A DNA stretch of 31,537 nucleotides from a virus (Duplodnaviria > Caudoviricetes). The first letter of the stretch is position 1, and every line of letters begins with the position of its first letter. Below, piece after piece: positions 1 through 31,537 of this stretch. The stretch lies in IMG/VR virus record IMGVR_UViG_3300027419_000076, positions 1 to 31,537 of that record. The stretch is one strand, 5' to 3'. The position numbers and the translations under genes are program-made. Under the pieces are notes generated by a model. That model was not told where the DNA came from. It did no database searches and worked only from the letters and a program-made list of their open reading frames with translations.

Positions 1-2
1 GT

Positions 3-221
3 AATAATAACTTGTGTGAATTGAAAAAAGAAATGCGAATTTGTGCTTCAAGAGATTTACCACTAGATACTTTAATTTATATAGATGGTATTGGAGAATG
101 TGTTATAAAAGATAGAATGAATAAAAGATATAAAGGAACTAATAGAGTTGACGTGTTATTTGATAGTAAACAGGAAGCAATTAATTTTGGTAAACAACAA
201 TTAAAATATGTCATTATTTAG
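3..221 (+). CDS. 3D (3-Asp) domain protein, 5'-truncated
   Basis: Frame open from window edge; CAS-x-DLPLDT-x-IYIDG...KDR...RVDV..S..EA..FG pattern typical of 3D domains. Confidence 0.7.
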   Translation, partial: NNNLCELKKEMRICASRDLPLDTLIYIDGIGECVIKDRMNKRYKGTNRVDVLFDSKQEAINFGKQQLKYVII

Positions 222-366
222 TCAAATAATTTTAGGGAATGAACTTGCGATTGGCTGGTTCTTATTTTTCTTAGCAGAAGTGATATTAGTTTGTCTAGTT
301 AGACCTATCTGGTTTTTTATTCTGTCTTTTCTGTTTTACATTGGTTTAACTATGATGAACATATGA
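208..366 (+). CDS. small membrane protein (52 aa)
   Basis: Read manually: MSLFSQIILGNELAIGWFLFFLAEVILVCLVRPIWFFILSFLFYIGLTMMNI; fills the gap, ATGA overlap with next gene. Confidence 0.65.
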   Translation: MSLFSQIILGNELAIGWFLFFLAEVILVCLVRPIWFFILSFLFYIGLTMMNI

Positions 367-809
367 AGAAAGCAAAGAAAAAAATTAATCTTAAAGAAAA
401 ATTGTGGAAATTATTTAGTGAATATATCCGATTAAGAGATGCTGATGATAGGGGATATGTTAGTTGTATATCGTGCGGAAAAGTAAGTCATTGGAAAGAT
501 TGTGATGCCGGTCATTTTATAGCAAAGAATAGTGGAATGTTTTTTTACTTTAATGAAGATGATGTTCACGGTCAATGTGGATATTGTAATCGTTTCTTAC
601 ACGGTAACTTATTAAACTACCGAAGGAGATTAGTTGAAAAGATTGGACTTGATGAAGTAGAAAAATTGGAATATCAATCACAGATGGGAATTAGGGAAGA
701 ATTAAATGCTGAATGTAAATATACTGATGAAGATTACAAAGATTTAATTAATATATATAAAGATAAAATAAATGAACTCAAGAATGCTAAATCTTGGGAA
801 CGACAATAA
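363..809 (+). CDS. ninG: NinG/Rap-like recombination endonuclease
   Basis: FSEYIRLRD, CISCG, DAGHF, VHGQC..CN motifs. Confidence 0.85.
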   Translation: MKKAKKKINLKEKLWKLFSEYIRLRDADDRGYVSCISCGKVSHWKDCDAGHFIAKNSGMFFYFNEDDVHGQCGYCNRFLHGNLLNYRRRLVEKIGLDEVEKLEYQSQMGIREELNAECKYTDEDYKDLINIYKDKINELKNAKSWERQ

Positions 810-811
810 GT

Positions 812-1171
812 ATGTCTGATTTAAAACTAAACGAAAATCAATTAAAGATATCTGGTCGCTGTAATATTTTATCAGGATTAACTCTTGGTAAAAACTATGA
901 TTTAACTATTGGTGATGTAGAGTGTCGTAAGTCTGAAGATATTCCTAATGATGATGGAACTAGGAACGTTATCTATACGTTGAAGTTAAGTCCAATGTCT
1001 GAAGTGAATGTAATTGATGAAAAAGAAATTATTCAAACTAAGAAAAAGAAAGGAAGTCAAAGCCAGGTATTAAGAATGAAGATTGAAGAACGTTGGGAAC
1101 AGATGGGAAGCGATATGGATAAAGAAGCATTTTACGTTAGGGAGATGTCAAGAATTATTAGTAATTATTAA
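812..1171 (+). CDS. hypothetical protein
   Basis: ORF track 794..1171; ATG at 812 fits gene packing better. Confidence 0.6.
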   Translation: MSDLKLNENQLKISGRCNILSGLTLGKNYDLTIGDVECRKSEDIPNDDGTRNVIYTLKLSPMSEVNVIDEKEIIQTKKKKGSQSQVLRMKIEERWEQMGSDMDKEAFYVREMSRIISNY

Positions 1172-1175
1172 TATT

Positions 1176-1248
1176 GTTCTCATAGTTTAACTGGACAAAA
1201 CACTGGTCTTCTAAACCGGAATTCCAGGTTCGACTCCTGGTGGGAACA
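1176..1248 (+). tRNA. tRNA-Arg(UCU)
   Basis: Acceptor GTTCTCA/TGGGAAC, anticodon arm CTGGT-CTTCTAA-ACCGG, T-loop TTCGACT. Confidence 0.93.
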
Positions 1249-1255
1249 CAAATAT

Positions 1256-1384
1256 ATGAAACGTAGAAAAAACATCAGATGGGAATACAATCTTGATGGG
1301 ATGTCTAGATACGAAGTAATAAAAGGTTTTTGGAAAAAATATTGGAGTAGATGGAATAAAAGAAGATTAAAAAACTTAGATTAA
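1256..1384 (+). CDS. small basic protein (42 aa)
   Basis: Manual ORF MKRRKNIRWEYNLDG...RRLKNLD filling the gap. Confidence 0.55.
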   Translation: MKRRKNIRWEYNLDGMSRYEVIKGFWKKYWSRWNKRRLKNLD

Positions 1385-1387
1385 TAT

Positions 1388-1963
1388 ATGGAAAAAATAA
1401 TAGAACAATTTAAAATGAACTCTGATGGAATACGTGTTGTTTTATTAATCCATCGTTCTAAAGAAGGTGGTGCTAATAATAAATTTAAACGCCATCTAAG
1501 AAAGATTATCACTACTAACTCTGATGAGTTTTTTTCCGCTATTACGGAACTAAAAGAAATAAAAGATAATGATGAAAGACCACTTAGAATTTATGCTTCT
1601 TGTAATAATCGTGATTTAAACAAAGCTATTAGATTATTTAAAGAACAACAGTTAGCTACTGATTACGACCCTGAAGAAAAATTATCATCTTTCTACTTAG
1701 ATATTAAGAATAGATTTATTTCTTGCTTAATGAATAAGTCTTGTAGAAATGAAAAGAATTTCTTGTTTGATTTAGATGAAGTTGATGATAGAAGTTTCCA
1801 TTCTATTTATAATATATTAGAAAAACAAACAGAGATAGTTAATTATTATCCAACAAAGAATGGATATCACATTATAACTAAACCATTTAATTATTTTAAA
1901 ACATTAGATAAAGAAATCGCTGATACTATTCAAACAGATGCTTTAATGTTAATTGATTTCTAG
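1388..1963 (+). CDS. AEP (archaeo-eukaryotic primase)-superfamily-like nucleotidyltransferase
   Basis: hhhDhD motif (FLFDLD), TKNGYH motif II, C-terminal D. Confidence 0.5.
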   Translation: MEKIIEQFKMNSDGIRVVLLIHRSKEGGANNKFKRHLRKIITTNSDEFFSAITELKEIKDNDERPLRIYASCNNRDLNKAIRLFKEQQLATDYDPEEKLSSFYLDIKNRFISCLMNKSCRNEKNFLFDLDEVDDRSFHSIYNILEKQTEIVNYYPTKNGYHIITKPFNYFKTLDKEIADTIQTDALMLIDF

Positions 1964-1986
1964 AATTAGTTAAAAATAACAATTAT

Positions 1987-2655
1987 ATGAAACAATATGT
2001 CATAGGAGATATACACGGTGGTTATCGTGCTTTAAAACAATGCCTAGAACGTAGTCACTTTAGATATAATATAGACCAATTAATTTGTCTTGGAGATATA
2101 GTTGATGGATGGAGTGAAACACCGTTGGTTATTGAAGAATTACTGAAGATTAAGAACTTGGTTTTAATTGAAGGTAATCACGATACTTGGGCTAGGGAAT
2201 GGTTTAAATTTGGTGCTAGACCGATTATATGGACACAACAAGGTGGTCAAGCCACGATTGATTCATATATATCAAATCCGGAGTTAATGATTAAGCATAG
2301 AGAGTTTTTTGACAAAGCGGTTAAATGTTATGTAGATGAAGATAGATTATTTGTTCACGGTGGATTTAGATTGGGAACACCGGCAACAGAACAAGACCTT
2401 CGTTATCTAACTTGGGATAGAGATTTATACGATAGAAGAAATAACACTTTAGATATCAGTCCGTATAAAGAAGTATTTATTGGTCATACTACAACTTGGA
2501 ATATATCTCATAATCCATTTTGTAGAAATAATGTTTGGTTCTTAGACCAAGGTGGTGGATGGGAAGGTAAACTAACTATAATGAATATTAATACACACGA
2601 ATTTTGGCAATCTGATGTTGTAAAAACATTATATCCGGAATGTCGTGGAAGATAA
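1987..2655 (+). CDS. calcineurin-like metallophosphoesterase (NinI/ApaH-like)
   Basis: GDIHG, GDIVD, GNHD, VHGG, GHT motifs. Confidence 0.9.
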   Translation: MKQYVIGDIHGGYRALKQCLERSHFRYNIDQLICLGDIVDGWSETPLVIEELLKIKNLVLIEGNHDTWAREWFKFGARPIIWTQQGGQATIDSYISNPELMIKHREFFDKAVKCYVDEDRLFVHGGFRLGTPATEQDLRYLTWDRDLYDRRNNTLDISPYKEVFIGHTTTWNISHNPFCRNNVWFLDQGGGWEGKLTIMNINTHEFWQSDVVKTLYPECRGR

Positions 2656-2659
2656 AACT

Positions 2660-3082
2660 ATGAACGAAACAAAAACATTAAGAGAATTTGGAAACGGAGC
2701 AACAAGAAGTTCGGCACTTGGTAAAATTGATTGGCTAGGAGTCCGTCATCCTAAAGTAGAATCTTCATACGGAAACTATATGCGAAAGCATACACAGACC
2801 GAAGATGGCACACAGAGAGCTTATAATAACTGGTGGGGTGGATGGAGTGAAGATGTAAGCATTCAATCATTAAATAGACACGTAGAAGATTTAAACGCTA
2901 TTGAAGCCGGACAATACGTTTACAAGATTAAAGGATTTCACGGAGAACACACTTTAATCTATGATGAACCAAATAAAAAACTAGATGAGTTCGGAGCAAG
3001 AATTACTAAAGAAGATTGTTACAACGCAATTAGATTCAACTGCGGAGCTGGATTACTAGAGTATTTAAGAAAAAATAAATAA
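2660..3082 (+). CDS. DUF5664-like dATP/dGTP diphosphohydrolase-related protein
   Basis: F.NGATRS...GK, NW..G, SLNRH, A..FN pattern; ATG at 2660. Confidence 0.55.
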   Translation: MNETKTLREFGNGATRSSALGKIDWLGVRHPKVESSYGNYMRKHTQTEDGTQRAYNNWWGGWSEDVSIQSLNRHVEDLNAIEAGQYVYKIKGFHGEHTLIYDEPNKKLDEFGARITKEDCYNAIRFNCGAGLLEYLRKNK

Positions 3083-3085
3083 TAT

Positions 3086-3925
3086 ATGATTAACTTACAA
3101 AAGTTATTAGTAACAAGGGATGATGATTTATTGGTAGAGTTCCCTGGTTACTCAAGAAGCGAACTTAGAAGAATGAAACATCAAATACCTGGTAGAGTTC
3201 CTAAGATTTTAGTCTTTGATATTGAAACTTCCTTTATGGAGAATTATACCTGGGGAACTTTCAAACAAGATATAGCAATCAATCAAATCAAAAATGATTG
3301 GAATATGATTTGTTGGTCTGCTAAATGGTTATTCTCTGATGAAGTAATTCACGATAGATTAACCGGAAAAGAAAGTAGACGTAAAGACGATAAGCGTATC
3401 ACTAAAAGTCTTTGGAAATTATTAGATGAAGCTGATATAGTAGTAGCTCACAATGGAGATTCATTTGATATTAAAAAGTCTAACGCTAGATTCTTGTATC
3501 ACGATTTGGGATTACCAAGTCCATATCGTTCAGTTGATACTTTAAAGATAGCACGTAAGAATTTTAGAATCACATCTAATAAGCTTGATTATCTTTGTAA
3601 GTTCTTAGGTTTAGAGATGAAGATTAACACTGGTGGCTCTGAACTTTGGATTAAGTGTATGAATGGAGATGAAGAAGCACTTGAACAAATGGATGTTTAT
3701 TGCCAAAACGATGTCAAGATTCTAGAATCACTTTATCTTAAATTAAGACCATACGATAAATCACATCCTAAAATTGGTTTATATATGGATAATTCTTCTC
3801 TATGCCACAACTGTGGTTCTAAGAAGGTAAAAGAGAAGGGTTTCTATACAACACTTGCTCATAAATATAAATACAAAAGATGTGAGTGTGGTGCGATTAA
3901 TTATACTAAAGAATTAATAAGTTAA
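3086..3925 (+). CDS. RNase H-like (DnaQ/YprB type) 3'-5' exonuclease with C-terminal Zn ribbon
   Basis: FDIET, AHNGDSFD, DTL, LDYL, YCQNDV; CHNC...C.C. Confidence 0.85.
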   Translation: MINLQKLLVTRDDDLLVEFPGYSRSELRRMKHQIPGRVPKILVFDIETSFMENYTWGTFKQDIAINQIKNDWNMICWSAKWLFSDEVIHDRLTGKESRRKDDKRITKSLWKLLDEADIVVAHNGDSFDIKKSNARFLYHDLGLPSPYRSVDTLKIARKNFRITSNKLDYLCKFLGLEMKINTGGSELWIKCMNGDEEALEQMDVYCQNDVKILESLYLKLRPYDKSHPKIGLYMDNSSLCHNCGSKKVKEKGFYTTLAHKYKYKRCECGAINYTKELIS

Positions 3926-3929
3926 ATTT

Positions 3930-4091
3930 ATGAGTTTATTTGGAGCATTAACTAAAGTTTTATTAGCACCGGTAACAATCGCTGCTGATGTGATAACTTT
4001 AGGTGGAGCTATGAACGAAAGGCATCAACCATATACAGTTAGTTTACTGGAAGATATTGGTGATGAAATAGAAGATAGTTTAGATAACTAA
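3930..4091 (+). CDS. small phage protein (53 aa)
   Basis: Manual ORF MSLFGALTKVLLAPVTIAADVITLGGAMNE...; ends just before terminator. Confidence 0.65.
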   Translation: MSLFGALTKVLLAPVTIAADVITLGGAMNERHQPYTVSLLEDIGDEIEDSLDN

Positions 4092-4100
4092 TTTAGATAC

Positions 4101-4130
4101 AAAAAAAGACTACGATTGGGTAGTCTTTTT
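4101..4130. terminator. bidirectional intrinsic terminator
   Basis: AAAAAGACTAC-GATTGG-GTAGTCTTTTT between convergent operons. Confidence 0.85.
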
Positions 4131-4143
4131 GTTATCTATTTTA

Positions 4144-7100
4144 TTATTTACTTTCTCCAAGAGCTTTTGCTCCAACAGCGATACCACCAACTCCAAACAT
4201 TAAGTCTGAAAAGTTTTTCTTTAATAGATTAGCCTTTTCTTCTTTGTCTTTATATACAACAACTCTTAATCCGGACTTCTTTAATGAATCTATTTTTTCT
4301 TGTGGTGTGCCTTCGGGAACTAAAGCACCTTTCCAATCACTAAGTTTAACTTCTCTTAAAGCCTTGGCTTCAAAATAATCAGACTTAATATTACCGTAAG
4401 TGTCTTTTAGTAATTTACCAAATGTAGATGCTTCAGCAGTTGTTAATTTACTTCCGTTGAACTTCTTAAATGAATTTTTAATAAGATTTATATCATCATA
4501 TCTACTCTTACTAATAACATCATAAACACCTTCACTATTTTCATCAACTTCAATTCCCATATCATCAGCCTTGCTTAAAAGATTATCTACTTTCTTTGTT
4601 CCTTCAGCTTCAGCCTTTTCTTTTGTTGTTAAAAGTTTAGCACTTTTCTTAATATCAGAGATACTTGAGAATTGTTTAAATGCGTGAACTCTTGATGGAG
4701 CAGCCCAATTTTCAGTTGCTCTTACATTATCGTTGTTTTGTTGAACTGATTGTTCCATTTTTTTAACAATATTTTCGTTAGTATATGGTAATTGTTCTTC
4801 AAAATCTTTTGCTAATGATTGAACATAATCATACATATCAATACCTTTCTTTTCAGCGATTGCTTCTAGAGTATTAATTGTATCAAAATCATTTTCAATT
4901 TGTAGAGCAAATTCTTCAAAGTCAGGTGATTCATTAAAAAATGTTCTAAATAATTTATTCTTATTTAATAATGTTTTTAATTCACCGGTAGGAACTTCTT
5001 TTTTTACAGATAGAAATGGTTCTCCATAGATAGCTTCTGCTAAATCTTTAGCTGTTTTTGAATCTATTTCATCCCAACCATCAATTCTATTAGCAAATTC
5101 ATCTTTTGTATATTCATTAGAAAAATTTCTAGCATCTCTGCTAACTCTTTCTAATGTTTCAGGGGATATATTACTAAACTTAGGGTCTTTAACAAAATCA
5201 AATTTATTAATTTTATATGATGGTTTAGTTGTTCTAACTGAATAGATATCACCACTAAATACTTTATTAGATTTAATAGCAGGGTCAATCATTCCCTTAT
5301 CTCCAACTAAAGTGATATTTCCAAAATCATTATAAGGAATATCTTTCTTTACAATAGCGATACTAGGAGCTGGTTGGCTACCTTGTGCTATAATCTTATC
5401 TAGATTAGTATCGTATGTATTATGTAGAACGAAAAGATTTTTAGTTTCTTGAACTTTAGGATTCTTTTGTTTTAAGATTGCTTCCTTAGCTTTCGTAACT
5501 ACTTCGCTTTCTTTTACTTGACCTTCTTTTTTTATTTGTGTAAAAGGAACTCTTAATTGTTTACCGTCTTTATCTGTAATTACAGCACTATCTCCGCTAA
5601 CTCCATAAGGTTTATCAAAGGTATATTTATTTCCTAGATATTCAACTACATCACCTTTATTATATTCAGTAGCTTTAACAATCTGTTCTTTAATAGGCAT
5701 AACTTGTTTATCAGTTATCTTATTAATTGTAGATTGAGATTTAGCCGGAAGTAAGATAGGATTCTTTCCAGGTGCGTTAAGAAGTTTTGGTGCTTCTTTA
5801 ACCTTCATTGAATCAAGTAAAAGTTGTGCTTCTTCTTGAGTAAATAATCTTGAAGTGTCAGTCTTACCACCAACTTGAATTGATTTAGGAGCTTCTAATA
5901 ACTTTCTAGATGCTCTTTCTAAACCACGTTTTTCTAATATCTTTTGTGCTTCTTCAATTACTTCAAATCTACCTTCTTTTTGTAATCTATTATATATCTT
6001 TGATAATAAAGTTGTTCTTGTTTTTGGATTATTAACTATATCAGCTAAAATACCACCTGTGATATTTCCAACGATAGAACCAGGTAATCCACCACCGGCA
6101 GCACCAGCGATACTTCCAGCTATTCTTGTAAGACCCTTACCAAGCATACCACCAGGTAATGTCTTTCCGTTAGATGTTTCTAATACTTTAATTGCTTGTG
6201 CGAAATCACCAAGTCTTTTATTTAATTTAGCTACTTCAGCATCATCAATAACTTCTTCAATTAATTCCTTAGCACTGTGACCCATTTGATAAAATATATC
6301 AGCATCTAATTCAGAGCCAGGAACTCTACGTGATACAGATGATTTTTGCCATAGACCACTTTTAATATCATTAAAATCTGTAACATCAATATATGATTGA
6401 CCATCAACATCTGTAATTCTATCTGCGTAATTCTTCTTGTATGCTTCAATTTCTCTATCTACTTTAGTTACTGCGTTTTGTAAATCTTCACCACGATTTT
6501 TAAGGTCTTCAGTTAATTCTTGTTTTAATCTATTTCCATATTCATCTAAAGAAACTTTTTTACCAGAATCTTTTAGAATGTTTTTAAAAGCAGTATTTTC
6601 TAATTGAGATTTAGCTCTTAAAGCAGAAATAGCATCATCAGCTTTAATCTTTCCATTTTGTGAATCAATTAAAGGTAATACTCTTTCTTGAACTAAAAAT
6701 TTAGGAGTGCTTTTATTCCAAGCTGCTTCTTTTTTAATAGCAGTAGGAGTCATTTTTGTTAAGTCTTGTGCTACATTAACAAGTCTTTTTTCAGATGAAG
6801 ATAAAAGTTTTGTTTTAATTGCTGGAATTGTTTGTGTGATAGCTCTACCACCTAATCCTAAAGCAGGACTTAATACAGCTCCACCAACAGCTCCACCTAA
6901 AGCACCACCAACAGCTCCACCTAATACATTTCTGTCTTGATTAAGAGCTTGTCCAGCACCATATAAAGCACCTGCTTCAGCACCAGTCTTAGCACCGGTA
7001 ATAGCTAAATTTTTAGCTACTGTTCTAAGTGGTGTTTTTAATCCGGATATAGCAGATTTAGCTCCACCACCACCAACAAAAGTTGAAGCTAATTCTAAAG

Positions 7101-7485
7101 CAGTTCCGGCTGCTTGTTTTTGACTTTGAATTGTTTTAACTCCTTGTCCAAAAACTGGAATTGTTTCTGCTCTTTCTTTTTGTATTTTTTCACCAGCCTT
7201 AGTAATTGTTTCTAAGGCTTTTTCTTTATTACCAGTAGCCATTTGAAAGCCACCTTTAATAACAGAACCGTATGTTTGACCAGCACTCTTTAAAAGTTCA
7301 GCACCCTTAACAAAAGGACTTACAATATCTCTAGCAACGTTTGTTAAGAAACCTGTTTTCTTTTCATTATAACCTTCAAGAATATTACCCCTGTCAACTA
7401 ATGATTGTAATAATTGAGTTCTATCAACATTTTTAGGTGCGTTATTAATTATTTCAGCTAGTTTCTTTTTTGTTATGTATGCCAT
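4144..7485 (-). CDS. large internal virion/ejection protein, polyvalent, with C-terminal ART-like domain
   Basis: 1113 aa, Gly/Ala-rich hydrophobic segments, last gene of structural operon; C-terminal LHN...PS...FG.ITL...GD / YFEAK motifs. Confidence 0.6.
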   Translation of the reverse strand: MAYITKKKLAEIINNAPKNVDRTQLLQSLVDRGNILEGYNEKKTGFLTNVARDIVSPFVKGAELLKSAGQTYGSVIKGGFQMATGNKEKALETITKAGEKIQKERAETIPVFGQGVKTIQSQKQAAGTALELASTFVGGGGAKSAISGLKTPLRTVAKNLAITGAKTGAEAGALYGAGQALNQDRNVLGGAVGGALGGAVGGAVLSPALGLGGRAITQTIPAIKTKLLSSSEKRLVNVAQDLTKMTPTAIKKEAAWNKSTPKFLVQERVLPLIDSQNGKIKADDAISALRAKSQLENTAFKNILKDSGKKVSLDEYGNRLKQELTEDLKNRGEDLQNAVTKVDREIEAYKKNYADRITDVDGQSYIDVTDFNDIKSGLWQKSSVSRRVPGSELDADIFYQMGHSAKELIEEVIDDAEVAKLNKRLGDFAQAIKVLETSNGKTLPGGMLGKGLTRIAGSIAGAAGGGLPGSIVGNITGGILADIVNNPKTRTTLLSKIYNRLQKEGRFEVIEEAQKILEKRGLERASRKLLEAPKSIQVGGKTDTSRLFTQEEAQLLLDSMKVKEAPKLLNAPGKNPILLPAKSQSTINKITDKQVMPIKEQIVKATEYNKGDVVEYLGNKYTFDKPYGVSGDSAVITDKDGKQLRVPFTQIKKEGQVKESEVVTKAKEAILKQKNPKVQETKNLFVLHNTYDTNLDKIIAQGSQPAPSIAIVKKDIPYNDFGNITLVGDKGMIDPAIKSNKVFSGDIYSVRTTKPSYKINKFDFVKDPKFSNISPETLERVSRDARNFSNEYTKDEFANRIDGWDEIDSKTAKDLAEAIYGEPFLSVKKEVPTGELKTLLNKNKLFRTFFNESPDFEEFALQIENDFDTINTLEAIAEKKGIDMYDYVQSLAKDFEEQLPYTNENIVKKMEQSVQQNNDNVRATENWAAPSRVHAFKQFSSISDIKKSAKLLTTKEKAEAEGTKKVDNLLSKADDMGIEVDENSEGVYDVISKSRYDDINLIKNSFKKFNGSKLTTAEASTFGKLLKDTYGNIKSDYFEAKALREVKLSDWKGALVPEGTPQEKIDSLKKSGLRVVVYKDKEEKANLLKKNFSDLMFGVGGIAVGAKALGESK

Positions 7486-7486
7486 A

Positions 7487-9589
7487 TTATTTTATTCCAG
7501 GAATAGTATTTAAGTAATCATTTAATCCAGTATTTGCTCCAGTAGTTCCGGAAGCACTACCAGTTAAATATTCTTCTAGTTTTGGTTTTGGTAATCCTAA
7601 TGAAAGTGCGATTTGAGCATCGTTAGCAAACGCTAAGAAATTTTTACCTTGTTCTAGTTTCCATTTAATAGTTTGAATATCATCATTATCTGTGATTAAG
7701 AACTTGTTAGCACTACCAGCTTCAGTTGAAGTTAAGGCAGTTCCGAAGAATCCTTTTCTTAATTGAGCTTGACCCATTTCAATAATACCCATTAAATCTG
7801 TATAGTCTTTATCTCTACGAATAGCTAACCAAGGTTTTGCTTTTTCAGCTAAGTTCTTATATGGACCAGCACCGATTTCAGCTTCAGACATTTGTTGTAA
7901 GGCAGAACCCCAAGCGGATTGTGCGTTTTCATATTGACCAAATACTTCTTGTTGACCGGCTGATAATCTATTGTAGTAAGCCCAATTCTTTAAACCTTCA
8001 ACTCCTTGAGAATCAATTAATCTTGATAAGTCACCACGTTGTTGTTTTGTTAAACCTTTAGAAGCTAATAATTGTTGTTTAATAACTGCGATATTATCAC
8101 CACCAGTTTCAGTTGTTGGTTGAGTAGAAACAATATTTTTTAAAGCTCCTGTTACTTTAGAAACATAAGCCGGAACATTATAAGCTACTCCTTTAGAGTT
8201 AGTTCCTATTTTTGTTTCCCATCCTGTTTCACTTCCAGAGTTCCATTTAGCAGCGATTTGTTCTGCGTTTAATCCTTGGTCTAACCAAGATTGAATCTTC
8301 CACTTAGCAACAGCATCTTGATTTTCAGGTGTCATAGCCATATTACCAACTGATTTTCCTAATACTTGAGCAGCATAGTCTTTTGACCAACTAGCCCAAG
8401 TTGAAGGCATAAATTGATAAGCACCATTTTCACCACTTCCACCTTTAGCATTATAATTTCCATTTGATTCAACTTGCTTAATAGCATCTGCGATATTATC
8501 GGCAGTAGCATCTTGTGAACCAATTACATTTGAATTTCCACTAGCATCTTGATTTAGATAAACTACTTTTCCAGTCTTTGTATCAAAGTATCCATAGATA
8601 TTATTACCTAAATCATCTTGACCAACAACTTCAATATTTGGAACTTTAGATAAGTCTTTTAAGAACCCACCAGCAGCAGCGATTTCAATCGCTTCAGCTT
8701 CACTTTTTACTCCTTGTATTTTTCTAATAGTTTCTGAATCTGCTCCACCTTGAGCAGCATCTAGCATAATCTTATTAATTGCTAGTTTTTCATCCTTTTC
8801 TTTTGTAATTAAATTAGTTCTTTCATCTGCTACAAGTTTTAATTGGTCTGCTTTTTTCTTTTCAGCAGCATCCATATCTTTGTATGAGAAATCTAATTGG
8901 TCTTTTAAATTAGCAAGGTAATCTTCTTGTGGTTTATATAAAGCATTAACAGATTTTTCAATCGTATCAGTAGCAAGAGTAATATTTCCTTGATATGCTT
9001 GAGCAACAGCAGAAAGACCAGCTAATTCAACAGCTCTTTGTCTTTGAATAAGTGCTTGTCTTCCATAAATAGAACCGGCAAGACCCTTTCTTCCTTCTTG
9101 AGCAATTTCAGCATTATCGTATTCTGCTTTTAGTGTTGCTATTTGTGGATTTATTTGTTGAAGATTTTTTGTATTACCTTCTAAGTCGTATGTTTGTTGA
9201 CCTTGTTTAATCGCTGCTGTCTTAGCAGTTTTAATATCACCAGCAGTTGTAGCAAATTCTCCTTGAATTTTTGTTTTAGCTGTTTCTTCTGGAGTTGTTT
9301 GACCGGCAAGATTTAATTGAGATTCTAAACCCTTTTGAGTTACATCTGTTCCAGCCATTAAAGAAGTAACATCAGTTGAATCGTAGTTATTTACCGGAGT
9401 AATTGTAGAAGGAGCATTTTCTCCAACTATTGTTGAACTTGGAAGACTTGATGGAAGTGTCGGATTAACTGTTGGCTTTGCTCCCATTAGAGTATACCCT
9501 TGACCAAAAAGAGCCTGTGCTTGTTGTGAGCCAGATTCAACTACTTGTTTTTGACCAGTATTGTTTATTAGAGTTGCTTTGTTAGCCAT
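7487..9589 (-). CDS. virion ejection protein with lytic transglycosylase (SLT) domain
   Basis: AIKQVESNGNY, GAYQFMPSTW, AAKWNSG. Confidence 0.8.
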   Translation of the reverse strand: MANKATLINNTGQKQVVESGSQQAQALFGQGYTLMGAKPTVNPTLPSSLPSSTIVGENAPSTITPVNNYDSTDVTSLMAGTDVTQKGLESQLNLAGQTTPEETAKTKIQGEFATTAGDIKTAKTAAIKQGQQTYDLEGNTKNLQQINPQIATLKAEYDNAEIAQEGRKGLAGSIYGRQALIQRQRAVELAGLSAVAQAYQGNITLATDTIEKSVNALYKPQEDYLANLKDQLDFSYKDMDAAEKKKADQLKLVADERTNLITKEKDEKLAINKIMLDAAQGGADSETIRKIQGVKSEAEAIEIAAAGGFLKDLSKVPNIEVVGQDDLGNNIYGYFDTKTGKVVYLNQDASGNSNVIGSQDATADNIADAIKQVESNGNYNAKGGSGENGAYQFMPSTWASWSKDYAAQVLGKSVGNMAMTPENQDAVAKWKIQSWLDQGLNAEQIAAKWNSGSETGWETKIGTNSKGVAYNVPAYVSKVTGALKNIVSTQPTTETGGDNIAVIKQQLLASKGLTKQQRGDLSRLIDSQGVEGLKNWAYYNRLSAGQQEVFGQYENAQSAWGSALQQMSEAEIGAGPYKNLAEKAKPWLAIRRDKDYTDLMGIIEMGQAQLRKGFFGTALTSTEAGSANKFLITDNDDIQTIKWKLEQGKNFLAFANDAQIALSLGLPKPKLEEYLTGSASGTTGANTGLNDYLNTIPGIK

Positions 9590-9590
9590 A

Positions 9591-10064
9591 TTAGTATTTA
9601 ATTATTTTTGTATGCTTTTTTATATTACAGCCCAAGCATAGTGGCTGTATATTTTCTATTAAATCACTTCCACCTTTAGATAGTGGAATTACGTGGTCTT
9701 CAGTTAGATTTATTTTAGGTTCAGATTTATGACAACAAGGACAGGTATTATTATATTGTTTTTTTAGAAGTTCCCATTCCCCAAATGTGTGTGATAAACT
9801 TTCTATCTTTAATCTTTTTATTACCCTATTGCGTTTATTTTTACTCCAACTAACCATTTTTCTTTTTTCTTCTGATAAGTTTTTATATCTATTGCTATGA
9901 TATTTAGGTATATTACTACTAATACCACCCTTCCAATTTGGATTATCTTGACCAATTTGTTTATCTTTTTTAGTTTTACTAATTTTGTCTTTAGTTTCTT
10001 GTGAGTGTTTTTTACCAGTAAATATTCCTATTCCCTTTTGAAAACCACGTAATCCTTTAGGCAT
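9591..10064 (-). CDS. NUMOD3-HNH homing endonuclease
   Basis: GKKHSQETKDKIS (NUMOD3), NPNWKGG, CPCC, DHVIPLSKGG...N...LC..CN. Confidence 0.9.
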   Translation of the reverse strand: MPKGLRGFQKGIGIFTGKKHSQETKDKISKTKKDKQIGQDNPNWKGGISSNIPKYHSNRYKNLSEEKRKMVSWSKNKRNRVIKRLKIESLSHTFGEWELLKKQYNNTCPCCHKSEPKINLTEDHVIPLSKGGSDLIENIQPLCLGCNIKKHTKIIKY

Positions 10065-10065
10065 A

Positions 10066-10278
10066 TCAAGATAATGTTATGTATTTCCAAAGTTTATTAA
10101 TTCTTATATATTCACGATAGTTAGTTCCGTCATAATTAGTAAATCTTTCCCCTTCTATTGCCGGTCTAGCTAGATATTTACTAAGCTGTGTTGATGTCAT
10201 TGTAAATGTTGGAATTATATAATAAACCTTAATCTTATTACTATCAATTCCGTTGTGATTGTGTTTTTCTATTGCCAT
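10066..10278 (-). CDS. small structural protein
   Basis: 70 aa, HNHNGIDS motif, in tail module. Confidence 0.55.
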   Translation of the reverse strand: MAIEKHNHNGIDSNKIKVYYIIPTFTMTSTQLSKYLARPAIEGERFTNYDGTNYREYIRINKLWKYITLS

Positions 10279-10279
10279 A

Positions 10280-12115
10280 TTAAGGTATTAATCTAATTAA
10301 TTTAACAAAAGGTGATGTTCCAAATTCAGATGAATTATAACCATTGATAACTATTTTAATTTGTAGGTCTATAATATCTGTAATTACCCCATTCTTTTTA
10401 ATATCTTTAATAGCACCATCTGTATCAAAAGTAATTGATTGTAATTCAGTCCAACTAGAATTATCATCTCTACGATAATATGTTTTAACGCTTTGACCGG
10501 TAGTTAATGCTCTAGTTAATGAGAATTGTATTTCTTTAAGTGTTTGTTTTGAATAGTTTTGACCATAAGTAATTAAACCAGTAACTACATAAGCAGAATC
10601 ATCATCTAAAACCTTTAAATCACTAACACTATAATAACCTTCTAAAGCCCAAGTATCAGGAGTTGCTTCTTTCTTTGTTGAAATTAATATATTGTTTTTT
10701 AAAGTTGTGCTTCTATCTAATACAATTATCTTATAAATTCTTCCAGGGGTAGAACCAGTTGTTAATGTTTCTCCATAAGAAGATATATTCTTTTTAATAA
10801 GAGTTTTATTTACTGTATTATATGACATTAAATAAACCTTTCCAGAAACTTCTATTGAGAAAAGTAATTCATTTTTTGAAATACAAGCATCAACAAAATC
10901 AATAAATACTAATGAAGAAAAGCTTGTGCTTTCTGTATATTTTTTATCAAATAAATGTTCAGGTATTGATATCTGTTCTGAATAAGTTCCTTCTGATACT
11001 ATATATATTTTTCCAGAGTAACCATTAAAAGCATAAGCAGAACCAGCCTTTACTAAAATAGCAGATGTATTTTGTTCTGGCATATTTACAACTGAATATG
11101 GTAGAATACTTTTTCTATCCCAGAAGTAAACATTATTTGATTGAGTTCCTAAAATAAGTGCTTCTCCTAATTCATTAATTGATTGAACAAATCCCCTTCC
11201 ATCACTATTTGAAAGTTCAATAGCATCTGGAACGATTGAGAAAGTATCAACATCTGATGGATTAAATGTTTCACCAACATTTTCTTCTAAAAGACCGACT
11301 CTTACAACACTTGCGTTTGTAGTGCTATTTCCGTTAGAGAAATAAATAGCATTATCAAATTGACTATAAAAAGGACAAGCTCCTTTGCGTGGATATACTC
11401 CAGTAGAGCTAATACTTGTTCCGCTTACAAAGTCATTGACCCAAGTTAGTGTATCTGTTGTTGCGTTTATAGCATCCAGAACATCTATTTTTGAATTACC
11501 AAATACTAAAATGTGATTAGCATAAAATACTATTCCATTTCCACTACCTGGAGATGTGTTTCCTTCTAGTAAATAAAATCTTTGGTAACCAGATTCTATT
11601 TGAGAAAACCATACTCTTTGTTCATCGTCTAATAAATATAAATTTGAATTACTATCAAAAGTATATCCATCAATTTCTTCCGGTGTAATTCTTGTAAAAG
11701 AGTGAGTTCCAGTTCCCTGGTCATCTAAACCGATATATGAGCTTCCAACATCTTTTAATAATTCACTAAATCTAAAAGTTAAACCATTTCCGTTAATATC
11801 CCAAAGATAATAAATATCAGTAGTATTAAGACCTGTTGGTAATGTTCCAGTAGTGCTTAATTTAACAGCAGCTTTGTGAAGTGTTGTATCGGCAACAGCT
11901 AAAGTGAAGAAGTCTTGACCAGCGGTAGCGATTGAAAAATTAACAGCAGCTTTAGTTTCAATTAGTTTATTAAATTTATATCCAACCCCTAGAACTCCAA
12001 GAGAATCTATATTCACCCCAAGCATATCTGAAAATCCAGAAAGAACAGAACCTTCTATTCCTTTTTCAAATCCTGATATTGATATTGAGTTATCTTTATT
12101 TATTTCTACTCCCAT
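10280..12115 (-). CDS. tail nozzle/tubular protein B-like
   Basis: 611 aa beta-rich; position before ejection proteins. Confidence 0.55.
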   Translation of the reverse strand: MGVEINKDNSISISGFEKGIEGSVLSGFSDMLGVNIDSLGVLGVGYKFNKLIETKAAVNFSIATAGQDFFTLAVADTTLHKAAVKLSTTGTLPTGLNTTDIYYLWDINGNGLTFRFSELLKDVGSSYIGLDDQGTGTHSFTRITPEEIDGYTFDSNSNLYLLDDEQRVWFSQIESGYQRFYLLEGNTSPGSGNGIVFYANHILVFGNSKIDVLDAINATTDTLTWVNDFVSGTSISSTGVYPRKGACPFYSQFDNAIYFSNGNSTTNASVVRVGLLEENVGETFNPSDVDTFSIVPDAIELSNSDGRGFVQSINELGEALILGTQSNNVYFWDRKSILPYSVVNMPEQNTSAILVKAGSAYAFNGYSGKIYIVSEGTYSEQISIPEHLFDKKYTESTSFSSLVFIDFVDACISKNELLFSIEVSGKVYLMSYNTVNKTLIKKNISSYGETLTTGSTPGRIYKIIVLDRSTTLKNNILISTKKEATPDTWALEGYYSVSDLKVLDDDSAYVVTGLITYGQNYSKQTLKEIQFSLTRALTTGQSVKTYYRRDDNSSWTELQSITFDTDGAIKDIKKNGVITDIIDLQIKIVINGYNSSEFGTSPFVKLIRLIP

Positions 12116-12171
12116 ATTATAATTTGTTTATCTAGATGAATAAGTAGTCATCTTTTAATTTTAAATCTCAC

Positions 12172-12194
12172 TATGAGCCTTATATGGCTTCATA
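12172..12194. other. intergenic hairpin, possible terminator or processing site
   Basis: TATGA-GCC...GGC-T-TCATA inverted repeat, no clear U-tract. Confidence 0.3.
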
Positions 12195-12201
12195 ATTGAC
12201 C

Positions 12202-13173
12202 CTAAAAGTTCTCTTTTGGCAACTTTTCCCATATTTCATTGGTAACTTGGATTCCGTCTTCTCTTACTCTGTCATCAAGTAAAATTAGTGCTGCTCTATC
12301 GGTTGTTTGAATCGTAAATAGTTTACCACGTAGCACCCTTCCGAAAGCTCCGGTGTTTTGATTACGAACCCATTTTTTGTCGTTGTCTGTTAAAAATTTA
12401 GTTGTATCCATAGGGATGTTATTATTTACTGTTATTGAATAAGCCATTAATGAATGTGTGTAGTCCGGATGATATCTTTTATATATTTGCCAGTATGTAT
12501 CTTGAATTTCATCATAAGTTGGTGTTGCGAATACTCCTTCTACTGCGTGATTTAATTCTCCTTCTGGAGTTAAGATATCTTCAGGTTTTTCGTAGTTAGC
12601 AAATTTAACTATTTCTTGAACCGGACTATATTTTAATTGTTCTAATGTATTGTCAACCCATTCATAATTGATTGTAAACCTTTTAATAAATTCTTTACCT
12701 AAGTCCTTCATTTCTTGGGTAATAAATCTACTATCTATATTGTCTTGAAAGTTATCAGCTAGTGGAAACATATCCTGTGGAATTAAACCTAAGTTATAAA
12801 TTCCATTAGCTACTTTGTATTGATATGCACCTTTATTTGTTGTTTCTCCGTTAATAGCAGAAAATCTTTCGCTGAAGTTTAGTTTACCGTTCTTGTAATA
12901 CCCATTGTCTTTTAGCCATTGGATATTTTCGTCTGATATTAAACCCCTTTTAATTAAGAAGTTTAACAAAGCGATAATACATTTTAAAGCAGAGTAAGTA
13001 ACACAGAATAATGTGTCGTATGGTTTATCACTCCCTAAATTTACAAATTGAATTTCGTGTTCACCTTGAAAAGGTTTCCAATCTAAATCAATAGCGTAAA
13101 CTTCTCTTTTGATTGCTGAATTTCCACCAGCAATCCAATCAAATTGTCCTTTTCCTAATAATACTCCGTTCAT
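12202..13173 (-). CDS. papain-like (C1-type) cysteine peptidase, putative lysin
   Basis: Q...FCVTYSA, FSERF, GLIP, NHAV, QDTY; downstream of holin-like genes; ATG at 13173. Confidence 0.65.
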   Translation of the reverse strand: MNGVLLGKGQFDWIAGGNSAIKREVYAIDLDWKPFQGEHEIQFVNLGSDKPYDTLFCVTYSALKCIIALLNFLIKRGLISDENIQWLKDNGYYKNGKLNFSERFSAINGETTNKGAYQYKVANGIYNLGLIPQDMFPLADNFQDNIDSRFITQEMKDLGKEFIKRFTINYEWVDNTLEQLKYSPVQEIVKFANYEKPEDILTPEGELNHAVEGVFATPTYDEIQDTYWQIYKRYHPDYTHSLMAYSITVNNNIPMDTTKFLTDNDKKWVRNQNTGAFGRVLRGKLFTIQTTDRAALILLDDRVREDGIQVTNEIWEKLPKENF

Positions 13174-13174
13174 A

Positions 13175-13366
13175 CTATTCTTTATTTTTATCATCTATAA
13201 ATTCGTGTTCTAATGATACATCAACTTTATAAACTTTCATATCATTTCTTTCCGCTTGTTTCCCTGGATTCATAGCGTGTCTTGGAACAAGCCATCCACA
13301 CACCCTACTGAATATTTGACACTCTACTCTTTTACATTCTAACTCTTTTTTTTCTTCTAGTGTCAT
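13175..13366 (-). CDS. stand-alone NrdD C-terminal glycyl-radical-like protein
   Basis: C.IFSRVCGWL.P...NPGKQAE..D matches the NrdD C-terminal RVxGY...N.GK..E motif. Confidence 0.75.
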   Translation of the reverse strand: MTLEEKKELECKRVECQIFSRVCGWLVPRHAMNPGKQAERNDMKVYKVDVSLEHEFIDDKNKE

Positions 13367-13389
13367 ATATTTTAAATTATTATTTATTT

Positions 13390-13719
13390 TTATTCTTCCA
13401 CGTGTTTTTCTAAAAGTGTATTTACTTTAACTAATGTCTTCATTAATTCAGTTTGTTCTTTTTCTGCTTCAGTAAGTTCAACTTTTATTAGTTTTATTTC
13501 TTCAACATTACTTTCAATATTTTTAGTCATAGCTTCAATATGTGCGTAGTGATTTTGCTTAATTAAAGCTATTTCAGTTTTAATATCATAATAAGGTGCT
13601 ACAACTCCGACCAAAAATAACACTATGCCAATAACATATTTGACTTCTGATGTCAGGATTTTTTTTACAATACTTTCGGTTTGAGCTTGATTAGCAATAG
13701 TGTTTTGGTCGTTAGTCAT
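13390..13719 (-). CDS. membrane-anchored coiled-coil protein (holin/lysis-associated)
   Basis: One TM (YVIGIVLFLVGVVAPY) then coiled coil. Confidence 0.55.
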   Translation of the reverse strand: MTNDQNTIANQAQTESIVKKILTSEVKYVIGIVLFLVGVVAPYYDIKTEIALIKQNHYAHIEAMTKNIESNVEEIKLIKVELTEAEKEQTELMKTLVKVNTLLEKHVEE

Positions 13720-13729
13720 ATACTTCTAT

Positions 13730-13936
13730 TTAGTATCCCATTATAAATTTTCTAATTGTATTAACTAGAATTGAATTAATAGCTACAATAACAGGAGTAT
13801 ATACACCAAAATCAATACCAGGAATTGTATCTTGTAAATAGGTTGCTAAAGCACCTAGTAAAGCTATACCAGCTCCAACTAGAATCTTTTTGTAATCAAT
13901 GTTATTTAATGACCATTGTTTAGATGTTTCATTCAT
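13730..13936 (-). CDS. putative holin
   Basis: 68 aa, two hydrophobic helices, basic C-terminus. Confidence 0.65.
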   Translation of the reverse strand: MNETSKQWSLNNIDYKKILVGAGIALLGALATYLQDTIPGIDFGVYTPVIVAINSILVNTIRKFIMGY

Positions 13937-13956
13937 ATGTTTGTTTATTAATTTTA

Positions 13957-14958
13957 TTAATCTTTAGAACCGTAAACAATCATTCTTGTTCCGGCGTCAA
14001 ATGTTTCACTTTCGGTGCAATCAATAGAAACTGCTGTTATTTGGTCTGTTGTATTATTCCAATAACCACTACAATTTTCAGATACTAAATCTTCTTGAAT
14101 ATAGTTTCCGGTAAACATTTTTACTTGGTCTATAATATTTGATATATCAAAATTAAACCAACGTTTAGCATCTACCTCTCTACCAAATAAAATTCCAGTT
14201 GAATTACTTGTAGTTGCTGTTGTTATTGAAGAAGAATTAACAACTTGTCTAAAATTATAATTAGCTCCAGCACTAGCATTAAATCTCATTCTAATCCAAG
14301 CAGTAGAATTTGTTCCTGGACTTATTACATAAACTTTTAACGCTTTTTTAGCTGTAATTGTTCCAGAAGCTATTGAATTAGCAGCAGAACCTAAAACAAC
14401 ATTAGCTAATTGAGTCCATTCTCCACCACCAGAAGGAGCAGCACTTGTCCAGTCTGTTCCATTTGAAACCATTACGTTTCCTGAAGTTCCAGGTGCTACG
14501 TCTGGAACATTATGTGAATCATTAATTGCTTTTGGAGTAACAAATTTAGCATCATCTGTTCCAGTATCAATTTCAGCTCCAGTAGCCTTTACGGGAACAC
14601 TTGCTATGGTAGCATAAAGACTATCAAAATATGTCTTTAAAAACGCCTTTACATTTGTCCAGGTTGTCTTTATTTGTCCGAATGAAGTAGCACTATCATT
14701 TCCGGTTACTTCATCGGCATCAACTAAAGATGTTTTTGTATTAACAGGTCTAAGTGGAGCTTTACCAGATTCTAATTGTGCTATTTTATAATCGTGTGAA
14801 GTTGTAACAGCGGAACTATCAGCACCGACTTTTGCCTCAAGAGCCTCAATCGCATCATTAGCATCTGAATGTTGTCCAGCGTGAGAAGGACTATTTAGAG
14901 GGTTGGTTGTTTCAGGATTAGACAGAGAGTCAATCGCTGAAGGGAAATTAATCGCCAT
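13957..14958 (-). CDS. tail fibre/spike protein
   Basis: NFP...D.L.NP, HSDANDAIEALEAKVG, GTDDAKFVTP, GTSGNVMVSNGTDW fibre motifs. Confidence 0.75.
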   Translation of the reverse strand: MAINFPSAIDSLSNPETTNPLNSPSHAGQHSDANDAIEALEAKVGADSSAVTTSHDYKIAQLESGKAPLRPVNTKTSLVDADEVTGNDSATSFGQIKTTWTNVKAFLKTYFDSLYATIASVPVKATGAEIDTGTDDAKFVTPKAINDSHNVPDVAPGTSGNVMVSNGTDWTSAAPSGGGEWTQLANVVLGSAANSIASGTITAKKALKVYVISPGTNSTAWIRMRFNASAGANYNFRQVVNSSSITTATTSNSTGILFGREVDAKRWFNFDISNIIDQVKMFTGNYIQEDLVSENCSGYWNNTTDQITAVSIDCTESETFDAGTRMIVYGSKD

Positions 14959-14969
14959 ATATTTTTATT

Positions 14970-15551
14970 TTATAAATGATTAGGTTTATCATCTTCAGTC
15001 CAGTCATCACTTGGTTTTGTATCTTGAGTGTAAATAGAAGCAGAAGGTTTTGTAATTGAGTTCCAGATTTGTTTTACACCATTTAAGAATCTATGTAATT
15101 TTTCAGAACCAGTAATAGAATCAATAAAACTTCTAAAGAATTGACCAGCCCTACTAAACGATTCTGTTCCTGTTATAGAATCGGTAAGAGTTTTTTCTGA
15201 TTTCTTATTTATATTTTCTGTTCCTGTTATAGAATCGGTAAATGTTCTAACAAAGTTCATTAAACGTGAATAGCTTTCAGAAGAAGTAATTGAATCTGTA
15301 AGAGTTTTAGAAGTTTCTTTGATTATAGCTTCTGTTCCGGTTATAGAATCCGATATAGTTCTAGCTAAACTCTTAATCACAACTTCAGTTCCTGTTATAG
15401 CATCAGTTAATGTCTTATAAAAACTTCTACCAAAAGACTCTGATACACCAATACTATCAGTAAATATTCTACTTATAATTGAGTTACCGTCATAAGAAGT
15501 GTCGGTAGCATCATATTGAGTTCCAGAGTCATTGTAGAGTTTAATAGCCAT
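14970..15551 (-). CDS. virion protein with TDSITGTE repeats
   Basis: About 7 imperfect 18-20 aa repeats. Confidence 0.6.
   Translation of the reverse strand: MAIKLYNDSGTQYDATDTSYDGNSIISRIFTDSIGVSESFGRSFYKTLTDAITGTEVVIKSLARTISDSITGTEAIIKETSKTLTDSITSSESYSRLMNFVRTFTDSITGTENINKKSEKTLTDSITGTESFSRAGQFFRSFIDSITGSEKLHRFLNGVKQIWNSITKPSASIYTQDTKPSDDWTEDDKPNHL
15162..15241. repeat. 26-bp exact direct repeat, 54 bp apart
   Basis: TTCTGTTCCTGTTATAGAATCGGTAA at 15162 and 15216. Confidence 0.85.
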
Positions 15552-15554
15552 ATA

Positions 15555-16022
15555 CTAAGCGAATGAAACTTTGTATGTAATAGTTAAGATATCTCCAGAT
15601 ACAACGTTAACAGCAGCGAAAACTTGTCTACCTAAGATAGTTCCAGTTGAAGCAGCGTTAAACATACCACATTCTGTGATAGCAGCACTAGCACCTGCTG
15701 TGAAAGCTTTTAATAGTTGAAGTGTGTCGTTAGTTACAGTTGTAGTAACACGTGATACAGTAGCAGCAGCTCTAGCTAATCCTGAAGCTGAAGATTCTGT
15801 TTGTAATGCTGTGTCACCAGCAGAAGCAGCGTTTGTTCCAGTTCCTAACGCAAGGTAAGTAAAAGGAACAGCAGAAGCATCTCCAGCAAGTAAAGCAATT
15901 TGAGCTAAACCAGCACTTGTAATTGTATTCTTAATTTCTCTTTTATCTTTTACATTACCATCTTTATCTGTTAATGTTAGGGAGATAAAACCCCTTAGTT
16001 TTACGTTGTCTTTTGCGTTCAT
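15555..16022 (-). CDS. tail fibre-associated structural protein
   Basis: N.IT.AG, YLALGTG, DTALQTE, ITE.G.FNA motifs. Confidence 0.7.
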   Translation of the reverse strand: MNAKDNVKLRGFISLTLTDKDGNVKDKREIKNTITSAGLAQIALLAGDASAVPFTYLALGTGTNAASAGDTALQTESSASGLARAAATVSRVTTTVTNDTLQLLKAFTAGASAAITECGMFNAASTGTILGRQVFAAVNVVSGDILTITYKVSFA

Positions 16023-16042
16023 ATATTTTTAATTAGTTTATA

Positions 16043-16762
16043 TTATTTAAAACTTACTTTAGCCCTTCCAATCACAGGCTTTTTATCTCTAAATCTCTTT
16101 GAATAGTGTTTTGTTAGTAACGCTTCTAATTTTTGTTCTCTTGCTATTAACCTTGCTAAGTTTGGATGTGTTGATTGTTTTCTATCAAACCATTGAATCG
16201 CTACTTTTACAGGAATAATATTGTGTAAGAAGCTATCAAATCCTGGTTTCTTTGTTGTATCTGATGTTGTGAAATCAACATTAGCTCTATCAAAGTAAAT
16301 CTTTAGTCCACCGGTTACAGAGAAGTTTGGTGCTGGAAATAATTCAACTGTTCCATTTAATACTCTGTAATAATGTGGATTTCCATCTTCTTCTAAAAAT
16401 TCATCAACAGCTAAATTAATTTGTTCTTTAGTAATAGCTTTTAACTTATTCCAATTACCACTATCATCTTTATATTCTAATCTTTGAATTGTTAATGCTG
16501 TTTCAGGAATAAGATATTTATCAGTTCCACTTACTAAATCTGTTACTGCTTGTGGAAGGTCGGTATAATTTGAATCATCATATTGCCAATTACCACATAG
16601 TAAGTATATTAACGCAAAAACTTCAGAACCTACTACATTGATGTCGGCTGTGAAGTCTTTCATTAAATCGGTATTACCTGAAATGTATCCAATACCTAAA
16701 TCAGTATTCTTTTCAATTTCTTGTATTATACCTTTTCTATTGCTTGTATCATTAAATACCAT
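16043..16762 (-). CDS. head-tail adaptor / tail tubular protein A-like
   Basis: LVSGTDKY.IP, GNP.YY, .ELFP.P pattern; ATG at 16762. Confidence 0.65.
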   Translation of the reverse strand: MVFNDTSNRKGIIQEIEKNTDLGIGYISGNTDLMKDFTADINVVGSEVFALIYLLCGNWQYDDSNYTDLPQAVTDLVSGTDKYLIPETALTIQRLEYKDDSGNWNKLKAITKEQINLAVDEFLEEDGNPHYYRVLNGTVELFPAPNFSVTGGLKIYFDRANVDFTTSDTTKKPGFDSFLHNIIPVKVAIQWFDRKQSTHPNLARLIAREQKLEALLTKHYSKRFRDKKPVIGRAKVSFK

Positions 16763-16763
16763 A

Positions 16764-17309
16764 TTATTTTCCAATTATGATAGCTCCACAAAAGAGCTTA
16801 TCACTAAATCTTTGTTTAAAAATGTCTTTATTTATCTCACGAATATTTGGGTTTACGAAACAACATTTAACACCCATTACTTCACAAGCTAGATAAAAAC
16901 TCTGAATCATTACACCAGCATCTAGATATGGCATAAAATCTTTTTCAGCCGGACTTCCATAATCTTCTAAATCAGCAAGTAGTAAAACTATCTTATCGGC
17001 TCTATGTATCCAACCAGCACCACCGACTAATATCCCACCTAATAATTCTTTATCATCTCTTGATTCTATAATCTTATAACCAACTGCTTTTCTATCACAA
17101 CTAGAAGGACTTTTTTCAACCATCTCTAGTATCTCTGTAAGGTCAACTGATTCACCGTTGAATACTCTTGAAGAATGACGATTATGAAATACTGTTTTAA
17201 CTGTATCTATTTCTTCTTTGGAGTAAGTTAGTTCTTCATCATATCTTCCGGAAAGAACTTCTTTCTTTCTTTTTTGATGAGCTAGATATCTTTCTTGTGC
17301 GTTTCCCAT
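16764..17309 (-). CDS. nitroreductase-family flavoprotein
   Basis: RHSSRVF, SPSSCDRK, DAG...Q...LA...G...C. Confidence 0.85.
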   Translation of the reverse strand: MGNAQERYLAHQKRKKEVLSGRYDEELTYSKEEIDTVKTVFHNRHSSRVFNGESVDLTEILEMVEKSPSSCDRKAVGYKIIESRDDKELLGGILVGGAGWIHRADKIVLLLADLEDYGSPAEKDFMPYLDAGVMIQSFYLACEVMGVKCCFVNPNIREINKDIFKQRFSDKLFCGAIIIGK

Positions 17310-18088
17310 ATGTTCAAATATTTATCAACTATCTTTCTAACATCGTGATGTTCTAGGATATATTCTCTATTTTTCTTTCCTTGTTCCTTATCGTATTTTT
17401 TAAGTTCTTCTTCTAGGTTAATATCGGTGAGTGAATATTCACCAGCTACGTTTCCTGTCAGTTTAGAGAAGTCATTTAAGTATCCATCTCCCCTAGAACC
17501 CCAATAAGGTCTACTATCCCACACAATCACGTTCCTAGCACAGCTCATAGTTTCCAAAACACCCCTTCCTAAGCTTATAACCACTTCAGCCGAGTTAATT
17601 AGCTCTGGCATATTCATCTCTGTCCTAGACGGTTTTATGACATTGTATGGAAGTTGTAAGTCTTCTTCGGTAACGTTCAAAACTGTCTTCAATTCTCCAA
17701 TGTCGCTTGTCGGTTTATAAAGTTTGGTGTCAATCGGATTCTTAATGATAGTTTCTATTCCATATTTTTTTGAAACGTTTTCATTTACTGCCACATAGTA
17801 ATCAGCTCCTTCTATTGGTATCTCCATTTCAGGCACAGTTCCGTGTGATGTAAATATCTTATACTTAGCATCTACTCCTAAGCAAGTATTATGATTAATA
17901 AGTGCTAAATCGTATCCACTAGGGGAGTAGTCCATTAAATCTCCAAGCATATCGCTTACTACTCCCTTTTCGTGAGTGAATACACCAACTTCATAACCCC
18001 TTCTTTGTAACTCTTTAGCCATTGTATAAGTCCAGGTTTCTGAACCACCTAATTGTGCTAGATGGTTGTTGGTTAACAGTATCTTCAT
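17282..18088 (-). CDS. glycosyltransferase (GT-B, GT4-like)
   Basis: GGSETW...AKEL...G.EV, I.NPID..., GRG.LE.M.C. Confidence 0.8.
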   Translation of the reverse strand: MKILLTNNHLAQLGGSETWTYTMAKELQRRGYEVGVFTHEKGVVSDMLGDLMDYSPSGYDLALINHNTCLGVDAKYKIFTSHGTVPEMEIPIEGADYYVAVNENVSKKYGIETIIKNPIDTKLYKPTSDIGELKTVLNVTEEDLQLPYNVIKPSRTEMNMPELINSAEVVISLGRGVLETMSCARNVIVWDSRPYWGSRGDGYLNDFSKLTGNVAGEYSLTDINLEEELKKYDKEQGKKNREYILEHHDVRKIVDKYLNIWETHKKDI

Positions 18089-18222
18089 TTATATTTCCTT
18101 AGTTTCTTTAACTTCTTTACTCTATCAACTAAATCTTGTCTTTCAATAGACTGTTTAATTCTTTCGCCAGGAGTCATCCTATCCATTTCTTCTTTAATTC
18201 TTTCTATTTCTTGTTGTGTCAT
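18085..18222 (-). CDS. small hypothetical protein (45 aa)
   Basis: Manual ORF MTQQEIERIKEEMDRMTPGERI...; ATGA overlap with the glycosyltransferase. Confidence 0.6.
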   Translation of the reverse strand: MTQQEIERIKEEMDRMTPGERIKQSIERQDLVDRVKKLKKLRKYK

Positions 18223-18625
18223 TTGGAGTTCCTTTCTTAGCTCTTAAACTTTCTTTGTAAGATTCTACTAGGTCAGTAATTTCTACCATTACTTTACCTT
18301 TTTCTAATGATACTGATGTAACTATTTCAAATTCTCCTAACTCAATACCTTTACTTTCTACGATTGGATTTATTTTATCCTTATATCTTTCTAACTTGAT
18401 AAGATAAGGTTTCATTTCTTCTTCAATCTTAATTACTTCTTCTTTAACTTTTTCATACTCAATCTTAAATTCTTCTTGTAATTCTTGAATCTTAGCTTGT
18501 AATTTATCACTTTTACTTGTTAAGTTTTTGAATTTATCAATCTTAGAGTTAATTTCATCCTGTAAACTCTCCTTATCATTTAAGATTTTAAGTAAATTTC
18601 TATCGTCTATTAATACTTTACGCAT
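18194..18625 (-). CDS. coiled-coil hypothetical protein
   Basis: ORF track, heptad-rich. Confidence 0.65.
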   Translation of the reverse strand: MRKVLIDDRNLLKILNDKESLQDEINSKIDKFKNLTSKSDKLQAKIQELQEEFKIEYEKVKEEVIKIEEEMKPYLIKLERYKDKINPIVESKGIELGEFEIVTSVSLEKGKVMVEITDLVESYKESLRAKKGTPNDTTRNRKN

Positions 18626-18631
18626 ATTTTA

Positions 18632-19705
18632 TTATTTATATAATGTTTTATAAGCTTTTTCCCATCTCTTGTAGTTATCTTCAATGTTATAGTGTTTTAG
18701 AACGTATTTTTTGGCTATTTTACCAGTTTTTTCTCTTAATTTTTTATCGTCTAAGAGTTTTTTAATCGTTGGAATCCAACTTTCACCGGTCTTAACTATA
18801 AATCCATTCTTTCCGTCTAAATCTTTGTCGTAAGGGCTATCTCCTTTACTAAATCCTTGAGCAATAACCGGAATCTCAAACATACTTGCTTCTAGGAACT
18901 TGATATTAGACTTACACTTGTTAAAATAACTTTCTTGACGTGGAATTAACATTAAATCTAGTCTTAGATTGTTTAATGTTTCGTAGTAGTTAGCCATTGA
19001 AACAAAAGGCTTTCTTTCGTCTGCGTATTTCTCCCAGAACGCTAATTCCTTTTGATAAATCTTTCTCATATTTACCAATCTAGCATCATCTTTATCCGGA
19101 AGACCAAATACTACTATTTCTACATCATCTCTTGCCTTTAAGTAATCTAGAGCATCTAGTATATGTAAATATTCATCGTTACTTGATACAGAGCCAACTA
19201 AACCTACTCTTATTTTATCTCCGGTATTCTTAATCGGTTCTTCATAGTTGAATGGGTCTATTTGATTGGGAAGAACTATTACATTTTTGTTTAACTTACG
19301 ATACTCCTTAGCTAGAAATTCTGTTGTAGTAGTAACTAGGTCGGCTTGTTTAATAAACTTTTCAATATTACTATTCATTTCAACCAACTTTTTACCTATC
19401 TTTGCGTTGACACGTTCCATATTTGTTGGAACACCTGAATTAGGTTTATACGTATCATCGTTATCAAATACTACTTTCTTTCCAGCTTCTTTTAATAATC
19501 TAACTACTTCAACTTTCTCTTTCTCCATTGGTCTTTGGAATACTATCACATCAGACATCATCGCTTCTACAAATATTTGTTCATTTGTTTTCTTTGGACT
19601 GAATAAACTTATTTCAGACCCATTCCAACAATTATGTATTTGTGGGAGTAAACATCTTACTTGGTAGCAACCATCATAGAGATTTCCTATGTAGTATACT
19701 TTCAT
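18632..19705 (-). CDS. glycosyltransferase (GT-B, GT4-like)
   Basis: FQR, D.DD, ADLVTTTTEFLA, LPN.ID, KSNIKFLEAS..EIPVIA; ATG at 19705. Confidence 0.85.
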   Translation of the reverse strand: MKVYYIGNLYDGCYQVRCLLPQIHNCWNGSEISLFSPKKTNEQIFVEAMMSDVIVFQRPMEKEKVEVVRLLKEAGKKVVFDNDDTYKPNSGVPTNMERVNAKIGKKLVEMNSNIEKFIKQADLVTTTTEFLAKEYRKLNKNVIVLPNQIDPFNYEEPIKNTGDKIRVGLVGSVSSNDEYLHILDALDYLKARDDVEIVVFGLPDKDDARLVNMRKIYQKELAFWEKYADERKPFVSMANYYETLNNLRLDLMLIPRQESYFNKCKSNIKFLEASMFEIPVIAQGFSKGDSPYDKDLDGKNGFIVKTGESWIPTIKKLLDDKKLREKTGKIAKKYVLKHYNIEDNYKRWEKAYKTLYK

Positions 19706-19706
19706 A

Positions 19707-19982
19707 TTAAAACATTTTACTAAAGATTTCATCAATCTTTTTATCAAGCATTTCGTTTATCTTATCATTAATTTTCTTTTCAATCTTTTCTGATAAAGAA
19801 CCTGGCTTAATTTCATTTGGAACATTAACTTTATTATCTTCTTTTTCTAAGTCAGCCATATTGAATACTTTCTTTTTTTCAATGATATGACCTTTAATTC
19901 CACTTAGCTTATTTCCATCAATATCTATTACTTCACTTATTTTATGTAGGTTTGAAGCGACACCTATTTTTGGCTTGTTCAT
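19707..19982 (-). CDS. hypothetical protein downstream of capsid
   Basis: ATG at 19982 (MNKPKIG); upstream part of the track ORF overlaps a structured leader. Confidence 0.6.
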   Translation of the reverse strand: MNKPKIGVASNLHKISEVIDIDGNKLSGIKGHIIEKKKVFNMADLEKEDNKVNVPNEIKPGSLSEKIEKKINDKINEMLDKKIDEIFSKMF

Positions 19983-20038
19983 ATTGTTTCCAATCCATTG
20001 GGGGTAATCGGATTGGACTGATACCCCCAAGGAACAAT
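19983..20038 (-). promoter_or_regulatory. interleaved-stem (pseudoknot/switch) RNA element
   Basis: Perfect 9-bp and 8-bp stems in A-B-A'-B' order directly before ATG. Confidence 0.6.
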
Positions 20039-20063
20039 TAAATTAATTAATCATTAACTAGAA

Positions 20064-20981
20064 CTAGGCTTTTGTTGCGTGTGTTAAGATTCTTACAGCA
20101 GCAGCATCTCTGTTTTCAACAACACCATAGGCGATGTCAGAAACAACAAGAGTTCCAACGTAAGGTAATTCGTAACTAGCTTGAGTTCTAATACCATTAG
20201 CACCAACGAAAGCACCCATAGAACCACCAGCTCCAAGAGCTAAAGTAGCAAAGTGAATAGCATCCTTGTGAGCTAATACATTAACACGACCATTAGTAGA
20301 CGAAACGTAAGGAACACTTACAGAAACGTGAATTGGTAAGCCATATAATGTGTATTTTGGCTTTTTACCTGTTGGGTCATTAACCGGAGAGTTTTGAGCT
20401 AGAGAGAATTTATCTAAAGCTTGAACTTGTCTCCAGAAAGTCATAGGATGGAAAATAAACGCAACGTCACCGTTGTATAAATTACCCTTAATGTTACTTT
20501 CTAATGTAGCAATAGCATTTAAGATATCACTATCAGCTAAGTTAGTTGTTGATGCTCCAACAGAGTTAGAGAAACCAATAAATAAAGCAGCGATAGCAGC
20601 TTCTAATACGGATGCGATTGTGAAAGCAGCATTCTTTGTATAACGTTCTACTAAGTTCCAACTTCTCTTAATTTGAGCAGCTTCTCTGTCTTCAATTAAG
20701 AATGAGCATTCATACCAAGTGTCAACGTTTAGAGTTACATTTGTATCTGTATTAGCGTTTAATGTAACTTGAGAACCGTTAACTTTAACATTAGCACTCA
20801 TTTCGGTAATGTTTGGTGTGTAAATTTCGTTACCACCGTCTGATAATTCTTCACTTCTATCTGTGAAGAAGTCAGCTAAGATTAATTCTTCCTTATAGAA
20901 GTCATTAATCATTTTTCCCCAGATTTCTGGTATTTGGTCGGCTAGAGTTGTGCCGGACATATGAGATGTTCCCAATGCCAT
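20064..20981 (-). CDS. major capsid protein (HK97 fold)
   Basis: IPEIW, G..I..P, LYG.PI..S, D..YG; follows scaffold. Confidence 0.88.
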   Translation of the reverse strand: MALGTSHMSGTTLADQIPEIWGKMINDFYKEELILADFFTDRSEELSDGGNEIYTPNITEMSANVKVNGSQVTLNANTDTNVTLNVDTWYECSFLIEDREAAQIKRSWNLVERYTKNAAFTIASVLEAAIAALFIGFSNSVGASTTNLADSDILNAIATLESNIKGNLYNGDVAFIFHPMTFWRQVQALDKFSLAQNSPVNDPTGKKPKYTLYGLPIHVSVSVPYVSSTNGRVNVLAHKDAIHFATLALGAGGSMGAFVGANGIRTQASYELPYVGTLVVSDIAYGVVENRDAAAVRILTHATKA

Positions 20982-21014
20982 AATTTTATAAAGAACTAAT
21001 CAACAATCTTTAAA

Positions 21015-21575
21015 CTATTTCTTACCAAGCCAAGCATTCTTTAAATCATCTTTGGTAGTTTCTTGACCTTCTTTGAAGATTCTACTTCCGCCAGATGGTG
21101 GGAGTTGTGCTTTGTTTTTCTTGGCTTCAATTTCCTTTTGCTCTTTGTGTGATTTAAACAATGGTGATTCAATGGCTTCTGTTAAGTTATTAAGTCCTTT
21201 TAAGTTCTTAATGTCTTTTAGAAGTTCCATTTCTTCATCGGTGTAACCACGAGCAGCCAGTCTTGACATTTCAACAATTTCAGATGAGCTGATTTGTTCC
21301 GAGTTAATATTTTTCTTAGATTCAGGTTGTTTTTCTTTCTTTTCTTCCGGTTTCTTTACTTCCGGTTCAGGCTTAACCTGTGTAGCCTTTTTCTTCCAAT
21401 GAGCTTTTTGAGCCATAGCAGTTTTAAGTGCTTTCTTAGCTTCAGCAGCATCATCTGTATCCCATTCAGACTCTGGTTTTTCATACCAAGGTGTGTTTGA
21501 ATAGTCAACATCTTTTTCAAGTTCTTCTTCGTTTTCAACGATAGGTTCTTCAACCTTAATTTCATCTTCTTCCAT
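21015..21575 (-). CDS. capsid scaffolding protein
   Basis: Acidic N-terminus, helical, between portal and capsid. Confidence 0.7.
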   Translation of the reverse strand: MEEDEIKVEEPIVENEEELEKDVDYSNTPWYEKPESEWDTDDAAEAKKALKTAMAQKAHWKKKATQVKPEPEVKKPEEKKEKQPESKKNINSEQISSSEIVEMSRLAARGYTDEEMELLKDIKNLKGLNNLTEAIESPLFKSHKEQKEIEAKKNKAQLPPSGGSRIFKEGQETTKDDLKNAWLGKK

Positions 21576-21591
21576 AGAATTTCTTCTTAGT

Positions 21592-21706
21592 AGGCGTTTA
21601 GTGCCTGTTAGTTTATAAGTCTTTTTTAAGCCTTTAGTGGCATCGCCTATAAGTGGGCTAATCTGTGGGAGCTGATGAGTTGAACATCAGACTATACCAT
21701 TCTCCC
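21592..21706 (-). promoter_or_regulatory. structured scaffold leader: T-loop mini-helix plus two ACUAAA-loop hairpins
   Basis: GGGAG..CTGATG-TTCAACT-CATCAG-CTCCC; GCC-ACTAAA-GGC; AGGC-ACTAAAC-GCCT. Confidence 0.55.
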
Positions 21707-21933
21707 TACTTCCAGCTCTTATTTTCCTTGACTTCTGGAATTGCTTGTGCTTCAAATTTCTTGAAGGCTTTGAGTAACTTTTCTATTGCTATTTGACTTG
21801 CTCTAACTTCTAATGCTATACCGGCTGTTGTATTTGATTTGATATCTAGTGGTCTAGTAACAAATTCTTCTATCATCATCTTCTTGAACTCTGGATAATC
21901 TGTTTTAGTTATGAAGTTTAATATATTCATCAT
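21706..21933 (-). CDS. small head-module protein
   Basis: 75 aa between portal and scaffold. Confidence 0.7.
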   Translation of the reverse strand: MMNILNFITKTDYPEFKKMMIEEFVTRPLDIKSNTTAGIALEVRASQIAIEKLLKAFKKFEAQAIPEVKENKSWK

Positions 21934-21934
21934 A

Positions 21935-23635
21935 TTACTTTAATTGTTGTGCTTGTGTCAGTAACTTATCTGGCTGTCTTGGTTCAGGCATTGTTCCTGC
22001 TCCACCTTGAGCTGCTTGTTGTAGCTCTTGCTTTTGTGATGGTGTCATCTTTTGTGGACTGATACCATTGTTTTCCAAGTATTGCTTGAATAAAGGAATA
22101 TCACCTAATGTTGGATTAGCTCCAATCATTTGTAAAGCATTGAAGTAAGCATCATTTTGAGCAGACTTATCTACGCTTTCATCAGTAGCCATCATCTTGA
22201 ATCCCCATTTGAAGTTGAAGAATCCATCTTCTAACTCTATTCTACGACCAACCTTCTTTAAGTTTTCTTGAACGTTACCGGTAATCTCTGCTTCTAGTTC
22301 AGGAGTGATTACGTTTCCTTCTAATAATGCTTGACGTTTTGACCATTCAACTACCGCCTTATCATATGCTTCTACATCTTCATCATCTTCAGACATTTCA
22401 ATCATCTTTTCTCTTGACCATTGTTTTACTAATGGTGGGAAGATGTCTTTTAATAGGAAGTTAGCAATCTTTTCAAATAAGTCTTGACGATAGTTCTTGA
22501 AAGCTGTAACTGCTCCGGCATTAACTACTGCGATACCACGAAATGTAGTATTAGATGGACTTGATTCACCTTGAACGATTTCAGGTGTTAAACAAATCTT
22601 ATCAGCTTGAAGATTAATCATATTCATTTCTTGAATGAATTGTCCTAATCCAGCGTTTTGAATAGCTATTTGTTGTAAAGATTCATCACCAATGATTTGA
22701 CCATTGATTGCTTGTTCTAATACGTTACCAGTGATATCTGCGTTATTACTCTTTAATAGTAATAGAGAAGATATTTCAGTAACAGCAGCGTTTTGATTAA
22801 CTAATTGATTTGCTCTTTCTTGTAAGTCAAATAATCTTTCAACTACTCCCATTCTTAACCATCTACCACGATATCTTCCTAAATGGAAGTCTAGATAAGG
22901 ACAATCATCTTCTTCTAGTTCTTCTTCCCATAGGATTATTTCATCATCTCCGTATCCGTGACCTATACAATGTTTATAAATAGGCTTTTCATCTTCCTTG
23001 TCTTGCCAGTATCCTGTAAACTCCCAAACTTCAAATCTCTTTGCTTTCTTATTCTTTTTAAATACTTCTAAAATATTATCCCAAGCACCATCTTTTTCCC
23101 ATAGGTCGTGAATTGTAAGGTCGTGTAGTTCTACAATGTCAGTATCTTCAATCCATTCAATCGCTTGGTCAAAGTATAAGTTATCTAATCTTGATTCCTT
23201 AACACACATCTTGCCATCTTCTTTGTATTTCTTCCAGACAGTTGAACCATAAGTTGATTCTCCTTCTGCTGTATCATTTAATGTTCTGTAAAACTGTTCA
23301 TCATCAAACCATTTTCTTACTTTCTTTCTTAACGCCCAGGCTTGTAAGAAGTTATGTTGACCCATCCCATAAGGATAGAAGTCTTTTGTATCCGGACTGA
23401 TTAACTTAGCAAAGTGAGTGATACGTGGATTACTAATATTCCAGAAGATAGCATCATCATCACGTTCTGTGTATCTGTTATTGATATAGAAGTTAATCTT
23501 TCTTAATGTTTCACGTTGATTAAACAGAATAGGCTGAATGCTATTAGCCCCCTTTCCTTCTACAAGTTCCAAATAAGAGTTCTTACTGTCATCAATTATT
23601 TGTTTAACCTTTTCACTTATGTTTTTATATTCCAT
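21935..23635 (-). CDS. portal protein
   Basis: 566 aa directly after TerL; YG..VWK, G.VE.L.D.Q...N, Gln-rich tail. Confidence 0.82.
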   Translation of the reverse strand: MEYKNISEKVKQIIDDSKNSYLELVEGKGANSIQPILFNQRETLRKINFYINNRYTERDDDAIFWNISNPRITHFAKLISPDTKDFYPYGMGQHNFLQAWALRKKVRKWFDDEQFYRTLNDTAEGESTYGSTVWKKYKEDGKMCVKESRLDNLYFDQAIEWIEDTDIVELHDLTIHDLWEKDGAWDNILEVFKKNKKAKRFEVWEFTGYWQDKEDEKPIYKHCIGHGYGDDEIILWEEELEEDDCPYLDFHLGRYRGRWLRMGVVERLFDLQERANQLVNQNAAVTEISSLLLLKSNNADITGNVLEQAINGQIIGDESLQQIAIQNAGLGQFIQEMNMINLQADKICLTPEIVQGESSPSNTTFRGIAVVNAGAVTAFKNYRQDLFEKIANFLLKDIFPPLVKQWSREKMIEMSEDDEDVEAYDKAVVEWSKRQALLEGNVITPELEAEITGNVQENLKKVGRRIELEDGFFNFKWGFKMMATDESVDKSAQNDAYFNALQMIGANPTLGDIPLFKQYLENNGISPQKMTPSQKQELQQAAQGGAGTMPEPRQPDKLLTQAQQLK

Positions 23636-23640
23636 ATTGA

Positions 23641-24810
23641 TTATCTGAAACCAACTTTACTTGGCATTGAATTAAATATATTGTTTACCTTTGGCTTCAT
23701 TGAGTCAAAAGCATATCTGATAGCATCCATTGAATGGTCAAATCCAGCTTCAGGAACGTTTAATATCTTACCATCCTTATCAGTCATCCAAAGAAAGTTC
23801 TTATATTCTCTAATGACGTTATATGACCTTTTAGTCATACTGATACGTTGGTCTTGAACGTATTGAATACCTTGATTGATACTATCTTTTCCTTTTACAC
23901 AAGGAATGATGTTTATGCCATAGCTCTTGATTTCATCTATACTCTTAGGCTCTGCTGAATCTGCTATAACTAAACATCTATCTACATTTTTTAAAATATC
24001 CGCTATTTGTTTATTACTTAATCCTTTTTGATAAGTAATCTCATCTATGATATAACCACCATTGTATTGATATAATGCTACAATAGAAGTTGGGTCATTA
24101 CTATATCCGAAATCTAATCCATATCTAACTAATTTTGCTTCGTGTGGGAGTTCATCAATAATCTGCCAATCTTTATAAATCTTACCTTCAACTTCTCCCA
24201 ATAATCCTAATCCGTAAACTTGCCACCATCTCTTATTAGGCTTACGTGCTTCAATAGAGCTTACAATCTCCGGACTTAATGCTTCGTTGTCTAAGTATGT
24301 CAATGTGATAAACTCAACGTCTTCTCTCTTTCCTAAAATATCAGTATAGAAATAGAACTCATTAGATGGATTCCAATCAAGGAATACAAACTCTTTTGTT
24401 CTAACTTCTAATTGGTCAAAGGCATCTAGTGTCGTGTTGTTCGCTTCGTTTATAAACAAACGGTCACGTCTTGAACCCCTTAACTTATCCCCATTATCAG
24501 TTGAAAAGAACTCTATCTTACTTCCTGTTTCAAACGTATAGATTGAATCAGATATATTCCATCTCTTATCATCCCAATATCCTTGTTCTTTCATTATGTT
24601 TTGAAAGTCACGGATAGCTCCACGTTTTAAATGGGGGATTGATTCAGAAACTACACTTGTTAATGTTGGTTTAATATCTCTTTGTGCTCTATCTATTAAA
24701 TAACATAGAATTGATATAGTCTTTGATGCTGAAGTTCCACCGGCAACAGCTCTAATCTTCTTTGTTAGTGCTATTACCTTCTTTGTTGCTGTCGTTATCG
24801 AAAATGCCAT
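23641..24810 (-). CDS. terL: terminase large subunit (PBSX-like)
   Basis: GGTSASKT Walker A, LFINEAN Walker B, GLDFGYSNDP, DSAEPKSI, DHSMDAIRY. Confidence 0.95.
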   Translation of the reverse strand: MAFSITTATKKVIALTKKIRAVAGGTSASKTISILCYLIDRAQRDIKPTLTSVVSESIPHLKRGAIRDFQNIMKEQGYWDDKRWNISDSIYTFETGSKIEFFSTDNGDKLRGSRRDRLFINEANNTTLDAFDQLEVRTKEFVFLDWNPSNEFYFYTDILGKREDVEFITLTYLDNEALSPEIVSSIEARKPNKRWWQVYGLGLLGEVEGKIYKDWQIIDELPHEAKLVRYGLDFGYSNDPTSIVALYQYNGGYIIDEITYQKGLSNKQIADILKNVDRCLVIADSAEPKSIDEIKSYGINIIPCVKGKDSINQGIQYVQDQRISMTKRSYNVIREYKNFLWMTDKDGKILNVPEAGFDHSMDAIRYAFDSMKPKVNNIFNSMPSKVGFR

Positions 24811-25273
24811 ATAATAGTGGTTGTGGTAATTGTTTACCGTCAGACGTTACGTCAATGTTATTTACTGATTTACCAAATACTCTATCAAATAAACTATCTA
24901 ATGCTCTATTGTCTGGTCTTTCAGTTGTGATGAAATAGTATTCATTAGTATTATCATCTAATTCACCGGCTAGATATTTTTCAATAGTTTCTTGGTCTGT
25001 TATCAATCTAGGTTTCTTATTAGCACCCTTTTCAGTCTTCTCAATAACATATAGCATTTGAACTCCTTGTGCTAGATTCATTTGGGAGCTGATAAGTTTG
25101 TTAGCACTTCTTAAAACTCTTTGCTTAAATTCTTCTTCAACTACCCTTTTCTTTCTTGTTTCTTCATTCTCTGAACCACGTGGTCTTCCAGCATTAGGTC
25201 TAGCTCCACCCCAAGTGCTGTTTGAAATATCTTTCAAGGTTTCATCTTCAGTTGTATCCTTATCTTCTTCCAT
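24752..25273 (-). CDS. terS: terminase small subunit (putative)
   Basis: GGARPNAGRPRG motif, DRVFGK...IDVTSDG; immediately upstream of TerL. Confidence 0.7.
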   Translation of the reverse strand: MEEDKDTTEDETLKDISNSTWGGARPNAGRPRGSENEETRKKRVVEEEFKQRVLRSANKLISSQMNLAQGVQMLYVIEKTEKGANKKPRLITDQETIEKYLAGELDDNTNEYYFITTERPDNRALDSLFDRVFGKSVNNIDVTSDGKQLPQPLLYGIFDNDSNKEGNSTNKED

Positions 25274-25287
25274 ATTTAATCTAATAT

Positions 25288-25443
25288 TTAATCATTTGGT
25301 AACCATCCAGTTAATCTTTTAGCACACTCATCACAAATTGATTCAGTAATAGTCTTATCACAACTAATACATCTACATTGTGCGATAACTTTACCACATT
25401 CTTTACAAACTATTTTACCGTGATTAGTTAGTCTATCCATCAT
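25288..25443 (-). CDS. Cys-rich Zn-binding microprotein (51 aa)
   Basis: Manual ORF with CKEC, CRCISC, CDEC. Confidence 0.65.
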   Translation of the reverse strand: MMDRLTNHGKIVCKECGKVIAQCRCISCDKTITESICDECAKRLTGWLPND

Positions 25444-25444
25444 A

Positions 25445-25618
25445 TTATTCTTTTACTATAAATCCAATTTCATTATCCTTTTTATAATCATCATCTACCC
25501 ATACGTCAAAGACCGGTGCTAACTTATCTTTCTTGATAGCATCGGCTGCTGATTGAGCCATTATATATTTTCTTACTATGAATCTTTTATTAGGATTCTT
25601 CTTTTCTTTATTCATCAT
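25445..25618 (-). CDS. small hypothetical protein (57 aa)
   Basis: Manual ORF MMNKEKKNPNKRFIVRKYIMA...; stop-T-ATG coupling to next gene. Confidence 0.6.
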   Translation of the reverse strand: MMNKEKKNPNKRFIVRKYIMAQSAADAIKKDKLAPVFDVWVDDDYKKDNEIGFIVKE

Positions 25619-25620
25619 TG

Positions 25621-25691
25621 AGCCGAATAGTGGAATCGAACCACTGTCTGATGCTTACAAGGCAACTGTTTTACCACTAAACTAATAAGAC
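25621..25691 (-). tRNA. tRNA-Thr(UGU), degenerate acceptor stem
   Basis: D and T arms canonical, loop CT-TGT-AA; acceptor GTCTTAT/ATTCGGC has two mismatches. Confidence 0.7.
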
Positions 25692-25760
25692 GATTGGGAT
25701 TTCTCCCACGAATAGCTTTCACTATCCCTTCAGCATTCGCTGGTTATATATTGTTGTTTG

Positions 25761-25823
25761 TGGACTATCAGAGAATTGAACTCTGGTCTTTGCTACTAAG
25801 CAAATCGAATGCCTTTATAGCCC
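25761..25823 (-). ncRNA. minimal tmRNA tRNA-like domain (no mRNA-like domain)
   Basis: GGGCTAT/ATAGTCC with G3-U70, A73, stemless D-loop AAAGGCATTCGA, 6-bp hairpin, GAC linker, T-arm CAGAG-TTCAATT-CTCTG. Confidence 0.75.
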
Positions 25824-25929
25824 TTAACTCTACTTTGTTTTCCTTTAGTATCTTAAATACTTTATTCATCTTCCATTTGTATTTAATACTAAGGTTTCTT
25901 TTATGCTTGTTTCTAGATTTGAATTTCAT
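25768..25929 (-). CDS. basic 53-aa ORF ending inside the mini-tmRNA
   Basis: AAT-ATG start context like other genes; TGA overlaps the T-stem 3' end. Confidence 0.4.
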   Translation of the reverse strand: MKFKSRNKHKRNLSIKYKWKMNKVFKILKENKVELRAIKAFDLLSSKDQSSIL

Positions 25930-26037
25930 ATTTAACCGGACATAAAAGTTAATTGTTAGCTTTACCTTGATACGGTGTAGATGGAGCTGGTCAAGCATTC
26001 GTCATCTTTCTCTTTAGCATTTCATATTTTCTTGGTG

Positions 26038-26110
26038 TGGACAATGTGGGAATCGAACCCACCCAAATTCATCGCAAATGATTTTCGCCTACCTTGGAAC
26101 ATTATCGCCC
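26038..26110 (-). tRNA. tRNA-Ala(UGC), atypical D-arm
   Basis: GGGCGAT/ATTGTCC with G3-U70, loop TT-TGC-GA, T-loop TTCGATT. Confidence 0.75.
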
Positions 26111-26124
26111 ATTATTTACTAACG

Positions 26125-26200
26125 TCTTACCAATTAGTTACTAGACGAAGATGTCTATCTAGCCATTCATCGCATCTCCTCTGAATGAAAATTAGTAAGA
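26125..26200 (-). ncRNA. three-way-junction RNA with kissing loops
   Basis: P1 10 bp, P2 6 bp, P3 6 bp; loops GGAGAUG/CAUCUUC complementary. Confidence 0.6.
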
Positions 26201-26217
26201 AGTCAACAAACAATTTG

Positions 26218-26289
26218 ACATCCGTGTTGGAATCGAACCAACGCATCTCTGTTTTGCGGACAGCAGCGTTTCCACTTCGCCAACGGATG
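26218..26289 (-). tRNA. tRNA-Cys(GCA)
   Basis: CATCCGT/ACGGATG, U73, loop CC-GCA-AA. Confidence 0.85.
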
Positions 26290-26302
26290 ATTTTAAACTA
26301 TG

Positions 26303-26373
26303 TCTACGATGAAGGAGTCGAACCTTCCCCACGTGAATCCAAATCACGCACGCTACCGCAACGCTTATCATAG
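26303..26373 (-). tRNA. tRNA-Pro(UGG)
   Basis: CTATGAT/ATCGTAG, CGTGA-TTTGGAT-TCACG. Confidence 0.82.
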
Positions 26374-26436
26374 AAACAAACAACGTCAATAAATTAACGT
26401 TATCAGGGATTCACTTCTACACGTGGCAGACGAATG

Positions 26437-26507
26437 TTGCTCCGATGGGAATCGAACCCATAACTTCAGCTTATGAGACTGACGAGATGCCTTTTCTCTA
26501 CGTAGCT
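26437..26507 (-). tRNA. tRNA with CAU anticodon (Met/fMet-like; Ile2 not excluded)
   Basis: TCAGT-CTCATAA-GCTGA; 1:72 mismatch as in initiators but lacks three G-C pairs. Confidence 0.8.
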
Positions 26508-26523
26508 ATACTATTATTTTCTA

Positions 26524-26597
26524 TGGGGTGTATAGTGAGAATCGAACTCACGACATTGGAATCACAACCCAAGGTTTTTCCACTAAACTATATACAC
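26524..26597 (-). tRNA. tRNA-His(GUG)
   Basis: GTGTATA/TATACAC, C73, encoded CCA. Confidence 0.9.
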
Positions 26598-26613
26598 ACC
26601 GCAGAAAACAATG

Positions 26614-26694
26614 TGTAAGCAGCTGGATTCGAACCAACGAAGCCGAAGCACCTGGTTTACAGCCAGGCGTATTTGACCGCTTTACTATACTTAC
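26614..26694 (-). tRNA. tRNA-Tyr(GUA)
   Basis: CCTGG-CTGTAAA-CCAGG, long variable arm. Confidence 0.92.
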
Positions 26695-26695
26695 G

Positions 26696-26766
26696 CATAG
26701 GAACTAGGACTTGAACCCAGAATGAACGATTTGGAATCGTTAGTGTTACCATTACACTATCCCTAC
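26696..26766 (-). tRNA. tRNA-Trp(CCA)
   Basis: AACGA-TTCCAAA-TCGTT, G73. Confidence 0.9.
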
Positions 26767-26872
26767 AAAGAGTAAGCAAGGTTACTCCACTAAGAAACCG
26801 CCATTATGGCATTACATTTTTTTTCTAGGTTTCACCTTGCTAATATTTTAATTCAATGAACGCTTTTTAACT

Positions 26873-27055
26873 CTACAATAATTTGTTTAACAGATTCAAC
26901 ATTTCTATATATTCTTTTACAAATTTCTTTTGTGTTTTCTTTCCACCTAATACCGGATTTTTAGAATCAGTAGATATATACTGAAGGTGGCTGTCTAATG
27001 AAGACCAGGTTAAACGCATTAATTGTGCTATCGTGTCATCCTTATTTACTTTCAT
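26873..27055 (-). CDS. hypothetical protein
   Basis: ORF track, overlaps upstream gene. Confidence 0.6.
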   Translation of the reverse strand: MKVNKDDTIAQLMRLTWSSLDSHLQYISTDSKNPVLGGKKTQKKFVKEYIEMLNLLNKLL

Positions 27056-27404
27056 ACTTATTTTTATCCAGATAATCTTGATAGGTTTTCATATTCTTCT
27101 CTATCCATCCAAGTGTCTGATTACATTTCACGCAAAGTAATCCCCTAAATTTATTTGTCTTGTGGTCGTGGTCTATACATAATTGATTCGGTTTCAACTC
27201 TTTTACTTCACCGTATCTTTTTCTGTTTTGTGTAGATATCTTTTCTGGCTCACCACATATTTCACAAACTGAATGTTTTTCCCTATATTCCTTTATAAAT
27301 TCTTTAGTAACATCTAATATAACTCCGTCAGACATTTTATATGGAGTAATTTTTCTATGTTTTTCCCATTGAATAATTGCTTTAGATGACCTATAATTCT
27401 CCAT
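27042..27404 (-). CDS. endonuclease VII-like protein
   Basis: CEICG...IDHDH.T..FRGLLC..CN..LG. Confidence 0.85.
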   Translation of the reverse strand: MENYRSSKAIIQWEKHRKITPYKMSDGVILDVTKEFIKEYREKHSVCEICGEPEKISTQNRKRYGEVKELKPNQLCIDHDHKTNKFRGLLCVKCNQTLGWIEKNMKTYQDYLDKNKYESK

Positions 27405-27413
27405 ACATTCGCA

Positions 27414-27521
27414 TTAATTCTTTTTAAATTCTTTTTCAATTTCTTGTGAAGTTTTGGATTCATCGTCTAGAATCTCATTCCAGTTTTCCCATTCTTCATC
27501 TTCTTGTTCGTCATCTTCCAT
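27414..27521 (-). CDS. acidic microprotein (35 aa)
   Basis: Manual ORF MEDDEQEDEEWENWNEILDDESKTSQEIEKEFKKN. Confidence 0.5.
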   Translation of the reverse strand: MEDDEQEDEEWENWNEILDDESKTSQEIEKEFKKN

Positions 27522-27642
27522 ACTAATATTTGATGCCAAAAAACCTGGATTATTTATAACTTTACTCCAGGAAACTAGCTTTCTATTGTTTTTCTATTTT
27601 TTTCATCGGCTAATATACTTAACTATCTTAACCTATGATTAC

Positions 27643-27671
27643 ATTATAGCATACATTGTTTAATAATTCAA
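27643..27671 (-). promoter_or_regulatory. sigma70-type leftward promoter
   Basis: TTGAAT-17-TATAAT with extended TG. Confidence 0.75.
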
Positions 27672-27695
27672 GTATATTATCGCAAAAACTTATTC

Positions 27696-27704
27696 TGTGT
27701 ATAA
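27696..27704 (-). promoter_or_regulatory. DnaA box
   Basis: TTATACACA between divergent promoters. Confidence 0.5.
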
Positions 27705-27731
27705 CTCATAAACACCAATGTTTATAGGGTA

Positions 27732-27760
27732 TTGACAAACATATTTTTATTTGCTATAAT
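27732..27760 (+). promoter_or_regulatory. consensus sigma70 rightward promoter
   Basis: TTGACA-17-TATAAT with extended TG. Confidence 0.9.
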
Positions 27761-27787
27761 TCTATTATAATTAATTAAAAAAAATTT

Positions 27788-27937
27788 ATGTCTAAAATTT
27801 ATTCATCAAATTGTTGCGGTGCGGAAATGAGTCCATCATATAGAGATATGGAAATTTGTCCGGACTGTAAAGAGCATTGTGAAGTAGAAGTAGAAGAAGT
27901 TGACGATTGGGTAGAGCAATATGGTTTACAAAACTAA
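27788..27937 (+). CDS. Zn-finger microprotein (49 aa)
   Basis: Manual ORF SNCCGA...CPDCKEHC. Confidence 0.7.
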   Translation: MSKIYSSNCCGAEMSPSYRDMEICPDCKEHCEVEVEEVDDWVEQYGLQN

Positions 27938-27961
27938 TAAATAATAATTAATATTACACCT

Positions 27962-28372
27962 ATGAAAACATCAAAAATTATGCCAGAAGAATTTTACAAC
28001 CCATCAGGTTATGCTGATTATTTAGAGAACGAACATTATCATCATTCAGATAAAGGTTGCCAAATAGAAATGACAACAGAGATGGGAACTAGACCAGGAG
28101 AAATTTTCCTATCCGGAGTTGTCAAGAAATGCCTAACTCATAATTGTGTCTGTTCTAAGACCGGATGGGAAAAAGGATGGTATCGTGGAACAAAGTCAGT
28201 TTCTATTATATGTGAGTGTGGAAAAGAACTTGAAGGAAAGAATCGTTTATGCGATAATTGTAAAAAGATACACAGTCAAAATAGCAAAATTAAAGAACAA
28301 ATAAAAAGAAAAGAATTGTCTGCTTTTGCTAGACGTTGGAAAAGCGAAAAAAACTCCAAAATTATTAACTAA
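27962..28372 (+). CDS. Cys-rich hypothetical protein
   Basis: ORF track; CECG...CDNC. Confidence 0.65.
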   Translation: MKTSKIMPEEFYNPSGYADYLENEHYHHSDKGCQIEMTTEMGTRPGEIFLSGVVKKCLTHNCVCSKTGWEKGWYRGTKSVSIICECGKELEGKNRLCDNCKKIHSQNSKIKEQIKRKELSAFARRWKSEKNSKIIN

Positions 28373-28393
28373 TTTAAGGGTTAGATAAAACAC

Positions 28394-28422
28394 TTGAATT
28401 ATTAAACAGAGTGTGCTACAAT
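28394..28422 (+). promoter_or_regulatory. sigma70-type promoter
   Basis: TTGAAT-17-TACAAT with TG. Confidence 0.75.
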
Positions 28423-28427
28423 ACATT

Positions 28428-28561
28428 TACTGGTGAAGACCACGACCGACAGGCAAACAATTCAATTAACTAAACAATAACTGGAACTAGGTAAACTAGG
28501 GAAAGGAACGGTGTATATCGAAGTTAAACGGATTGCCTAGAGAGAGTGGGGAGAGCCAGTA
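28428..28561 (+). ncRNA. rod-shaped RNA / structured leader
   Basis: Nested stems TACTGG, CCAC, AGGCAA, TTAACT with partners; starts at predicted +1. Confidence 0.5.
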
Positions 28562-28602
28562 TAGTAACAATAGTAACAGATTTAATTATTAACTATATTA
28601 TT

Positions 28603-28803
28603 ATGAGAATGACATTTAAGCATTTCATTCATCACGTGATTGAAACTAAACAAGAAGTTATTTTTGATGATAAGACGGAGATTAACCTTTTAAAGGATTG
28701 TCTAAACTATTGTTATCATCGTGGAGCTAAACATAATTCACCTATGACTGGTAAGCTTAATGGTATCAACCAATTAAGAAGACAGTTAGGGATTATTAAA
28801 TAG
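28603..28803 (+). CDS. hypothetical protein
   Basis: ATG at 28603 preferred over GTG 28546, which lies in the RNA rod. Confidence 0.6.
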   Translation: MRMTFKHFIHHVIETKQEVIFDDKTEINLLKDCLNYCYHRGAKHNSPMTGKLNGINQLRRQLGIIK

Positions 28804-28804
28804 T

Positions 28805-28984
28805 ATGAAAGTATTTCTAGATAGAGAAGAATTGGTAAATATTTTGGAAGAAAAATTTGGGAAGCAAACTTTTACATTATTTTATACAGAATCAGACGAA
28901 GAATTTGAAGCAAGAAGTAATGTTAAGATAAAATATTTAGACAGAGTTCCGGATAAACAATCTTATGTATTAAATTTAAATTAA
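28805..28984 (+). CDS. hypothetical protein (59 aa)
   Basis: Manual ORF coupled by stop-T-ATG on both sides. Confidence 0.65.
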   Translation: MKVFLDREELVNILEEKFGKQTFTLFYTESDEEFEARSNVKIKYLDRVPDKQSYVLNLN

Positions 28985-28985
28985 T

Positions 28986-29153
28986 ATGCCTAAACCAGAT
29001 AAAGAAAGTTTAAGAGAGAGCCAAGCGTTGATTAGAATCTCAAAGGTGACAAAAGATAAGATTAAAAAGTTGTGTGAAGAAACAGGTTATAAACAAATAA
29101 CTGTTATAGAATATCTTTTAAATGGAAAGATTTCTCTAGACAGACTTAATTAA
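28986..29153 (+). CDS. ribbon-helix-helix-like small DNA-binding protein (55 aa)
   Basis: IRIS..TKDKIKKLC...G......IEYLL pattern. Confidence 0.5.
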   Translation: MPKPDKESLRESQALIRISKVTKDKIKKLCEETGYKQITVIEYLLNGKISLDRLN

Positions 29154-29157
29154 AAAT

Positions 29158-29469
29158 ATGAAACTAAAAGTAAAAAATGAAGGTAGAGAAAATATTTTTG
29201 AAGCAGAAAAATCAGATTTGATTGAGTGGTTGAAAGATAATGGTTGGAAAGAAATACACAATATAAATCCTAATGGTAATTTTTTTATGGGATTTGATAA
29301 CTCAATAGAAAGTGTTATTGAAGACATTGAAAAATCTGATAGACTTGGAATATTAATTGGTAGTGCTTTAGCAAATAATCTTGGTCACGGTTTATCTGTG
29401 ATTGTAGATAACAGATTAAAAATGTTTGATATTGGAAATATCACCATTGATGATTTAGAAGTAATTTAA
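29158..29469 (+). CDS. hypothetical protein
   Basis: ORF track. Confidence 0.7.
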   Translation: MKLKVKNEGRENIFEAEKSDLIEWLKDNGWKEIHNINPNGNFFMGFDNSIESVIEDIEKSDRLGILIGSALANNLGHGLSVIVDNRLKMFDIGNITIDDLEVI

Positions 29470-29474
29470 AATAT

Positions 29475-29777
29475 ATGGGAATTAGATATTTTGAAGATGC
29501 CAAGATAATGAGAGATTATTGTGAAAAACTTGGCAGAAAAGGAGTTGGAGAAAGAATAATTGAGATTGCTAAAAAAATAGTTTCACAAGAAGGTGCTTAT
29601 CAAGAAACATTAAAATGTGCCGGTGAGATTAGGATGCTAACAACTGGATGTAAATGGGATTGTTATTGGGATGAGAAACAATCGTTAGGTCAGCAAAGAA
29701 TGTTAGAAGAAGCAGAATATAGACCAAGAACCGATTTATATAAAGAGAATTTAAAAGATGAAGATGATGAAGATTAA
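29475..29777 (+). CDS. hypothetical protein
   Basis: ORF track. Confidence 0.7.
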   Translation: MGIRYFEDAKIMRDYCEKLGRKGVGERIIEIAKKIVSQEGAYQETLKCAGEIRMLTTGCKWDCYWDEKQSLGQQRMLEEAEYRPRTDLYKENLKDEDDED

Positions 29778-29853
29778 TTAATACCTGTTGATAACTTTGG
29801 AAAATGTTGAAAAAAGCCAATAAAAACACATATTTAATTAGTGGATAAAATGC

Positions 29854-29881
29854 TTGACTTTATAAATAGATGTGCTATACT
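29854..29881 (+). promoter_or_regulatory. sigma70-type promoter
   Basis: TTGACT-16-TATACT with TG; DnaA-box-like 9-mers at 29786 and 29840. Confidence 0.7.
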
Positions 29882-29891
29882 TAATATATAA

Positions 29892-29966
29892 GAACAAGGG
29901 AGTTAGTAGTTGAGTCCAAAAGACAACTTACTCCGGTAAGTCAAAAGATTACTTCTCCCTTAGTTC
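29892..29966 (+). ncRNA. structured leader / small RNA
   Basis: AAGGGAG/CTCCCTT closing stem with internal hairpins. Confidence 0.45.
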
Positions 29967-30004
29967 CCATTAAATTAAGTTTAAAAAAAATTAATTTTAC
30001 ATCT

Positions 30005-30130
30005 ATGAAAAAAAGTGAATGGAAAAAAAACCAAGACAAAGAAAAAAAAGCATACAACAGGTCAGAGATAAAAGAGTCGATTTATTTCTTAGCAACGTTA
30101 ACAATTTTATTCTCAACTCTATGGCTCTAA
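30005..30130 (+). CDS. small protein with C-terminal hydrophobic anchor (41 aa)
   Basis: Manual ORF MKKSEWKKNQDKEKK...IYFLATLTILFSTLWL. Confidence 0.5.
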   Translation: MKKSEWKKNQDKEKKAYNRSEIKESIYFLATLTILFSTLWL

Positions 30131-30273
30131 ATATATTACACATTCAAAAAGCATCTAATCTAAAAAGAGCATTTGAATTGAATCTACAAATTACTGAAGT
30201 AAGAGATGGAGAAATATTGTGGCTAGGAAACGGTAAAGACTTAAAAAATTATCTTGAAAATATATGTCAATAA
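30121..30273 (+). CDS. hypothetical protein
   Basis: 3' part of track ORF 30019..30273, start uncertain. Confidence 0.5.
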   Translation: MALNILHIQKASNLKRAFELNLQITEVRDGEILWLGNGKDLKNYLENICQ

Positions 30274-30527
30274 TGACAATGATAAATTATAGTGACCCAA
30301 GACAGTTAGCAGAAACGTTGACTGAAATAGTAGAAAGAATAATCACGATTGAGCAGATAGAAAAATTAACAGATAAACAAAGAAAGTTCTTAATAATGTT
30401 AATTATAAAGTGGAAGTATGGTCAAAAGTTAGATGGTAAAGAACCAGTAGATATCATAAAAGATGTTCTAAAAATAAAACCTTATCTAAATAGTGCTGAA
30501 TCTTATCTAAAAATTAAGTATAAATAA
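30264..30527 (+). CDS. hypothetical protein
   Basis: ORF track. Confidence 0.65.
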   Translation: MSIMTMINYSDPRQLAETLTEIVERIITIEQIEKLTDKQRKFLIMLIIKWKYGQKLDGKEPVDIIKDVLKIKPYLNSAESYLKIKYK

Positions 30528-30528
30528 A

Positions 30529-31098
30529 ATGAAAAAATTACTTGAGTTTCAAATGAAAGTTAGTTCTATCTCAAAAGATAGTGAGAATCCTTTCTTCAAG
30601 TCAAAATACTTTGACATTAACAAGTTACTGGAAATTATTAAACCAGTATTAAATGAAATGGAAGTGGTAATTCTACAACCATTAGATAATGTAAACGGAA
30701 GACCGGCTTTATCAACAGTATTATATGATACAAAAGAATCAAAAACTCTATATAGTTCAACCATCACACTTCCTGATTTAACAGACCCACAAAAGATGGG
30801 TAGTGCGATTACTTATTACAGACGTTATTCACTACAATCATTATTAGGACTTGAAGCAGAAGATGATGATGGTAACCTTGCTAGTAATAAAGTTCAACCA
30901 GGAACACTTGGAACAAGTTTAAGACCACAACCACCTAAGAAGGAAAAGATTGCTAGTCTATGTAAACAATTAGGAATGGAAGGTGATACAGCTAAGGCTT
31001 ATGAAATATTTGTGTTCGCTAAAACAACTCACGTTCTAAAGGAAGACAATTACGATTCAATTATTGAGAAATTAGAAAGTTTAATAAATAAGAAGTAA
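30529..31098 (+). CDS. erf: ERF-family ssDNA annealing protein
   Basis: NPFFKSKY, PQKMGSAITYYRRYSL...G...EDDDGN. Confidence 0.9.
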   Translation: MKKLLEFQMKVSSISKDSENPFFKSKYFDINKLLEIIKPVLNEMEVVILQPLDNVNGRPALSTVLYDTKESKTLYSSTITLPDLTDPQKMGSAITYYRRYSLQSLLGLEAEDDDGNLASNKVQPGTLGTSLRPQPPKKEKIASLCKQLGMEGDTAKAYEIFVFAKTTHVLKEDNYDSIIEKLESLINKK

Positions 31099-31105
31099 AA
31101 AAACT

Positions 31106-31399
31106 ATGAGTGAAAAAAAATTCATTGACGGTCTATTCACATCAAGACGTGAATCAGCACCGGAGTTCGTGTTAGCAAACTTATCATTCAAAACTGAAAA
31201 GTTTATTGAATGGTTAAAAGCAAATACCAATGGTCGTGGGTATTGTAACGTAGATGTAAAACGTAGTCGTGATGGTGTCCTTTATTCAGAATTGAATGAA
31301 TGGAAACCACAAGAAAGTTTTATAAAAAATGAAGACGGAAGTATTGGAACAAAAGAAGTAGAAGACGAAGAAATTCGTGTAGAAAATATTCCTTTTTAA
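31106..31399 (+). CDS. phage single-stranded DNA-binding protein (putative)
   Basis: After ERF; acidic tail ending IPF. Confidence 0.65.
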   Translation: MSEKKFIDGLFTSRRESAPEFVLANLSFKTEKFIEWLKANTNGRGYCNVDVKRSRDGVLYSELNEWKPQESFIKNEDGSIGTKEVEDEEIRVENIPF

Positions 31400-31423
31400 T
31401 TAATTAATAAAAGCAAAAAAACT

Positions 31424-31537
31424 ATGAAGTTATTTAACTATCAAAATGAATATGGTGAGCCAAAAATCGGTAAGATTATTTTACACGTATTCTTGCTCAT
31501 AATTCTTCTTCCGGTTATCTTTGGTTCATTTGGAACT
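31424..31537 (+). CDS. membrane protein, probable SPFH/band-7 N-terminus, truncated
   Basis: TM helix followed by FGSFGT. Confidence 0.45.
   Translation, partial: MKLFNYQNEYGEPKIGKIILHVFLLIILLPVIFGSFGT

Follow-up and report, generated by a model that had tools for sequence, protein, structure and literature searches.

A 63-nt gene within the tRNA cluster of a phage genome almost certainly encodes a message-less tmRNA, one that consists of the tRNA-like domain only (TLD-only). It lies in the window, the whole stretch of 31,537 nucleotides that we analysed, which is a linear phage record of 31.5 kb with an estimated completeness of 86% and a G+C content of 32%. We concluded that this mini-tmRNA is real and under selection and that it is a very compact member of a kind known from mycobacteriophage DS6A; we are far more certain that it is a TLD-only tmRNA than of how it works. 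The kind is known but has been treated as a curiosity, with 9 database entries as against the 181 distinct sequences obtained here; its members are missed by ARAGORN and are unannotated even in the cultured phage pSt2308. The interest of the mini-tmRNA lies in the size of this unannotated family and in the testable question of its role.

Position and predicted structure of the mini-tmRNA

The genes of the phage record include those for terminase, the major head protein, an adaptor, ERF and NinG. Just upstream of the terminase genes lies a tRNA cluster, all on one strand and likely one transcript, in which the mini-tmRNA is the eighth member and sits between tRNA-Ala and tRNA-Thr. The relevant features are as follows.

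25620..26766, minus strand: tRNA cluster (Trp, Tyr, His, Met, Pro, Cys, Ala, mini-tmRNA, Thr), from ARAGORN and Rfam
26037..26110, minus strand: intact tRNA-Ala(UGC), from ARAGORN, upstream of the mini-tmRNA and 210 nt away
25761..25823, minus strand: TLD-only mini-tmRNA gene, 63 nt, with G1 at 25823 and the discriminator A73 at 25761
25817..25823, minus strand: 5' strand of the acceptor stem (G1, G2, G3), paired with 25762-25768 in the predicted fold
25805..25816, minus strand: stemless D-loop of 12 nt ending in UUCGA, a putative SmpB contact by analogy with tmRNA
25789..25804, minus strand: helix-2 stump, a 6-bp hairpin with a 4-nt loop, replacing the pseudoknots and tag frame
25786..25788, minus strand: GAC linker 5' of the T-arm, read in the sequence and also present in the related locus L476
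25769..25785, minus strand: T-arm with a 5-bp stem and a 7-nt loop, from the predicted fold and a 49-member alignment
25762..25768, minus strand: 3' strand of the acceptor stem including U70, from the predicted fold and an acceptor-blind family scan

A preliminary description of this DNA had listed these elements and proposed a fold with a 6-bp hairpin, a 4-nt loop and no anticodon loop. The sequence and every listed element were present at 25761..25823 on the minus strand, and the proposed fold was the one predicted: a 7-bp acceptor stem, an unpaired 12-nt D-loop, the 6-bp hairpin, the GAC linker and the T-arm, with neither a D-stem nor an anticodon arm. The folding energy was −18.1 kcal/mol (z −2.55), and 5 of 200 shuffled sequences folded equally well. 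The 16 nt between the D-loop and the GAC linker are too few for a tag reading frame or a pseudoknot ring; the two halves of the molecule follow each other in the usual order and are connected by a short closed helix with no tag frame. The D-loop ending UUCGA also occurred in 24 of the 28 full-length tmRNAs compared. C74 (25760) is the only part of the CCA end that is encoded, the remainder being absent from the gene.

Some further features of the window were recorded. A protein of 1113 aa (4144-7485, minus strand) has a PBECR5 nuclease-like domain (PF18814, E 1e-19) and adjoins a 700-aa transglycosylase-domain protein; the two resemble virion proteins that are ejected, and the domain might target RNA. 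A Shine-Dalgarno motif was seen in 1 of 28 genes and a T at −1 in 85% of starts, which suggests that the host does not use Shine-Dalgarno pairing. Comparison of the start contexts of the phage genes singled out no host phylum.

Assignment to the tmRNA rather than the tRNA family

Rfam alone cannot tell the tmRNA reading from the tRNA reading, because both models gave the mini-tmRNA 25.1 bits: the tmRNA model RF00023, which aligned with it end to end (E 5.9e-7; gathering score 47), and the tRNA model RF00005 (gathering score 29). ARAGORN, a check suggested earlier, called neither a tRNA nor a tmRNA at the mini-tmRNA when run over the phage record. A covariance model (R2) was built from 47 TLD-only relatives, with the mini-tmRNA and its closest relative left out. 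This leave-out model gave the mini-tmRNA 57.4 bits (E about 2e-10) as against 26.4 for the neighbouring tRNA-Ala; the DS6A element scored 62.0 bits and the copy in Streptomyces phage pSt2308 72.6. Thus the Rfam comparison proposed in the preliminary description was itself undecided, whereas the leave-out model favours a tmRNA head, and this score, together with the family covariation described below, bore out the TLD-only identity. The Rfam tmRNA score of 25 bits is low relative to the 52-81 bits of most members, and the pair U7-A66 stands where 78 of 82 family members have G-C; the mini-tmRNA is therefore a diverged member of the family.

Three other identities were rejected. As a standard tmRNA (RF00023) the element lacks the tag frame and pseudoknot ring and scores below 47 bits, and as a tRNA-Ala (RF00005) it lacks the D-stem and the 7-nt anticodon loop with an Ala anticodon. 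It is not one piece of a two-piece (permuted) tmRNA either: both acceptor strands lie inside the 63 nt, no permuted family matched, and real permuted genes looked different. What we found is a DS6A-type TLD, with a 7-bp acceptor stem, G3·U70, A73, a tmRNA-type D-loop and linker, and a single model that covers DS6A too.

Size and conservation of the TLD-only family

We scanned IMG/VR with a pattern in which the D-loop end, linker, T-loop and acceptor end were specified. It matched an estimated 860 or so stretches, and 86 of the 120 loci examined folded as TLD-only; by extrapolation, such RNAs would be present in roughly 600 IMG/VR records as a lower bound. Partial scans of viral, genome and metagenome contigs yielded 181 distinct TLD-only sequences of 56-86 nt, mostly from phages, which fell into about 119 clusters at 85% similarity. 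The dominant class (142 of 181) is 73-86 nt long and mostly has an A-rich internal loop and a distal hairpin. The short class, of 72 nt or less, has 39 members including the 63-nt mini-tmRNA, which is one of the smallest TLD-only forms.

An alignment of 49 members whose D-loop has 12 nt showed pairing in 98.9% of the cells, and the covariation was 0.84 as against 0.17 for shuffled alignments; none of 500 shuffles reached that value, and slid controls gave at most 0.15. The acceptor and T-stems were themselves selection criteria for this alignment, whereas helix 2 was not, and helix 2 alone was paired in 96.6% of its cells across the 49 members; a separate count of helix 2 gave 96% vs 52% shuffled. 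G1-C72, G2-C71 and G3·U70 occurred in all 49 members, U70-C72 being preset by most search patterns. Two scans were blind to the acceptor. G3·U70 was found in 96 of the 98 folded matches of one, the two exceptions looking like short indels of the acceptor strand, and in all 17 of the other; A73 was present in 97 of the 98, while acceptor pairs 4-6 varied freely among members. The features that the preliminary description had singled out, namely the D-loop motif, GAC, G3·U70 and A73, are thus kept in homologues; the D-loop end and GAC were preset in the patterns, which means that their invariance is not independent and that DS6A-like variants are undercounted.

Closest relatives and the question of decay

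Among the 80 viral loci with the nearest terminases, many of them short on the upstream side where the mini-tmRNA would lie, it was found in three: the phage record itself, L476 and L477. It is therefore optional within the terminase clade. A blastn search of the mini-tmRNA against cultured phages gave no record at 80% coverage. The order of the tRNA cluster is shared by L476 and L477, except that tRNA-Ile replaces tRNA-Met. The TLD of L476 differs from the mini-tmRNA by one D-loop base and keeps the GAC linker. Its hairpin has a different sequence and a 3-nt loop, with four of the six pairs changed on both sides, so that the covariation looked for in relatives was found here as well as in the family at large. 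A near-identical TLD with a hairpin rebuilt by double changes argues for selection on the RNA structure and not for decay, and the compensatory pairing and covariation of the family likewise indicate that the TLD-only structure is under selection.

A functionless remnant, whether of a tRNA-Ala or of an ssrA integration site, would fit the equal scores from the two Rfam models and the absence of the mini-tmRNA from most terminase relatives. However, an intact tRNA-Ala adjoins the mini-tmRNA in both the phage record and L476, the hairpin was rebuilt by compensatory changes, the leave-out model separates it from a tRNA (57 vs 26 bits), neither end of the gene is missing and a closed helix connects the two, and no integrase was found among the 41 ORFs of the phage record scanned. 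The decay reading is largely refuted by the covariation, and we give it hardly any credence.

The tRNA clusters differ between the two phages in other respects. At 26110-26215 and 26373-26440 the phage record has spacer insertions with short hairpins that are absent from L476, and several tRNAs with the same anticodon have widely different body sequences. Related phage DNA was also found in contigs of other, probably DNA, sequencing runs.

Carriers and their neighbouring genes

No SmpB gene was found in the 86%-complete phage record, nor in any of the 38 virus records searched, 36 of which are carriers and two of which lack the mini form; the mini-tmRNA would therefore depend on host SmpB. An RF-1-domain gene was present in 1 of the 38, and a full-length tmRNA in 2 of the 38, L016 (G436) and L027 (G441). 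None of the SmpB, RF-1 and Pth families appeared among 108 of the 123 ORFs flanking viral members, and these members had no neighbour gene in common, the largest cluster being a capsid gene at 6 loci. In 14 of 59 long loci ARAGORN made a call within 1.5 kb (one of these was a tmRNA call over the element itself), and in the remaining 45 there was no tRNA within that distance. The cultured Streptomyces phage pSt2308 has an unannotated 78-nt TLD-only RNA in a tRNA cluster (PV588686.1:33356-33433; L287:2491-2568). Four other matches in cultured phages were rejected, each being a tmRNA-type 3' end alone and no TLD-only form. In Tunturiibacter phage Tunturi_4, an RF-1-domain gene directly precedes an unannotated tmRNA-type 3' end (L125:219-566).

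Cellular genomes, taken as one per species over 185,579 species, gave 27 matching loci, 14 of them TLD-only. The other 13 were dropped as 12 acceptor pieces of cyanobacterial two-piece tmRNAs and one full tmRNA end. The 14 assemblies are labelled Actinomycetota, Bacillota, Bacteroidota, Cyanobacteria, Anaerolineae and Saccharibacteria, and several of the loci lie beside terminase, tail or head genes or within tRNA arrays. A full-length tmRNA was also present in 4 of 5 bacterial assemblies tested, in which the mini form is therefore an extra. A Chroococcidiopsis MAG has, in a region resembling phage DNA, a TLD-only RNA (L260:3990-4057) that ARAGORN miscalls as tRNA-Lys and that adjoins a DUF2828/DUF7788/VWA protein (2304-3839).

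The Saccharibacteria-labelled MAG G003 is a candidate for a cellular tag-less ssrA. It has a 70-nt TLD-only RNA (L252:3324-3393; G003:C12) among housekeeping genes, 570 nt from smpB (L252:3966-4478, minus strand); no full-length tmRNA was found in this incomplete 0.5-Mb assembly, and the TLD-only RNA was the sole ssrA found. Most of 41 genomes near G003 have a long tmRNA. Short forms, 68-136 nt long and located in non-phage DNA, occur in four others, three of which also have a full-length gene:

L318:5462-5540, short tmRNA form near G003
L319:5552-5630, short tmRNA form near G003
L320:5840-5907, short tmRNA form near G003
L321:5582-5717, short tmRNA form near G003

A TrmB-domain gene lies no more than about 3 kb from each of these, and in that of L319 the D-loop end is altered and the linker is CAC, as in DS6A. 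When model R1 was run over 151 genomes of the phylum to which G003 belongs, with 31 candidates scored per genome, G003 alone was found. The D-loop of the mini-tmRNA is similar to tmRNA D-loops of genomes near G003, a mere hint of a Patescibacteria host; a close terminase was found in 0 of 401 genomes of the phylum, in a search without a positive control.

The small ORF overlapping the mini-tmRNA

The mini-tmRNA is overlapped by a small basic ORF:

25768..25929, minus strand: ORF of 53 aa that reads into the mini-tmRNA and has its final 18 codons and stop there

Compared with L476 over 36 codons, it showed 11 synonymous and 6 non-synonymous codon changes, with 13 of 19 differences at third positions, and it appears from this pattern to be under purifying selection. 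P0123 is a third variant, diverged but equally long, and the ORF matched no PHROG family. One contig joins across the ORF yet keeps the start of the mini-tmRNA, so the RNA is apparently independent of the ORF. We infer that a 5' cut at G1 would leave the ORF message without a stop codon, an arfA-like arrangement; control of arfA by a non-stop mRNA has been described, as have drop-off and alanine tailing (PMC8012679). Read-through of an upstream ORF is no general family trait (30 of 129 vs 26 of 134 for tRNAs, no difference). For the short class it was seen in 15 of 36 vs 25 of 131 (p 0.008 at 30 codons, 0.05 at 50), a weak effect in a post hoc test on relatives that are not independent.

Possible function of the mini-tmRNA

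The preliminary description had offered two functions, a decoy or inhibitor and a rescue RNA, and both are plausible. To the gene, fold, conservation and tRNA-cluster position observed above we add a mechanism that we hold with slightly more confidence than doubt, in which the mini-tmRNA acts as an alanylated competitor for host SmpB and stalled ribosomes, with alanine added but no degradation tag. As in tRNA and tmRNA biology generally, it would be co-transcribed with the tRNAs, cut at its 5' end by RNase P, trimmed at its 3' end and given a CCA. G3·U70 and A73 suggest that host AlaRS would alanylate it, and the D-loop and linker, with no phage SmpB found, that it would capture host SmpB and EF-Tu; the determinants for AlaRS and the binding of SmpB to the TLD elbow of tmRNA are described in PMC3968760. 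By analogy with engineered TLD fragments, it may then enter the empty A site and take part in peptidyl transfer and one or more rounds of alanine addition. Final clearance of the ribosome might come from drop-off and Pth, a host tmRNA acting later or some other factor. The example of DS6A suggests that the net result would be a drop in SsrA tagging during infection.

According to the two sources that cite the work, a DS6A-like TLD molecule is a strong inhibitor of tmRNA whether or not it can be charged, and may act by titrating SmpB (Mao 2009, cited in PMC4131195), and the DS6A TLD-only ssrA inhibits endogenous tmRNA in E. coli (Mao et al. 2009, cited in PMC11915505). Inhibition irrespective of chargeability, and the reading suggested for DS6A (PMC4131195), would accord with a pure sponge that binds SmpB only, destabilises host tmRNA and never enters the ribosome. 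The conservation of G3·U70 (96 of 98) and A73 (97 of 98) while pairs 4-6 are free seemingly goes beyond the needs of SmpB binding, although processing or stability could explain part of it. We regard the pure sponge as quite improbable and, because G3·U70 is near-invariant, prefer the charged competitor. The conserved features are those used by AlaRS, SmpB and EF-Tu (PMC3968760), which speaks against a role outside rescue, in which the RNA would be a decoy drawing off a host defence protein able to sense or cleave tmRNA or tRNA-like elbows. Such a decoy has a precedent in phage tRNAs that answer tRNA-targeting defences (PMC10264068), and there is a literature on defence systems that mentions tmRNA and SmpB; we consider it very improbable.

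It is unlikely, though to be taken seriously, that the mini-tmRNA is a tag-free rescuer, which with host SmpB would free non-stop ribosomes for the phage, for example when defence nucleases cut host tRNAs or tmRNA; having neither anticodon nor message, it would present little target to such nucleases. The near-invariant alanine identity is consistent with this, as is the position in a tRNA cluster, shared by some carriers (the 14 of 59 long loci with an ARAGORN call nearby), and phage tRNAs have been proposed to counter tRNA depletion (PMC10264068). CDS-less tmRNAs are kept, together with SmpB, in some mitochondria, and two plastids have forms of about 65 bp (PMC11915505). The TLD-only RNA of G003, near smpB and the sole ssrA found, points to a positive rescue role, although G003 is an incomplete MAG with no genome of the same genus or family for comparison. 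G003, the organellar forms and the two phages with a full-length tmRNA, which is odd for a pure inhibitor, keep the rescue reading alive. Against it, 45 of the 59 long loci have no tRNA nearby, the one member tested, DS6A, inhibited tmRNA, and an RNA without a stop codon has no built-in release step; this inhibition and the lack of a release step led us to prefer the charged competitor. SmpB and a TLD fragment make poly-alanine without mRNA in vitro (PMC3929946, citing Shimizu and Ueda 2006), which supports the alanine addition of the charged competitor; rescue by such an RNA may for the same reason not spare proteins. The charged competitor has a difficulty of its own, as a block of rescue may harm phage translation and an RF-1-domain gene that could take over was present in only 1 of 38 records.

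A broader proposal, which we think decidedly unlikely, would make the TLD-only RNAs a widespread working module rather than inert decoys. Together with host SmpB they would capture non-stop ribosomes and attach alanine tails with neither template nor RqcH, as a third rescue route, in phages of many phyla and as the sole ssrA in at least one Patescibacteria lineage (G003). In the present phage clade the RNase P cut would turn the small ORF into a non-stop message, an arfA-like switch whose product would go untagged only once the mini-tmRNA had put a stop to tagging.

If the preferred mechanism is true, phages commonly interfere with trans-translation by means of RNA, and the role of a message-less tmRNA can be tested with a natural 63-nt molecule of the size of laboratory TLD constructs.

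Comparison with known systems

The statement in the preliminary description that this was not a described phage system does not stand, since the ssrA of DS6A has been classed as 'TLD only' (PMC4131195) and appears also in PMC11915505. Of the 97,179 sequences in the 2025 tmRNA database, 9 are 'standard, no CDS' and 79 come from phages (PMC11915505). In the literature searched, with subscription papers outside its scope, we found no description of a widespread phage TLD-only family.

The DS6A element (tmRNA Website tmID 11587; JN698994.1:28478-28557) and the mini-tmRNA are both phage-borne and have in common an unpermuted TLD, G3·U70, A73, a stemless D-loop, a closed helix 2 and a T-arm, with no tag frame and the CCA not fully encoded; a model built without either gives them 57-62 bits. 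They differ in size, DS6A having 80 nt with an A-rich internal loop and distal hairpin whereas the mini-tmRNA has 63 nt with the 6-bp stump only, in linker (CAC in DS6A, GAC in the mini-tmRNA) and in setting, the DS6A element lying between protein genes and the mini-tmRNA in a tRNA cluster with a small ORF overlapping it. With standard tmRNA the mini-tmRNA shares the alanine-identity acceptor, the D-loop UUCGA, GAC, the T-arm and the start of helix 2, but standard tmRNA is 230-400 nt long (PMC3968760) and the mini-tmRNA lacks its pseudoknots and tag frame.

The organellar CDS-less tmRNAs, compared here by description only, also lack a tag frame; those of mitochondria are mostly permuted, and the plastid genes of Mallomonadaceae, at about 65 bp, are as short as the mini-tmRNA (PMC11915505); each is the organelle's own ssrA, in contrast to the mini-tmRNA, which is a phage extra. 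The engineered TLD fragments (Bessho 2007; Neubauer 2012; Shimizu and Ueda 2006) have the same design as the mini-tmRNA, the 5' and 3' ends of tmRNA being joined via a short loop (PMC3929946, PMC3968760), and the T. thermophilus construct, of 63 nt (25 + 4 + 34), even has the same size. Those fragments are artificial; the mini-tmRNA is natural and under selection.
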